NCBI GenBank assembly: GCA_907165135.1
Contig: OU015568.1
Coordinates: 9,672,001-9,736,000, forward strand
Direction of reading: 5' to 3'
DNA length: 64,000 nucleotides
From: Oikopleura dioica
Lineage: Eukaryota > Animalia > Chordata
How positions within the stretch are numbered: the stretch's first letter is position 1; every line of letters starts with the position of its first letter. This document shows, one piece after another, positions 1 through 64,000 of the stretch. A program made the position numbers and the translations under genes. The notes under the pieces were generated by a model, which worked only from the letters and a program-made list of their open reading frames with translations, was not told the DNA's origin and searched no databases.

Positions 1-279
1 TTTCAGATAAGCGTCGATGGGGATTGCACCAAGCATCGGTACTCCACCACTACCTGGGGGCGAAAGAGGGCACTAACGCTCGCCAATCGCTGCTCGCGCG
101 TATTTTTTCGGGAAAATTGTTTTATCAGTCCTTTACGAGCTGGGACTTGATCAGATTAGAAAGGGTGCGAAAAGGGGGAGTTCAAGCGCTTTATTGGACT
201 CTTTTATCTGATTATTAGCTTCTTGAGAAGGTTGTTGTCAATAAGTTTCTAGGGCTAAACGTTTATTCACACGATCAAA

Positions 280-2410
280 TATTCAAATTAATTTCACAGC
301 TTGCAGATTGCTTTAACGGCATATAAGCAGGTGGCGGACCTCTTCTGAAAGGCGTCAATGGTGGGTTTTCCTTTTCTTTTCCCTATTTTGGTGATTTTTA
401 GGTTTTCTTAAAATAATTTTAAAATGCATTAAAACCATGGCTTTGATTCGCGAGGAGAGTTGTTTCCAGAAATATATTTGTAAACAAAGGTATAGTGCGA
501 ATTGATATATCTGATAAACCGCCTTGCAAACACCTGCTGACCTAAAGAATCGATTTTAGTAAAAAATTAAAGAATATTTTACCTCGAATGAGATCAATGA
601 TGCTCAACCCAAGAAACAGACTCAAAGCTCCTCCAATATCAGACAGTAAGCCAACTCGACTGTAGTCTTCTCTTTCTGTATAGATCGTTCCAGCGACTTC
701 GGACATTCTGATCTTTTCCAAGCTCAAAATTAGCAATTTATGAAATGCTAGAATGAGAAAATTGAGATCGTTGTCTTGACAGAAATCAGCTTTATATCTG
801 TAACTTCGATGTGTTCCACATTTTCTTTCGCGTCCGAATCGTCATCGCCGATGCCCATTTTGTTGTTGCGCAAGAACTCGATCTTCTTTTCGTCTAGTTT
901 ATTATACTAAAATGGCGATAGTGAAGCTGCTTTTATGCAACTTTATCAACATGAATATTATCTTGAGCAACAGTTTTGTGATGACATGAAGGAGGACAAT
1001 CATTCGCCTTGCTTTCTTGGTCCATCTAAAATTTCCGATTAGTCGTTGAACCTCCGCCAAATTGACCTTGATTGTGCTGACGCAGATTGCATGATCGGAA
1101 AAATCGCATTCTGGCAAGTTTGTGATGTTAAACAACTCATATCCGTCTGCATACGGGATTAATAGATTCAGATTGTAAATGACTTGATAATTGACTTATC
1201 CCTGAACTTGAGCGTAAGTTGGGTAGCAGCCGCAAACATCAAGAACTTGTTGTAGAAAGTTCTTGTAGCTGCATCGATCGAAAGTGTACTAAAAGAGATA
1301 TTTGATTTAAACTTTAAATTTTAAAGAAAAATACAGTTTCGTACATTTTCGCCTTTTTCGCATCTCGTAAACGGGTCCCCTAGAAGTTTCGTTTCAATTT
1401 GAATGATGTCTACAACTGGAGTCAAATCCTTGACGAGGGGGACCGAGTGCGACTCTTTGATGATCTTCTCCTCGGGATGAAGATAGTACATATTCAGAGC
1501 GTTGTTGAATCCGTTCCAGCCAAAAGTACTGTCGCTTCTATTGTACCCGATTGTCAATTCAAGTCGTTTAATCAAGTCCGCCGGCTTCTGTTCTGGCGGA
1601 TCCTTTTTGTTTCCCGACAATCCGCCCATAAGAAGAGTCGATAAGATAGCAAGTTTCGATTGCCGCTCTTTTTGCGCTTTGATTTTCGCCAAGTTCAGTT
1701 CGATACAATAACCCATTAGAGTCCACTTTGGCGCCCAATAATCGAGACAGTCGATGTTTTGGAGCTTTATTGGGGCAAAATTAGAACGCTTGTGGCTTTC
1801 TCCATGATTTTTAGAAATATAAACCCCTTGCCTGACATTCGATAAGAAAATATTGAGGTCTCGTTTGGTAGAAAAACTCCATCATGCTCAAATCTTATTT
1901 TTGAGGAAAAATTAAACTAGCCATGCTGGTCTTATTACCGCTGAAATTTTCCCATTTTTTCTTCACTTTCTCAATCAGCGTATCTGGAATGGATATGTTG
2001 TAGGCTGCTTTTTGAAGAATGAGCTGAGAAAGTTGCGATTCTTCTTGAGTGAAAGTTCCGTAGTCGCCGTACAAGCTCATGATGTTGATTTTGTCGCCTC
2101 CTTTTAGCTGCTGCACACGTTTCTGAAAAATATTCATGCATAAAAGGGTCTGAAAGCAATAGTACCTTGGAATGCATTGAATCCGAGCAGAGGATGATTG
2201 TCGGAAAGACCGATTCTTCCGCGTCAGGACGCAGTTCGGTTTGAGAAATCGTCGAAGTTCTAAAGTTTTTTTTTTCTTGCTGAAATTTTAATTTTGCCGC
2301 GTTAAAATTTGGCTCACACCTACAGTAGATCCCGATCAAGTGCAAAAACAACGATTCTAGTGCATGCAAGCTCAACAAAAATGTTTTCAAAAAGACCTCA
2401 GTTTTCAAAT
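280..2410 (-). CDS. DEG/ENaC (ASIC-like) sodium channel subunit, multi-exon; 5' start not located
   Basis: Post-TM1 motif VFPTIILCSDSMHSK (about 2150-2215), Cys-rich ectodomain exons, TM2 LLSDIGGALSLFLGLSIIDLIR (ORF 542-736), and a C-terminal exon with PPPAY. Boundaries are approximate. Confidence 0.85.
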
Positions 2411-2416
2411 TCAAAA

Positions 2417-3034
2417 ATGAGCGAGAGAAGACTGGTAGATGAAATGCCTCCGATGTTTCCCGAAGAGGAAGAAATAGCGCGAAAACGAGCAAATGCGCAT
2501 TTGGCGGCCGGTGTTTCCTCCGGATTTACAGTTGTCAAAATTATTGATCATTTCCGACCGAGAAGTCTGAATACGTTTTCCGCGAGGATAAACTTTTTTT
2601 CGATGGGCTTGATTTTTGGAATGATGGTTTTCCCCTCCAGCGCGTGGTACAAAGATATCGTTAATCAACTACCAAATGGATATTTTCGCGAAGTTCATGT
2701 TAACGGATTGGCTTGGACGAAAGAAGAAAGGGTTAATTACTTCGAAGCTAATCCAAAAGGTGTTGTTTTGAATCAAAACGCCGACTAAAATAATATTAAT
2801 CTTGGTCTTTAGAAAAAGAACAAAGAGAAAAACTTATCGGAATCTATTCGCTTCCTTACATTCCTCCTCCAGGTCAAGGTTTTCTAGCGAATAATGTTAT
2901 ACTTTCAATCACTCGCAAATTCAAATCGAAAACCGTGCAAAGCGACATCGGGAAACTTCATCACTTACGCTGATTTACGTCGACTTACCGCTTCCGAAAT
3001 CGTATCAACGAATAAGCTATATTGTGGAGAGTGA
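2417..3034 (+). CDS. Uncharacterised small membrane protein, 3 predicted exons
   Basis: ORF MSERRLVDEMPP... joins via GT-AG introns (about 2761-2810 and 2871-2942) to EKEQREKLIGIYSLPYIPPP and ATSGNFITY...CGE*; two hydrophobic segments. Confidence 0.55.
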
Positions 3035-3507
3035 AGATCGCCCCAAAAATCGTAATGATGATTATCAGCCGATTGAAAATGCTCCCTCCCTTTATTATCT
3101 TTCTCAAAGTTCTCAAAGTGAATAAATACTCTCTTTTATTTTCGATGTTTTGAAACTAGTCCTTCCATATTCGCATCATGACGCATGAATAAAACGACGT
3201 CTAGTTCAACAATTTGAATGCATAAGTTTAAATATCAAACAGAATCGATCGTCAAGAAGCAGCAATGGTCAGGGCTAATGATCAGTGATTTTAGTCTTGC
3301 ATGACAGATGCATTTTAAATTGTTTAAAAGCCAAAATAGATTAATTTTATTAACCGTATGGAGTAATGAGTTGATGACTTAGTGCCAAACTTTAGTCTTA
3401 GTTTTATCATAATAAAAATGTCATTTCTAGGTCTTTCGTCATTGACTCTCGATTTAAAGAATCTTCTCAGATTTGTAAAAATGAAACCAGATCTTATACG
3501 ATAATTT

Positions 3508-5442
3508 ATGTGTCTCTTTATCAGATCACCTTATTTGAGAGCACTTTCATTGCTTCTTTTTCTTCGCCAGACTTTTTGCATAATCGAGATAGAATTGACA
3601 GAAGACAAAATATGGGAAAGAATAAAATACGACGAGAAAGTCGACGGAGTCTCATTTTACTGCAGCATTGAAAGGGCCGCATTATTCTTTGACAACGCTT
3701 ATGGAGATATCGATGGAGTTCTCAAGCTAGAGGCTGGAGACGAAGATGATTTCTGCGTTCTTTCCATGGAAAAAGCTGGAGAATTAGAATGTCTTGTTGA
3801 AAAGTTAGAAAGGTTTCGAAAAAACTACGATGAGCAAGGTGATATTTATGATTTTTTATGCGACTGGAATCCAATCGAAACTGTTTCACTGAATCCACTG
3901 ACTGTCATTAATGGTAGGTTGATGATCTTGAGATGGTATGACGATTTTATTAAAACCACTCTTCAGGACAGATAATACTTTCAAAAGATGAACTGATAGA
4001 AATGAGTCTGGAAGATGGCGTTATTGATGAAACAATCGAGCGATTTATTATCCACGATGCAATAATTTTCGAAGGATTCGATGAAGGCATCCTCGCCAAA
4101 GCTGGAATAAGCAAAGAAAATCCTCGATGTGGGCTAGAGTTTGTTAAATGTGACGAGGCGCTGGTTGCTCTGGTTAAAGAAACTTACAAAGATTTAGGAA
4201 AAGGTCGCAAAAAATGGGCTCAGTCTGCACTCTTTGATTGCATAACCTTAGAATAAAGGAAATTCAGGCATTTCTCAAGTTTTCACCGACGTAATAGATG
4301 GATTGAAGGACCAGGGAAGAGAGTTCCTAACAGATACTTCTGTTTCGAACTCGTTGAATAATGCGCTTTTGGAGCTGGAATTCTTGGACGCAGAATCGAT
4401 TGATTTTACTGACGAATCCGTTCAAAACGATATTGTTTCTGGTATTTGCGAACAACTCAAGAAACAGGGACAAGAAAATATCTTCACTACTGTCGTCCAA
4501 GGATGCAACAAAGTAACGCTTGATCTTTGTCTCGAGGAAGATGACCAGGTTTCAATCAGCATTCCGCTCAATTCGACGAACTTGGACAAAATCGAAGCTT
4601 CGGCAGATGCGATTGCTGCAAGAGAAAAGAAACTTGAATATGAAAAGAATATCCTGGTCCAAGTTATGAAAGAAACGAGAAGTCTAAAAGTCACATTGTC
4701 TGAAATCGAGAATTTATGGATGAAAACAACTTTAAAATTATTCTTCATTTACGTTAATGATAAGGTTAAAAAAGGCACTGTCATTGCTTTTCTATCAAAA
4801 GCTGATTGCCTCGCTGCCGGAGCGAAGGCGGATCAATCACTTGCTCAGCAGCAGGATTTAATCAACGTTAATTTTCCGATCTTGCACTCAAAGATTTTCT
4901 ACTACCCAAATGAACTTGAAGATATCAAAGAAGCAATTGGCCCTGAAAAAGCGGCACAAATAAAAGCTGATTCGAAAATCGTGGCAAAAGATATCATGGA
5001 AGCATTTACCGACGGAATAAGCGACGGATTCAATGGCTTCCGAATATTCAACATCGAACACGCTGGTTTTCGTCGAATCAGTCCTAATTATGGAGACATG
5101 GTTGATCTCGCAACTGAATATGGTACTGGGCAAATTTCAGACATTGTAATCACGCTTTATTCAAATACCGATACGACAAATTTCGCCGAAATGTTCAAGT
5201 TCGTCACAAATTCCATCGGACAGCAACTTGAGCAAATAATCAAGAGCAGAAACATTGAATACATTAAAAACGAAGATGAAATCGTTAAGCAGGTTTTACA
5301 AATTAATGAAATCAAAAACCAAAGGACATTTATTAAAAGCAAGGAGCGAAATTTTCAAGGTAAAAAAAACAAGGTTTATTTTTCACAGATTTACTGTTTC
5401 AGCGAAAGCCATTCAATTTACGGAGCCAAGAAACGCTTCTGA
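3508..5442 (+). CDS. Uncharacterised acidic protein, multi-exon
   Basis: ORFs 3508-3975, 4002-4256 and 4303-5442 lie in tandem with intron-sized gaps; no family recognised. Confidence 0.5.
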
Positions 5443-7142
5443 GTTTTTTTCCATAAAAATTGCGTTTATTTGTTTCATGGTATTTACTACTGTCATTTGT
5501 TGTACAACGATGTATGTGACGAAGACCGCGCAGCCGAAACACTGGGTCTTTCTAAAGAAGCGGTCAAAAATTTATATGCTACTTCATTTTTTTTACAATT
5601 TTATGAGCTCCTAAAAGACCTTTATCCTCTTCTCGCGAATGTACAGCAACTACAACAAAGTCGACAATGCGATAAACTATGCCACAAGCAAAGGACTCAT
5701 TCATGAGCCCGAGGAGATAGTTGTCGCGTACTTATTCGCCAATCCTTTTCTCGCGCTACTTTTGGTCTTCATCTGGTGGGCGGTCATTCTAGGTTTCGAA
5801 GCAAATGGAGCTCCGATCTTCGTGCTTTTTCCGCTGGCGATGTGCATTTATGTGATACAGTCGTTGGCGCTGGATATTCCATCGTTGTTCATTACTTATT
5901 TTTATATGACGAGATACAAGGCCGGAAGTATTGTAATTCGAGTTACAGGAATGGGTTGAGATAGAGTCTGTTGGGCTTCATAACAGGCGATTCTCGACCT
6001 CTTGAAAGTCATCATCGAAATAGTGCTGTCTGGCGTTGAAGCTATCTTCGTCCTCTTTTCTCATTTAAAGTCGTACCTCGCTCTAATAAAAACTATGGGC
6101 TCAGATAGGGTTGGCTCCGACCTCAGAAACTACAAGAAAAGAATTATCAGCCTGGCGACGATTGCAATTTCACCGTTTTTAATTTGCTTTCCGTCCATAA
6201 AATACTTGTCCTTATTTCAAAATTTGCTCGGCGCAGGAATGGGATCCTTTTTTATAGCAAAAAAAAATAATTTTTGAGTAGTTTGAAAAATTCCTAATAA
6301 GTAATCAACGAATTCGAACCAACAACGTACGATCCGAAAGCGTTCATTGTCGAGGAAGTTAAAGATGATGGATACGCTAAATTTAGCTTTCGCAACAACG
6401 AATACGGCCGGCTCAAAAACAAAACAGAGGGACTGGCGAATTTCTTTCGTTCCAACTTTGGCGACTTGTCTGACAACAGGCAACGCTCGAGTGATTGCGT
6501 CAAGACCATTGTCGACCCAATCTTTGACCCTCCAAAATTTCATTCTTTTCCGACTCCATTTGCAGCTGGTTGCATCAATCAAACTGAAAGAGCATTCATT
6601 GGATTTATTTTTGCAGCTCTCCTTGCGATTGTCAGCTTCTTCATCTTCCTTGTAAGTATTTCTATCAAACAGTTGCTTCACTTATCTTGTAGAGATTTAG
6701 CTGGCCGTATGTGCTCGACTGGATGGAAATTGAAAACTTTATCCCAATCATTTGCGGCGCAAGGGACGGCAATCGTAGGACTGTTGGCACCAATGTTAGA
6801 GAAGAAGACATCCAAGAACTCTACGAGAAAATCGACAGTTCAAGAAAGCTCTCTTGCTCGTGTCTTTATAGAATCATGAAGCCGACACGTGAATCAATGG
6901 AGAAAAATAGAAAAAAGATCAAGCAAAGATTTGAAGAAATCAACAAGGAAAAAAGGGAGGCAGAAACGTTTTGGTCGGATTTCAGACAGCTAGAGGAGAA
7001 ACCTACTTTGCTTGAAAAGCTCTCAAGATTCTTTAGATCTGCTCCAATTTCAGCGGAAAAAGCAAGTATTGTTAATTCGAAAGAAGTTGGAACAGATACT
7101 TATCCAGATCCGCCAATCTTCATCGCAAAAAGGAACGAGTAA
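5389..7142 (+). CDS. Uncharacterised multi-pass membrane protein; may be continuous with the upstream gene
   Basis: Several hydrophobic segments in ORFs 5255-5614, 5639-5959, 6002-6277 and 6466-6651; GT-AG intron 6652-6691 joins in frame to RFSWPYVLDWME (ORF 6711-7142). Confidence 0.5.
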
Positions 7143-7264
7143 AGAAAAACTAAGTATGCTATTTCTTTTATTTCAAGGGGAAAAATCGGTCTCAAGCTCG
7201 TAAAAGGCGTTTTGATGCTAAAAATCCAGTTCAAAAACCCATCTTCGGTCGGAATAAAAAGACT

Positions 7265-7594
7265 ATGAATAACTACAATGACATGAAGAATAAATCTGCT
7301 CAGGAACAGTTTGACTTCGTCCAAAGACTAAGCAAGGAAGAAAAGAGACGAATATACAGTCGAGCTGAAGTGTCAATAGAAAGACATATGCACCGTCAGA
7401 AAGTCTTTCGGCTCCAAGGGGATGAAGACTACAACCCAATTTTGGCTGAAATTCAACTCGAAGATGACCCAAAATTGAAAAAGGAAGAGGCTGGCAAGTT
7501 GGCACCCGTGATGGTTCGGACGAAACCGGTCCAACAGCAACACATAATCAGAGCGATGGTCATGGACATAACTGAATTTGAAGCTGAAAAATAG
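7265..7594 (+). CDS. Hypothetical 109-aa protein
   Basis: Single ATG-initiated ORF followed by an AT-rich region with AAATAAA. Confidence 0.45.
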   Translation: MNNYNDMKNKSAQEQFDFVQRLSKEEKRRIYSRAEVSIERHMHRQKVFRLQGDEDYNPILAEIQLEDDPKLKKEEAGKLAPVMVRTKPVQQQHIIRAMVMDITEFEAEK

Positions 7595-7654
7595 CTGAAC
7601 TCTTATTATTTTCATTTATTATTACTTCACTTAAATAAACAAGAAAATACTTTT

Positions 7655-9108
7655 TTAGTCACAGGCATATTCATAGGCCCACGAAAATCGTCCGTCTTTC
7701 AGTTTCTGACAGCACTCTTTATCAACTTCATTGCATATTTTCAGAAAAGTAATCATCTCCTTAATTCTGGGCGAAAACAACTCTCGCCAAAGAGCCGTTT
7801 CCTCTGGGTACTCTTCCCTGACGTTGATTTTTCGAGACGTTCCCTTTGCACCGTTGAGGCAGTACTTGATCGGGCTGGAGAGGCACGGAAATCCCTTTTC
7901 TTCATCTATGTAGAACTGCAAAGAATCTTTTTCCAATCCGATGAATTCGAGGAGACGACCCCATTCTTCGTTGGGATTGGAGATTAAGCTCTCGCCATCA
8001 AGGAGGAGAACATTTTCTTCACTAAAATACCATTGCAGTTGGCAAAACACGCGTTAAATTACCCGAATTGCTCAATAAAAGGTGTAATTGCATGCACATA
8101 TTCGTCAAAACCGATACTTACTGTCTTCCCATCAACTTGATTCTCAAGTTTTGATTTCACCTCATCCGTAAAAACCTTGATCTCCTCGTCTAAACCGCCT
8201 TTCAAACAAGCTCTGCATCTTTTTAATTCCATTTCCGAGTCGCCGTTCTCTTTCTTGATTTCTGTCCGACGATCTTTCATTTTGAACTGAGAAAATACTC
8301 TCGGAATCGGGTCACAGGCGATGGCAATGATTTTTGTGTTGGGTGCGACGATTTTCATTGCTTCGGCAGTAAATGCGGCACTTTTGCCAGAATACTGTTT
8401 TTTGGATTCAAAACCGAAGAAATTTGCTTCAGAAAAATAGTCTATTGAATCCTTTCCTCGGGTGATTTTTCAATCAAAATCTCATCCCTCGCCACAGCCG
8501 GCAAAGAAGACTTGTACATCTTCAGTAAATGCTCATACTGCTCTGGCCTTCCTCTGATTATATCTTGGGAGATCATATTGTTGAAAAACTTCGGTTCAAG
8601 CGTTTTCATCGTTACACTGGGATGGCAGTCGAGAAATTGAAGAGTTCCAGTCCCACACTTTGCGAAGCCGACGCCGATTATGTCTGGTAAACGTCGCTCG
8701 AGAGGTTCCAGGCTCTGGAAGAATAAATAGAAATCTTCAAGGCCCTCGAATCGAGCTTACCTTTCTGATTTCCACGGGACAGGCATGCTCCATAACCGCC
8801 CCCTCATGATAAGCTTTGTCTTTCGACTCCTCCATCAAAATCGTTGTCGGTTTTAGATTTCTTCTTATTGCTGAAAAATCCTCTGCTGGCACATGCTTCA
8901 AAATATACTTTTCAAGCTCTTCAAATTCCTCTTTTTTGATGTGCGAATGAAGGAAGTATGCGTCCAAAATTGCATCGTTTTTTATTTCCGGGTTGAAATA
9001 ATTATACGCATTATGCGCGGAAATTGCAGCACAGAAAACAATCGCAGCAATGTTCAATTTTTTGTTTTCAAACGGTAAGTATTTCTTCCAATTGTTTTCA
9101 GTCGACAT
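7655..9108 (-). CDS. Heparan sulfate 3-O-sulfotransferase-like protein (Sulfotransfer_1), type II membrane
   Basis: N-terminal TM (LNIAAIVFCAAISA), 5'-PSB RLPDIIGVGFAKCGTGTL (about 8640-8695), 3'-PB IIAIACDPIPRVFSQF, C-terminal KGFPCL...CLNGAKG. Confidence 0.85.
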
Positions 9109-9339
9109 TTTCTCTTGTCAATTTAACGATGAACGTGGATGATAAGTGATGTTTTGAGTGAGGGGTACAAACCGCCCCGAGGATATTTCTAGTATTTTTT
9201 AAGCGATTTGAGGTCTTTTTTTCCGGCTAAATGATTGCAGCATCAACTAAAAAGGAAAAATATAGGCAACAGAAAAATCCTAAGGTCCACAAAGACCCTG
9301 AGTCTTCTTCTAAAAAAGCAATAAAATCGAGGCTTATCC

Positions 9340-11400
9340 GTATAAGCAATCTAGTAATGCGTTCTATAAAAACCAGTGCACTCGATTTGGTCATTAAAGA
9401 CTAAGCAATGCAGCGCAAGCATTAAATTTTCATCCACAACTGTCGAACTTTCTCAAGAAAACATTTTCTCGTCCTCAAACGTCGCGAGAAAAGAAACACA
9501 AGAGAGCAATGAAAAATGTTTTATTTACTTATCTCCTTCGATCAAGCTTAGCGATGGTGGAGAACTGTTTTACATGTAAGAATTGGGATGACTGCAATTT
9601 TATTGGTTTCGGCCATGTTGAAGGGAAGAGAGAGGTCAAACCGTATTTGAATCAGTCAGGAAGGGTTCGATTTGCAATCTTGATAAAACTAGCCAGTTTT
9701 CTTCCTTGATTTCAAACTTCGACCCTCGAAAGACGCTTTTTATATTACGTGTTCGCGGCTCATCCACGTCTCTGAAATTCCCGGTCCCTTCCGAATCAAG
9801 CGGCTCAGAATCAGTCAATCTTCTTTGTCAAACAACTTGGAAGGAATCGCCGATTTTACGAATTTAGAAGTACTCAACGCTTCGAACACTGGTTTGACCT
9901 CCATCGATAACGACCTCCAGTCTCTGAAAAATTTATGGATGCTGGACGTGTCCTGGAACATGTTATTGTTCCTTCCAGGGAATCTCAAGGAGCTTCGAGC
10001 GGTTATTTTGCTTCACGGGAATCCATTCCAGTGCTCTTGCGATTTGGCAGCGATTGTCTCTGAAATTCATTTTGTCGATGGCCCCACTGCAGCAACTTGC
10101 GATACTTTTGGAGATCTTGTTCCGCTGCGAAAATTGATCAGTTTGACGGAGGAAAATGTCCAATGCGCAACTGAAAGCGCCCAAGACATCCCAATGTACA
10201 TCATTTTCTTCAGCTGGGTCGTTGGACTCATGGTTACTTTGTACAGATACTCGAAAGCGGAATCGAACAGTAGTGAAGAGAACTACAACAAAATCGATCC
10301 AGTAGAACTTGAACGAATACGAAAAGAAGCGATTGAGATTCAGAATCGGATTAATCAAAATCGAGATTCGGAGATGCAAAAAATCAGGCACAGGCGATCG
10401 AAATGCCCGACTCATTCAAACTGCTCATCTTGTAAAGGTCTATTTAGTTTTATTCTTGCCATCAATGTTCTTGTATAATTTTTAGAGCTTAATACAAGCG
10501 GTGTCCAGCCAACGCGATGCACTCATACAGTCGAGTCACTGAGGAATAAGTTCAAAGAAAGCGGACGTCAAATGTGCAAACCAAGAGTTCGCGAATGTGA
10601 AGCCTTCGACGACATATCCATGAACGCCGCCACTAGTCGACATTTCAAAGTGAGAAACAAGAATTAAAACCGTTTGTTGGGATAAATATTTTAGTACAAC
10701 CTGGCAGATGCGATGGAAAGGCGCCTCGAGGAGAGCATGAATGATATAGGAACTGGTTTGTTTTCATTTTGAATTCATCCCACAAGATTTTGAACTGCCC
10801 GGAAAAGCTTCAAAGTACGACTCGTTTTCTGTATCGCATCATTCCAATCACTCATCTCGGTACAACTCCCGACGGGCTTCAATCCGACCATCTTCAGGAT
10901 ACGATTTTGCTCTCGAGCGAGCTCCAAACGAGTCAATTTACGACTCTGCTAATCCAGCGAAAAATCGCATCCATCGCCAACGAACACTTCCAGTTAAGGA
11001 TCATAAATATGATAGTTTCAATTGAAACTTATAAATATTCAAATATTTAAAATAAATGATCCATCGGAACAGCTCGTCGAGGCTGGCCGTACTCAAAGCA
11101 CTCTTCTCTCGGACAATCGTACGATTCTTCTTATGGCGTCCAAGCAGCAAGCAGTTATGATAACGTCATAGCAAATCTGCCTAAGAGTCCACATCCTCAG
11201 CTTCACAAGCAACGATCCCGCTCGCCAATGAGAATGGCATCACTAGATGTGTACTCTCCAAGGCCACCTTCATCTCGACGTGATTCTGACTGTATTTATG
11301 AAGGTTTGGGGTTCGCAATTAGATTGATAGCAAAAAGTATTGAAAAAATGGTGAACGCCAGATTACGACCCCGTCGAAGAATCAGTCGATGGCTTTTGAG
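9340..11400 (+). CDS. Leucine-rich repeat single-pass membrane protein with Ser/Pro-rich cytoplasmic tail
   Basis: LxxLxLSxNxL repeats (LEVLNASNTGL, LWMLDVSWNML), LRRCT GNPFQCSCDL, TM IPMYIIFFSWVVGLMVTLY. Start and end are approximate. Confidence 0.8.
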
Positions 11401-11499
11401 GACATTTAAGAACAGGCTTTTTATATATTTATTTTTTGTCCAATAAAAAACTGTTTTGGAAGCGTTTTTATTTGAAACTTGAAGGAAATTCAGGCTTGT

Positions 11500-14033
11500 T
11501 ATTTATTCAATTTTCAAAACTCGGGCGATATTCTTCTTCCTCCGGAAGATCTTGGACGAAGAATGGGATTCTGAACTGACGAAGCGCGGAAATCATTTGA
11601 CGGTATTCTCAGCCTGACTTTTGAGTTTTCTCGCATCGCGCTAGAATCTTGTGAGCATTCATTGAAATGACCGAACTATACCTTGTTATTCCATGTTGGA
11701 TATAATCGTACATTTTCGCTTTGTCAGTCTTGTAAGTCTTCGCCATCGCTTCTATCGCATCCATCAGCTTCGGATCAGCACTAAAAGCGACTCAAAAAGG
11801 CGCATAAAGTCGACAACTCACCCTCTGTGAGACGTAGACAGCTGTTCTGCAAGATCTTCGATGATTTCTACGTTCAAGCTGCTCATGTCTGTCATCACCA
11901 TCGTTAGATTCGCCTCGGAAAGTCGCATCACACCACAAATCTTTTGCAAAACAGATATTTCTTGCGCTGCCTTCGTCTTCATATTTTTAGCTTGAATGTT
12001 TAAAGAAATGAAGATTCACTATTAAAAACATACCTGCTAGATCTGCAGATATTTTTTGACGCTCATTCTGAATTCTGAAGGTTTCCTCGAACTTAATTTG
12101 CTCAAGAGCAGAATCGCGCAGGACGCCATCAAATGAGATGTGGTCGACGTTGTCATCAAGAGAATCGATTCGCTTCGTCACCGAATCATCTTTTTTCGAA
12201 AACGATCGTTCTCGTTCTATATCTGCATGCTCTTCAATTCTAGCTTGCTCAGATTTCGAAGACTCGTAAAGGCGGACAATGTCGCTCGGTTCAACTCCTT
12301 TCAATCGGTTTTCAAATGCAGTAACAAAGAGAATCCCTTTCAGGTCAATAAGGGTCTAAAACATAAATACGCAAATGTTCTAAGATAGATTTTTACCTGA
12401 TAGATTTCCTTGTATTTTAAGACTTTCTCAAGTCCATTCACGCGTTCTTGCACTAGAATCTCGCCAAATATTTGAACAAAAAGCTGATCACTTCCTCTCG
12501 GATTGTTTTCGTTCTTAATCTCTTTGAGTTCTTCTGTAGTTTTTATAAAACAAGCCGTCCATTTTTCTTCGTAGTCAACGAGGCGATCAGAATAGGACCT
12601 GTCACGAACGATGTTTTCGAATTCTTGGTGGTAAGAAACAATGAAATTTGATGATGTTTCTGCAAATTTTTTCGTGCTACTTTCATCTTCCAGTCGCTCT
12701 TGCAGTTCTCTTTGAAAGGAATAGTTGACTGCATAGTAATCTATGTTTATACCTTTTTTGTTCTTTAGAAAGTGTAAGTTCTAAGAGCGACCTATTGAGT
12801 TTCTTCGCTTTTGGCCTTGAAGACTTTGAGCTCTTTGTGTTTCTTCGAAGCGATTCATCGAGAGAATCTTTCGTGTCTCTGTTTCGTCGATTTTCTGATT
12901 CATCGACAAAATCTTGAAGCTTTCGGAGTTTCTGGCGGTCCATTTTCAAGTCCGACAAGTAGTTTTGAAACACTAAAAATTTTTATTTCAATGTCATCTT
13001 TTTATTCACCTGAGCAAATTCTATTAGCCATTTGAGCTTCAATGTTCGCCACATCTTTCAGAAGCTTCGACGCACTCTGAAGATCAAAGTCCGCTAGAAT
13101 ATCCAAAAACTCGCTCAAGTCAATGTTTTTCAAGTTCTTTCTCGCCAGAAGATCGGCGATAAACTCTCGTTTTGCTTTTTTGAAATCAACAACGATTTCG
13201 TTTTCATGATCGTCAAGAGCATCGTCCAACAAGTTGTTGAATTCGTCGCGAATTTGTAGAATTTCGCCGAGAACAGAATTCAGCATTTCCTTTTTTCGAT
13301 TTTGGGGAATTTTTATTTCTGTTGCAATCGAATCTAGATCACTTTCGATCTTTTCTTTCGCCGTGTTCCAGTCGGACTTTCTTTGCTGCCAGCGATAAAC
13401 CCATATTTTCGCAAGAGCCAAACGGTTTTTCAGAATTTTTTCGATTCTAGCTTTATATTTCGATAACTCATCGGAAAAGAGATGCTCAGCATCTCGCAAA
13501 AGCTTGTATTTAATTTCTCCAGTCATGTAGCCGAGATCAAGCTGTGAAGCGAGTCGCGCGAGTTTGAGTCTTTGGACATTTTCAGACGTATCTTCGAGAT
13601 CTTTGAACGCTTGAAAAATGTCTGAATAGAGGTGTTCCTCGGATCTTTTGATTTCGTCGAATTCGCAGTTGTGCGCGCTCTTCAACTCATGATCGAATCG
13701 ATTTAGCTTGACCTCGAACTCTTTCCGCTGGTAAACATCGTTCAGAAACTCAAGTAGATCGCGTCGGATGTGTAAGCCACTTTCCCAAGTCTTGAATGGT
13801 ATCAGCGGCGTCGATTGAAACAAGTGCCCGGCGAGAATGATCTCGTCATCGTGAAACTCATTTGGAGAAAAATCTGGCTGGATGGAATTCGGGTCTAGTT
13901 TAGATGTGTTTTTGACGCTTTGAGGGGGCTGTTGGATTGTCTTAATTCAGTAAATTAAGTTGTTTGTCTCTGATCCATTTCTTGCCTGCTTTGGTTGAGC
14001 TACATTCGCGCTTCTTGAGCTGTTGCAGCCCAT
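11500..14033 (-). CDS. Long coiled-coil protein with N-terminal MGCNSSR acylation signal
   Basis: ATG at 14033 (MGCNSSRSANVAQPKQ); 45-nt GC-AG intron 13941-13985 joins in frame to ORF 13002-13823; further E/K/L-rich exons at 12683-12973 and 11987-12304. The 3' end is approximate. Confidence 0.7.
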
Positions 14034-14367
14034 TTTTCTCTTGGAAAAATTTAAAAACGGAAATAGTAAAAACGCGTATTCACGCGCAAAGGTGAATTTG
14101 GGGTGTCATTTAAATTTAACAACACAATTGACAGTGAGATGAAAGAAAATGCTGAGTTCCGTGGTTATGACAACCACCTGAGGCTCCAGCCAAAAGTTAA
14201 ACATTGATAGTGAGACATCAATGAGTCCTTAAGTTTATGAGCCAATATCAGAAAGATTGGACCTTCTCTGATAGACTATCAGTGATAGAATCTCTGAAAT
14301 ATGAACTGTATAAGTAAAATAGACTGTACAAATTTATTGTCTCTTATGCGGAGAATAATAATACTCT

Positions 14368-16372
14368 TTACAGTCGTTGGCGTAGATAGTTTCGTTCCTT
14401 TCTGACGAAGTTTTCACTTGTTCGGGAGACGCTAAGCTCGCATATTCATTTTCTAATCTTGCCAAACTTTCACGAGCAATAGAGAACTCGCCTTCTTCCA
14501 TACCTTCACCAACGAACCTTAGACGAATGTTAATTTGTTGGTATTAGTACTGATGAATTTACCAGTGAACAAATGCTCTCTTTGCATACATCAAATCAAA
14601 TTTTCGATTGACCATTTTAAATACTTCTACGATGTCAAGTCTATTTGTAACAGAGCAAACTGACGGATCAGAAGACTGCAGATCGTATGTTCTTGGAAGA
14701 GGTGGTGGTTGCGACTTCGAAGAGTTAAATGCAAGTGACTTTTATCGTAATTTTATTTTTGAACTCTTCCTGAATTCGAGCAGGATTCCAATTTGCAGAT
14801 TGAGTCCTATTTTGGCAAAAATTGAATTCTTTCTTCAGTTTCTGTATTGTTTTACTGATAGATTCGCTTCTTACATTTCCACGGTATAATAAAGAAGTGC
14901 TCAAAAATGGACCTTCTGACTTTTGATTACTTATCGAAATGAATTGATTCTAAAAAAAATAAAGATGCAAACACAAAATTATTCTTCTAACCTCAGACTT
15001 GAAGCAAAAACGACTCATCTCATGAATCGAATTGTTTTCTGCAGTATTCTGGCTTTCCGGAGAAATAAGAGGAGCACATGAATATGAAAGATAATTTATC
15101 CTTGGCTGCGGAACAAGACTGTTGATAACATTTGAAAAGTTTGCTATCGATGGATCTGTGAATCTTGTAGATGCTGTAATTGACGAAATCACCTTTCAAA
15201 CATGAAGAATATTTATGCTGAAAGAATGTTTTACCTGTGCAATAAGGCGGTTCGTATTATAAAAGCTCGGTATTTCTACGTCCAAATAATTCTGGCATAT
15301 TTTATATAAAGCTTGATTATCGAACATAATTGAACAGCTAGAAAGATTGCGTCCGTACTGTCTTCCAGCATACAGGAGGGCATTGTAAGGTTCGACCACA
15401 GAAGACGCAAATTTAGGCGAAATAAAAACCGGCACTTCCATAATCGGCACCTTAGTTTCCTTGATATATTCAAGGAGTAAGGCCGTCAAGCCAGAACCAG
15501 TTCCACCACCATGAGAATGATACACAATTATTCCTTGAAGGGCATCGCACTGTTCTTTGGCGCTTTCTACATTTTTCACCAGAGGCTCAATTATTTCCCT
15601 TCCAATCGTATAATGTCCTCTTCCATAGTTACTAGCAGAGTCTTCCTTGCCGTTTATCATGAGCCGTTGATTGTAAAGAGATCCGTAGATCGAGTTTTTG
15701 ACAGCATCAACGACATTCGGCTCTAAATCGGCCATGACTGCCCGTGGAACCGCTTTTCCAGTTGCTTCAGAGGGTTAAATTTGAACTGTTGATTATTCGT
15801 ACATTATATATACAGTGCATATTCAACAATTCCTGATTGATAGAAAAAGTCTCGTATGAGTTGTCAAAGGTCGAAAACGAGTCTTCAGGAATGGTTCCAT
15901 CAGGATTGATGCCATGTTCGTAGCAAAAAAGCTGCCAAGAAGCGGCGCCGATTTGAATTCCCGCCTGACCAACATGAATCGATAATATTTCTCGAGGACT
16001 TCTATCTACTCTTTCTCTTGCTCCAAGAGGAGGTGGAGTAATAGGTGGAGGGCTTGGACTTCGTGATCGTGGTGGTGGAGTCTTTGGTTTAGGCTTTGGT
16101 TTTTCTCGTCTAAGTTTTTGAAAAGATCTCTTTTGCATTTTCGCACAATTTACTGGGATGAATATTTTGCGCTTATTTGCGGAGGGAGCCGACTAATTAC
16201 CAACGATCGACATTTTGATTACCAATGTTCATTAATTTTAAGAAAGTCTAGTGATAAAAACTTTTCCTTGAGTTTTTGGTTTTTCTCGCTTATCTTCATC
16301 CTTATTGTTTGGCTTTTCAACAAGGTTATTTTTCTCTGGTTCAACTACATTTTTTGACTCCGAGCAGCCCAT
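14368..16372 (-). CDS. Divergent alpha-tubulin-like protein with acylated, Pro-rich N-terminal extension
   Basis: [78 protein letters not shown] and [11 protein letters not shown] match alpha-tubulin. Exon 16262-16372 (MGCSESK...) joins in frame via GT-AG intron 16193-16261. Splicing at about 14720-14830 is unresolved. Confidence 0.85.
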
Positions 16373-16984
16373 TTTTTGATATCAGATGAGTTTTTGACGG
16401 CATTTGTCAGGAGGAGGGTTAGTTGTCAATGGACACGAGAATAAATAAAGTTCTAACAATTGCTGTTATCGGCAATGTCTAAACATCGTAGTGATGGCCA
16501 AAGGGAATCAAACATTCTCTGTGGGAAGCATTTTTTCCTACGAAGGATAAGCGAAAGTGGGTACGCCCAAATACTGTGTATGTGGCTTGTGGTATGCTTG
16601 TTGTTAATTCCAACATTGGAAATTTGCATCAAAATAGCAGTAAGTTACCATATAAATATTAATTTTCGATGAAAAAGTTCGAGTTTGAAGATGTGCTACT
16701 TGTAAAAAAATAGTTATTTTTTCTCGTTGTATAATTCTAGCACTTTTCTAGGTGGAGATTTTGTTAAGATTATGCACGGAATTTTTTACAAGAACTCATA
16801 GAATGGGTGGAACCTAAAGCTGACTATAATTTGTGTTTTCTAAATCTTACAAAATAGTTAATGTCACGGAAAAACGACACGTATTTCTATATTCAGTTAT
16901 ATTCTTATGAGTTCAATATTATCTCTAGAACATCACTTATTATCGTTAGATTTTTTCAATACCGAGATCAGTTTGAAAGCGTAA

Positions 16985-19400
16985 AAATGGACCCGACACG
17001 CGCAGGGATTTCCGCCTCTGCTACAGAAGGGCTCAATCCAGACTCCCTTCAGTCAATCATCGAGGACCCAGAAGGAAATCCCTTTGAGATAATTCTTCCT
17101 GATGATAAAATGTAAGTTTTCACGGTATAACGAATAGCTTTAGTCTAATACCTACAAAATTTGTAGGCTACAAATTAGCATAAATTTTAATAGCCCTTTT
17201 TAGTGATATAAAAGACCTGGCGGACGAAGCAGCCGATTTGCGCTCAAAATACGAGACCTGCGAACAAGTTTACCTCTGGGCGTGCAGGAAACTCGGCTGC
17301 ACTCCCGTCACTCCTTTCATCAGAAATATTAATCAGGAGCTTTGCAATTTAGGTGAGTTCTCAATTACTTTTTCCCACAACAAGCTACTCTTAGATGACT
17401 ACGGCCTCGGAGAACGAGGAACAAAAGCGCTGTCAGTGTCTCTCATCATCAATACAAGCATAATCAGACTTCAATTAGCCAGCAACGCGATTGGTGGCAA
17501 TGGAACTTACAGTATTTGCAACATGCTGAAGGAGAACTGCTTTATCACAGAATTGGTTTTAGGTGAGTCACAAGACCTGTAGCTTGCCTTCAGTAGCTTG
17601 TAATCGTTCATATAATTGACGTAACTTCCTACGTGGCAATGAGCTTCTGAGGAATTAAGGTTTTTGTGGAAATGACTCCTACCTGTAGCCCATTAACAGA
17701 GGGCTCCACTTATCGTTAGATTTTGCGTCTTAAAGTATTGGGCTACCTGGTAGACTCTACCTTCAAAAAGAAAAAACTGTGAAAAGTTTGTCTCAAAATC
17801 TAAGGCTTATTTTCTCACTAGTTTCCGAAGATAGGCCTACACTTTAAAGACGCAAAGCTAACGATAAAGCCGCACTTTTAGAGGGGCCCTCTTGTATCTC
17901 TAACGGTACAAGAGTTCAATTTGTACCTCTCATATCTTTTACGTTGGTTTTTTTATGACAGGACAGCAAGAAAATTTGGTTTTACGAAAAATGATAAGCG
18001 TAGATTGCTTTTGCCCTAAAACAGTGAAAAAGACTTGTTGCCGCGTAATGAATATCTTTAAGGGTTATGCTAGCTATTTACTTTTATGCATACTACCGAA
18101 AGTGCAAGAACACGTTTCTGCGGGTCTTCGTAGGGTCAACTTTCGCAAACAGAAGAATTTCGAACAAAAATCATTTCTATCGACTTGTAACTTTATTTTA
18201 GATAGCAATGATCTTGGCTCCTTTGGGGCAGAATGCGTTTCAAAAATGTGCGAAGACAACCGTTCAATAAAATATCTCTCGTTGCGAAACAACGACTTTC
18301 AAGATCAGGACGCGCAAATACTCTGCGATGGAATCAAGGGCTCCCTGACGCTCGAGTACTTGGATCTCTCACAGAACAAGTTCTGCGAGACCCAAGCTAT
18401 CGGCCAGCTGATCAATCAAAACGAGTCGCTCAAGACGCTGAAGCTGCACTGGAACATGCTCCGGCTCGATGGGATGAAAAGCGTCATCAGTGGATTAAAG
18501 GAAAACGTCAGCCTCAAGCATATTGACCTCAGTTGGAATGGCATTGAATCTCGTCATTGCGGCGAGCTTGCAGATGTTCTTACAAGTAAGTTTTCTTATG
18601 CTTCTGATCACATGGTCAATGGACCATGTTTTTAGATGGTGCGGTAGAAACGCAACGCAAGCAATTTGGTGTTGCATGAATCATGCAGCATGATGCAACT
18701 TGCATCTGTAATTTTAGCCTTGACAAATTTCTATCAATGATTGATAATCAATCTAAGTTTCAGATTAGAAGAAGGACACGTATTTGAGTTTAAAAGTAAA
18801 GTTCGAGTTCAGGCATACATTAATGTCACAATCATTGACGATGTCTTGGCCATTGGAATATGCCCGTTACGCACATAATTGTACCCTTTCAAAGTTCCCG
18901 GCAATTTTCCGTCATATCAGAACTCTTTTAAAATCGAATTTTGCCGAAAACTTTCTAAACTAGAAACACCTTTTTTCTTGCAATTATTCAACTCTTCTTT
19001 TAAGCAAACAACACCTTGCAGCAACTGAACGTCAACAACAACCGAATCGATCCAACAGGCGCGATGACGCTCTGCCGCGGCCTCCAGAACAACGAGTCAA
19101 TAACTCACTTCCACATCAAAGGCAATCCAATCGGCGAGGACGGCTTCAATGCAATCGTCAGCGCGATCATCTACAACACGCGAAACATCATCGAGCATCT
19201 TGAATTTTCAAAAATTGACTTTCCAGCGAAAGAAACTGTTGAACTCATGAAGGAACTCTCCCAAATGAAAAAGTCGTCTCAGTCTGATCATAACTTTCAA
19301 TTCTGCTGTTGATTTATTTCTCGACAAATAAATTTTATTTTTTTAATAGATAGAAGTATTCAACTTGAACCCTTTTTGATTACTTTCTCCATAATTTAAT
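16985..19400 (+). CDS. LRRC74-like RNI-type leucine-rich repeat protein
   Basis: YLWACRKLGCTPVTPFIRN followed by RNI-type repeats (LEYLDLSQNKF, LKTLKLHWNML, LKHIDLSWNGI). The family assignment comes from recalled motif similarity. Confidence 0.7.
17710..17867. repeat. Intronic inverted repeat with about 27-bp arms (MITE-like)
   Basis: ttatcgttagattttgcgtcttaaagt (17710-17736) is the near reverse complement of actttaaagacgcaaagctaacgataa (17841-17867). Confidence 0.75.
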
Positions 19401-20675
19401 ATGCTTTACTGCCGAACATCGTAGCGGGTACATCGTAGAAAACAGTATCAAGACCACAACGACAATAAGAAAAACGTTACCCTAGCGTATCTATATTCTA
19501 ACTACATTAGTTGAACTGTCCGATTTCACGGTGAAATGGTATATTGGTTGTGTTTATCGCTAGAAATGGGAGAAAACCTAAGCGGGTAACCGCATAAGAC
19601 AGATTTAGAGATTCCGTCCGGGTTTTCAATAACGTTTTTTTTTGTTTCTCAAAGAAAGTTTACAAAGCAGTTGATGCATTGGGTCTTTGCGATCAGTTTT
19701 AGAACCCTTATGAAAAACAATAATTCTTGTGAATTCCTCTCACTTGAAACTCTTGAATGCTTACATTCTATTTTCAATTTATCTCAATCAAGAGCACGTT
19801 GATACCCGGTAGACTCTACCGTAAAAAAAAGCTGTTGAAAAGCTAAAGCAGCTTTTCAACAGATGAAAACATATTTTAGGTGAAATGCCAAATAATGGAT
19901 TGCAAAAATGTCGAATTTTTGTCTGCAACGAAAGCTGACACTTTTACTTCTTTGAGACAGTCCGTAGTTTGACAGGCAAAATATACTTGTCGTGTCCGAA
20001 ATCATTGCCGTTTTGGGTTGAATAAAAAAGCTGGTTGATAAGGAACAGATTACGTATTTGGAAGTATCGCTGATGGAGGCTCCATCTTTGCCGTATAGAG
20101 ATAACGAAAGCCGTAAATCTTCAAAAATGACGAAAAGCGCATCTATGTAGTACATACCTCCACGTACCAGCATAGAACGAGAGCCATTGTATCCCCGTTT
20201 TTAATTAAAAAAATATAATTTAAATTACCAAGTTGAATGATTGACTAAGTAATAGAAGCGAAATTAAAAATTTTTAGCTAAAAATTTCGGAATTTTAGAC
20301 ACAAACTTTGGATTTTATTTGTCGAGAATTTGATAATCCGACTCTGAAAACTTTTCACAGATGAAGATTCATTTTAAGATCTATGTATAAAAAATATTTT
20401 GAGCAGTTTGAAAATTTCGGACACAGAGCATTGAAAGAAAAATGATTTTTTTTTCTTTTAAAATTTGGCAACAATAATGCACAATCAGATGACAAGCTAG
20501 CAGTAGGTCACCTTGTTAAAGTTCACGCAGCATAATAATTCGGTGGTGGTGGCGCTGAGCAACGCCGGGTTTGAGGTCAGCTCTTGCGCACCATACTGCC
20601 CTATATATTCGAGTGGTGATACTGATTCTTCATCAAATTAAAAGCTAGAATAACTAGATTCGAAAAGACTAAAAA

Positions 20676-23509
20676 ATGAAAATTGCTTTTGGTCTTCTCG
20701 GCTTGTCCGCAGCCTCTCACTTCCGAGCTGGCAGTCTTCAGGTAAAAAGAAACTTTCCAACGATAATATTTAATATTTTTCTCAAGTATCGAAAATCGAG
20801 CACTCCTGGAAAAATGGAGGTCACTCGATACATGGGCTGGAGACGATATGCCGATGGCTACGGCGGATGCACCCAAGCTCATATTGACGCTGGAACTCTC
20901 GCTAATATGGGCTCTGAGTACATCAGCGGAATCGGAAGTGTTTCGGCTACCTACGCCGTGACAAACATCGAAGACTCTCCAACAGTGGACTCGAGTAAGT
21001 AATTCGTTTACTAGCGTATTCCAATATTATTTTTAAGATTCACATTTCTGCTTTGGAAGTTACACCTTCGAGATCAATTTGGGCAGCGTCACCAGCTTCG
21101 ACCACACCTACAGCGGCTGCTGCACTATCACTCTTACAGGAGATAATGGAAGCACGTTCGGCGGTGGCTTTGGATACAAAGCTCAAGTCCGAGATGTCAA
21201 CAACAGCTCGCCCCAGTTCACCTCTCCACCAATTTGGTACATCATGGATGGCTGCGGAGGACAAACCTACCACGTCAACCCAGTCGATCCCGAGGGCGAC
21301 ACCGTTCGATGTCGATGGTCAACATCTAGCGAATCCCACGCAATGGCTTGGAACAGTAATCTCCAGCAGTTCTCCCTCGACGAAGAAAACTGCATCGTCA
21401 CCTACCATCCTGAATACGATTTGTATGGACAAGGATCAAAGCCAGTCGCCGTCCAGGTCGAAGATTTCGATTCTGATGGAAACCTTCTGTAAGTCTCAAT
21501 AATATTTTACCTTAATCTATATAAAATTTAGTCACTCTGTCCCCTTGGGCTTTGTTGGCGTTGTTTTCACGCCAGACATCGAGGCATCCAGAAAATCGTT
21601 GAGAAAAAATCCACTCTACGCTGGCTTGATCGAAGGAACTGACGACCATGACGAGCATCATGATGAAGGTCGACGACGACGATCGCCAGACCATTTCAGT
21701 CCAGCTCTTTCTCGCCACGTTCGATCAACTGAGCCAGATCACTGCCTCGGCAAACCGTCTTTTGGTGGAAAATCTCCTGCACAAGGCGAAGAACGAGTTT
21801 GGGTTTGGGTACCAGGCCTCGAAATAGTTGTTGAATGGGCCACCTCCTACTCTATTGGTGGAAATACGCTTACCAATATCTCCCGATACCAATTCAGTCG
21901 TCCGACAGGAATGACTTGTTCAGCATTTAACAGCGATGGAGAAGCCACTTGCAGGTGGTTACCAACAGCCGAACAAGCAAGCCAAGGAGAACATCCTCAT
22001 TGCGTCGTGGTCTATGATCCATACGGTCGAGCTTCCGATCGACAGTGTGTGACTCTTCGTGTCTACCCACCATGCGATCCTGGAACCGAGCGAGTTGGCT
22101 CCGTCTGTCTTCCAATCTGTAACAGCGGCTATGAACGAGATGCTGATGGCAACTGCGTCGATATCGACGAGTGCGCTTCCGGCCCATGCAGTGCTATCGA
22201 AGACTGCAATAACACTCCGGGAAGCTACTTCTGCTCCTGCATCAATGGCTACTCTGCTAACAGCGCGGGAACATGTGTTGATGTAGATGAATGCGCTGCT
22301 GGGCTTCATTCTTGCGCTACAACTGAAACATGCACTAATACAGTCGGCTCTTTCACTTGTCCCTGTTCCGGTGGTTACGAACGAAACGCAAGTGGAGTCT
22401 GTGTAAACATCGACGAGTGCGCCAGAGGAACAGATACATGTAATGATGTGACGGAAGTTTGCAACGATACACAAGGATCTTACACATGCTCTTGCGCCAC
22501 AGGATATGCTGCAAACAGCGCTGGAACTTGCATTGATGTCAATGAATGCACTTCTGGATCGCATACCTGTGCTGCCACTGTTGAGACGTGCGTCAATAAC
22601 ATCGGATCGTTCACGTGCAGCTGCTCTGGTGGATACGAACGAAACGATGCCGGAGTCTGCGTCAACATTGATGAGTGTGCGCGAGGAACTGATAGCTGTA
22701 ACGATATCACTGAAGTTTGCAACGATAATCCTGGGTCTTTTACATGCTCTTGTGCTTTAGGATACTCTGCGGATGCATCAGGAACATGCGTCGATGTTGA
22801 TGAGTGCGCTGCTGAAACTCATACCTGTTCTCCCACCATCGAAACTTGCGTCAACAACATAGGTTCATTCACCTGTCCATGCTCGACTGGCTACGAACGA
22901 AACGATGCTGGAGTTTGCGTCGACATTGACGAGTGTGCCCGAGAAACTGATACCTGCACTGAGACTATTGAAACCTGTGTCAACACAATCGGTTCATTCG
23001 ATTGCCCATGCTCCAGCGGATACGAGCGAGGAGCTGACGGAATTTGCGTTGATATCGACGAGTGCGCCCGAGAAATCGACACCTGCCACCCAGAGAAAGA
23101 ACGATGTGACAACTTGATCGGCTCTTACGAATGCATCTGCTTGCCTATGTCCTACGACGACGCCATGTCAACCATCCGAGACTGGATCGCAATGACCCAC
23201 GAAGTTGTTGCTGATCACGGCCGAGCTTTCAAATTCCGAGTCCGAACTGACAAACTTCTTCGAAACGCCCTTCTTAGCTACGATGCCAACTGCACTACCG
23301 CCTACGACACTGACCGAATCGGTAAGAACGACTTCGCCATCTGGGAAAAGCAAGCTGTCCGATCCGAAGATCACTGCACTCAAGCTACGACTGTCAAGGC
23401 TGGCTTGAACGCATGGGTTGACAACTACGCTTGCATGGACAAGAAAACGAGCCGACAAACTCACCGAGTTTCTAAGTTTATTGAAAAAATCACGAATCCT
23501 TACTGCTAA
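20676..23509 (+). CDS. Secreted protein with an N-terminal HFRxG domain, 8 calcium-binding EGF repeats and a Cys-containing C-terminal domain
   Basis: Signal peptide MKIAFGLLGLSAA, HFRAGSL, PVDPEGDTVRCRWS, eight D[IV][DN]EC...C...GS[YF]xCxC repeats (about 22155-23145); no TM segment. Confidence 0.9.
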
Positions 23510-23756
23510 TTTATCTAAGAATGAATTCTTAGTCCTCTTTGTTCGTAAAGTTTACTTTGTAAAATACTTGCCTCTGATCCTGAATAAATTCTGACAAAAA
23601 AAACGATTGTTTGCTTCGAAAATATGAAAGGATACTTCGTATTCTTATTTCTTTAAAAATATTCATCCTTTGTTTAAACTAAAATTGTGCATTATTAATT
23701 AATACGAACTATTCATGAAGTAACTTGGCGAGGAAACTGTCTATTCATCCGTCTAA

Positions 23757-25208
23757 ATGAGAAGTATTCGCTTCAATGTGTCGGGTGAAATTTTTTATAT
23801 TCCTCTTGAAAATTTGCTCAAGCATCCATCAACGACGCTCGGAAATTTTCAAACATTGATAAAATTCTACGATGTCAAAAGAGACGAGTATTTTCTTGAT
23901 CGACATCGGCCGACATTTTGGATTATTTATGATTATTATATGACAGGTTAGGATCTCTGATACGCTTTGATTGAAATGTTAAAGGTGTGCTTGAAAGATC
24001 AGAGGAAGTACCCCTACGCGTGATTGTCGACGAGCTTAAATTTTATTCCCTCGAAGCAGATGTCATCAACGACTTTCTCATGTCCGAATGTATCCTCGCC
24101 AAGGATCCAATGAGCAACATTCAGTCACGGACAAAATTTAAACGGATTCTTTCCGAGCTCATCTGCCTCCAGAAACTCGACGAGGATGACGACCCCTTCT
24201 CAAAATGGAAGAATTTCCGGAAAATATTCGTCCGCTACTTGAGCATTTTCATCGTTGCGATCGCGACCATTGGGTTTATCGTCGATTCTGGCTACTTGGA
24301 AGCAGAAAATAGATCGGAAGGACTCGATAAGAACCTGAAAAGACTAGAATTTCTCTTTGGCATTTGGTTTTCAATGCAGCTCTTTGGCGAGTTTGTCATC
24401 ACGCCAAAATTTGAAACATTCGACAAGCTCATGTTTCTCATCAACATCATTTCGCTACAAGCAAGCATACAGTACCTCGTCATCAACACGTGGTTCAGTG
24501 GAAATGAGAATCGACTATTTTTGCGAGTGATCAACTTTTTGCGTTCTTTCCGAGTCCTGCTTTTGGAGCGCTTTTGTAGAAACTTGCGACACTTGCTCAT
24601 TTCTATTTACGACACGCGGACAATGATAGGACACGTGATAATTATCAATTTATTTACGTCCAGTATAATCGGCACATTTGTTTATTCCTTCGGTAAAGAA
24701 TATAAAAACATGGATTAAAAGGTGATGAATTCTTTCAGAAACAAAGGAAGAATTCAACAGTATTCCTCAATCAATCCAATTTGTCATGTAAGCATTCTGA
24801 ATAACTGACTTTCCTCCTATTTTCTAGCTCTACAATGGCGACAATTGGCTACGGAGTCCCAGAAGTTCCGGAAACTCTTCCGGGAAAACTATGCAGCGTC
24901 GTTGCAGGTACCTTATTTTTTTCTCCGACTTTGACCATCAACCTAAGTTGTCAATACATAATTTAGTTATTTTCGGCATCATTTGCGTGTCCCTTCCGAT
25001 TCCAATTATAGCGACAACTTGGCAGCGCAAGTACATAACGGACATGAAGGAGTTTTGTGGTCCTATTGGGAAAATGTATACCCCAGCCGATTTGCGGGAA
25101 TCATCGATGCCAGGTGAGATGTCTGATGGCGGGTTAAGGAGACGATCGTCACACCGGATGCTCGCTAGACTGGCTGTTCCTTTGGTCGAGGTATTAAACC
25201 GTCTGTGA
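23757..25208 (+). CDS. Divergent voltage-gated potassium channel alpha subunit (T1 domain plus 6 TM)
   Basis: T1 IRFNVSGEIF...HPSTTLGN and EYFLDRHRPTF; S4 LRVINFLRSFRVLLLER; filter TMATIGYG; S6 VSLPIPII. Confidence 0.9.
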
Positions 25209-26222
25209 ACCATGGAAAAAGAAAGACATCCAGTGATTCAAGTGACATTTTTTAGCCTCGAAACAACACAAACGGCCGGGCAAGTCCACGGCAATCGACA
25301 TCTGAGCTTTGGGATGTTCATAAGCGGAATACGCGCAAGGACAGTTTTCTGAAAGCATTTTTTAATTCTACATCCTGCATAATTAGTTTTCGAAATTCCA
25401 CTAAAAGGAGCGCCTCCAACAAACGAGAAGAACGAGAAGCTATTCATGTGGAACTTGAAATCAGCAAAATGCATAAACCATTTGGTTCCTCAGAATATTT
25501 CTTTCAATAAAGATTTAAAAGACAATCTTATTTTTTGAAGAAGCCGCGTTTCCTTATTTTTTCATGCTCATCGCGATTTCGATCGTGTGGAACGCCACTC
25601 ACTGAGAAAAATAGCCAGTGATGGATAAAGATACCGTATTCAAGCTTGGCTACGTCGATTCTCAGAGAATTGAACTCCTGAATTGCGGAATCAAGAGAAT
25701 GTTTCGGAGAATCTGCGCTTTATCAAAAACTAGTGACCTATTTTAATTTACACATTTGAGAAACTGCCACATTCTTTACTGTTTTTCTTACTGACGTACA
25801 GCTGGAATTTTGACCGAGGAAGGTCACTCTTGGCAGAGAAAATTGAAGTTGAGAAATCTAAGACTACGAAGTTCGTAATAATTATTTGAAACTAATAAAT
25901 TCATTAATTTGGGATCAATTTTCTCTAAAGACTGATGTCGTTTTCACATAGTCGAACTTCTAGCGGCGGTAGTAAAATTTGGGTTTACGTTCTTTTTTTG
26001 TCAAAATTCAGAGTGCTCTTCTTGGCGTGGGCGTTTTTCATTTTCTGTTTGGGCGAATTCGAGTTGCGCGGCGCGTTTTTAGCTTGAGCGCGTTCCTCTC
26101 GGTTCAAGTACACTACTGCTACAGTACTCAGTACAGACACAGCTGAAGATTAGTCAGACAGAGACTTGTCAGTGCAGAAAGGAAGAATCAGAAGAGCGCG
26201 AAAGAGAGTGAGAGACAGAAAA

Positions 26223-29200
26223 ATGCAAACGAACCCGTTCGAACTGGCACCAGCTGGTGATAAGAAATCGAAGATTTGCGGATAAGAAAAACCCCTGTGT
26301 ATCATGGATGTTCATAATCACGATGGTAAGGTCGATTTTTATTTGAAGAATTTGGATTTCTTGGCCATAAACAAAAATTTTGAACGATTTTATGATTAAA
26401 GATGGGAATTTCTGCGTTTTCCTAGAATTTCTCAGATTTTTTACAAGAAAAAATCATAGAATATTGATGTTTATTCCCTTCTGGTTCTTTAAGAGCACGA
26501 TTATTAGATAATTCTAGCTAAAAAGACTGTACTTTTCAAGAAAAAGAAGCAAGTACTCGAAATTTTGGAAATTTCTCGTCGTTTAAACTAGTAATTACTG
26601 GCGTATTTATACTAATAAAAGTATTTCTAAGAATATTCTCGGATTATTGTAATTTCATTTTCGAATAATTCCAATTTTATGAATAAATCTTTTCCCACAG
26701 ACTCAACCAATACGTCAAATCAACGCTGATTTTAAATTGTGTGCTAGAAATTTTCTAGGAAATGATTTATGTGTCCTCTGGGCTCGGCAACCTGTGTAAA
26801 AACCTGTGTCATGATCTGAAAGATCTTCAACGAAAAGCCGCGTCGCGGCTTTTTATTTTAACGAAGCCACGAAGCGGCAAAGCCAAATTTTGAAAATATA
26901 ATGGAATAGTACTTTTGAAAATAAAAAAACCGCTACGCGGCTTTTCATTAAAGATCTTTCAGACCCTGAGCCAGGTTTCCTACACAGGTTGCCGAGCTCA
27001 GGTTTTTGATTTATTTATCTTGGCTCAAGTTATGAAAGTAAGTTTAAAGTAAACTGAGTAAGTAACAAACGCGCGAGCACAAATATTTAACCCGTAATCA
27101 GAAAAAGAGAGAGCAGCCAGGCCCGAAATGTGAAACTTTTTAACCAAATTCGAAATATGCGAACTCCAGGTTCTCCCCTACTCCAAATGTACAGTAACAG
27201 CGAGTTGCTTATCTATTATTTTAGATGCTTCATATCTTCAAAATTATGTTCGCGAGATCGTGCAGCAGCGGGGCTGGACGGGCGCCGAATCCGCTGCTAA
27301 TGACGATTTGACCAGGCTCAACAATCTTCTTTCACTCGTCGATGGGATTCTGCTCAACGTATTTCCTGATGGATCGATTCATTCTATTTATGGTTTCTTC
27401 TTTTGCTCCAAATTAAAGGTTGATGACAGCGTTTTAGGTCCGATGGAGACGTTTATTGAGTACTCAAGCGACGAAATTTCTAATATTTATGAACTTTTAG
27501 CAAAGTTTTCAAAATAAAATTAATATTTATCCAATCAAAAATTAGCATTTTGAAAAAAATAACCAATCAGAATTACGTTCTTATTGGCTCATTTTAGCCA
27601 AAAGCTAATAAAAGTCAATATCTACGCAGAAAAACGGGTAAAATAGGAGAATCGTTGCTTTTAATTTTTGAAAACTCGAAAAAACAGACAGTGGTTACAG
27701 TGACGAAGTTCGCTGCATTCTGAGCCAACAGGAGTTCGTCGCTGGCGACGGTCTTGCTGGGCACAAAATCAGCTTTAGAATCAAACCCGCTCCCAAGACA
27801 CCTCGACATAATCATAAGTTTTGCCTTTTCGACTGCTTTTTCAAAAGATTCTCCCAGGTAAAAAGTTCCTCCTTCTACTCGTTTTCAAATTTTTAGTCAT
27901 CTTCATCATTCTGTTCACTTCTTTGCCTTCGTTACGACTGGATCCAGGTGAAACGCGAAAATATCTTCAGCAATAATCCTCTTCTTTAGCTAACAATAAC
28001 CACCTCCTTACCTCGACAACAGCAAGACATTGAGTTTTGGTCAATTACAGACGGGAAGAAATCCGAGCTGAATTGGATCACCGACGTTGAAATTCACAAT
28101 CCACCGAGCAAGTCTCTCCGAAATACCGACACTGACTTATTTATCGACACCTTCAAGGATCGTAGACAATCTTTTTTCGCTAGAAATACCTCTAGAATTA
28201 GACTTTTACCGTTGGCTCGGCTCTGTCTATGAACCTGTTTGGTTACAGTCTTTCAAAGTTGCCGAGCCCAGTTTTTGTCGATCCTGGTAAAAGGACATCA
28301 TCTTCCGCGAGCTTATCGGCTCGTACTCGACCGAAAGCACTCGGCGAATGAACAACATGTGGCACACGCTGCGCTCAAGTCCCAGCAGAGAGACGGACAA
28401 CAGAACGTCAGTGCTAAATATCACCCAACTTGAGCAAAGTTCAATGGAGGTGCATCAGCACAAACGTGAATCCTTCCTGTCAAAAATCCGGTATGTCAAA
28501 AACCGTCTCCCGATCCTCGAAACATTCTGAACTTGAAAAGAAAAAAACTCAGTTTTCTTTTTTCTCTATTTTCAATTCTAGTGCGACGGGCATCAGCGAA
28601 GACGAGCTGAAGCGATTGAAGCTGATTATCAACACAACCCTCAGGATCGTCATCAACAAGAGATCGCATCAAGCAAAGAAAGAATACGTGACGCTAGAAG
28701 AAGCGACGAAGAGCGCGAGTAATTCTAGCGCCGAATCGAACCAGTTCCTGATGGAGTTCAACCACCGCATCTCAATCCCAAATGAAGTGCTCCGAATCGC
28801 CACCCGTTCACTGCCAAAGAAACAACAAATGAAATCAAACGGCGGCGGCAAAAGCAGCTCGAAAAACAACCAAAATTCACCGGCGAAGAATTCTCAAGCT
28901 GGCAGTTCGGTCGTAAAAGGAACGCCCAACTCGAGGCCGAAGAGAAATTCGCCCAGGAATACGAAAGGAACAGTCATTTACAGGCTACTGAGCGATGACA
29001 ACTTTTCCAACTCGTTCTATACAGAGGTACAGTAGGATAACGGTACTGAATGAGTACTATTCATTGTTGAATAGGAAAAGTTGGATGGTTCCTTGCCTTC
29101 GTTAGGCTTAAGGGTTAGTGGCTACTCTTAACCTTTTCTGATTTTTTAAAGATGTGACATAAGGCCGTCAAGTTCAGAGTCATCTACCAGTAGTAGACTA

Positions 29201-32200
29201 CCACCATTCATGTTTTGTGAATACCGTAGAGTCTACGCCCTAGATGTCTTTCGAAAAACAGTAATTGCAATTAACTGAGTGGACACTCAACTTAACATAC
29301 AAGTTAATCTAGCCCGAAGGAAAATGTCTCTAAAATCATTATGTTATCTCATTATGTCATCAGAAAAGGTGCATCTCAGAAAAAAACCTTTCCTCAGAAT
29401 AATTCAAAAGGTTGACATAGCATCTTTGAGAGTGAAAATTAATGATGAAGCTCATTAGTGCAACATCTTTTTTTATGAAAATTACACTTCTGTCGAAAAA
29501 GTAATCCGTTGTCAACTTGGTTCTTTTGCAAATTTTCTTCAAACTACAGAATCGTTAAAGAGATTTTCTTTTTTTTTCCTTCAAAAAACAGAGTTGAGGA
29601 ATCAAGGAAAGAAATCTAGACAGGAACCTTCCAACTCGGTTCAAGGGGGCTTGTCTGCAGTCTCATCACGAATTTGGTAATTGCACAATATGCTTCTGGC
29701 AACATAAAACTAAAGTTTCCCGTGGGGCCCGGAGCGAAGCGCAAGCACACCATATTCTAACCTGAGCGCTTTTTGTAATCCTTTTTTCACTGAAATGATT
29801 CAATGACTTCCGTTCGCGCTGCTCCGAGGTACTAATTTATTCACTTTTGAAACTCATTAAAAACCGAAACGTCGAGTTTTGATGTTTCGAAAAGATCTCT
29901 TCAAGGATGCTTTTTTATACCCAAACGACTTTTACGCCCACTATCATGCGCAACTGCTGAATAACGAGGTACAGTCGAGAGAAATCGTCATTCCTAAGGT
30001 TCACCGTCCATTTGCCATATTAATATGCATATGGTTTTGAGAATATAGGAAAAATGCGTGTCTCTTCTGGTTAATGGTTGCGGTTTTGAAAGATTACTCG
30101 AATGTTTGGTATGTTTACGAGCAACGAGCGATAATGCTGAGTAGATAGTTCCAGGCAGTGGGACTAAACTTGTGATATGATTTTTTATGAGTTTGTTGGG
30201 AGGGTAATGAGAGACAATGAGTTGTTGAAGTACCTGTTGACTCTACAGTGTAGAGGAACTACGGGAATAGTAAAGAGGACCTAGTGAGTTCTAAGTTTAT
30301 TATGTAATATTATTTATATTTTTTTTTATGTACAGTGCAATATTTAATTCTTAACATTTGAATTTTTCTCGGTATCGGCCTGCTTCCTGTTGATTTTGAT
30401 GATTGGCCAAAAAATAGACATTGAAACCTACCTGTTGAAAATATAGGTCAATTAGCAACTGAAAATTTACTGTTTCAAATAAACCCCTTTTGCATCCAAA
30501 GTTAACTACCCCCTTTGCTTGCTCCCGCGATTCTCCTTTTTTCGGTTGATGGCGTCAAAGGGTCATTGGAAAATGACATGTTCAAGGCGCGTTGTTAACG
30601 ACTAAAGAGAACTCTTGTGGACGATTTCATTTATTCTCTGTTTTTGGTCAAAATAAGCGGCTTTCGCGCTTGAAATGAGAGGGAAAACGCGACATTTGTT
30701 AAACTAGTTACATAACTTTAGTCACGCGATCAGAATTAAATCATTTGCAATTTTTAATCGTTTGATAATTGAAGAACAGCAATAAATTAATCGACAACAT
30801 ACAAGAGAATAAAACACAGAGAATTAACGAAAACTCAAAGCTTCAATATGTACACGCTTTTTGAGCGTCCGAAGTCTGTGAATGAGAGACTGATAACGGT
30901 AACGCTTGGCCGAATATACTTTATCTAGTGCCCCTTTCTTCATCATAAATTCAGTGTTATTAGGCTCGCTATTCTGAAACCTCCAACTTTTCAATTTCTA
31001 AACTTTAGTTTTTGAGCGCTCATTTACGAGATTTTTCTAGTATCTTCAAAGTCAGAAGGAAAGATCGAGGAAGAGTCCAATTCGATCACCAGGAATGGAC
31101 TTAGAACATCATTCAAGAGCAGAGTTAAAGTGTTCAGATGTATGATGAATGCCCTAAAGACACAGCACAAGAAACTTGTTTTCTGCGCTATTATTTTGAT
31201 GCAAAACCAGACAGATCTAATTATAGATCCATATATATTGAGGTTAGCTTCTTTCTTCGGAGATATTATGTAATCCGCGTAGCTTAAAAATTTAAATTAA
31301 TGCCATTAGGTTTCTTTGATCTGAAATGCGCTATTCTTTTTCTTATTGTTGCATCTGCTAATAAAACATTCAAAAGTCTGAAAAAAGGGTCCGATAGCAG
31401 AAAGTCCGACAAGTCGGCAGGCTCACCAATGATTGCCGAGAAGGATACGCCGATTTTAAAAGAACTCTTGCGCAAGAACGACGAAGAATCGACGGTAAGA
31501 ACGAAATAACGAGGTCGAAATCAAGTGATATTAAATAATTCAATATTGAATATATATTGGCAATATTTTGGGTTAAACAAAATTGATATGGCTAATAATC
31601 AATGAGGAAGTTTTTATCTATGTTCGTAGATAACCGATACGAACTAACGATTCCAATTTTAGCCAAGGTCAAGGCGCGGCACGAAGCGTCCAAAAGACGA
31701 CGACTTCATTTCGGGACCGCGAGATACTGGTTTAAACGATGGCCCGCCGCCACCATCATTATCTTGCAGATCAAATGATTCTGGCTCCAGTAATACCATG
31801 ATGCTCCAACAGGTAAATCCACTGTCTATATTTCACAGAAAAGAAAAACCTATATTTATAACTCTAGGTATCACTGACGTAATCAGATCTTTACATTTTC
31901 TATTTTTGGACAGAAAAATTAAACATTAAACAGCGTAGTGTTAAACAAAGACTGACCTTTAAGACATTTTCATAAATACTTTGTAAACTGTACTTTTATA
32001 TGAGCAGAATCAGAATCAGCGCATCTCACCCACTCCTCAACTCACTGAAGAGCAAAAGCAGGCCAAGCTGGAGGAAGAAAAAACAGAGCGATACATCAAG
32101 TTCGTCACCGCTTTTAGCAAGCGCGCAAGAGCGGCGATGGAACAGCAACAACAGCAACAAGCAAACTCTTCTGTAAATCAAGCGACCCCCAATCCTCCGA

Positions 32201-33847
32201 CTTCTCAATGTCCTCCCGTTCAGCGACAAAATTCTCAACCGATGGTTAGTACCGAGTCCAAGGGCGCCTTTCAAGAGGTAAGATTAAAAATCCAGTTGGA
32301 AGCGTCTAATGACCCCGCTCCTTTCAGGGTGACAGTCAAATCCGACGGATGCTAGTCAGTAAAGACGGCCCCGCCGTCTTTCAGGTAAGAGAAGCGCCCA
32401 TGATCATCCATTATTGAGATATTCAGCCAAATCGCGGAGCTCACAACCTTAACGCGCCAAAGCGGCTCAATCGATCTGGATCTGTACCTAGCAATAGTAT
32501 GAACAGTCAACCCCAAGTTCAACAGCATATGCACCATCAGCAACATCTGCAACCCCCTCAGCTCTCCCCTCAGCCTGGAATGAACAATCAATTCAATCAA
32601 GGCAAGCCGCTCGAAGTCGTCAACGTCGTCCAAGTCTCCCCACGTGGTTATCAACAACGAAGCCCTCAAGATGTTCAAATGGAAAGGCGGCGTTCTTACG
32701 GGTACTGCGAATTTTTCCTGAAATTATTTCAAAAAATCTAAACTTAACTTCAGAGACGTCAACACTCTCCAAAATTACGTCCCTAATTCTCCGATGTCAC
32801 CTCATTTCCCGCAAAATGCGGACTTTCAGATGGCGAAGGATGAGAGCAAGAACCAATTTATTGCGCCGCCGAACCGTTCACGAAATCAATCGCTTCCTCC
32901 AACCGATTTGAATGGGCAAATTCAGGTAATACCTTGACGTTGTGTTCAAAAAGCAAACCTCTTTAGTCGATGACATCGCCTCTCCAATCACCCGTGTCCC
33001 CCATGGGCGGGCCTGTATCCCCTTACGCGAGTTCGATGCCTTCTCCCAGCGGGCCAATGATGAGCCCAGTGATGGGTCCTCAAAAGAACTTCTTCGGACA
33101 TCCTACCTCACAAATGAGCGGGCCACTTCGTGTCTCTTCTGTCCAGCAAGGACCTAATAACAAACAAGGCAATAATGGTGGTCAAATGCACCAAGTTCAA
33201 GGCTCGCACAAGACTGTTCAAAGCTACCCGAACATAATTGGTATTTTGAATCCCGCTCAGCGAAACAATCAACAACGATTCACAGTTCAGCAGAGTCGAC
33301 CGAATTTCAACCAGCCTCAGCAGCAGCATAACCGGTAGATTCTTTCGTTTCCGCTTCAAATCCATTAACTCTGTCAGTATCCCTGCTTCAATGAGCCATC
33401 CAATGAGCTACTCGCAGCAGATGAGCCCAAATCCACAACCACTTCCAGCCCAAAATCGAATGACAAACAACAACCATCAGCAACAGTACGCGCTACAGAT
33501 GGCTCCGCAAAAACAGCATCAACAGTCTACTTTATCCAAGTAAGAAGACAAAAATAGACACTCATCAATGATGATAATGATACTTCTAAAATATTGATAC
33601 TGTATCAACTAAGATGCAGACTGCAATACTGTGTTTTTTCTGCTTTGTCAATATATCGTAGAAAACTTGGCAAACTTGATATGAACATATTGAACGTAAC
33701 CTTTTTCGTTTTAGCGATTTGAAGGATCTATCACTTCCCCTTCTTGGCTCAAATGACTTCAGCAGTGACCTAGGTTGCTTGGATTTTCTGGATAACGAAA
33801 TGCCCCTCAATGGCGCATTTGAATCTACTAACAAGCTGATTCAGTAG
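26223..33847 (+). CDS. PAS-domain, Gln-rich transcriptional coactivator, NCOA/SRC(p160)-like
   Basis: PAS-A-like LLSLVDGILLNVFPDGSIHS, PAS-B-like GHHLPRAYRLVLD, NR-box-like IYRLL and LKELL, and a long Q/P/N/M-rich C-terminus. The bHLH was not clearly seen and the exon chain is only partly resolved. Confidence 0.55.
26778..27001. mobile_element. MITE-like intronic inverted repeat
   Basis: Left arm ctgggctcggcaacctgtgta...gaaagatctt...aaaagccgcg pairs with right arm cgcggcttttc...aagatctttcag...tacacaggttgccgagctcag; no TSD seen. Confidence 0.75.
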
Positions 33848-34506
33848 AATTATGACCTTCAAAAGTGTCTCATTTTTAAAGAAGAATCAACAAGTTTTAA
33901 AAGAATCTTTCGTCCAGCCTGACTTTCTTTCTTTTCTCCTTCCTTTTTCCTTAATCTTTTTCCTTAATTTCGACTTTCTTTATTATTTATCTGCTCATAA
34001 ATAAGGGTAAACATGTGTATTATTTTACTTTTACTAAACACTCACTTCATCGAAAAAATCTAGACCATCGACTGTTCATTTGTGTAACTGTAGTTCAGTT
34101 TAACCTTAAAAAATGGTGCTGATTTTAAAACTCTTCTTCTATATATATAAATTTGAAAACAGAAAACAAAACAAGCTCCTACTATGAGTTCAATAAACCT
34201 GCGTGTTCTGGGAGAATCCCGTAACTACGCCTTTGAAAAAATATCTTTCCATTATTTCTTTTATTTTCTTTCATTTATCTATGTAAGCAGCATTTTTATC
34301 AGTGGCATAAGCCCGCAGGAAACGATTAATAACGGAATCGTTTAATATTATGATTTAGCGTCAAGATTTGACGCATTCTTTTAGATGAAACCATCAGCAT
34401 TTATTTTTCCAACTAATTTATCTTCCTTTATTTATGTGATGGTGAATAGCCTATTCAGATCAGGTGATCGAAATAGTCTAGGACAGTCATTTACTAAATT
34501 ATTTAA

Positions 34507-35243
34507 GGGACCCGGGCGAGTAACGCGATGGCCAACTTTACGCGCTCGCCATTGATCTTTCAGAAAAGCTTTTTTGAAATTTCTTTTTGCTAAACATATC
34601 TTCATTCCCTCAGCTTTCATCTCCCACTTTCAGACTTTTTATATCATGATTAATTCTTGAGCTAGAGTGAAAAAGAGAAGTTCAACTTCAAAAGGCATCA
34701 ACTCCTGCAAACTTCATTTTATTGACATGAAAGCAGCACCATTGAAAAGCCCATTAAATTCTGAACAGATCATACTTAATGCGCTAAGCTGAAACTGCAG
34801 TAATGAGCGATTAAGGCCAGATAAACAAGAAAACTTGGTGCGGGCGCAGCGGGAATCATGTCCCGGGAGCCCAAAATAGCCCGATCGGAGTGTCCTGCCT
34901 TGCTGAGAGCGCTCAGTCTGTTTGTTTATCAGCGCGTTCAGGGCAATTAGTACAGTTCTAGCTTAGCGCATTAAGTATGATCTGTTCAGAATTTAATGGG
35001 CTTTTCAATGGTGCTGCTTTCATGTCAATAAAATGAAGTTTGCAGGAGTTGATGCCTTTTGAAGTTGAACTTCTCTTTTTCACTCTAGCTCAAGAATTAA
35101 TCATGATGTAAAAAGTCTGAAAGTAGGAGATGAAAGCTGAGGGAATGAAGATATGTTTAGCAAAAAGAAATTTCAAAAAAGCTTTTCTGAAAGATCAATG
35201 GCGAGCGCGTGAAGTTGGCCTTCGCGTTACTCGCCCGGGTCCC
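34507..35243. mobile_element. 737-bp non-autonomous foldback DNA transposon with TTAA target-site duplication (Kolobok-like termini)
   Basis: TTAA|GGGACCCGGGCGAG...CTCGCCCGGGTCCC|TTAA; near-perfect inverted arms of about 290 bp (34507-34797 and 34953-35243) around a spacer of about 155 bp; no transposase. Confidence 0.9.
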
Positions 35244-35485
35244 TTAAACAGAAAACTGCTCTTTTCGCCACTAAAATTGAATGAAAATCATGAATGAAAA
35301 ACTCATCAAAGTATTGAATTTATCTTATTCCTTCTATTTCTATGTAAAATATTTGTCAAAATTGCTAAATTTGCAGAATCCTGTTCAAACAACTATTAAA
35401 AAACTAATAATCAAGGTGGAAAACCTTCAAAGTTCAAAGAAAGAAAATGTTTTGATGAAAAACGGCTTTAGAAGGATTGAAAACG

Positions 35486-38400
35486 ATGGTGAATGTACTA
35501 ATGGTGGCTGAGAAGCCATCATTAGCGCAGTCGATTGCGGAGATCTTGTCAAACAGAAATATGTCTACCAGGCCGGCGAAGACTGGGAATGGTTGAATTT
35601 CGTTCATTTATATTACTCAGATACCATCTAGCAGCATATTTCATACATCGTGATAGATGTCTAGCTGATTTTGCTTTCCTCACAGTACTGACAATGGCGA
35701 CGATGAAATTTGTTGTCCGTAAGATGCCGGGATCTTTATGATTCTTACTAAAATTCAACCGCAAAAGCGGCCCATGCAAAGTTCACGAGTACAAGGGACA
35801 GTATAAAGGCAAGCCAGCGACATTTAAAGTCACCTCGGTTTGCGGTCACGTCTTCTCAATCGACTTTGAGTCCAAGTTCAACAACTGGGACAAGACCGAC
35901 CCGGCCGAGTTGTTCTCCGCGGGGACAGTGAAGGACGAGGCAAATCCAAAAATGCACATGAGAAAGCATCTGAAGACGGAGTCTTCCAGCTGCGATGAGT
36001 TGGTTTTGTGGCTGGATTGTGATAGAGAGGGAGAAAATATCTGTTTTGAAGTGATGAGCTGCATCCCTCACATTCGTGGAAACAGCGTCAAAAGAGCTCA
36101 TTTCTCCGCAATTACCGACAAAGACATCAAAAAAGCAATGAACAATCTCGGCTCTCCCAACAAACTCGAGTCCCTAGCTGTCGATGCTCGACAAGAACTA
36201 GACCTTCGTATCGGCTGTGCATTCACTCGATTTCAGACGAAATTCTTCCAGGGCCAATATGGAGATTTGGATTCAAATTGCATCTCATACGGGCCTTGTC
36301 AAACTCCAACCCTTGGATTCTGCGTCGAGCGACACGATCAAATCACGAAATTCAAGCCGGAGAAATTCTGGAGAATGAATTTAGCCGTGCAGACAGAAAA
36401 CTCCGGAAACTTATATGCGGAATGGCAACGAGGGCGAATTTTTGACCAAGGCATCGCGAATATGCTCCATAGCAAAGTGAAGAATATCAAATCTGCGATT
36501 GTCCAAAGTGTAACGAAGAAAGCGAAAGCGAAACAAAGACCAGTTGCGTTGAATACAGTCGAGCTGTTGAGGGTTTGCTCGGCCAAGTTGGGAATTGGGC
36601 CTGCTCAGGCGATGGTCAGTGCTGAGAGGCTTTATACACAGGAAAGAGACAGAAAGATTAAAATAAAACTGACTTCTCCAAAGACTCATCCTCTATTTAT
36701 CATAAAATAATGTCTGTTTTGATCTCTCGAAAGGGTTACATTTCCTACCCTCGAACAGAAACCACCTCATACTCTCCAAACTTCGACTTTCGCCCTATCA
36801 TTTCAATGCTGCAGCATTCCGGCCCTCATTCTGCCGCTGCTCAAGAATTACTGACTGGCTCTTCTCCCAACCCAAGAAAAGGCGAAGACAAAGGTGACCA
36901 TCCACCAATCACTCCTCAACGAAATTGCTCTGAGTCCGAAGTTGGCGGTGAAGCTTACCGAGTTTATAATTACGTTGCCAGCCACTTCCTGGCTTCCTTG
37001 ATGAAAGACTATAAGTACGAGCAGACGGAAATTACTGTCAAAGTGGGCAATGAAACGTTTTATCTGACGGCGAACCGGGAGAAGGAAAAAGGCTTTGCTC
37101 TGGCGATGACAAATGTTGGAGTCGAGGAATCCGTTTTACCGGATGTTCAAAAAGGTAAAGAATCGAGATGAATGATGCTCTTTTCTTCCCAAAAATAAAG
37201 CCTAATCAATCAATTTAGGAAGTTCGCTAAATGTATCATCATGTCAATTGGAAGAAAAATACACTGGCCCTCCAGATTACCTAACAGAGTCAGATTTAAT
37301 TACCCTTATGGAAAAACACGGAATCGGAACCGACGCCTCCATCCCCGTCCACATCAATAACATCGTCCAAAGAAACTATGTTCAGCTCGTTTCGGGAAGA
37401 AAGCTCGAGCCGACAGAACTGGGGGTCGTTCTAGTCCATGGATACAAGAAGATCGATCCCGATTTGGTCAAACCGCAGATGAGAGCGTCAGTAGAAAAGC
37501 AACTTGATTTGATTGCCCTTGGAAAGACGGATTTTAAAACGATGGTCGATTATGTCTTGAATATTATGCTAAGAAAGTTTCACTACTTTGTGGATCATAT
37601 AAACATGATGGATTCGCTCATGGAGACCAAATTTACTTCTTTGAGGTAAGCTGCTCAAAGAGTTGCTCAAGCAACTTTGAGGTAAAAGCATCTTTATCTT
37701 ATATTTTAACTCAATTTAAATATAAAATCTGATTTTAGTTCAGCTGGCAAGCCGTTTTCAAAGTGTGGCAAATGTAGACGTTTCATGAAGCTAATCGAAG
37801 CAAAGCCGGTGCGCTTATACTGCCCTACATGTAGCGACACTTACAGTCTTCCAAGTGGCCTCCACATAAAGTTATATCAGGAGAAAAAGTGTCCTTTGGA
37901 TGATTTTGAGCTTCTGCTCGCCGCGTCTGGCGGCTCTAGCTCAACTGGATTTGCCATCTGTCCGTATTGGTAAGACAAAATTATTCTGAGAAACATAATG
38001 CGCGAATTTGTAGTTATAATAATCCACCGTTCCCGGGTATGCCAGATCCGGCGCCTTGTTCTTCTTGCTTGCATCCTAGTTGCTCGCAAAGTTTGAGGCG
38101 AACGGGGGTCACTGCGTGTTCTGAGGTAGAATAAAAACTATATGAGCGGCATTTTTATTATTTTGCGAGGAACTTTGATTCAGTAATATTTTAAATTTTA
38201 GTGCGATGATGGAATTATTTATTTGGACCCAAGCTCAAAACCAAAGTGGCGTCTTTCGTGTAACAACACAAATTGTAAAGTTGTTGTGAAAATATTCGAG
38301 GGAGCGCACAAAGTAGACGTCCTGGATGAAGCCTGCAAAACTTGTGAAACGAAGATCTTGTTCTGCGAGTTTAAAAATGGCAAGGAACCGAAAGCGCTGG

Positions 38401-38609
38401 AAGGTGCCTCGACGCACAAAGGATGTATCTTCTGCGACGCAATCTTTTCCAAGCTCGTTTCTGTCAGAAGCGCGACGAGAGCTAGAACAGCTGCTCAGGC
38501 AGGAAGATCGAGGAGAGGCAGAGGTCGTGGAAGGGGAGGAGCAAGAGGCGGTGGCAGAGGCAAACCACCGCGAGATAAGATGTCAAACTTAGCAAACTAC
38601 TTTGTTTGA
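35486..38609 (+). CDS. TOP3B: DNA topoisomerase III beta
   Basis: MVNVLMVAEKPSLAQSIA, VTSVCGHV, LWLDCDREGENICFEV, catalytic GYISYPRTET, GIGTDASIPVHI, C-terminal Zn-ribbon Cys clusters and an RGG tail. Confidence 0.97.
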
Positions 38610-38711
38610 TTAAACTTTAGTTCAAATTGAATTACGAAAAAAGTTATCACTTCACAGTTCAAAATTCTTTCATTGAGCCATTTTTCTTCTCAGAATGATT
38701 TGAAGCGTTAG

Positions 38712-39722
38712 ATGCTCACTTCGGACATTGGCGGGTTGGTATGCATCGCGCTGGTGTACCTTTTCGTCGGTTATGCTAATTTCGTCGTAATCTTTCATCT
38801 TGCTTCGCCATGCTTTTCATTGCCAGCAGCCTTGACTTTCTGTATAAGTAAGTAAACTATTTGTTTCCGGCAGACTAGACCTGTCTCCTTTTACTTACAC
38901 ACTGTACTTCAGTATTTGCTGTATTCTCTATCGGCCTTATTGCGTCACACCTACAGTGCATGCTCAATGATCCTGGATACGTCCCGGTTCCTGATGTCAA
39001 AATTGACTTTTCTGATACTGGTTCAAGAAAAGTAAGGGATGATGATTGGACTGTTTGCCAGGTAAGAGTCCCTTTACACTTCAATTTTTTATATTTTTCT
39101 AGCGATGCGAGATGTGGCGACCACCAAGAGCCTATCACTGTAAAGTATGTAAACGTTGCGTGAGAAAAATGGACCATCACTGCCCATGGGTTAACAACTG
39201 TGTTGGCGAAAAGAATCAGAGGTAAAAATAGACAGCATGAATTTATAGTACTCGTAGACAATCATGGAAAATAAGCGTCTCAAAGATTAAAAACCGTCGT
39301 TAAGATTCTTCGTCCTGTTTCTTGTTTACACGCTTCTGCTTTGCGCAGTTGCTGGCATAGTTATTGCACTGAGCTGGCGACTTATCTGGGAGATGGAATA
39401 CTCTGCACATGCCCCTCACGCGATGGGTCTTCTTATAGAAGCGTCTCTAATGGGCGTGTTTTCGATTATGATTTTGATGGATCAAGTCTCTTCTATCATT
39501 TCTGACGAGGTAAAACTATCGTGTTGGCAATCATCTAACGAAAACACATAGACTGCTGTAGAAAATATGAAAAGAAGCCGTGGCAAATTAGCAGCCAAAG
39601 CCGCAAATACCCAAAAGCCAACTCCAATCGCGCTGCTTCGTGGAATCTTTGGCCCTGGTGCATATTGGACTTGGCTCATCCCAATTCCAAAGCGATCTAC
39701 TGGCTATGTTCATCTTATTTAA
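38712..39722 (+). CDS. DHHC palmitoyltransferase (ZDHHC3/7-like)
   Basis: MLNDPGYVP and [38 protein letters not shown] (about 39105-39220), with flanking TM helices. Confidence 0.92.
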
Positions 39723-40287
39723 ATATTATAAATATTCTATCAAAGTACCTATGCTGCCCTTTTATATTTTGTTCACTATCTTGGTATTTACCCTGCATCC
39801 CATGTTACTGTGCAATACTCCCGGTTAATATAAACTATATTTTCACTTTTCGAAAATATTGGGCTCATCGGTATTGCTCAATAAAATGTGTGAGTTCTTC
39901 TTTTGCATCGTCAATATTAGTAATTACTTTCAACAAATTATTAATGTTCGGAGAACAAAAATTAGAAGTTACTAATTAGTTACTAATACGAATTAGAAGT
40001 ATGTTATAGCCAATTTTTCGGAATAAGTTATTCCTCAACAGGCAATTTAACGGAATCGCATGATTGTTATACCAAAGTTACGAAAAGTGTCCATGGCATT
40101 AGCTTGACCTTGTCTAGTCTCAGGATCAGACAGTTTCTATTTCGCAAAGATAAATATGAAAGGTGACCAGAGTCGCATGAGTTCACTTTCGCTAACCCAG
40201 TGCATTCCAACCAATATTGACAAAAGCTTCGTTATAAAACAAGGCAGACATCAAATTTCCTGCCATAACAAAAGTCTTAAAAGAAAA

Positions 40288-41955
40288 ATGTTTAGTAGAT
40301 TTTTTAATAAACATTATATCAGGCTATTTTTAAACTTTGCTGGTTCGCTGCTGATCCTAGAGAGCTTGCTTGGCAGTCTTTGGTTCGACATCGTTAATTT
40401 CAAGGTTGAGATCCAAGGTGAATTCCTCGAAGTCCGTGTCAGAGGAGGATTGTTCAAAGTTTGCTATCCAGAGTTTTATGAAGCAGAGAATGGAACATTG
40501 CTTCTCACGGGCGGGGAAGAGTGCAAATCATTTACAGACGTAGCAGGGATGAACATTACTCGTGGCTTTAAACTCTCCAACGGCTGCATCATCGTCGGTT
40601 TCTTCATTGGCCTGGCAATGCTGATTACACAGATGAAAAAGCGAGTTCGAGATCATCCTTTTATTGCGGAGGGTTATCTCATTGGATTTGGTCTCAATAT
40701 GGCAGCTGCTTCCATCGCACTTGGCGTAGTTACCAGCTCGGGTCTTCTCGTCTGCAACTGTCTGGACGAATTCGGAAGAGATGGGTGGATCAATGTTGTC
40801 GGGACGAATCTTATTTTGATATGCTTCTTTATCAGCGATACAAAAGTCAGTAACATGGAGTTTCGTCATCGAGGAATATGGTTCATGTACGAATTCTTTG
40901 CGTTCTTTGCTGTAATGCTGATAGTTTTCACCGGCCCAAGTTGGATCCACGATACGAGCAGATTTGATAATAGTCCATCTGAATTTTACCTCCATAATTT
41001 TAACCAAACAACCACGTCTACAACCTCAACAACTACCACGACAACAACGACGACTACTACAACAACGACAAAAGGTCGACCAACAATGTCCACTTCGAGG
41101 CCGACCTTGCCCACTTTTAGTCCAACTCTTCCATCAATCAGCCTGTCGACTCTTCCTACACTTCCTAACTTGAAACTAGAGCGTTGTCAGAAAAGGTAAT
41201 TCAATTTCAGCGAATCAAGATTTCATCGATTTCGCATATTCGCGAATTGTTGACAGATAGATTACACTCCAGCAGGTGCACTTGTTGCTCGAGGTAGACT
41301 CGAGTTCAGACATTGTTGAATTTGCTCTTGACAAATAAAGAAGTGAACTCAAATAGATTTTTATTTAGATTCGACATGTGGAACTATTGCGTAGGAATGT
41401 GTAACAGGGACGGCGAAGTTGATTACTGGGACTGTGTTCGTTGGGAGGAGTATCCAGATCAGATGGCCAGTTGGGATCACCCCGTCCCAACAGGCATTCG
41501 TCTTGCTAGAATCTGGTACATTTTGGCGATTGCCTTTGCTGTAATTACTTTTCAAAAGATCAAGAGTAGAGGTACAACTCAATTGATTTGAAAAACGTAT
41601 TCACTGAAATCATAGATGAGAACATCCGAAGCTTTATCCTCGGGTCGATGCTGTTCTGTTGCATTTCTGGAGTGAACATTTATGGCTTCAATCTGGTTCA
41701 ATCTTCGACAGTGATTCCGGGGCGATTTGAAGATAAACTTCCCTTCAATGCTCATTGCTCCGTTGGGGTAAGAAATCAGTAGCGAGTTCTCAGTGTTAAC
41801 TTATTTCAGGGATTCTATTCTATAATTTGCGCTGGCGCTCTCTTCGCAATCATATACTTTACTGATAGTATATTGTTCTTGTCAGAAACCAGAAAACCTT
41901 CACGAACAGATTCCATGCTGAAAGCATGAACCATTTTAACTGCCTATCTGTATAA
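40288..41955 (+). CDS. 8-TM protein with two tandem claudin/PMP22-like domains and a Thr-rich mucin insert
   Basis: Domain 1: TM-W...GLFKVC...C followed by 3 TM. Domain 2: TM-PSW, poly-Thr/Pro, FDMWNYC...DC, 3 TM. Exons join by GT-AG introns. Confidence 0.7.
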
Positions 41956-42247
41956 ATTGTATTTCATCAAAGAAATAAAACATGATGACAAAAACGAATG
42001 CGCGAGTCTCTATGAAGCGAGGATTCCTCAGAATATTTGCAGAGTAATATCGATTTGACATTTCGTAAAATATAGCGATCTGTGGAACGTTAATTTCTTA
42101 GGCGAGAAGACTTTCCTACACAATGACAATTCTCTTCTTCGTTACGGAAATTCGTTGAGAAAGCATTATTAATAAGAGCATGTCAATATGGCTGCATAAA
42201 AAGCAAGGGCATTGGAGAAATAGATTAGTTATAGACATCTACTAGAG

Positions 42248-43117
42248 ATGGAAGAAGTTGCAGCTTTTTACTGGAATTGCAGAAGATATGATGTCTTTGG
42301 TGCAATGGTCACAGCTTGGATATGGCTCTGCTTCAACAAAGCGATCATAGGAGTTTCATTTTGTTATGGAAGCGCGATAACGCACAGAAATGTCTTTTAC
42401 GAGTATGCTGTTGTTTGGCTTATATGTATCATCAACTTTATTGCATGCTGTCTTATCTTTACCTACTACTTCGATTATGGTGCGATTAGTATGCTTCGTG
42501 GAAGTCTAGCAATGTCGTGCTTAGGTAAAATAAGTTATGCTTCTTAGCTGCATGATATTTTAGCGCTGATTTTCTCTACTTTGCTAGCGATACAAGTCAT
42601 ACGAGAGCTTTGCATGTCGAAAAACCAGCAAGTTCGGGCGAATGCTGTCGCTGAGACAAATGCTACGACTCAATTTGATCAAAACGGGAATCTTGCTCCT
42701 CCACCTTACCAGAATCAACCTCAGCCTCAGCAACAACCTGTCGTTGTTCAGACTGTGGCTGCTCCACCACCGCCACCACCAGTCGGTAAGCAAGCAATTA
42801 GATTAATAAGATACTCATCATTATTTCAGCACCGACATACGTTCGATTACCAAATGGTCAGCTTCAGCTTATACAAACAGTACAGCAGCAAACACCTCAA
42901 ACTGTGTATGTCACGAATCCAGCACCTCAACCAGTTTATCCTGTGAAAACAAGCGAACAACATTTCTATAGCTTCGCAGTAGCACAGACTCTCTGTAAGT
43001 CATTAGTTTTCAAATCAAATTGAATATAGCAATTCAGTAATGATGACGAATATTGCCTTCTCTGCAATTTGCGTTGGATATCTTGCCTATGGTCTGGATC
43101 AATGTTATTATTATTAA
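42248..43117 (+). CDS. 4-TM protein with Pro/Gln-rich PPxY loop, tandem paralog 1
   Basis: MEE... start; shared HxNVFxEYxxVWLxCI motif; PPPY; final TM MxNIAFxA. Confidence 0.8.
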
Positions 43118-43447
43118 GATTTTTCTGTCCCAAACATTCAGTTGCTAGAATAAAAGTTTGCTTCTAAAATAAATCTCCAATATGTTTCGGATCTTCGTGA
43201 CATAGATAATGAACATTCTAAAAGTAAAGGCTTTGGCGCAGACTCGAGTGAATAGAGAAGAGAGAGTAACTGAGTTGCTATCTTACCCATAGTCAACGAT
43301 AAATTAATCATAGGAACTTGAGTCCTACGATTAGTAAAGATTCTACATACTCACCTAATGTCAACAACTGTAAATCGTCAAATAAGAGTTTGCAAATAGT
43401 CGCGTTTATAATGAACTGTATGCGTCTTTCTTCTCCTAAAAATCGTA

Positions 43448-44364
43448 ATGGAAGAGATTTTACCAGCAATTAATGATCGCGGCTACTGTTATTATGGAGA
43501 TATCAGTGGATCCTTCGTAACCGCCTGCATCTGGATTGGTTTTAATAAAGTGCTGCTCGGAATTTCCTTCTGCTACGGAAACAGAGTTGCACATAAAAAT
43601 GTCTTCTACGAATATTCATTGGTTTGGCTCATTTGTATTCTAAACCTTGTTGCGTGCATTTTGATCATCGTTCTTTGGTGCTCCGGCTACTACAGTAAAA
43701 ATTACGATTATTCTTACTATAATTCCGAAATTTCGTGGCCGATGTTTAGAGCTACAATTTCTATGACGACTCTCGGTAATTTTAATTCATTTTAAATTGA
43801 TAAATTAAAACTTATTAGCATTGGGTTTCTCAGTAATTCTGATGGTTCAAGTCATCCATCAATTTTGTGCTGCAAAAAATAAACAAATCCAAGAGTACTC
43901 TGACAATCAAAATGCTCCTCAAACAACTGCAGTCGATCAGCCATCAGATATAGTCCCACCTCCAGCATATCCACAGCAGCAGACAGTCACGATTCAAGCA
44001 CCTCCTAATCAATCGCTACCTCAGGGTACTCCACAAGGTTGTTCCGAAAACATATGTAACATATTTCACGATATTTTTAGCTCCGACTTATATTCAACTT
44101 CCAAACGGACAGGTTCAATTAATTCAGCCAGGTCAAGCTCAAACTGTCTACGTCACTGCACCAAAGCCGCCACCAATCTATAAAACAAGCGAAGAACACC
44201 TTGCTACTTTTCAATGGCCGAAGCTTTCAGTAATTGAGGGCAAGTATGAATTTTTTCTAAGAAATATTTTAGTGATGATTCTTAATATCGCTTTTGCTGC
44301 AATCAGCCTTTCCTATCTTGCAATGGGTTTTCAGCTCTGCAAGAAGTACGACTCAAACGCCTAA
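43448..44364 (+). CDS. 4-TM protein with Pro/Gln-rich PPxY loop, tandem paralog 2
   Basis: MEEILPAINDRGYCYY; HKNVFYEYSLVWLICI; PPPAY and PPPIY; ends CKKYDSNA*. Confidence 0.8.
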
Positions 44365-44498
44365 TGACTCTTTCAAGACTTCAAATTTGAACTTTTACTG
44401 TACTGAAAAGTCATTTCGTCAACATTCTTAGCTTGTTCATAGAGAGCACGCAAACGTTTGAATAAATTTCAGACTGCTGTATTTTCATCAAGATCTTG

Positions 44499-45405
44499 AT
44501 GGAAGAAATTTTACTTGCAATTGATGATCGCGGCTATTGTTATTATGCAGACATTGCTGGGGCATTTATCCCTGCCTGTCTTTGGATCTTCTACAATATA
44601 TTTTTGTTTGCAGTCTCGTTCCTTTTTGGAAACAAAGTGACGCACAAAAATGTGTTTTCCGAATATTTTTTGGTTTGGCTCGTTTGTATTCTCAACCTAA
44701 TTGCTTCTGTTTTGATCATTATACTTATTTTCTCCGACTATTACAGCGATAACGATCATGGAGAGGGAACGGATATAAGAATTTAGTTAATTTACTATAC
44801 TTTCGGTTACTTTTATATCCTCCTACAACCACAGTAACCACGGCCATAAAAATGTGCCTTGGCCGATGTTACGAGCTTCTCTTTCAATAACCAGCCTAAG
44901 TAAACACTTGCCGTTTTAATCAATAAATTATCTTTCTAGCACTTGGTTTTTCTGATATTTTAATGGGCCAGGCGATTCATCAATTCTGTGCTGCGAAAAA
45001 TAGGCAAATACAGGAGTATTCAATCAATGAACAAAATAATGCTCGACAAACCACGGAAAATAATCAACAAATAAATCCCAGCTCACCAATTTCAAATCAG
45101 CAGATACAAACAACAACGATTCAAGCGCCTTCCCTTTATCAGAATCCCATTCACTCTCCACCTCCTCCTGAAGCACAAGCTCAATTTGCCTACATCTCTC
45201 CGCCAGAGCCGCCACCAGTTTATAAAACGAACGAAGAGCGTCTGTCTTGGTTTACAGGGGCAGAAGCAATAAGTAATTTAATAAGCAAGATATTTTTTAA
45301 AAATATATTTTAGTGATGATGCTGAACATAGCTTTTGCAGCGACATGCCTTTACTTTCTAACAGTGGGTCTCAAGATCTGTAAGAAATACGACTCAAATG
45401 CCTAA
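44499..45405 (+). CDS. 4-TM protein with Pro/Gln-rich PPxY loop, tandem paralog 3
   Basis: MEEILLAIDDRGYCYY; HKNVFSEYFLVWLVCI; PPPVY; ends CKKYDSNA*. Confidence 0.8.
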
Positions 45406-45569
45406 CCACTGTTACAAAAACTTCTTATTTTGATTTGAAATAGATAAGCTCAGACATAAAGAGGGGATATATAGGGAAAGAAATATCAGTAAAGTAGGTC
45501 CGGAAAAAAACCTGGGACTCAGAAGGATTTTCATAAATCATAAAAGAAAATCCCCTTCCGATATAATGT

Positions 45570-47587
45570 CAAGAATTGATGAAGCACCGTCAAATCAAAC
45601 GCTTGAGTCCTTATTTCTTTGAACAAAAAACTTAGATAAGAGCAAAATTTATTCATGAGTTTTGTTGACAACGAAGTACTGGACGACAATACAGGTTTTC
45701 TCATCTTTTAGAAACTTTTCAACTTGCAGATTCTGATAAATCTTTTGATCCAACTATTAGCCTTAACATTTTCTGCGAGGTGAGAGTTTGTCACTCAGCC
45801 AAGCGAAAAAGTTAACTTTTTGGGATTAGGGAATCTCAGAGGATGATCCGCTTCTGATTCATGAAGTACGCGATTTTCTTGTGAAGGGCGATTTTTTTTT
45901 TCTTTTGCAGATAATTTTATGAGAGAAAATAGAAGATTCGATTTTTTAGAAAGGGACGTTTTTGCTGTTGACTTATCTGAGGAACGGGTCAAATTCTCCA
46001 CGTTGATTGAGTTTTACTAAATTTCGAAATAAAAACGAAATAGGCCGCTTAAAAACCCGCTCTCTACCTTTATTTCTGTCATTTGAAAATATGATCCTGA
46101 AAAAGAAAACTTACGCTGCTATCAAATGCCAGAAAAAGCTCAAAATTCGAGCATGCCCGAATGAAATATGCCCAGAATTTATCAAGCGAGGGGAGGATGA
46201 GTATCTCCTGAAAGATCTCGCGACAATATACGATGGAACTATCTTGAGCTGTGGGAGAAAAGGAATTATTCTTCGATTAGGAACTTGGTCAAGAGTTTCA
46301 ATCTCAAAATACATAACAGAAAAGTGACCGAAAGACAGTTCATAGTCCTGCATTTGTCAAGCTAGAAACAGCGATATCCAAATCGACATGTCGAATAGAC
46401 CACAGTTTTCCAGGAAAAGTTCAGAACCTTGTTTTTCTATTGATAGAAAAAATGTTTCTAACTCCCAGAAGCGCCGAAAGTCAGATGGCTTTCCGCTAGT
46501 GATCAAGGACAGGAAGTGAATATTGAGATTCATAAGATGAATGATTTTCACGAGCTCGAGTCAGTCCTCAATAAAAGTCCTCGTTGATTGCAGCAACCAA
46601 GATGAGTGGATGTTCGACAGCTGTATCGAAGACAAAGCGCCTAATTGCCAGGGTGATTGGAAACGGTCCTCGCTCGATCTAACAAAAGCGTCGAGTAATT
46701 GTAGCTATCTTTCCCTCTGATTCAGTCAAAACATAAAACAACACCTTCTCGTAAAACCCAACCAACTCGTAAACGGAAATTTTGTCTGCACCAGAGCGAA
46801 AACTTTTTCAAAGAGAATTTTTTATTCGTCGATTTATCTAGCGAGAAACAGTCGAAACTGCCCTTGCTCACGAGGTAAGCGAATAAATCATCGATAATCG
46901 TTGATTATTTTGCCCAAGACTTGGAAATTTACGATTCTGGGCGAAAGACGGCACTTCATTGTCAAGTTGACTACCTAAGTGTTTACGAAAATCGCATCGT
47001 TGAAACAAGCAAGACGATTTATTTGAGAGATCCTCTTTGGAGCAATTTAGACTTGAACTTCCTGATGGATGGAGATCTACGAAAGAATGGTAAGGGCGAA
47101 TCGGTGGAGAGGAAAAATTGCCTTCATGTCTAAGGGATAAGCATTAATAATCAATACAAATATGATTATTTATTAAGCATTATTAATTTTGAGTTTCTTT
47201 TAGAGACGTTGACGGAGAGCATCCCTCACGAAAATCAATCACAAAATACGACGAGAGACGGCACAATAGCGATGGGATTGCCAGTGACCTGGATACTCAT
47301 CAGCGGTGGAGCCAGTCTTTTCCTGGTCTGCTTGATCATCGTTGCCCTTGGAATGATAAGACGAAAGAGAGCGCAGAAAGCGATGATGAAAAAGGGGAAG
47401 AACAACAGACCAACAAGGTAAGAAAAACACTATTATTAGTCGTACTCATACATTTCTCAGAAGATCGACATTAGAACATCGACTTGATGCTCAGGATCTT
47501 TTATTACGACTGCCAAGGGATGCAGCCTCAAAACCCGACTCTCCTAAACCAGTTTAACAAGTTCTGCAACAAGTTTCGCAATATATA
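45570..47587 (+). CDS. Putative type I single-pass membrane protein, multi-exon
   Basis: TM LPVTWILISGGASLFLVCLIIVALGM followed by the basic stop-transfer RRKR (47209-47421); several short upstream exons with Cys. The 5' end is uncertain. Confidence 0.45.
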
Positions 47588-48371
47588 AGCACATAAAACT
47601 GAGTTGAGATTTATTAAATAAGCTTCTGGGCGTCTGGGTTACTGCAAGCAAGTTACTGCCTGTCTAACTAATACTTAAACCATTCAAGAATTTAAATACT
47701 GCAATAACAAAAGTCTGATGATTTTATCAAACTTTAGTTCGATAATTTTTGATAACATTTTATGCTTTTTTTGCATTTTTGTAGGAGTAACTTTTTGTTG
47801 AAGTGGAACAGTCGATACATGATTCATGTAACATGAAGTAAAATCATCGAGAATTGCATTTGAGAACCCAAGAGTTTTCCGTAAAAGAGTGATTTGGGAG
47901 ATTGCAGGTTACAATGCATAGAAAATAAAATATGAATATAAATGGCTGAATAAAGAAGGATATTCATATACAAAAAAATGGCGAAACTCGGAATTCGGAA
48001 ACGCCGGCGCAAAGTTTTGTTGAACTACTACGGGACTACAGACCCTCTACTGAATACACTTTTGAAGCTATAGAGAGAAGTGGCGGTGTTTAACTGTACA
48101 TAGAAACATGGATTTTCAGTAACTTAGCAGAATGCTCTTTCAGGATATTTGAAAACGTATTTCCCCTGGAAAGAAAAAAAGAATGAAGAGCGACTTTAAA
48201 AACAGCTGTGACAGTAAGGAGGATAAAATATAAACAGAATCATTAAATAAATAAATGAATTTGCTTGATTCTTGCGATAAAGTTGGAACAAAAGAGAAAT
48301 CGACGATTTGAGCAAGTAAAAAAAGTTTAACGAGTGGAGCCAAGTTACCAGATTTCGATGTTTTGATTATA

Positions 48372-50755
48372 TCAGGACGGTGGGTGGTCGAGCTGCTCCT
48401 GGAAGCATTTCTGAAGTGCGTGGTGGATGTCGGCGTAAGACACGACGAGCACGTTTTCGTTGTCCCGCGAATTCATCACAAAACGCTCGCTGCTCGCCGA
48501 GTCCAGTTTGTTCAGACAGTTGATCACATGGAAAAGGTCCATGAAAGGAGTGCCGTTTGGGCCGACTTGGTGGAATAAATAGTTTCTTGGATTTCGTGTT
48601 AGAAAGTTCAAGAAACGTTAAGTGAAACCTGAAGAGTTTGAGCAAATAGCGATCGCCAGTTTCGTACTGGCCGTATTCTCCGCGGTCTGCTACTCCAAGC
48701 TTGCAAATCAGCCGGAAGAGTCGACCATTTTCGAGCGTATAACTATCAAAAATCATATAAAAGAACGAAGAATCATTTTACCTAAGCTGATTTTCAATCT
48801 CGTCTCCTCTCACAAGAGCGTCGTCTACCATCGTGTAGAAGCGAGCTCCGATGAGTGGCATCAAGTCGTTGATATTTCGTATCCTCCTGAATTATACAAT
48901 CTTGCAATCATCGAATAAAACGATGAGATAACCTGTTCATTGGCATTCCAGCGCCGCTAAGTACGAGTTGAGAGATCAAGGAGTGGAGATCTTTGGAGTA
49001 TTTCTTTGACACAAAGTCTAGTAATTTTCCTACAAAAATAACTATTTTAGAGAAGGGGGTCAAAATTACCGATTTGCTCATGATGCCCTTTGATCAGATT
49101 ATTTGACGTGAGAGACAAAATAACGTAGCCAAGGCTAGTTAGATCTCGTTGCTGATTCCTCGCTAGACTCTCTCCAGTTCCTTGGAGAAGATCGGTCACT
49201 GCTATTCCGGCTAGTTTCACTCGTTTTTTGCCAATAAAAATTATCTTCGATAGTTCCAGACATCGGTAGGCAAGTCCATGCGCGTGAATCGTTCTATTTT
49301 GAATCTTTCATAAAGCAGAAGAATAAAGGTTATCTTACCTAAGAGCAGAAGTAATTTGTATGATAAGGGACCAAATAACACTCTCTTTCAAGAGAGGTTT
49401 GTGCTTCGGGCCCATATGGTGCGATTGTCGGAAGAAAAGATCGAGTGCCGACTCTGCTGCTGGATGAAAATCGTAGATTAACACCAATGAGTTGTCTTGG
49501 AAAGCCTTAAAAGATCAATGCGAAATGGACGGAGGAAAGCGATTTACTTTCGTCGTGAAAACTTCATGAAGACGGACAATATTTGCGTGGCGAATACTCT
49601 TCCACTTATCTATCGTTTGTTGCCCGGACCTTGAAACACTTGTACAGGCTAAATAGAATATAAAAATGGAAGTTTTTATACTGAAAATACCGTGTATTCG
49701 TTTGAGGGTGTATTGCAGGCCGTCTCTATTATTCGCCCGGAATAATGATGTGACCATGGGATGAAGTGTAGATGATTTTTGCTCTTTTTTCAGTGGATAC
49801 AGCTATAAAAGAAATGTTGCATTTCGAATTGAGGGGAGTGCAGAATTACCTCGTGATAAGAATTTGTGAGGATACTTCCTTTTTCTGTCAGGTGATACGT
49901 ATTGACTTCTCGTGGCAGTCGCAGCTCCTCGCCACTGTCATGGAGACTAAGTTGGCAAAGGAACTGTTGGTTTAGGAGTCGCTCTCGGATGTCTTCATCC
50001 ATGAAGAAGGAGGGTCGTTGTGGCTGGGGAGGTGGGCGGACGTAGTTATAGTCGGCGCCGCTGTAATCATACATCATCGAGTTGTACAGCTGGCCGACGC
50101 CGTTTTGATTTTGAAGGGAGCGATTATTATGAGGATGTTGAAGTGGATGAGCATGGGGAGTTGGGTGATGCCCTGGGTGCTGGTGATGAGCATTGAACGC
50201 GGGTTGAAGAGGATGCCCGCCCGGCGCATGATGATGCAGATGTGCTGGAAGCAGGTTATTCTGCATCAAATTATTGTAGTTGTTCTCCATCACTATAAAA
50301 GGTTTATTAGCCTTGACATAAGACACTTGATGCTAACAGGGGTCGGGAACGCGCGGTAGTTGGCTCTGCATCGAGTAAGGATTTGCGGGGGCAGAAATGG
50401 GAGGACGGCTGAACGCTGTGGTGTCCAAATTTGAGGGGGAGAAACCAGGGCTTGATGATGAGTGGTTATTCTGGAGATTATACGGTGGAGGAGTTGGCTG
50501 CGGGATCATTTGGCCTCCAGGACCTAGACGATGGGAATTAAGAAGTAATTTTTTTCACAATTATGCTCACCGATTTTGCCACCAGGAAAACGTGTTCCCG
50601 GAAGAAATTCCATCTTCGGAAACTGATTCTGGTGCGACCCATTTAATCCTATTTATAACATTCGTGATCGGAATAAATAGCAAAAAATTAACCTCGGCTT
50701 TCGGATTGCAGATTGTAGCTCGGAGCATTTGACGGCTCCCCGTAATCGAAAGTCA
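48372..50755 (-). CDS. PAN3: PAN2-PAN3 deadenylase subunit PAN3 (pseudokinase)
   Basis: FFMDEDIRERLL, YTLKRIHG, WKSIRHANIVRLHEVFTT, ENGRLFRLICKLG, ETGDRYLLKLFR, LNKLD...SRDNENVLVVSYAD. Predicted ATG at 50755 after a ttattcag acceptor. Confidence 0.93.
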
Positions 50756-50995
50756 TCTGCTGAATAAATTTTGGTCTCCATTTATATAATAATGGATGGA
50801 TTAAAATTCTAAGGAAACTAACCAGAGCGTCGCTTATGCTCAAATTCACATTCCCATCTGTCAGAAGCTCACCGGGCTCGTAAGCCCGTTAGCCACACTT
50901 TGTCTAACTTCGTCTGAAATACGCAAATTTCAAGTTTCTTTTAAGAAAATAAACAAGCTATTCTTGATCAGATAAATGGCAGTTCCAAAGAAAAT

Positions 50996-51216
50996 TCAAG
51001 AAGATGGACGGGACTTCACGTCCCGGATGAGTTTGGCTACGGCCTGTGGATTTGCGCCAAGCTCGATGCAGTTGATAGCAGCGAGGAGAGTCTCTCGATC
51101 AAGACCTGTGTTGAGTAATTCACTAAAATTTCGTTGAAGGACGATTCGATTTTTTTTACAAGCAACCTTATTTGATAAATATCATCTTGCCATCGAAAAT
51201 CGGACATTTCAGGCAT
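50996..51216 (-). CDS. MZT1: Mitotic-spindle organizing protein 1 (MOZART1), 2 exons; absent from the ORF track
   Basis: Manual translation MPEMSDFRWQDDIYQIS|ELLNTGLDRETLLAAINCIELGANPQAVAKLIRDVKSRPSS* matches the MZT1 LNTGLD..L..C..G.NP motif. Confidence 0.9.
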
Positions 51217-51255
51217 TCTGAATACAAGAATTTAAAAATTTCGCCTTCATTCTAG

Positions 51256-52185
51256 TCAAACATCTTTCTGTTTCAGATGTTGCATAATGGCAGGGTAAAG
51301 GGCTTGCGCTCGCTTATTTACAGCCTTCATTTCTTCCTCTATATTTTCGGCTACTGAAAGGATTCCGGTCACTTGGTTCAGCTCAGGCATGATCGATGCG
51401 AATGTTCCCATTGTCGCCGCTAGAAATGGCTTTTTAATCAAGTCGAACAAAGAAGGGAAGATCTACTACAACGCAAAATGGACTTTTGAAAATAAAATAA
51501 TATTTATTTTTAGGCTAAAAATTTTAGCATCTGAAAATATCGAAACTGGGATTTTTTCAAAATTAAAAAGGACACAAATAATCTTTCAAAAAGATCTCTC
51601 TCTTCGAAATCCGAATGTGTGTGCCGTTACCTCCCACGACGAGGCCGTACATATCAAGGCCGGCATCAGCTGCGGCGAGTCCACACGCTGTGACAATGGC
51701 GGCCATTGTGGTCGTTTCCGCCAGCCCTTCGCAGATCACTTGAACTCGCATGTCAATCTGGCTCTTTGGGTAGCGTTTGAGCAGGATCACCGACTTGAGT
51801 GCTTCTTCGATGATTTGGGCCTGTTCTTTTTCGTCTTCCGTTGTTCTAGAGGGGACGCGTCGAGTTGTGCGAGACGCAAAGGCGCAAAATGACAGTTCTA
51901 TCTTCAACAGTCCGCTGAGCGAGAAATCCTCACGTTTAGCCAGATCTTTTGGGCCAATACAAGCAACCATAACTAGAAACCAACCGTAGTCAGACTTTTT
52001 TCTCCTTATCAACCTTTAGCGCCGTTGTATTCAACATACGAGCTTCCATTAGCATTTTTAATGACCGAAGAATTCAACAAAATCTCATCCTCTCCCTCTT
52101 CGCTTTTCTTCACTCCCTTGTCTTTCATGTACAATTTGTACGAAACAGAATCCTCCGGGAAGGGCAGTCTCCTCTGATCTGGCAT
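51256..52185 (-). CDS. EXOSC6: Exosome complex component MTR3 (RNase PH fold)
   Basis: MPDQRRLPFPEDS, KNANGSSYVE, ACIGPK, FCAFAS, VILLKRYPKSQIDMRVQVI, CGLAAADAGLDMYGLV. Confidence 0.88.
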
Positions 52186-52425
52186 GCTCTTTATTATCCC
52201 CTGAAATGATTCATGATTTACTCGCGAATTGATTTTTACAGACAAGGGTTTTAATTTTAATGCAAAATTAACAATTTTTCTAACAGATGATGGTTTTTAA
52301 CTCTTTTGGAAAGAAGGGAAATAAACTGAATGTTTTGTCAGAAATGTCAAAGATGCGTGTTTCTTTCAGTTTTTGAAAAATTACTATCTGGCGGTGAAAA
52401 TAGTCGTGATCAAGCCTAATCGGTG

Positions 52426-53845
52426 CTATGCTTGCTTTTCCTCATCAAGCCCGTCGAGAATATTACTGAACGCTTCGATGATGCGGCGATTGTTCTTCAA
52501 GTCTTTCTTCTGGTGCTTGAACTGAAAAGGATGATGAGTTTTTGAGCGATAGATCAGATTTTTTTACCACAGCGAGTTGTTCATTCTTCGCGTGCATCAG
52601 CGTTTTTGTCAGGACAGTTCTGATGGTTGTTTTTAAATTTTTTCATAAAAAACTTTACGATTCTGTTTAACAGACTCTGTTATTTCAAACATTTAAAACC
52701 GCCCCTGTATTTCTGCTCGTCCATTACTCGATCCGTAAAGGCTCCGACTAATTTCCCCGCGCGATTTACCAGTTGATACATGAGCTCCAGACTTCCCCAC
52801 TCATTGATGTAGTCTAAAAATACCGTCAAACTCGTCTACTGGTTAATTATTACCCATTGTGGATTCATCTTGCACTTCATTTGGCAGCGCAGCTAGCTTT
52901 TGTCTTTCAGCAATATCTTCACAATAAATATAAGTTGAGGGAATAAAAACCAATTTTTAAATTTGCCTGAGCTTGCTGCGTCTTCCGCTAGCTGAATAAT
53001 GTCTTGCTCCAGCTTTGATAAGTCGATTTTTGTCTCTGGTGGCGGACCAAGCTCAATCCTTCGCTTTTTCTTCTTCGATTTCTTCGCTTTCTTCTCTTCC
53101 TTCTTTCGCTTTCTCTTCGCCTCGCGATGTTTGTTTCGATTCACGGTGCTAGATGCCTCGTCCAGCGATTCCGACAACTTTTTCGCAGTTTCGTTCATTT
53201 CCGTGTTCACATTGTAGCTCTCTTCGAGGATGCTTGCATCTTCTATCTGTGGCTTTCCTTTTTGCTCCTAAAAATCCACATTCTAGCTGGCAAGCCAAAA
53301 AAGCGCTCAAAAATTACCTCAATACAGTTCTCTAACTGGCGCCGCTGTTCCGCAAAGAGCACTCCTCGCAGACCTTTTACATATTCTTCAGTGAAAACAG
53401 TTCGATTCTCCCAAACAGCAAGAACATTCATCAACGATTTCAAAAGTCGCTAAAGTTGATTAATTGAAAATTTCCGTTTTCGAAAAAGCGAGGCTACCTG
53501 GTCACAAATTCCAAAAGAAGCAAAAGCGCCGGGCAAATGCGGAAGGAAAAATTCTCGAAAGGGTGCCTTTCGTTTTAGTCCGTTTTGAAGCAGGTCATTC
53601 GCCAAGTAGACCAGAGACTTTTTCTTTGAGTTGTTGTCGGTCGTCAGTAAAATACGGAGCTGAAAAAAATGGAAAGTTCAATTGATGAGAAGAAAATTTA
53701 CCCATGATTTGACAATGACATCGCCATGCTCGTGATTTTTAATCAGCCAGCGAGAAATGCTCTGCACGGACTCCTGAGTTTTGTTCAGTTCATTCTTGAG
53801 TTTGTTGTCGAGGACATCGACACTGAAGGGCTCGCTTATACCCAT
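52426..53845 (-). CDS. RNA polymerase II CTD-interacting (CID) protein, RPRD1/RPRD2-like
   Basis: KLKNELNKTQESVQSISRWLIKN, SLVYLANDLLQN and NVLAVWENRTVF are CID motifs; K-rich linker and a C-terminal coiled coil. Confidence 0.85.
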
Positions 53846-54338
53846 CCCGAGCCTTTTCTTGTCCGAATTTATTCTGAAATTAAAGAAAATTTTAGTGTTA
53901 AATTTTATTGATTCATTTTTGTTTCAGAGTATCAAAATTCTTATAGATTCAATCACATTTCTTCATTCAAATACAATAGTAGATAAAAAAGACATTTCTA
54001 AACTATCACATTCTGCCTTCACGATCATACCCCGACGCTTCTGTTATTTCATTTTCCTTGGTTAATCTTAAAAGAAACATTATTTCGAGCATGAATATTT
54101 TGAAGTTCAAAATTTGAATGAAAAGCGCGAGTCACAGCGGGAGACCTGTAAGCGGCAAGTTCACTTGCGTTATCAAAGGTGTTATCCGAATCTATTTTTG
54201 CTGATCGTGGTTCTTGTGTCGTCAGTTGCCACTCGTCAAGGGTGCTAACGCGCCAATGTACTTATAAACTGCACAAAAAGAGAAACTACGCAAGGTCAAA
54301 ACAAAATTTAAATGCAAGAATAAAAAGAAAAGAAAAAA

Positions 54339-55578
54339 ATGGACATTCGAGTTTCTGAAACAGTCGTGGTTCGTCAAACAGATACGCAACAAATTGCTCC
54401 TCCGCCACCACCTCCTCCTAGTTCCCAAATATCTCTTCCTCCACCACCCCCTCCGCCGGCAAATTTGCCTCTTCCTCCAGCTACATTCAGTGAAGTTACA
54501 TTAGAGAATTCCGTGGAAGATGCTGCTATTGATATTTCGTTGTTACTAAAGGTACGGTACATCATTTTACAATATTTTTTCAATAGGTTTTTAGAAAAGA
54601 TTTGCCGATTGTGGTGAGCCAAATGAATTCCACGCCGCTGCTCGCGCTGGCGACACAAGAAGAATGGATAACATCGCTGCAAGGGAGCCCTCCCTAATCA
54701 ACAAAAAAGACAGCTTCGGACGCAGTGCACTGTGGATCGTCGCTAGTGTTGAGCTTGAATGGACTGAAAGAACGCTCCTGCACCTCGTGAAAATGAAAAA
54801 TATAGATTTAGACGCACCAGATGTCCGTGGACAAACTCCAGTCTTTGCAGCTGCGAAATATTGCCACACAAGGTCGCTTGAGATCCTGCTAGAACACGGA
54901 GCTGATCCGAATGGATCTGCTGACTCGGCAGAGAGCCCCTTGCATGTTTCAGTGAGGGACGGAATGCCAAAAGTAGCATCATTACTATTAAAGTACGGAG
55001 CATCGCCCGATGGAGAAAGACCAGGGCTTGAGCATCGCGTTAACTTTGGAACTATTCCTGTAAGTGGTATATTTTCATGACAGCTGAATGATCATCTGCT
55101 TTAGATATATACTGCGATAGTGTACGACCAATTTGAAATTTTCATCGAGCTACTAAGATACGGCGCAAACCCTGATTTGCTGATGATTCAACCTGGCTTT
55201 ACGAATTCAATGTTGGAAGGTCTCCTGAAGCATGGATCAGAAGTAAAATGGCTGAAGGCACTTTTTATTGCCGGAATGAGTCCCTATCAAAATGTTCCTG
55301 ATAGACCATTCTACGGGTCGATGCATAAACATGCCTTGCTAGATGAAATTGCGAGCTCTAAACTTCAAGTTCGTTCGTTAAGAGCTCAAGCGCGAAAGGT
55401 ACATTTTCAGTTCACTATTCTTAACTTCATTTTTTATCAGGTAATTCGACAGCACCTCCCTTCAAAACTCCTACCATCCATTCCACTCCATATTTCTCAT
55501 CGACTTCGCTGGTATCTTCAACTACCTGAACTCGAGAAGCTGGCAAAGTCAGCCCCTGCAACTCCGCTTGAAGGATAA
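54339..55578 (+). CDS. Ankyrin repeat and SOCS box (ASB) protein with N-terminal polyproline
   Basis: GRSALWIVA, GQTPVFAAAKYCH, ESPLHVSVRDG ankyrin repeats; SOCS box VRSLRAQARKVIRQHL...LRWYLQL. Confidence 0.9.
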
Positions 55579-55737
55579 ATACTAACCTTATAATTCTTTA
55601 TCGTAAGCGACACAGCGAAAGCTCAAATTCATGCCAGTCATTATATATTTTTATGAACACATACTGTGAATATTCCATTTCAGACCGACTCGATATCTAA
55701 AAATATAATGATAAAAACTAAATGTCGTGTTGAACTT

Positions 55738-57886
55738 TTATTGAACAGAACAGCCTCTCGGTGAGAACTTGAGTGAAATGAATAAAGTGAAGAAGTGATA
55801 AGAAAGTTACATTTGGCGACAACCTCGGTCACCCTCTTCTTCGTCGTCGTCAGTATCTTCATCACTGTCGGAACTGTCATCGGCAGCTCGCTCTCGTCTC
55901 GCCTAAAAATAACTGTCAAAGATTTTTCTTTTTGGTTGAGTACAACCATGTATTCGAGAAGACGCAGTCGATCAAGAAAAGAAAATCGGGCGCGGCGACT
56001 TGCGCGGCCTGAATTGATGTTTTCTGTCATTTGATCTTTCGTTTCAGATACCCGATCCTCGTCTTTAAAGTTTAACGGATTAAATCGTATAAATAATCTT
56101 GAATCTACCTTCAAGGAACACGTCATCGGAAGGAGTCCACAGCTTCACTTCCGAATCAAGACCGGATGTGGCAAGCATTGGGATCGATTTCGCTGGCTCT
56201 AGGACATTAACTACTCCTGGTGAGAGTTCCGTTCCATCCGCAAATTGAGAATTGACCAGTGCGCCCGTCTAGTTACAATTTAAACTCGGCTGAAAACGAG
56301 AGGGCACCTTTGAGTCCCAAATGTAAAAGCGGCCACAATCAGAGCCAGAAATGACGTATTCACAGTTCTTGCCATAGAAGTTAACCCCTTTAATTGTCTG
56401 CTCATTCTGATGTCCGGTAAAAGTATTGATCACTTTTTTCTCATTGATGTTCATCAGATGAATCTCGCCGTTTTGGTAGCTCAACAAGAGCTCTGTACCA
56501 GTGTGATTATATCGAAGGCAAGTGATTGAATGAGCGTTGTTTTCTGAACTGCCGAGCGTCATTTCAGACGTCAGATATCGGCGGTCAAAGATTTTGGCGT
56601 GTGCGAAGTCGCCACAAACGGCGAATTCGTATCCGTTTGGCTGGCAGTCGATCGCGTACATAACTTTATCATCTGAGCTTGATAATAAATAATGGTCAGG
56701 CTTGAATATCTAACCTAGACGAATAATAGGATTTTTGGGCGGTTCTCGGTGATCTATCTGATAAATTCGGCCATCTTCTCCCGCTGATAGGATGACACTG
56801 GTTCCATGGACAAACGCCAACTTATGCGCAGAAAGACGATGCTTCACAAGTAGTTTTGTTGGCTCTTCCTCGGACAGGCGAACTGGGCATCCACCGTTAT
56901 CCAGCTCTGTAAGTCGAACTGCTCCATCTCGCGAGCAGCTCACGATCTTTCTATTAGTTTGGTAGGGAATGAACTTTGACTTTTCGAGGCTCAATCATTA
57001 TTTTTACTGAAAAGCTTCTTTCTTTGATTGAGCCGCCTTCCTGGAAGATATTGCTTTGATGACCTGTGTAGAATCTGAACTGCGGTTTCTTTTCTTTCCC
57101 CATCGCTTTGTATAAGTTAATACACTTGTCGTCTGAACCGGAGACGATAAACTGATCATCACCAGACCAACCAAGCGCATTCACACAGCCAGTATGTCCA
57201 GTTAGTTCCGTCATGCAGGTATCGGAGAATTTATAAGCCGCATCGAGGTAAACTCTGTTTTGAAAAGACCCGGTTCGTGGGCGTTTTGCGCAACGAGAAC
57301 GAAGGGCGCTCGGAAGAGTGAACAATTTCTTCAAGGGTGATTCTTCAGGAAAAGACTTTTTTATTGCTTCTTCGGCCTTCTTTAAATCAGGATTAGAAAC
57401 AGTATATTCTCGTATTTATCACCGCTTAGAAATTTTCAATTTGTTTGAAATTCATACATATCTCATCGGAAAAGTCTCAAGTTTTCGCATCCACTCCTTT
57501 TTCAGTTCCGCTTCTCGGACATTGATCCGTTCTGGCACTTCTCGTTCTTCGTCGTGCCGTCTTATTCTCCTCGCCAAAGCTGCAGGCATGATGTCGTCTA
57601 AAGAAATATCCCCTTCGACGTATTCGTCGGAAGAGCTGTTTTGAAGACTGGAATCATCGCTTTCGCTGTCGCTGTTTTCGGGCTCATTGTTTTGCCCAGC
57701 CTCCATCATTTCTTGCTGCAGCGGTTGCTCGGGAAGACCTGCGGAATCCAAAAGCTCGTTAGCGGATTGTATCATTTGCTGAATGTCCACCCGAGCCTCT
57801 CTTTCCTCTCTTACTGTCATAAATTCTCGAGTTTCTTCTTCAGCTTCGTTCGAGCTTGAATCCGACATGTTCTGATGATGCATCAA
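55738..57886 (-). CDS. DCAF8: DDB1- and CUL4-associated factor 8-like WD40 protein
   Basis: Acidic N-terminus, ELTGHTGCVNALGW...SGSDD, GHQSNIFQ, IVSCSRDGAVR, FTGHQNEQTIKGVNFYG...SGSDCG. Confidence 0.88.
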
Positions 57887-58514
57887 TATTTAGTTTAAAT
57901 TTATATTTACATTCGTAATTCAGAATAATTGAAAGAAATAATAGAATTAATAGGGAAAGTCTATCTTGGGAAGAGCAGGAAAAGGTGACAGTTTTTTGAG
58001 CGAGGTAGACAGCGGAATTCAACACGGTTCTACCTATCTTTTTTCTTGAGTTTAGGACTCTGTAAATTCAAAATTGATGATGAATGATTTAGTAACTGCG
58101 TGTCTTTGAGAAAAGGTCTTACATGTTGGTTGGTTCGGAGGTGGATCTTTGTGATGCAGCGGGTGGAAAAATGACTTGATGAAAAGCAATAAAGAAACGA
58201 AAAAGCGAAAGAAATGAATGCAAATGAAATAAAAGCTGTGATAACTGAAAAATGCAATTGCAAAAACTAATTGTTTTCATTGAAATAGAGGCACGGTTAT
58301 TCGAATGAGTTGGCGTACTTTTCATTTATCGTCTTATTTAGAGTCATAAAGCCAAAAAAGCGTATATATATAAATTGCTTGGTATGTCTTGCAGTCAGTA
58401 ATAAAGCTTCATGTTTCATTGTGATAGGTCAATAATAGTAATATCGTGATGATAAGATGTTATACAGTAGGAAAGAATTTTAGTTTTTTTTTTCAAGTTG
58501 ACTCTCTTCACTTT

Positions 58515-59252
58515 TCAAAGTATTATACAGCAGGAGTTGTTTGGCTTGCCCTTGTTTTTTCCCATTATGTTCATTTGCTCGACGGCCTGTTGGAATAATT
58601 CGTCTACGTTGATTTTAGCTTTTGCCGAGGCTTCGTAAAACGAGCAGCCCCACTCTTTCGCCAGTCCAAGTCCGTCGCTACAAGTTTTTTTATACAATCA
58701 GGACGGATTTTGTCGGTCTTACTTTCTCTGAACCTCCCGGTCACGCTCGAGGTCGACTTTGTTTCCCACGAGGACGATAGGCACTCTTTCTGTTCCCTTC
58801 ACACGGCAAATTTGATTTCTCATTGATTTTATATCCAAAAAGCTTTGCATCGACGTTATCGAATAAACCAGAACGAAACCTAAACAGTTCAATTTGAGAA
58901 TCTGTTCTCATCAACTAAGTTCAAAGCTACCTTGGCCATTGCGTATGTAAAGATCTCTCATTGATGCGAATTGCTCGGTTCCAGCTGTGTCGAGAATTTC
59001 TAGCGTTGCTGGTTCTCGATTGACTTCGATTTCTTTTCTGTAAAAATCTGAAGAATACAATGATGAGTTTCAATGATAAAATTTATACGGTGTTACGCTA
59101 GAATTTATGCTTATTATGCAAATTATGCGCTTACCTTCGACGGTCGGATCATATCTTTCCGCAAATTGACCGGTAACAAATTTGACAGTGAGCGCGGATT
59201 TTCCAACGCCGCCGGATCCCAGCATCACAACTTTGTACTCTCGGTTCTGCAT
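58515..59252 (-). CDS. RAP2: Rap2-like small GTPase
   Basis: [65 protein letters not shown], CaaX-type end CCIIL. Confidence 0.93.
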
Positions 59253-59681
59253 TTTTTTCTTGTGTATTTATCTTTTACGATCGTACGCTTCAAATGTGTG
59301 TCTTCTCTTCTTCTGATTCTTTGTTATTTTCCGTTGCTTATTTCTCGAAATCGACAATCATTCAACTACCCTCAATCTCTTCAGATATTTTGAAGGTAGT
59401 CTCGTTTTTTTCTGAAAAAGAAAATCGATCAGGATGGATTGAAAAGCAGAAAGTATTTGATTTGAAATTAATCATAACATGCGTGTCGTTACAGGAGCGT
59501 ATTATTTGGCTTGAATACATTTGAACTTGAAAAGAAAACGAAGAAAATGAAGGAAAGTTTGAATTTTTTCTCTTTCGCGATCTCTCAAATGCGTGAATAT
59601 TTATGATCCGTAATGTCGTAGTACTGAAAAGGCGGCTACGAAACTAAAAAAACGCGAGGCTCGTTAATCCTTTTGTTCGCG

Positions 59682-61661
59682 TCAAAAATGCGCCCATCGA
59701 GATAAAACAAACGCTGAATACAAATTTGAAATTAGAAATTCCTGACTCAGGATTCCCCTACTTCCCCTTTTCAGGAGAAAATTGAGCTTTTCAGGAAATT
59801 CTGAAATGCTGAAAAGCAGCATTTTTTGAAAACAAAAAAATATTTGCTCGTTTTTGTAATTTCCAAATTTGAGATTGAAAAGAAAGTAGCCAATTTCCTT
59901 GTGTTGCTCTTTGAAGCAGCGTTGGCAAAAGACGTCCTCTTCGCAGCCGTGACAACGCAAACTCCCGTCGTCGTTGCAAATACAGCACTGAATAATTTTA
60001 ATTGTAAAGAGACTTTTATCAAAAACAGCAGCGCGAGTCGTTTATTCTTTTCAAAGAAAGTGTGCTACTAAAATTATCGACAGAATACGGGTGTATTCGT
60101 TTTTTATTGCTTGACATTTATAAACATATTAATCAACAACGGTTAATGAAAGAAAGCTTGAATGAACAAGAACTATCAAAAATAAAATTCAGAAAATATG
60201 TGAACTTTTTTTTCACCCATTCTTAATTTATCCAAAAAATCATCATTCAGTTTGAATGAGTTTCAGGTCCTAAAATTCCTCTGATTTGAATTCTGACTTG
60301 GCAATAATCAATCTCTCCCGGAACAATGGTCGATAGTCAAGCTGCTAAAAAGCTATAAACTCGTCACTCACCCACTTGTCCATTTCTTCCTGCTCCTTCC
60401 TCTTTTCCTCTTCTGCTTTAATTTGCCAGCTCCATTTATGATCAATTGGAACCGTCTTCGCATCCTTCCTTAGCGCGGCGAGACGCTGCTCGATCTTAGC
60501 CACATTATTAAAAATTGAAAAATGAACTGAGCGCCGGGGCCAATAAGCTCCAATCTCGCCAAGGGCGGCACATTTGAAAATTACTTTTTAGGCGCGCACG
60601 TCAAAACACAATTATTTATTCAAAAATCACTCCTTCTACTTCTCTTACACTCGTAGTCAAAAAAACTAAGATAAAATACAAATTTTAAGGAAATAATTAC
60701 TAAAATTATTTCAAAAAGCTTCGTTTATCTCTTATTCAAATTCATGAATTTTCAAGAAAGTGTCGAATTCTCTCCCTCTCTCTTTTTTTATGTGTTCGTT
60801 TTATGAATCATTTGGTCTATAGAAGGTAGACGGGATGAATGTGTGTGTCGCATTTAAATTCTAATCCGTGAGTATTATTATTCACCTGTTTGTCCCGCTC
60901 GGATAAGCCCACGGTAAACTCGTTATTGGTGTCACTTTCCTCGACTTTAATCTCATCGACTGTTCGTTGGATAATGTTGGAGACGGCGGTTTCCTCATCC
61001 ATTTCGTCGTCCGCGATGCTCATTACGCGAACGATCGGTTTCGACGGCTCTTTTTCGGTTTTACAATCAGAATTTTGAAGAAAAAACGATAAAACGGAAA
61101 ACAAATTGTCAACTATTTTTAAATTATTTAGTCGCAAGCGGCTTCTCAACAAGAACGACGGTCTTTGTTAGTACGGACAGTGCCTAACCGAACTTGGTAA
61201 AGGTTTCTCCTCTCAATTCGCGCAGTCTTTGCTCAATCATTTCGTCCTCCTTCTTTCCTTTTCGGTATTCCTCCGTTTCTTCCAATCCCGGTGGAGGAAG
61301 ACTGTTTAGCTTCGAGCTTATCTCCATCATATTATCATATGGCGTCTGTGAGGAACGGCCGTAGAGGTTCTTTGGCGGTTCGGTGGGCTGGGAAGGGACT
61401 GTCCCAGGAATCCGACAGTGAAGGCAGACTTTTTTCTTTGTGCATTTTGCGCAAACTGCTCTTTTACTGTTTTATAGGTTCAACAAAACGCTGATTTTTT
61501 GTTCAGGAGAAGAAATGCTCGCGAACCTTTTCCGGGTGAAATCTCATAATGAAAAAATTGCAAATAAAAGATGATTCACCCATTGCCTAACATTGACTAC
61601 AATCAATCGATCCTCGGAAGAACCCGAATTTTTCGAAGCAAATGCTGCACTGCGAAGACAT
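59682..61661 (-). CDS. ZFYVE19: Abscission/NoCut checkpoint regulator-like (FYVE-like finger plus C-terminal B-box-like Zn finger)
   Basis: N-terminal [25 protein letters not shown]; C-terminal [29 protein letters not shown]. The 3' end is uncertain. Confidence 0.8.
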
Positions 61662-61774
61662 CCCTTTTTCTTTTTCCTAGGCGGAGAAACAATTAGATGA
61701 ATTGAAATTAGTTTTATGAATTCGAAATTGCAATTTTTGAACAGAAAGAGAACATAAGTGTTAAAAAAGAAAGG

Positions 61775-62073
61775 TTATTCGAGATTTATGTGTGTCATGC
61801 GTCCGCGGGTTAAATTCCCAATGTCGCGATAGATTTTTTGAACTTCAAGGCGCGTGGCTTCTGTATGATCATCAATGTCTATTATTAAATCGAGTCATTA
61901 CTGTAACACAACACAAAAGAGGCACCTTTCAAATCTTTCAAGAGCTGCTCAATCTCATCATTGGCCATTTTCAACAAAATATCGTCATCGATCTCCTGCA
62001 GAGTTTCCCCTTTTTCATCCCTTTTGTTGAGCAACGCTATTATATCAGGATTTTCGGCGCTCATGGAACTCAT
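61775..62073 (-). CDS. Small acidic orphan protein of about 83 aa, 2 exons
   Basis: MSSMSAENPD...LLKDLK joins via a GT-AG intron to DIDDHTEATRLEVQKIYRDIG...NLE*; an upstream tttag acceptor is present. Confidence 0.55.
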
Positions 62074-62583
62074 TTCAAGACTAAACAAAAAGACAAGCGT
62101 TTTTTAATTATAATTTTTATTCATTTTTTATTAGATATAATTTTTTTTGTATTTTAAATTAGAATTTTTAAGTCACATTGTTTTTCGCAAAATAATGTAA
62201 TAATAATCGTGAACGAAAGAAAAAAAGCTTCTATGGAAGAATGAAGTCAAAGGCAGGAAATTCACAGATTGAGCGAGGCTCAAAGCAGGAGTGGTAGGAT
62301 TACAGAAATTAGAAAAATTAGCAAAATAATAATAAAAGAATAGGCGGATGATAAGGATTCAGTCCACTAGTAAATAAGGCCTATTATTAAATATGAATAG
62401 ATCTTTCCAAAGAAAAATAGAACACAGAAATAAATAGATCCCGTGAGTAATTAATAACGCTTATTAATTATTATTGGGATGAGATTCTCTCGAAAATGAA
62501 GATGGAACTATTCGGACTTTGATTCTTTTTAAAGTTCTTCAACTTGAAATTTGAAAAAATCTCATTTTCGAGATACTACACTT

Positions 62584-62698
62584 GCTTCTTCCGATAACGA
62601 ATTTTTTCATCGAGATCGAGCTCACTAATCAGCTGTGCGCCTGGCTCGAGCAGTCAGGAAAATCGCGCTTGATGAAAAAAATCGTTAACGGAAGAAGC
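62584..62698. repeat. Short inverted repeat with about 31-bp arms
   Basis: gcttcttccgataacgaattttttcatcgag pairs with cttgatgaaaaaaatcgttaacggaagaagc. Confidence 0.75.
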
Positions 62699-62934
62699 TA
62701 GTCTAGAGGTTTAATCTTTTTTAAGTTTTTATCTGATAGCAGCACCGCTCGTGTTTTTTAAAACCAATAGTATTGATACCCAGTTTAATAAGTCAATCAT
62801 AATTCTATGGGAAGCGGTTTCAAGGAAGATTTTAGTAGCAAATTGAGATATTTTAAAAATATATGTAAAGTTCAAAATTGAAAATTACAGAAATGATGAC
62901 GGAAAATAAGAATACAGCTCTTATGGACCATAAG

Positions 62935-63130
62935 TTATGGTACTGCTTGCGTTTTTTGCTCACTACTTAGAATTTTCTTCGCTCTCGAGTTGCGGTACTT
63001 CACCAGGGTGTACATACAGCCGCCAGTAAAGTTGATCACTTGGCCCAACAGAAAGAAAAAGGTAGGTTGGACCCCTCCGAAGGTGTACATGCCGATCCAA
63101 GTGGTGAATGCAGATTTGAGCACTAAAATC
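62935..63130 (-). CDS. Last exon of an SLC35D-family nucleotide-sugar transporter
   Basis: VLKSAFTTWIGMYTFGGVQPTFFFLLGQVINFTGGCMYTLVKY resembles SLC35D TM9-10; preceded by the acceptor ttgattttag. Confidence 0.75.
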
Positions 63131-63155
63131 AACTAGGTGAGTCTTTGCCTACTTG

Positions 63156-63200
63156 TACCGAGTATTTCAAGCTCGGGTTTTGAGTCTGAAATACTCGGTA
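63156..63200. repeat. Hairpin with perfect 14-bp arms
   Basis: taccgagtatttca ... tgaaatactcggta. Confidence 0.8.
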
Positions 63201-63434
63201 GCACAAGTGTGGTTATTTCCGTTCTTATCACTGCTGATCTATGAGAGTTTGATCATTATCAGGGGCGATTATGGTAGTGATTATCTGATGTAAAAGTCAA
63301 TCACCCGCTGAGGCGATTGTGCTTCACTCTAGCGCCACCACCCCATATTCCCCATATAAATCAACTAAGAAAAAACTACATTAGAAACAAGTTAGAATTT
63401 CTTGCGATAAAAAAACCTTATTCCACATCGAAAA

Positions 63435-63905
63435 ATGGGTAAAAGAAGCTATTCAAAAAGAGCCCAAATCTTCAGAGTAGAGAAAGAAGCCAAAATTACT
63501 CTTCATAAAATTACGGGTAAAAAGAATGAAGAGGAAAATGATATGAGAAAGACTTCTCGAAAGCTATCCCGGCTAAATATAAAATACGGAAAGAGCATCA
63601 AAAAGGTCGAAAGTCGAATGGCAGATCTTGAGCGACTGGAAAATTATAGAAAGCCACGGGAAGTCAGTACTAACTCCTGCCTCGTACGAAATCGGATAAA
63701 AACAGACGTAATGGCCAATTTGATCAAAAAGAGGAAAAAGAAGTTGCGAAAGAGACAGTTCAAGCATCTTCAACTAGAGGACAAAATTGAAGCCGCCCAA
63801 GGGAAACTTTACGAGATTCTAACTTCTGTATTCGGGGAAGAAGATGAAGAATTAACCCCGGAAGAAGTTCTCGACATAAAATTCGAACTTGACATGTCCC
63901 TCTGA
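63435..63905 (+). CDS. Hypothetical intronless basic/coiled-coil protein, 156 aa
   Basis: ATG-initiated open ORF, K/R-rich with an acidic C-terminus. Confidence 0.55.
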   Translation: MGKRSYSKRAQIFRVEKEAKITLHKITGKKNEEENDMRKTSRKLSRLNIKYGKSIKKVESRMADLERLENYRKPREVSTNSCLVRNRIKTDVMANLIKKRKKKLRKRQFKHLQLEDKIEAAQGKLYEILTSVFGEEDEELTPEEVLDIKFELDMSL

Positions 63906-64000
63906 AATGCTATTTATCATGTTCAAGATCAACCACTTTATTATTTCATTCTTTGAATATATCGAAAATAACGAATACATCGAAATGCTATCTAGAAAGA

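Follow-up and report, generated by a model that had tools for sequence, protein, structure and literature searches.

A divergent alpha-tubulin locus and an orphan gene with a shared putative Met-Gly-Cys acylation signal are probably independent neighbours in Oikopleura dioica

Introduction

In the dual-acylation signals of Src-family kinases and of G-alpha-i/o proteins, Met-Gly-Cys comes first, position 6 is a serine and position 7 is basic, and a hydrophilic linker comes next. The same arrangement opens two reading frames on one strand of a 64,000-nt stretch of the Oikopleura dioica genome (C1:9672001-9736000; hereafter, the window), one just upstream of an alpha-tubulin gene and the other at the start of its neighbour, gene B. 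In contrast to the Src and G-alpha-i/o signals, the cargo here would be a helical protein that is an orphan, and perhaps a tubulin, with lipidation predicted from sequence. STMND1, a stathmin of motile cilia that binds tubulin and is reported to be both myristoylated and palmitoylated, offers a precedent for linking membranes to tubulin through dual acylation (PMC11238091). No stathmin-like domain or other resemblance to it was found in gene B. Canonical alpha-tubulins combine GTPase and C-terminal domains with a glycine-rich signature, an architecture that is shared by the tubulin in the window, whose best matches are alpha chains.

The spacing of the two genes also recalls the operons of Oikopleura, which are defined as genes on the same strand with a gap of at most 500 bp (PMC11067885). 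In O. dioica, genes that follow one another on a strand within 500 bp are abundant, and such arrangements are not conserved between lineages (PMC11067885). With a gap of 300 nt, the pair qualifies, but gene B is preceded by a separate conserved leader, and the arrangement is not kept in contig L013, which carries the clear ortholog of the tubulin. The original prediction interpreted the pair as a candidate co-regulated module, in which an acylated pseudo-tubulin and an acylated coiled-coil scaffold would tether microtubules to the membrane. Both genes indeed lie on the minus strand, with Met-Gly-Cys ATGs at 16372 and 14033, while the distance from the tubulin stop to the second ATG, given as 335 bp, needs correction: the stop codon is at 14336-14334, leaving a spacer of 300 nt.

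Results

The tubulin gene (Table 1) reads as an intact, lineage-specific and fast-evolving alpha-tubulin paralog. Matches to the Pfam Tubulin and Tubulin_C families were found exon by exon, including the Tubulin/FtsZ GTPase domain (PF00091, E 4e-32) on the exon at 15735-15199, and the best PDB matches are alpha-tubulins (E 1e-47). The glycine-rich GTP signature is intact. In contrast to canonical alpha-tubulins, to which its largest exon is 45-49% identical in a public protein collection, the protein has a basic, proline-rich N-terminal extension of ~50 residues, an Asn where loop T7 normally has its catalytic Glu, and a non-acidic C-terminal tail that ends without an acidic run. The other tubulin genes in the same genome that match it best are 39-47% identical, and the sole clear ortholog is P0012 on the 8.5-kb contig L013 (69-72% identity), which likewise has Asn in loop T7. 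The ratio of non-synonymous to synonymous differences (pN/pS ~0.18-0.3) is that of a working gene under purifying selection, and the earlier label of pseudo-tubulin is thus misleading, although the T7 Glu has been lost.

Table 1. Positions of the features discussed, numbered from the first letter of the window
Feature	Position	Strand	Basis
LRR neighbour, divergent, outside the pair	16861..18635	+	LRR_6 and LRR_1 matches
MGC reading frame, conserved	16262..16372	-	kept in L004, L005 and L013
Non-coding element, conserved, between MGC frame and second ATG	16146..16209	-	63/64 bases identical to L004
Divergent alpha-tubulin CDS, 524 aa from ATG 16138	14334..16138	-	Pfam, PDB, uninterrupted frame
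Tubulin exons 1-3	16138-15814, 15764-15235, 15192-14992	-	model without internal stop
Tubulin exons 4-6	14949-14767, 14714-14563, 14517-14334	-	model without internal stop
AATAAA, putative poly(A) signal, overlapping tubulin stop codon	14333..14338	-	read from sequence; function inferred
Gene B leader or promoter block, ultraconserved	14058..14171	-	near-invariant in five lineages
Gene B exon 1, MGCNSSR start	13986..14033	-	conserved in L003, L009, L010 and L014; pN << pS
Gene B exons 2-8, whole span	11514..13940	-	continuous frame of spliced contig L011
Gene B exons 2-5	13940-13010, 12972-12753, 12709-12397, 12355-12034	-	junctions agree with L011 frame
Gene B exons 6-8	11990-11822, 11780-11682, 11640-11514	-	junctions agree with L011 frame

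A short alternative-frame resemblance near 14800 raised two candidates, a frameshifted tubulin pseudogene and an 82-nt GC-AG intron. Both were discarded on the same evidence, namely that L013 keeps the other frame and that a GA-AG intron (14766-14715), present at the same spot in L013, closes the model. GA-AG introns are common in O. dioica (PMC7072748). The introns of the window are tiny, and GC-AG and GA-AG types are both present, in keeping with O. dioica.

Gene B begins with a 16-codon first exon, which is opened by ATG 14033 on the minus strand, reads MGCNSSR at its start, and is connected in frame to the long ORF from 13940 by a 45-nt GC-AG intron (13985-13941), just as had been proposed. 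Comparison of sequences establishes this ATG as the true N-terminus of gene B, based on the lack of an alternative ATG, the retention of the exon and of the intron position, and a coding-type substitution pattern. The first 140 codons of exon 2 are devoid of any ATG, and exon 1 is kept in four other lineages (contigs L003, L009, L010 and L014), in which the protein starts M-G-C-N-T-S-R. The position and phase (phase 0) of the first intron are identical in all four, where it has a canonical GT donor and a length of ~175-230 nt, as opposed to the GC donor and 45 nt in the window. Between the window and the other lineages, pN is 0.09-0.14 and pS 0.78-0.85 in exon 1, with corresponding values of 0.10-0.13 and 0.72-0.75 in exon 2, where synonymous sites are saturated. 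Gly2, Cys3, Ser/Thr6 and a basic residue at position 7 directly follow the Met in all lineages seen. A signal of this kind, resembling those of Src kinases and G-alpha-i and placed at the true N-terminus, would most likely lead to myristoylation, then palmitoylation, and to retention of the protein on the membrane, as predicted from the signal itself.

The complete model of gene B comprises 8 exons encoding 742 aa, with introns of 37-45 nt, and the gene is present in a single copy in the genome. Contig L011 is 99% identical to the genomic contig L010 minus the 40-nt intron of the latter, and it also lacks two introns of L014; L011 thus represents a spliced transcript, picked up in an environmental data set. 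To judge by these missing introns, the mRNA-like contig shows that gene B is expressed, and its continuous frame was used to set the other junctions as well as the genuine C-terminus. The RNA runs come from a species-labelled strain that is 5-10% divergent from the window and gave 5-9 partial reads per bulk run, none of which fall on the 5' end of the tubulin gene.

By its database matches, gene B is an orphan restricted to appendicularians, with no detectable relatives outside appendicularian-like sequences. Exons were searched individually, and joined translations served solely as a check on frame and length. A representative-protein search, a word search and a scan of JGI contigs returned only appendicularian-like metagenome fragments, and a DNA pattern search of JGI metagenome contigs found nothing. 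A distant homolog, L007 (32% identity), shows that the family reaches beyond the O. dioica complex. Searches of Pfam, PDB (with a single sequence and with a profile) and the ESM Atlas gave no match. NYD-SP28 and NYD-SP28_assoc score 14-15 bits in gene B, below the curated Pfam cut-off of 27, and the ortholog L011 has neither an NYD-SP28 nor a PDB match; a link to the dynein regulatory complex was dropped on these grounds. These searches link gene B to neither microtubules nor cilia, whereas the description of its product as an acylated coiled-coil protein agrees with the conserved dual-acylation-type start and with the predicted all-helical fold: the AlphaFold model of exon 2 consists of long helices throughout, at low confidence (pLDDT 47.7).

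Upstream of gene B lies a leader or promoter block that is near-invariant in five lineages despite the saturation of synonymous sites in the gene itself (pS 0.72-0.75). The block contains a 9-codon upstream ORF (14109-14080) and occurs only once in the genome. A reading of the block as an RNA gene was rejected, as it has no Rfam family and no stable fold. A palindrome within it that resembles an RFX X-box was also rejected, as its left half is missing in L014.

The tubulin-side Met-Gly-Cys frame begins MGCSESK at ATG 16372, which sits 234 nt upstream of the conserved tubulin ATG 16138. The ORF has 44 codons, with its stop at 16240-16238, and 37 codons precede a candidate GT donor at 16261. Over its first 14 codons, only silent changes separate the window from L004, while comparison to L005 gives a pS of 0.51 and a pN of 0.11; Gly2, Cys3, Ser/Thr6 and the basic residue 7 are again present in all lineages seen. 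In L013, both flanking genes differ and the frame is still found just upstream of tubulin, which assigns it to the tubulin locus; that it serves gene B as an alternative first exon is thereby excluded. Past the candidate donor, 24 nt appear to evolve neutrally, with 18/24 positions identical in L004 and 13/24 in L005/L006. They are followed by the conserved non-coding element of Table 1, which matches L005/L006 at 44-46/64 bases and across which the frame is broken in L005, L006 and L013. No single in-frame splice from the MGC frame into tubulin is common to the three lineages compared. The claim that both genes begin MGC-x-x-S-[K/R] therefore holds in full for gene B; on the tubulin side, the frame is conserved and its splice into the tubulin body is not borne out.

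The frequency of such starts was determined in the whole genome (64.3 Mb, 19 contigs). The pattern ATGGGNTGY(N6)TCN is commoner than chance predicts: it occurs 111 times as compared to 56 for a reversed control, and 27 times versus 9 when Lys or Arg is required at position 7. The version of the M-G-C-x-x-S pattern with an AGY serine has no genome-wide excess; combined with the counts of 111 and 56, this indicates that ~55 genes use an MGC-x-x-S start. Given the published number of 17,291 genes (PMC11067885), ~0.17 adjacent pairs are expected by chance for the loose motif, and ~0.02 adjacent non-paralogous pairs for the strict motif, which ~18-20 real genes carry. If the 111 sites were scattered at random, 0.28 pairs on one strand within 3 kb would be expected; three are observed, two of which are tandem paralogs. 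Chance adjacency, which the original prediction had allowed for, has a p of about 0.02 to 0.25 according to the strictness of the motif.

Among 26 catalogued N-termini, the closest to the tubulin-side frame is that of a CAP-linked gene, and the closest to gene B is that of a GST_N gene at C1:6543142. The 12-residue tubulin-side start recurs at C1:2201417 with a V/I exchange as the sole change, where it heads an 80-codon ORF that is followed, on the same strand, by a CAP-domain ORF. The two N-termini in the window have 0/9 free positions in common without a gap. Duplication of a first exon was considered and rejected, the local DNA alignment being unremarkable (221/2000 shuffles, or 11%, score as well). 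We take the shared MGC motif to be a signal common to some 20-55 genes of this genome and not a mark of partnership between these two.

Discussion

What the conserved MGC frame does for the tubulin locus can be read in two ways that we regard as about equally likely. As an alternative first exon, a reading to which we give close to an even chance, it would provide a lipid-anchored tubulin isoform. As a small upstream ORF in its own right, 32-44 codons long, which has a serious claim at somewhat below even, it would encode either a lipidated micropeptide or a product with a regulatory role, and tubulin would start at ATG 16138. This ATG and the residues after it are kept in all four sequences, and the conserved 64-nt element before it likewise speaks against a simple join. 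L005, L006 and L013 carry an in-frame TGA six codons before it, such that the simple joins to tubulin available in the window are impossible in those lineages. The GT that follows the frame is displaced by one base in L004, and the position of the stop is common to the window and L004; both observations also favour an upstream ORF. On the other hand, conservation concentrated in the N-terminal 14 codons fits an acyl anchor and not a stalling peptide, and the neutral 24 nt past the candidate donor behave like intron. Phase-0 donors and acceptors, with the acceptor after a lysine codon, are similarly placed in the window and in L005/L013, the two most distant lineages among them, and the near-identical start before the CAP-domain ORF heads a long first ORF; all of these point to an exon. 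That one or both MGC starts are functionless chance ORFs is highly improbable. About half of the loose-pattern matches in the genome are due to chance, but both frames persist across lineages with half to full saturation of synonymous sites, silent changes far outnumber those of amino acids, and gene B has no other possible start.

The tubulin gene encodes an intact, fast-evolving alpha-tubulin, combining the basic proline-rich extension, the GTP signature, the T7 Asn and the non-acidic tail, from a locus that also bears a conserved, translated-looking MGC frame travelling with it. Tentatively, and at appreciably less than even probability, the locus may encode a non-catalytic alpha-tubulin (T7 Glu to Asn) with a genetically encoded lipid-anchored isoform, conserved across cryptic species. 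If so, such an isoform could seed or cap stable microtubules at the membrane and would be a new route of microtubule-membrane coupling. Our literature search found no report of a tubulin bearing an N-terminal acylation signal.

As for the pair, we consider it moderately probable that these are two independent genes, which in this lineage are neighbours by happenstance, the genome being very compact and heavily rearranged. The weak point of this reading is that the adjacency is somewhat unusual, since the strict motif predicts so few such pairs, and the same null speaks for a functional, co-regulated module in which a tubulin and a scaffold, both acylated, would tether microtubules to the membrane. 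The location of the genes on one strand, 300 nt apart, with both signals conserved, also favours the module, as does the sequence N-V-x-[E/Q]-P that both N-termini share after the basic residue when a two-residue gap is allowed. We nevertheless judge the module to be improbable. In L013, the 5 kb downstream of tubulin contain a BTB-domain gene on the opposite strand and no gene B, and no tubulin sequence is present in the 250-300 nt that precede the gene B leader in L010 and L014. The conserved linkage expected by the original prediction is thus missing in at least one other lineage, although L013 and the gene B contigs possibly do not come from one genome, which bears on this comparison, and lost linkage is expected and only weakly informative because gene order in O. 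dioica is known not to be preserved between lineages. Each gene furthermore has separate control elements, the conserved leader for gene B and the putative poly(A) signal for tubulin, which argues against co-regulation. The similarity of the first exons at the DNA level is not significant, for each N-terminus a closer match exists at another locus of the genome, with no ungapped free position shared between the two, and gene B has no microtubule-binding or ciliary homology. The inference of a tether module is not supported.

Gene B is of interest in its own right as a conserved orphan protein with a predicted lipid anchor and an unusually constrained leader. In the O. dioica genome, two genes that lie close together and start with the same short signal are not thereby shown to form a functional pair, because dozens of genes bear the signal, unrelated genes can begin with almost the same version of it, and gene order changes between lineages. 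Finally, the divergent neighbour on the other side of tubulin has LRR_6-type repeats, in agreement with its earlier description as LRRC74-like, a name that is acceptable only loosely; RNA reads fall on it, with a spliced joint at 17111/17205.

Conserved elements upstream of the two genes

The sequence directly upstream of gene B, which encodes an orphan all-helical protein, contains a single-copy leader block that is almost unchanged across five lineages among which synonymous sites are saturated. A short upstream ORF lies inside this block. No Rfam family matched the block, and a search for a stable fold within it found none. Because its bins catch a few RNA reads from a divergent strain, the leader block may be transcribed. 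A further non-coding element, which precedes the conserved ATG of the divergent alpha-tubulin gene, is more conserved than the adjoining coding sequence and could be an internal promoter or leader element.

Features of the gene pair and related loci
Feature	Position	Strand	Description
Gene B leader block	14058-14171	minus	~114 nt, near-invariant
Upstream ORF in leader block	14109-14080	minus	9 codons; ATG and TGA positions conserved
Gene B intron 1	13985-13941		45 nt, GC-AG in window; ~175-230 nt, GT-AG elsewhere
Gene B intron 3	12752-12710		43 nt in window; missing from L009 and L003
Tubulin GA-AG intron	14715-14766		52 nt in window; 60 nt in L013 (L013:3067-3126)
Non-coding element	16146-16209	minus	Between tubulin-side MGC frame and ATG 16138
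CAP-domain locus	G000 C1:2201417 (L023:1918-3472)		First 12 residues those of tubulin-side frame (V/I apart)
Tandem pair of MGC-starting genes	C1:6541214/6543142 (L001)		One is a GST_N gene

Intron turnover and gene B transcripts

The introns of gene B have been gained, lost or altered between lineages, as seen when the window is compared with contigs L003, L009 and L014. The window and L013 belong to lineages distant from each other, yet the GA-AG intron of the tubulin gene interrupts an identical codon position in both. Contig L011, listed as a JGI metagenome contig, is a spliced gene B transcript when compared with L010 and L014; it carries one in-frame stop at the position of an arginine codon in the window. 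In L008, an 800-nt ENA scaffold, parts of gene B are joined in a different order than in L009, and this scaffold is probably a mis-assembly.

N-terminal signals and the neighboring gene

Within the window's own genome (G000), the extended N-terminal signals of both genes recur on unrelated genes, which suggests that whole acylation cassettes have been reused or convergently selected. For the tubulin-side frame, the counterpart is the CAP-domain locus, while the start of the GST_N gene in the tandem pair resembles that of gene B.

The divergent LRR neighbor is clearly expressed. Single-cell RNA reads from a divergent strain are spliced on the plus strand at 17111-17205; they leave out 93 nt and contain one additional letter where the two sides meet.

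Follow-up and report, generated by a model that had tools for sequence, protein, structure and literature searches.

Can a tubulin be tied to a membrane through lipids at its own N-terminus? The question is raised by a gene on the minus strand of the window, the stretch of 64,000 nucleotides of Oikopleura dioica DNA in whose numbering all positions are given here. The earlier note had described an alpha-tubulin-like protein that begins with a dual-acylation signal and continues through a basic, proline-rich linker, and had read it as a lipid-anchored tubulin. The sequence agrees with the reading frame so described: the ATG at 16372 opens 37 codons, which a 69-nt GT-AG intron joins in frame to a Pro-rich stretch and then to tubulin, and the translated stretch also holds an ARERVDRSP segment that had been omitted. 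The recurrence of REKPK in both exons was traced to a 26-nt A-rich direct repeat of 81% identity. The lipid-anchored interpretation itself appears partly supported, as judged from the sequence comparisons that follow.

The gene was compared with seven related sequences (L001-L007), which represent three or more further O. dioica lineages. Five are Atlantic-type contigs (L001, L003, L004, L006 and L007), of which L003, the Bergen reference, carries the orthologue CBY22337.1, and L005 is the closest relative of the window copy. Exon 1 is present in only five sequences, namely the window, L005, L001, L003 and L006.

A model of seven exons runs from 16372 to 14334, and a full ORF assembles from it. 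The product is 578 aa when started at the first ATG and about 523 residues when started at an inner ATG at 16138. Exon 1 (16262..16372, 111 nt) holds the short MGC ORF of 37 codons, MGCSESK...KTQGK, and is followed by the predicted intron 1 (16193..16261, GT..AG, 69 nt). Past the acceptor, a 54-nt link (16139..16192), stop-free in the window, leads to the inner ATG. From there, the remainder of exon 2 (15814..16138, MQKRSF...) encodes a 48-residue basic/Pro-rich extension and then the start of the tubulin fold, the Pfam Tubulin match beginning at residue 68 of the exon 2 translation. Intron 2 as modelled (15765..15813, GT-AG, 49 nt) precedes exon 3 (15235..15764), the core of the tubulin GTPase domain. 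Exons 4 (15192-14992) and 5 (14949-14770) give weak Tubulin_C matches, exon 6 (14714-14563) is modelled, and exon 7 (14517-14334) includes the stop. The introns between exons 4-7 measure 42 nt, 55 nt (GA-AG) and 45 nt.

The identity of the body as alpha-tubulin held up well. Protein-level searches used the exon-wise translations and the orthologue identifiers as queries. Exon 3 matched PF00091 at 1.2e-35, while the PF03953 matches on exons 4 and 5 (8e-4 and 1e-4) fell under the whole-protein cut-off, since these exons were scanned as fragments; the orthologue P0268 (CBY22337.1) has both domains. All 60 PDB matches listed were alpha-tubulin chains, with E-values of about 1e-48 to 1e-51. By similarity search, which is how the class was assigned, the named matches were alpha-tubulins at 44-49% identity, and P0124, which we take from its sequence to be a beta-type representative, reached 39%. 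Exon 3 is 69-71% identical to its orthologues and at most 49% to any other tubulin. It keeps GGGTGSG, the glycine-rich motif of nucleotide binding, which shows one substitution in one Bergen and one L002 sequence. The dN/dS values lie between 0.03 and 0.15 across the tubulin body, and that between the window and L005 is 0.027 over 68 codons. On these rates, the tubulin body is under purifying selection, and the locus is, by all these comparisons, a fast-evolving, lineage-restricted alpha-tubulin-like paralogue of O. dioica.

The paralogue departs from canonical alpha-tubulins at both ends and at a catalytic site. Glu254, together with Asp251, lies in the T7/H8 region of alpha-tubulin and stimulates beta-tubulin to hydrolyse its GTP. 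Where the canonical O. dioica protein reads DLNEFQ, the window has NFSNVI and the orthologues have NFNNII, NFNNVI or NFNNIV. Position 254 is thus Asn in all O. dioica lineages seen, and the canonical catalytic Glu is lost; D251N and other changes in T7/H8 accompany this loss. Similarly, the acidic alpha-tubulin tail is a site of glutamylation and tyrosination. The window copy lacks such a tail ending in Tyr or Phe, and the Bergen protein ends in EYESTRNGS. Nor does the protein open with MREC or MREV at the start of strand S1, as 48-62 residues precede REIL from the inner ATG in all lineages.

This N-terminal stretch is part of the linker of the original description, and it proved to be shared with the relatives. 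The inner ATG is kept in all seven relatives (MQKRSF, MQNRF or MKNRF), and so is the Pro-rich extension. Both align in the window, L005 (P0382), P0383, P0384, CBY22337.1 (P0268) and P0121, with in-frame indels only. On this alignment, a basic/Pro-rich N-terminal extension is a true and conserved part of the tubulin in all lineages. The ATG at 16138 would then be the gene's own conserved start codon, a proposal that forms part of the explanation favoured below, and the annotated start of CBY22337.1 is this same inner ATG.

The dual-acylation motif was likewise borne out. MGC is retained in the four relatives that are long enough to include exon 1, and the first 14 residues are conserved as MGCSxSKN[V/I]VEPEK. 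The N-myristoylation pattern (Met, Gly2), checked with the regular expression G-{EDRKHPFYW}-x(2)-[STAGCN]-{P} (PROSITE PS00008), was matched in 5/5 sequences (the window, L005, L001, L003 and L006), and Cys3 is invariant among them. Codons 1-14 show six synonymous against two non-synonymous changes (P 0.004), with 7 of 10 minimal changes at codon position 3 (P 0.02). The MGC frame is the only one without stops in all five, and its length varies in frame, through a 21-nt indel. By this signature, the first 14 codons are constrained, translated-like coding sequence under purifying selection, and the start fits a predicted myristoylation and Cys3 palmitoylation signal. Codons 15-30 are unconstrained, and codons 15-37 of exon 1 as a whole are nearly neutral. 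The MGC exon is single-copy within the 64,000-nt window, and pattern scans of genome contigs and viral contigs gave no further loci.

The point at which the original claim fails is the placing of the acylation signal and the tubulin on one polypeptide. A continuous MGC-tubulin frame was found in the window only, and it is broken in 7/7 relatives. The link between acceptor and inner ATG measures 57 nt in L002, 56 nt in all five Atlantic-type contigs, and 54 nt in both the window and L005. Within it, the tubulin frame is interrupted by stops in L001, L003, L004, L006 and L007, and by a TGA in L002; in L004 and L002, no frame from the acceptor enters the tubulin frame. By its lengths and these stops, the link evolves as a leader or uORF tail and not as part of the tubulin ORF; the uORF tail past the acceptor shows no clear coding signature. 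In L005 the break lies at the donor, which reads GGAAAAA/GT against GGAAAA/GT in the window. Exon 1 of L005 is therefore 112 nt long and ends in phase 1, and because its GT donor lies one base later, the MGC frame stops after 43 codons. Under the spliced model, the MGC ORF of L005 has 43 aa and stops 34 nt short of the main ATG; those of L001 and L003 have 45 aa and stop 8 nt short of it. A stop before the main ATG, the mark of a uORF, was found in L005, L001, L003 and L006, but not in the window, where the frames are fused.

Could alternative splicing restore the fusion in the Atlantic type? This was judged implausible: in the tubulin frame, the acceptor and the ATG are separated by two stops, and the only phase-compatible AGs are those of Lys codons in the Pro-rich region, which lack acceptor features. 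As for the window, a rough estimate of the chance of an in-frame, stop-free junction multiplies ~1/3 for phase by ~0.3-0.4, the chance that 18 codons of AT-rich DNA lack a stop; by that estimate, the junction is not improbable by chance. A membrane-anchored tubulin would thus be, on the comparative sequences, at most a quirk of one lineage or of one assembly.

The explanation that we consider somewhat better than even is that a conserved uORF, of 43-45 codons in the relatives, stands 5' of a divergent alpha-tubulin-like gene, and that no lipid-anchored tubulin is ancestral. The MGC exon would be the first exon of the gene, where a strong ATG opens the short uORF. This ATG has A at -3 and G at +4, and a TGA lies in frame four codons 5' of it. 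Exons 1 and 2 would share one mRNA, as the conservation profile suggests, along with the preserved donor and acceptor and a promoter-like block upstream. Conservation is down to background just past the donor and recovers ahead of the acceptor, which fits an exon-intron-exon layout with the promoter upstream. Intron 1 is unconserved in its 5' half, and its last ~35 nt (16227-16193) are conserved across all lineages. At 100 nt, the interval is longest in the Atlantic type, against 69 nt in the window and 68 nt in L005, and the acceptor, ATTAG followed by TC(C/G)GCTC, is invariant. The upstream block (16373..16511), a conserved non-coding one 5' of the MGC ATG, is 60-67% identical between the window and the Bergen L003, against 27-47% further upstream and in intron 2. 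It stays with the gene, and the neighbouring genes differ among lineages; this block is likely the promoter and 5' UTR of the tubulin gene. Ribosomes would initiate at the MGC ATG and make a short, possibly lipidated peptide, and the tubulin ATG would be reached only via reinitiation or leaky scanning. In that case, the uORF would restrict tubulin synthesis or confine it to a place. That the frames run on continuously in the window would be a recent state, unselected or artefactual.

Several observations run counter to the uORF explanation. The frame of the window is open, and it would yield a 578-aa fusion, provided that the sequence is correct and the predicted intron is removed. L005 shares the stop-free link of 54 nt, which makes possible either a fusion of the whole clade that was later lost in L005 or an error in the L005 contig. 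The uORF tail, as noted, has no clear coding signature, exon 1 is represented by five sequences only, and the RNA runs described below put no reads on the gene.

A second reading we regard as unlikely. In the lineage of the window alone, the uORF may have fused to the tubulin, giving as main product a 578-aa myristoylated, Cys3-palmitoylated and membrane-tethered protein with a flexible basic/Pro-rich linker of ~100 residues. The frame indeed runs open from 16372 via a GT-AG intron into tubulin, and the seven-exon ORF assembles; the MGC codon is the first ATG, in strong context, and opens a matching acylation pattern, and the link is stop-free in the window and its closest relative. However, none of the seven relatives, which stem from three or more lineages, permits such a fusion, and L005 differs precisely at the donor phase. 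The nearly neutral change of codons 15-37 also speaks against it. RNA gives the fusion no support, and does not refute it either. In three bulk runs and one single-cell run under the same species label, whose reads on the neighbouring gene are only 90-95% alike to the window and come from another lineage, no reads fell on the tubulin gene; the sole matches there were canonical tubulin reads cross-matching GEGMEEGEF (14481-14518). A fusion that proved real and functional would make this the first tubulin with a membrane anchor of N-terminal lipids, but the comparative evidence argues against it as a conserved state.

The fusion further hinges on the length of a single homopolymer, the run of four A (16262..16265) that adjoins the GT donor and fixes the phase of exon 1. 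The same gene has another irregular run. A short T-run (15844..15848) has one base fewer than in all relatives, which shifts the frame across a conserved TFF motif, so that the window reads ETFSINQ where L005, L001, L003 and L002 read ETFFY(Q/T)S. The GT donor of intron 2 is required only because of this missing base; at the same site, L005 fits a GA..AG intron and L002 is without an intron. It may therefore be asked whether the window copy is decaying, or mis-assembled at its homopolymers, such that the fusion and the 578-aa model represent no real protein. We hold this to be very improbable. The short T-run costs the conserved TFF unless another donor is used, and the lack of reads in the four RNA runs fits with decay. 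Against it, the remaining exons are all intact, the dN/dS towards L005 is very low, and the 49-nt intron is canonical, of typical length and restores the frame. A single homopolymer base at a splice donor can make a uORF look like an N-terminal domain, which calls for caution in the annotation of compact long-read genomes.

A further alternative separates the MGC ORF from the tubulin mRNA, and as a whole it seems to us quite improbable. The tubulin transcript would begin at or near 16227-16192, either with a start site of its own or through trans-splicing of a spliced leader to TTAG. The MGC ORF would be an independent tiny gene (unspliced, 44 aa in the window and L005, against 32 aa in the Atlantic type), or else a relic that is not transcribed. 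O. dioica commonly uses trans-splicing, the ~35 nt before the acceptor are conserved beyond what is expected of an intron in this species, and the unspliced ORF lengths are equal inside each clade. Yet conservation falls immediately past the GT, as at an exon-intron border, the unspliced tails differ (VFITRLS vs SLIIRHS), and extra ATGs lie in the unspliced leader of the window. Furthermore, a conserved poly(A) signal was not found after the short ORF, and the pre-acceptor region bears no likeness to the spliced leader, a comparison that says nothing about trans-splicing as such. The O. dioica spliced-leader sequence used for comparison was taken from PMC6883708. Two other origins of the pre-acceptor block were considered and rejected. 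As a spliced-leader relic of a retrogene, it aligned locally no better than shuffles (p 0.5-0.75), and as a copy of a conserved coding block, its similarity was not significant (p 0.14-0.69).

How does the favoured uORF compare with known systems? The MIEF1 microprotein is a uORF-encoded one. Another uORF-encoded microprotein is INSU, from the human insulin uORF (PMC13314798). Like conserved-peptide uORFs, the MGC ORF is short, with a strong upstream ATG and a stop shortly before the main start codon, and encodes a peptide under purifying selection. Unlike them, its conserved part is a predicted N-terminal dual-acylation signal, and it is in frame with the main ORF in one lineage. Such signals of the SH4 type are found in Src-family kinases, G-alpha i/o, RP2 and trypanosome calflagins. 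The MGC start shares with them Met-Gly-Cys, Ser6, Lys7 and the matched PROSITE myristoylation pattern; the carrier differs, being apparently a 43-45 residue peptide in the relatives and a tubulin in the window only. A leader uORF with a constrained dual-acylation signal is a combination that we did not find described for tubulin, and a limited literature search turned up no lipidated uORF peptide tied to tubulin. No mention of CBY22337 or E4WY93 was found in the literature searched.

The claim that a lipid-anchored tubulin has no precedent needs qualifying. S-palmitoylated alpha-tubulin is known, and tubulin binders can be lipid-anchored. One such binder is STMND1 (PMC11238091), where an N-terminal myristoyl and palmitoyl motif like the present one, shared with palmitoylated stathmins, brings a tubulin-interacting polypeptide to membranes. 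Those are stathmin-domain proteins and not tubulins, whereas no stathmin-like domain is present here. A bolder proposal, which we rate as improbable, is that the MGC mini-ORF encodes a dual-lipidated membrane micropeptide that partners the GTPase-dead tubulin of the same mRNA, the fusion in the window being a 'Rosetta stone' that joins both. The micropeptide might hold the mRNA during translation, or the tubulin once made, at a membrane. Under this partner proposal, the window fusion would be a tubulin that is anchored by lipids, blocks hydrolysis and could seed or cap stable microtubules on the membrane.

The tubulin itself resembles other divergent alpha-tubulins without tail modification sites, which include the Tetrahymena alpha-like tubulins, Drosophila alphaTub67C and human TUBAL3. 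Like these isotypes, it has the alpha fold, 47-49% identity to canonical forms, a lineage-restricted and fast evolution, and no acidic tail; unlike them, it has a basic/Pro-rich extension of 48-62 residues in place of MREC, and Asn254. In recombinant human alpha-tubulin, E254A and E254N slow or block GTP hydrolysis by the neighbouring beta-tubulin and give hyperstable microtubules (PMC7018511, PMC8764682). The same residue is replaced here, but as a natural change, conserved in the O. dioica lineages seen and joined by D251N. O. dioica has thus kept an E254N, tail-less, Pro-rich-extended alpha-tubulin-like protein while its lineages diverged over an estimated ~25 My.

A minor observation concerns exon 2, where synonymous change is low in a 48-nt block (15950..15997). 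Over the leader and this block, no conserved RNA structure was supported: RNAalifold gave -18 kcal/mol for 300 columns, and its covariation term, at +0.88, was unfavourable. Within the block, 15 of 16 degenerate codons are identical between lineages, against a background of 31% (P 3e-7).

The minus-strand reading put forward in the earlier note, namely an MGC start, a GT-AG interval and an in-frame entry into tubulin, was confirmed directly in the window sequence. The ATG at 16372 opens a first exon of 37 codons (16372-16262) that ends in KTQGK, and an in-frame TGA lies four codons 5' of it. The interval that follows (16261-16193, 69 nt) starts with GT and ends with AG. From 16192, the frame of exon 1 continues through SAPSANK...CAK, an inner ATG at 16138, a Pro-rich stretch and ARERVDRSP, and then enters tubulin. 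The model assembled in this analysis encodes 578 aa in seven minus-strand exons, the MGC exon being followed by exons 2 (16192-15814), 3 (15764-15235), 4 (15192-14992), 5 (14949-14770), 6 (14714-14563) and 7 (14517-14334), with introns 1-6 of 69, 49, 42, 42, 55 and 45 nt. Intron 5 (14769-14715) is of the GA-AG kind, starting with GAAGAG, and its removal is required for an open frame. Its counterpart in L001, a related O. dioica sequence (about 3066-3131), is 66 nt by count and open, and the Bergen annotation handles this region differently.

Among the exon translations, Pfam recognised Tubulin in exon 3 (1.2e-35) and, weakly, Tubulin_C in exons 4-5, and all 60 of the PDB matches listed were alpha-tubulin chains. 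In searches of 5.8 billion proteins and 1.84 billion representatives, exon 3 reached 69-71% identity with a few sequences, and no other tubulin exceeded 49%. One orthologue, CBY22337.1 / E4WY93, is an unnamed O. dioica protein of the Bergen reference, and no mention of this accession was found in the literature. To judge from these sequences, the window gene is a fast-evolving, lineage-restricted alpha-tubulin-like paralogue of O. dioica. Values of dN/dS from 0.03 to 0.15 show that purifying selection acts on the tubulin; in the comparison of the window with the Atlantic type, synonymous sites have reached saturation.

Seven related sequences were recovered: two from ENA (L001, 8.5 kb; L002, 1.3 kb), the Bergen scaffold FN653018.1 (L003), a JGI sequence located by a 28-nt pattern (L004), the 896-nt ENA contig ERZ27264819 k141_84966 (L005), and L006 and L007; further scans of sequence collections for more loci found nothing. 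When grouped by synonymous divergence, L001, L003, L004, L006 and L007 form a single Atlantic-type lineage, and L002 is a second one, at dS of about 0.94 from it. The nearest relative of the window is L005 (dS 0.47, nucleotide identity 91.6%). Its protein is nearly identical to that of the window (dN/dS 0.027) in spite of this dS, which points to an additional O. dioica lineage akin to the window's own; the public RNA runs seem to differ from the window by a comparable amount. The grouping agrees with published work on cryptic lineages of O. dioica, whose splits are dated to about 7 and about 25 Mya (PMC11067885). Intron content also varies: the window has introns 2 and 3, L002 (1-1301) lacks both, and intron 3 is missing in L001 (2096-2917), L003 and L004. 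The junction of exons 2 and 3 in the Bergen model CBY22337.1 (L003 6001-7673) seems to be wrongly spliced and reads differently from that of the other lineages.

Four relatives (L005, L001, L003 and L006) extend far enough 5' to cover the MGC exon, and all of them have it, with an immediate GT. The earlier note had further proposed a lipid-anchored tubulin, and as a conserved feature this is not supported: in none of the seven relatives can the MGC frame be read on into tubulin. In the Atlantic type (five assemblies), the link from acceptor to inner ATG is 56 nt, with TAA and TGA in the tubulin frame, and the MGC frame makes an ORF of 45 codons whose TGA stop stands 8 nt short of the tubulin ATG. 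The link of L002 is 57 nt and carries an in-frame TGA. L005 shares with the window an open link of 54 nt; its donor, however, reads GGAAAAA|GT against GGAAAA|GT in the window, so that exon 1 measures 112 nt and the spliced MGC ORF has 43 codons and stops 34 nt short of the tubulin ATG. The inner ATG is kept in all seven (MQKRSF, MQNRF or MKNRF), as is the basic/Pro-rich extension, in which in-frame indels are the sole differences. The public Bergen model also begins at the inner ATG.

Codon changes in exon 1 were compared across five sequences (window, L005, L001, L003 and L006). In codons 1-14 (MGCSxSKN[V/I]VEPEK), 7 of 10 minimal changes fall at codon position 3 (P 0.02), and six codon changes are synonymous against two non-synonymous (P 0.004); codons 15-30 evolve about neutrally. 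The MGC frame is the sole one free of stops in all five; it varies in length by whole codons, and all five share Gly2, Cys3, Ser6 and Lys7. From such a comparison, the evidence argues that the start of the MGC ORF is translated. As had been suggested, this start has the sequence features that define a myristoylation site, together with Cys3, like the starts of Src-family kinases, G-alpha subunits, RP2 and calflagins. S-palmitoylated tubulin exists as well. Lipid-anchored tubulin binders are also found, STMND1 being one (PMC11238091). No description of a conserved uORF with an acylation signal 5' of a tubulin was found in the literature.

The reading favoured here, with moderate confidence, is that tubulin starts at the inner ATG, that the MGC exon carries a conserved uORF, 43-45 codons long in the relatives, whose constrained part is the dual-acylation signal, and that the in-frame state of the window is recent, unselected or artefactual. 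Since the context of the MGC ATG is strong (A at -3 and G at +4 in every lineage) and the gap to the tubulin ATG is short, tubulin would have to be made by reinitiation or leaky scanning past the MGC ORF. Such a uORF should throttle or localise tubulin synthesis, and the MGC peptide may itself act as a lipidated micropeptide. What is left standing is a divergent tubulin isotype and a conserved-peptide uORF, both of known kinds, and a lineage-specific in-frame state.

It is also conceivable, if rather doubtful, that in the window lineage the fusion is real and the main product. It hinges on the length of the A-run at 16265-16262. Four RNA runs were available, from a lineage 90-95% alike as judged by reads on the neighbouring gene (17000-17600); on the tubulin gene they gave solely canonical tubulin reads cross-matching GEGMEEGEF. 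A second homopolymer, the T-run at 15848-15844, is one base shorter in the window than in L005, L001, L003 and L002. As a result, ETFSINQ in the window takes the place of the ETFFY(Q/T)S of all relatives, which corresponds to the canonical TFF motif. The window ORF is rescued solely via a different GT donor 24 nt downstream (intron 15813-15765). At the homologous site of intron 2, a GA..AG intron fits in L005, and the Atlantic type seems to require AA..AG or a similar non-canonical intron. The T-run reflects either a real donor shift (donor sliding) or a homopolymer miscount or assembly error. That the window copy is decaying or mis-assembled appears highly improbable.

Turning back to the favoured uORF reading, conservation covers about 140 nt 5' of the MGC ATG, drops to background level immediately past the donor GT and is seen again over the final ~35 nt of the intron. 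This profile fits a layout of promoter, exon 1, intron and exon 2. The neighbouring genes differ between lineages (a divergent plus-strand gene from 16984 in the window, an astacin gene in Bergen), and the conserved upstream block therefore belongs to the tubulin gene. The acceptor ATTAG|TC(C/G)GCTC is kept in all seven relatives, and the MGC ORF and tubulin may belong to separate transcripts, by way of an internal start site or of trans-splicing at this acceptor; given the exon-intron layout, this is regarded as improbable. The end of intron 1 (16227-16193; AATCAAAA..CGATC..GT.ATTAG) is conserved in all lineages beyond the need of a normal O. dioica acceptor, and may have a regulatory function, hold an internal promoter or provide the context for trans-splicing. 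The 5' half of intron 1 and all of intron 2 are unalignable between lineages. The pre-acceptor block was also compared with the spliced leader, as a possible relic, and with the REILSIH block, as a possible copy, and resembles neither.

The window protein belongs to the alpha-tubulin class by fold and similarity, but lacks three features of canonical polymerising alpha-tubulin: Glu254, the acidic tail and an N-terminal MREC. The catalytic Glu254 and Asp251 are both replaced by Asn in every lineage (window exon 4, 15192-14992), and the acidic C-terminal tail is missing in the window and Bergen proteins. The window tail (exon 7, 14517-14334) is ~30 residues longer than that of Bergen and unrelated in sequence. 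Microtubules of recombinant human tubulin become hyperstable when E254 is replaced (PMC7018511, PMC8764682), and by analogy Asn254 suggests a stabilising or capping role, if the protein polymerises at all. In a 48-nt block of the minus strand (15997-15950), 15 of 16 degenerate codons are letter-identical in the window, L001, L003 and L002, against a background of 31% (P 3e-7), despite synonymous saturation elsewhere. The block holds three 6-bp palindromes (CTCGAG, ATCGAT and GAATTC); conserved RNA structure was sought here and in the leader region, and none was found.

The next gene on the same strand (14032 downwards; 13823-13002) starts with MGCNSSRSANV, also with Gly2-Cys3, and Pfam gave no match for its exon of 273 aa. 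It does not adjoin the tubulin gene in L001 or Bergen L003, and their pairing is thus not conserved. On the plus strand, the neighbour (16984-17600) starts at ATG 16984 (MDPTRAG...), ~610 nt from the MGC ATG, and RNA reads from the diverged, 90-95% alike lineage support a skipped stretch of 93 nt in it (17112-17204).

Follow-up and report, generated by a model that had tools for sequence, protein, structure and literature searches.

Locus and splicing of an alpha-like tubulin gene

The window (i.e., the whole stretch of 64,000 nucleotides of Oikopleura dioica DNA that we analysed) carries on its minus strand an alpha-like tubulin gene with six exons (Table 1). The joined exons are open, with zero internal stops, and encode a product of 525 amino acids (aa) under model B or 531 aa under model A. 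The two models differ at the end of exon 1, which in model A continues to 15814 (GT donor). Under model B, exon 1 aligns gap-free with canonical O. dioica alpha-tubulin through the H1-S2 loop and agrees with the sequence of a third lineage (L003), in which intron 1 is missing; the homologous intron 1 of the sequences L001 and L002 contains no GT. Exon 1 matches the Pfam Tubulin profile at positions 1 to 29. The T7/H8 stretch lies in the reading frame of the minus-strand ORF at 14950-15192, and 36 of the 67 columns of exon 3 are invariant among four orthologues.

A change of frame at about 14740-14770 could have pointed to a frameshift or a pseudogene, a cause that was ruled out: a 31-nt GA-AG intron (intron 4) restores the frame, and the same 31-nt GA-AG intron is spliced out at this place in the deposited coding sequence of the Bergen reference (CBY22337.1). 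GA-AG introns are common in O. dioica (PMC7072748). An in-frame acceptor at 14715 would give a possible 55-nt intron instead; the 31-nt version agrees with the Bergen model and retains a strand-like S9, and the 55-nt version is kept as an alternative only. The deposited Bergen model is itself partly wrong in exon 1. Since it contains introns, the gene is not a retrocopy.

Table 1. Features of the alpha-like tubulin gene (positions in the window; residues in vertebrate alpha-tubulin numbering)
Feature	Position	Strand	Remarks
Whole coding span	14334..16138	-	Six exons; ATG at 16138, TAA ending at 14334
Exon 1, model B	15832..16138	-	Ends ...INQ + G; N-terminal extension and S1-H1; T1 motif GQAG at 15959-15970
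N-terminal extension	15995..16138	-	48 residues, basic, proline-rich: 14 P, 14 K/R, 5 S/T-P sites
Intron 1, model B	15765..15831	-	67 nt; AA..AG (or GA..AA) ends
Intron 1, model A	15765-15813	-	49 nt; GT-AG
Exon 2	15235..15764	-	Most of GTPase domain and start of H7; matches alpha-tubulin chains, E 1e-48 to 1e-50
T2 DLEP	15718-15729	-	Exon 2
T3 KEDSASNY	15625-15648	-	Exon 2; N101 is S
T4 GGGTGSG	15490-15510	-	Exon 2
T5	15382-15420	-	Exon 2
T6 DNQA	15310-15321	-	Exon 2
Intron 2	15193..15234	-	42 nt; GT-AG; missing from L001, L002, and L003
Exon 3	14992..15192	-	End of H7, T7 loop, H8, S7, M-loop, H9; aligned to alpha 235-297
T7 loop and H8 (alpha 243-261)	15109..15165	-	Exon 3; within 15095-15165, the interval of the sequence-only reading
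D246	15154-15156	-	Sole acidic residue in 243-261
I249	15145-15147	-	ATA; N249I
N251	15139-15141	-	AAC; D251N
N254	15130-15132	-	AAT; E254N
M-loop region	15028..15063	-	One-residue insertion; tip differs between orthologues
Intron 3	14950..14991	-	42 nt; GT-AG; L001 has homologous 37-nt intron
Exon 4	14770..14949	-	60 aa; S8, H10, H10-S9 loop; 2-aa and 5-aa insertions vs alpha
Intron 4	14739..14769	-	31 nt; non-canonical GA-AG; frame hits stop if retained
Exon 5	14563..14738	-	S9, S9-S10 loop with alpha-type insertion, S10, H11
Intron 5	14518..14562	-	45 nt; GT-AG
Exon 6	14334..14517	-	H12 and non-acidic 33-residue tail ending ...YYYSPHKRQ, then stop codon

Alpha-type identity and conservation in three lineages

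In phmmer (HMMER) comparisons, the product scored 395 bits against O. dioica alpha-tubulin and 382 bits against vertebrate alpha-tubulin, versus 235 and 193 bits against beta-tubulins. Its best matches in the PDB, in a word search, and in an exhaustive search of representatives were all alpha. The tubulin GTPase domain (PF00091) was matched by exon 2 (E 1.2e-35), and the tubulin C-terminal domain (PF03953) was matched weakly by exons 3 and 4, below the cut-off when scanned as pieces (exon 4 alone, 1.2e-4); both domains are found in the precomputed Pfam annotation of the full Bergen orthologue (P0270). The T4 signature [SAG]GGTG[SA]G is satisfied by GGGTGSG in the window (intact, as the sequence-only reading had it) and by GGGTGAG in L003, while the Bergen GGGAGSG breaks the pattern. 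Features specific to alpha-tubulin are present as well (i.e., the S9-S10 insertion relative to beta, an identical GEGMEEGEF motif, and, under model B, an H1-S2 loop without gaps relative to canonical alpha). An AF2 model of the L003 orthologue (residues 1-354, truncated) reached a mean pLDDT of 79.8, with values of ~95 in the GTPase domain, and the best Foldseek matches to this model were alpha chains (TMq, 0.74 to 0.77; E 1e-30). Judged by these matches and this model, the protein is a eukaryotic tubulin of the alpha type with a tubulin fold in its N-terminal and intermediate domains.

The tubulin phylogeny that had been proposed as a check gave the same answer, since the split between alpha and beta leaves the family with alpha (SH-aLRT support, 100%). 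The stem of the family is long (0.87 changes per site), and its branching point among long-branch alpha-like sequences is not settled; gamma-, delta-, and epsilon-tubulins were left out of the tree. These properties of the tree are what speaks for membership in another family (i.e., gamma, delta, epsilon, or a cryptic class), in which a missing E254 would be unremarkable, but the uniformly alpha top matches, the bit scores, the H1-S2 loop length shared with canonical O. dioica alpha, the alpha-type S9-S10 insertion, and GEGMEEGEF make such membership very improbable.

Orthologues were found in the Bergen reference, in the metagenome contigs L001 and L004, and in the third lineage, L003. When JGI metagenomes were scanned with family-specific T7 and M-loop patterns, the sole further contig was L004, which is 99.7% identical to L001; the scan yielded zero relatives from another larvacean species. 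A word search for small-ORF relatives with exon 3 only returned zero candidates. In an exhaustive HMMER search, a single 50%-identity cluster (P0121) belonged to the family, and no other sequence exceeded 48% identity to the L001 query.

The gene has stayed open over about 500 codons in four independent sequences from three lineages, even though synonymous sites are saturated (pS, 0.68 to 0.74; pN, ~0.2), and in L003 a single ORF runs without a break through exons 1 to 3. Across all six pairs, the dN/dS ratio (NG86) was 0.07 to 0.33, with values of ~0.07 to 0.13 for the pairs involving the window (dS saturated), 0.15 for L001-L003 (dS, 0.81), and 0.33 for the close pair L001-L002. The sequence-only reading had named neutral dN/dS in an unexpressed pseudogene as an outcome that would count against it; the ratios observed across isolates are not neutral. 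Three diverged O. dioica lineages have kept the alpha-like tubulin gene intact under purifying selection.

Among RNA reads from four runs, three bulk and one single-cell, there was no spliced support for the gene. The 2 to 56 reads per run, from a lineage possibly other than that of the window, were all partial and lay on GEGMEEGEF (14481-14518), and their loose ends corresponded to canonical alpha-tubulin, from which they had cross-mapped. The single-cell runs at least appear to come from Bergen-type culture animals, and this null result is little informative because the Bergen copy is only ~70% identical to the window gene at the DNA level (as estimated from pS and pN). The view that the gene is a pseudogene, decaying or unexpressed, or else an artefact of annotation or assembly, and that its T7 changes are neutral drift, could draw on these reads, on the one or two non-canonical introns that the gene needs, and on the partly wrong Bergen exon 1. 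Such a reading deserves very little credence and is largely refuted by the open frames in four sequences, the excess of pS over pN, the uninterrupted L003 ORF, the normality of GA-AG introns in O. dioica, and the conservation of T7-H8, which within the family exceeds that of any other block.

Substitutions in T7/H8 and remodelling of the minus-end-facing side

We numbered residues by the vertebrate alpha chain and verified the numbering at K40, GGGTGSG (142-148), N249, D251, and E254. Residues 2-65 of exon 3 align with alpha-tubulin 235-297 (phmmer against PDB chains) with a single gap of one residue, in the M-loop, and none between RF and LVP. This gap-free alignment bears out the substitutions N249I, D251N, and E254N that had been read from the letters, and a proper alignment places N, not an acidic residue, at 254. 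No other register can place D or E there, because the window and all three orthologue lineages have D246 as their sole acidic residue between 243 and 261. D246 was considered as a replacement catalytic residue and is unlikely to be one; it corresponds to canonical D245, displaced by a single position where T7 begins, and lies eight residues from 254. In the L003 model, the loop followed by a helix is kept at alpha 252-257, with moderate confidence in T7-H8 (pLDDT, 66 to 79).

N251 and N254 occur without exception in the window, L001, L002, L003, and L004, with zero D/E from 247 to 261, and position 249 is I or S in the family. Among 247 alpha/beta-like proteins covering T7, E254 is present in 202, D251 in 214, and N249 in 217, and the cases of K254 are beta-tubulins. 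The T7 substitutions exceed chance-level change. Two human chains engineered to carry E254N (7sja_A and 9f3h_A) are among the best PDB matches to exon 3.

Overall, the window protein is 46% identical to canonical O. dioica alpha (P0350 in the OKI2018_I69 annotation; P0352 is Q7YZZ0). The two have in common T1 GQAG, T2 DLEP, T4 GGGTGSG, T6 DN, H7, the length of the H1-S2 loop, and the S9-S10 insertion, whereas T5, the M-loop, and H10-S9 are remodelled in the paralogue, with small insertions and deletions. Divergence is uneven along the chain. Identity to vertebrate alpha is 49% in the N-domain, 58% in H7, 25% in T7-H8, 32% in 264-300, 27% in 301-381, and 67% in H11-H12; the corresponding values against the Bergen orthologue are 72%, 79%, 80%, 57%, 54%, and 72%. 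T7-H8 is thus both the segment least similar to canonical alpha and the one most similar within the family. The nucleotide-binding (plus-end-facing) side is alpha-like (T1, T2, T4, T6, H7, and the H11-H12 loop with GEGMEEGEF), and the minus-end-facing side is replaced by new family-conserved sequence without N249, D251, and E254. Changes at the T3 sensor N101 (S or G) and at Y224 (F), the remodelled T5, and the Bergen T4 suggest that the nucleotide site may also have changed.

Elements of lateral contact and both termini differ as well. The M-loop tip reads QNTAE, TSKSD, or KTKSE among orthologues, lateral residues of the H2-S3 loop are altered, and H10-S9 is surrounded by insertions of 2 to 5 residues. 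An N-terminal extension of 48 to 56 aa is present in all orthologues, sets the paralogue apart from canonical O. dioica alpha, and is disordered in the L003 model (pLDDT, 35 to 61). The C-terminal tail of the window protein holds 5 acidic and 5 basic residues among 33 and ends in ...SPHKRQ, without a terminal EEY. This tail is not conserved (the Atlantic lineage ends in ...IRNGS), and canonical O. dioica alpha ends in ...GEEDEEEY. The implication of the sequence-only reading that point losses had struck an otherwise ordinary alpha-tubulin does not hold, given the rebuilt minus-end face and lateral elements, the variable M-loop tip, and the missing acidic tail.

Possible functions and comparison with known tubulins

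The dynamics of microtubules depend on GTP hydrolysis triggered by alpha-tubulin E254, which together with the GxxNxD loop of T7 stimulates hydrolysis on the neighbouring beta-tubulin. In human microtubules, E254N alone abolishes GTP hydrolysis, and catastrophes stop (PMC8764682). The proposal of a GAP-dead alpha-tubulin is sound in this part, since the substitutions are real, of the alpha type, and fixed in three lineages under purifying selection, and since E254N alone suffices to abolish hydrolysis. The reading that we favor, and hold as a fair possibility with some reserve, is that the gene encodes a functional, lineage-restricted alpha-tubulin paralogue that would be incompetent for hydrolysis and may lock or end protofilaments or dock another partner through its new face. 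As its conservation suggests, the protein would bind GTP and pair with beta-tubulin via the conserved face, while the T7/H8 face would sit on the exchangeable GTP of another beta-tubulin without triggering hydrolysis. It would then be a specialised subunit, of which a cap exposed at the minus end is one case, and the disordered proline-rich, S/T-P-rich N-terminal extension may be a regulatory or docking tail. A specialised role is suggested by further rebuilding or variability in the M-loop tip, the H2-S3 loop, the H10-S9 region, and the tail. The product is probably a microtubule subunit unable to start the "ageing" of the polymer, and a general building block of the lattice is less likely.

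It is somewhat unlikely that the protein does not polymerise at all and instead binds or sequesters beta-tubulin or a cofactor, or docks a partner via the T7-H8 face and the proline-rich tail. Such a tubulin-fold protein would fit the minus-end face and lateral elements, which have diverged from alpha and are nonetheless conserved within the family, the S/T-P-rich disordered extension, conserved in kind, and the loss of the tail that serves motors, MAPs, and modifying enzymes. However, identity to alpha is still 67% across the H11-H12 loop and H12, whose importance lies mainly in the polymer and the dimer; a stretch there is nearly identical to the canonical sequence, and no candidate partner is known.

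Incorporation as an ordinary subunit along the whole microtubule, where a GAP-dead alpha would give GTP-locked hyperstable microtubules as a natural counterpart of E254N, appears unlikely. Human E254N tubulin does polymerise, grows without catastrophes, and keeps its GTP (PMC8764682); the GTPase domain, H7, and H11-H12 region of the Oikopleura protein are alpha-like, and the strong conservation of T7-H8 in the family (80%) suggests that this face is in use. A standard lattice position is nevertheless argued against by an M-loop tip that differs even among orthologues, the changed H2-S3 lateral residues, the insertions around H10-S9 (with 301-381 just 27% identical to alpha), and the missing acidic tail.

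Returning to the specialised paralogue, we also consider a more elaborate version, which is a long shot: a natural hydrolysis-dead alpha (D251N plus E254N), kept throughout the radiation of O. dioica cryptic species, would place permanent GTP-state contacts or caps in particular microtubules, and its N-terminal tail would be switched by kinases. If true, the animal would have in its genome an equivalent of the GTP cap or of GTP islands.

To our knowledge, what is known of hydrolysis-dead lattices comes wholly from nucleotide analogues and engineered E254 mutants, and our search of the literature on Oikopleura tubulin paralogues and on natural alpha-tubulins that lack the catalytic Glu returned no specific report. 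Oikopleura is a tractable chordate with a tiny genome, in which a naturally selected alpha-like tubulin carrying both E254N and D251N would be open to study. Such work would reveal whether catalytically dead subunits serve cells to stabilise, cap, or mark microtubules, and the protein itself would be ready-made material for structural work on a native GTP-state interface. If barely expressed or non-polymerising, it would be one more fast-evolving tubulin paralogue.

With the engineered human E254N/E254A tubulins (PDB 7sja; PMC8764682, PMC7018511), the Oikopleura protein has in common E254N and the expectation that GTP on the beta-tubulin below stays unhydrolysed. The engineered proteins carry no further changes from wild type and polymerise in the normal way, whereas the Oikopleura protein occurs naturally, has lost D251 and N249 as well, and is rebuilt in its interface, lateral loops, and tail. 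The T7/H8 face of beta-tubulin (K254, at the intradimer site) likewise lies on GTP without an acidic residue, and it contacts GTP without activating hydrolysis because that residue is missing. Beta-tubulin, however, keeps N249 and D251 (RFPGQLNADLRK) and forms a separate family, and the Oikopleura protein scores far better against alpha.

Further parallels come from other divergent tubulins. The alpha-like and BLT isotypes of Tetrahymena are also extra, divergent proteins with altered GTP-site and interface residues and no tail modification motifs, and they are thought to build or regulate special subsets of microtubules; they differ in phylum and independent origin, and the BLT proteins are beta-like. 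Three trematode alpha-like tubulins (Paragonimus KAF8569058.1, Opisthorchis TGZ72185.1, and Fasciolopsis KAA0189647.1) also lack E254, and two of them also lack D251. These proteins, which are annotated as hypothetical, fall outside the Oikopleura clade in the tree and have a different T7 and no such N-terminal extension. By this comparison, animals seem to have evolved alpha-like paralogues lacking E254 on more than one occasion (i.e., in Oikopleura and in trematodes), and these would have passed unnoticed as hypothetical proteins.

Gene model and alpha-tubulin identity

Three-frame translation of 14300-16140 and the ORF list revealed tubulin-like segments on the minus strand, separated by very short introns. 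Splice sites were found by motif, and the exons were joined by script into a reading frame that is open over 525 or 531 codons, depending on intron 1. One option is a 49-nt GT-AG intron, with which the H1-S2 loop gains six residues (model A, 531 residues); the other, 67 nt long with either AA..AG or GA..AA ends, makes the alignment to canonical alpha-tubulin gap-free (model B, 525 residues). Introns 2, 3, and 5 have GT-AG ends and lengths of 42 to 45 nt. Intron 4 has GA-AG ends, which are frequent in O. dioica (PMC7072748), and the frame meets a stop if it is retained. Searches were run with single exons or intron-free orthologous ORFs, while the joined exons were used for translation, alignment, dN/dS estimation, and the tree.

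Features of the tubulin gene in the window
Feature	Position	Strand	Details
Exon 1	16138-15832 (or to 15814)	minus	
Exon 2	15764-15235	minus	
GGGTGSG	15490-15510	minus	intact
Exon 3	15192-14992	minus	carries T7-H8 change
I249	15145-15147	minus	codon ATA
N251	15139-15141	minus	codon AAC
N254	15130-15132	minus	codon AAT
Exon 4	14949-14770	minus	
Intron 4	14769-14739	minus	31 nt, GA-AG
Exon 5	14738-14563	minus	
Exon 6	14517-14334	minus	

By sequence, the gene is an alpha-type tubulin gene. Exon 2 matched alpha chains (E values, 1e-48 to 1e-50) and the Pfam Tubulin domain (1e-35), and the whole model scored 395 bits against O. dioica alpha-tubulin versus no more than 235 bits against beta-tubulin. 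Alpha-type features include the H1-S2 loop length, the S9-S10 insertion, and GEGMEEGEF. The tubulin phylogeny proposed in the sequence-only reading grouped the family with alpha- rather than beta-tubulins (100% SH-aLRT for this split; 59 rows, none of them gamma, delta, or epsilon sequences); the family stem is long (0.87 changes per site), and the tree favors no single placement among the other long-branch alpha-like sequences.

A phmmer search of all PDB chains aligned residues 2 to 65 of exon 3 with alpha-tubulin 235 to 297, and the best matches included the engineered E254N chains 7sja_A and 9f3h_A. Residues were mapped onto a vertebrate alpha chain, with the numbering verified at K40, GGGTGSG, N249, D251, and E254. 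The substitutions N249I, D251N, and E254N, the gapless alignment from RF to LVP, and the intact GGGTGSG, all reported from the sequence alone, were reproduced by this alignment, the mapping, and the codons. Since D246 is the sole acidic residue within 243 to 261, position 254 would be nonacidic whichever register is chosen. The T7-H8 region reads RFTDPASANFNNIINSLVP in the orthologues on contigs L001 and L004, RFNDPASANFNNIVNTLVP in that on contig L003, and RFDGALNVDLNEFQTNLVP in canonical O. dioica alpha-tubulin. N251 and N254 are unchanged throughout the family (the window, L001, L003, L004, and the Bergen reference locus L002).

Orthologues, introns, and selection

A word search with exon 2 yielded a single closely related fragment, P0001 (69% identical), from L001, an 8.5-kb metagenome contig bearing the complete gene. 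An exhaustive HMMER search with an intron-free piece of L001 returned just one cluster belonging to the family (P0121; 79% identity), the remaining matches being canonical alpha-tubulins (48% or less). P0121 sits on L003; there, no intron interrupts the ORF running from exon 1 through exon 3. With P0121 as query, a word search identified CBY22337.1 (UniProt E4WY93), annotated as an "unnamed protein product" in the O. dioica reference from Bergen (locus L002), so the gene is already in GenBank; our literature search found no paper on it. A scan of JGI metagenomes with family-specific patterns added L004 (99.7% identical to L001). Three lineages are thus represented (the window, L003, and an Atlantic type made up of L001, L002, and L004), and the HMMER, word, and JGI metagenome searches found no relatives in other species.

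CBY22337.1 is identical to our own L002 model from TGKAVPRAV to the C-terminal end, and it excises the 31-nt GA-AG intron at the intron 4 position of the window. Its exon 1 portion is mis-modelled: at residues 71 to 87 (L002 3001-3369), a conserved stretch is replaced by the out-of-frame sequence LFELGQFIRNIFLYIT, which looks like a gene-model error due to the noncanonical intron 1. The Bergen copy also carries a T4 signature of GGGAGSG (i.e., T145A; L002 about 3626-3646), either a polymorphism or a reference error; Thr is kept at this position in the window, L001, L004, and L003, the last reading GGGTGAG.

Intron content differs by lineage (window 15193-15234 and 15765-15831; L001 2117-2845; L003 95-1156): introns 1 and 2 both occur in the window, the Atlantic type carries only intron 1, and L003 has neither. 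Intron 1 (window 15765-15831; L001 2056-2114; L002 3311-3369) lacks a GT donor in the Atlantic lineage, where AA..AG (or GA..AA) ends are the sole in-frame solution. This odd junction (CAG G|aattg...ctgaag|CA) is also usable in the window, with an alternative GT donor 18 nt downstream. The 31-nt GA-AG intron is shared by the window and L002 (4317-4347). In L001 (3063-3125), its 30-nt counterpart has no AG and gives a stop-free in-frame readthrough (EECPNFFQYM); it could be an intron converted to coding sequence, or an acceptor 33 nt further downstream could be used.

Nei-Gojobori comparisons of the window with L001, L002, and L003 gave dN values of 0.22 to 0.25 with saturated dS (pS, 0.68 to 0.74). 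The dN/dS ratio across isolates, suggested earlier as a check, was not neutral, at 0.15 for L001-L003 (dN, 0.12; dS, 0.81) and 0.33 for L001-L002 (21 synonymous and 25 nonsynonymous differences). A pseudogene is excluded, since four copies are still open despite so much synonymous change.

Regional divergence and predicted function

Residues are assigned to structural elements after published tubulin structures, in which T7/H8, H10, and S9 make up the surface that contacts the E-site of the adjacent beta-tubulin in the minus-end direction. Identity to vertebrate alpha-tubulin versus the Bergen orthologue was 49% versus 72% for residues 2 to 205, 58% versus 79% for H7, 25% versus 80% for T7-H8, 32% versus 57% for 264 to 300, 27% versus 54% for 301 to 381, and 67% versus 72% for H11-H12. 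T7-H8 is thus the block least like alpha-tubulin and most conserved within the family, which is the sequence pattern of a re-specialised rather than a decaying surface.

Nucleotide-site residues are retained at G10, Q11, D69, E71, D98, S140, GGGTGSG, E183, N206, and N228, with changes at N101 (S or G), Y224 (F), and T5 (SPK[FY]ASS). The N-domain has one two-residue deletion and one two-residue insertion; small insertions occur after S8, in the H10-S9 loop, and at S9, and the tip of the M-loop varies among orthologues. Every copy begins with an extension of 48 to 56 residues in which Pro, Lys/Arg, and S/T-P sites are abundant. The C-terminal tail has lost its acidic character and is unconserved. 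An AF2 model of the L003 orthologue, for which alpha chains were the top Foldseek matches, has a disordered extension, a GTPase domain with a pLDDT of about 95, and, at alpha 252 to 257, a loop leading into a helix (moderate confidence). Taken together, these features describe a conserved alpha-like tubulin of a chordate that carries D251N and E254N, has a rebuilt minus-end face and a proline-rich extension at the N terminus, and lacks the acidic tail.

Alpha E254 acts as the catalytic residue in hydrolysis of the GTP on the underlying beta-tubulin. Human tubulin carrying E254N polymerises and retains GTP, and it undergoes no catastrophes (PMC8764682; see also PMC7018511 and PMC10319017). Of the earlier "GAP-dead" proposal, the loss of E254, D251, and N249 stands; by analogy with human E254N, the Oikopleura protein would be unable to activate GTP hydrolysis. 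Binding of GTP and beta-tubulin is probably retained, because the conserved face is the plus-end face. If the new minus-end face still docks on beta-GTP, that contact would be locked in the GTP state; if it fails to dock, a dimer containing the protein could join minus ends only and would then block growth at that end. The lateral elements and tail are altered as well, which is why we tentatively favor a specialised role such as locking or capping. A protein that does not polymerise at all seems less likely, and a general lattice subunit, against which the same alterations count, slightly less likely still.

Other alpha-like proteins without E254 occur among the fetched representatives, including trematode "hypothetical proteins," but these lie apart from the Oikopleura clade in the tree. 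Position 254 is A in Paragonimus KAF8569058.1 (P0253) and Q in Opisthorchis TGZ72185.1 (P0167) and Fasciolopsis KAA0189647.1 (P0384). D251 is also missing in two of the three, which are annotated only as hypothetical protein or "tubulin alpha chain."

RNA read mapping and neighboring ORFs

A search of sequencing runs found no RNA run containing the window gene. In four runs mapped at 88% likeness, 2 to 56 reads were placed per run, all partial and all on 14481-14518 (GEGMEEGEF), with loose ends corresponding to canonical alpha-tubulin. Canonical reads cross-map to this stretch at <90% likeness and could be mistaken for expression of the gene. The single-cell study behind part of the runs appears to have used Bergen-type culture animals, and the mapping result says little because the Bergen copy is only about 70% identical to the window at the DNA level (estimated from the Nei-Gojobori comparison).

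Upstream of the tubulin gene lies a short ORF starting MGCS.SKN..VEPEK (window 16238-16372; L001 1500-1598; L002 about 2755-2853). Conserved in the Atlantic lineage as well, it forms a frame of its own that terminates in a stop. The next gene downstream on the minus strand (13002-13823) encodes a long ORF (273 residues in one exon) that resembles a coiled coil.
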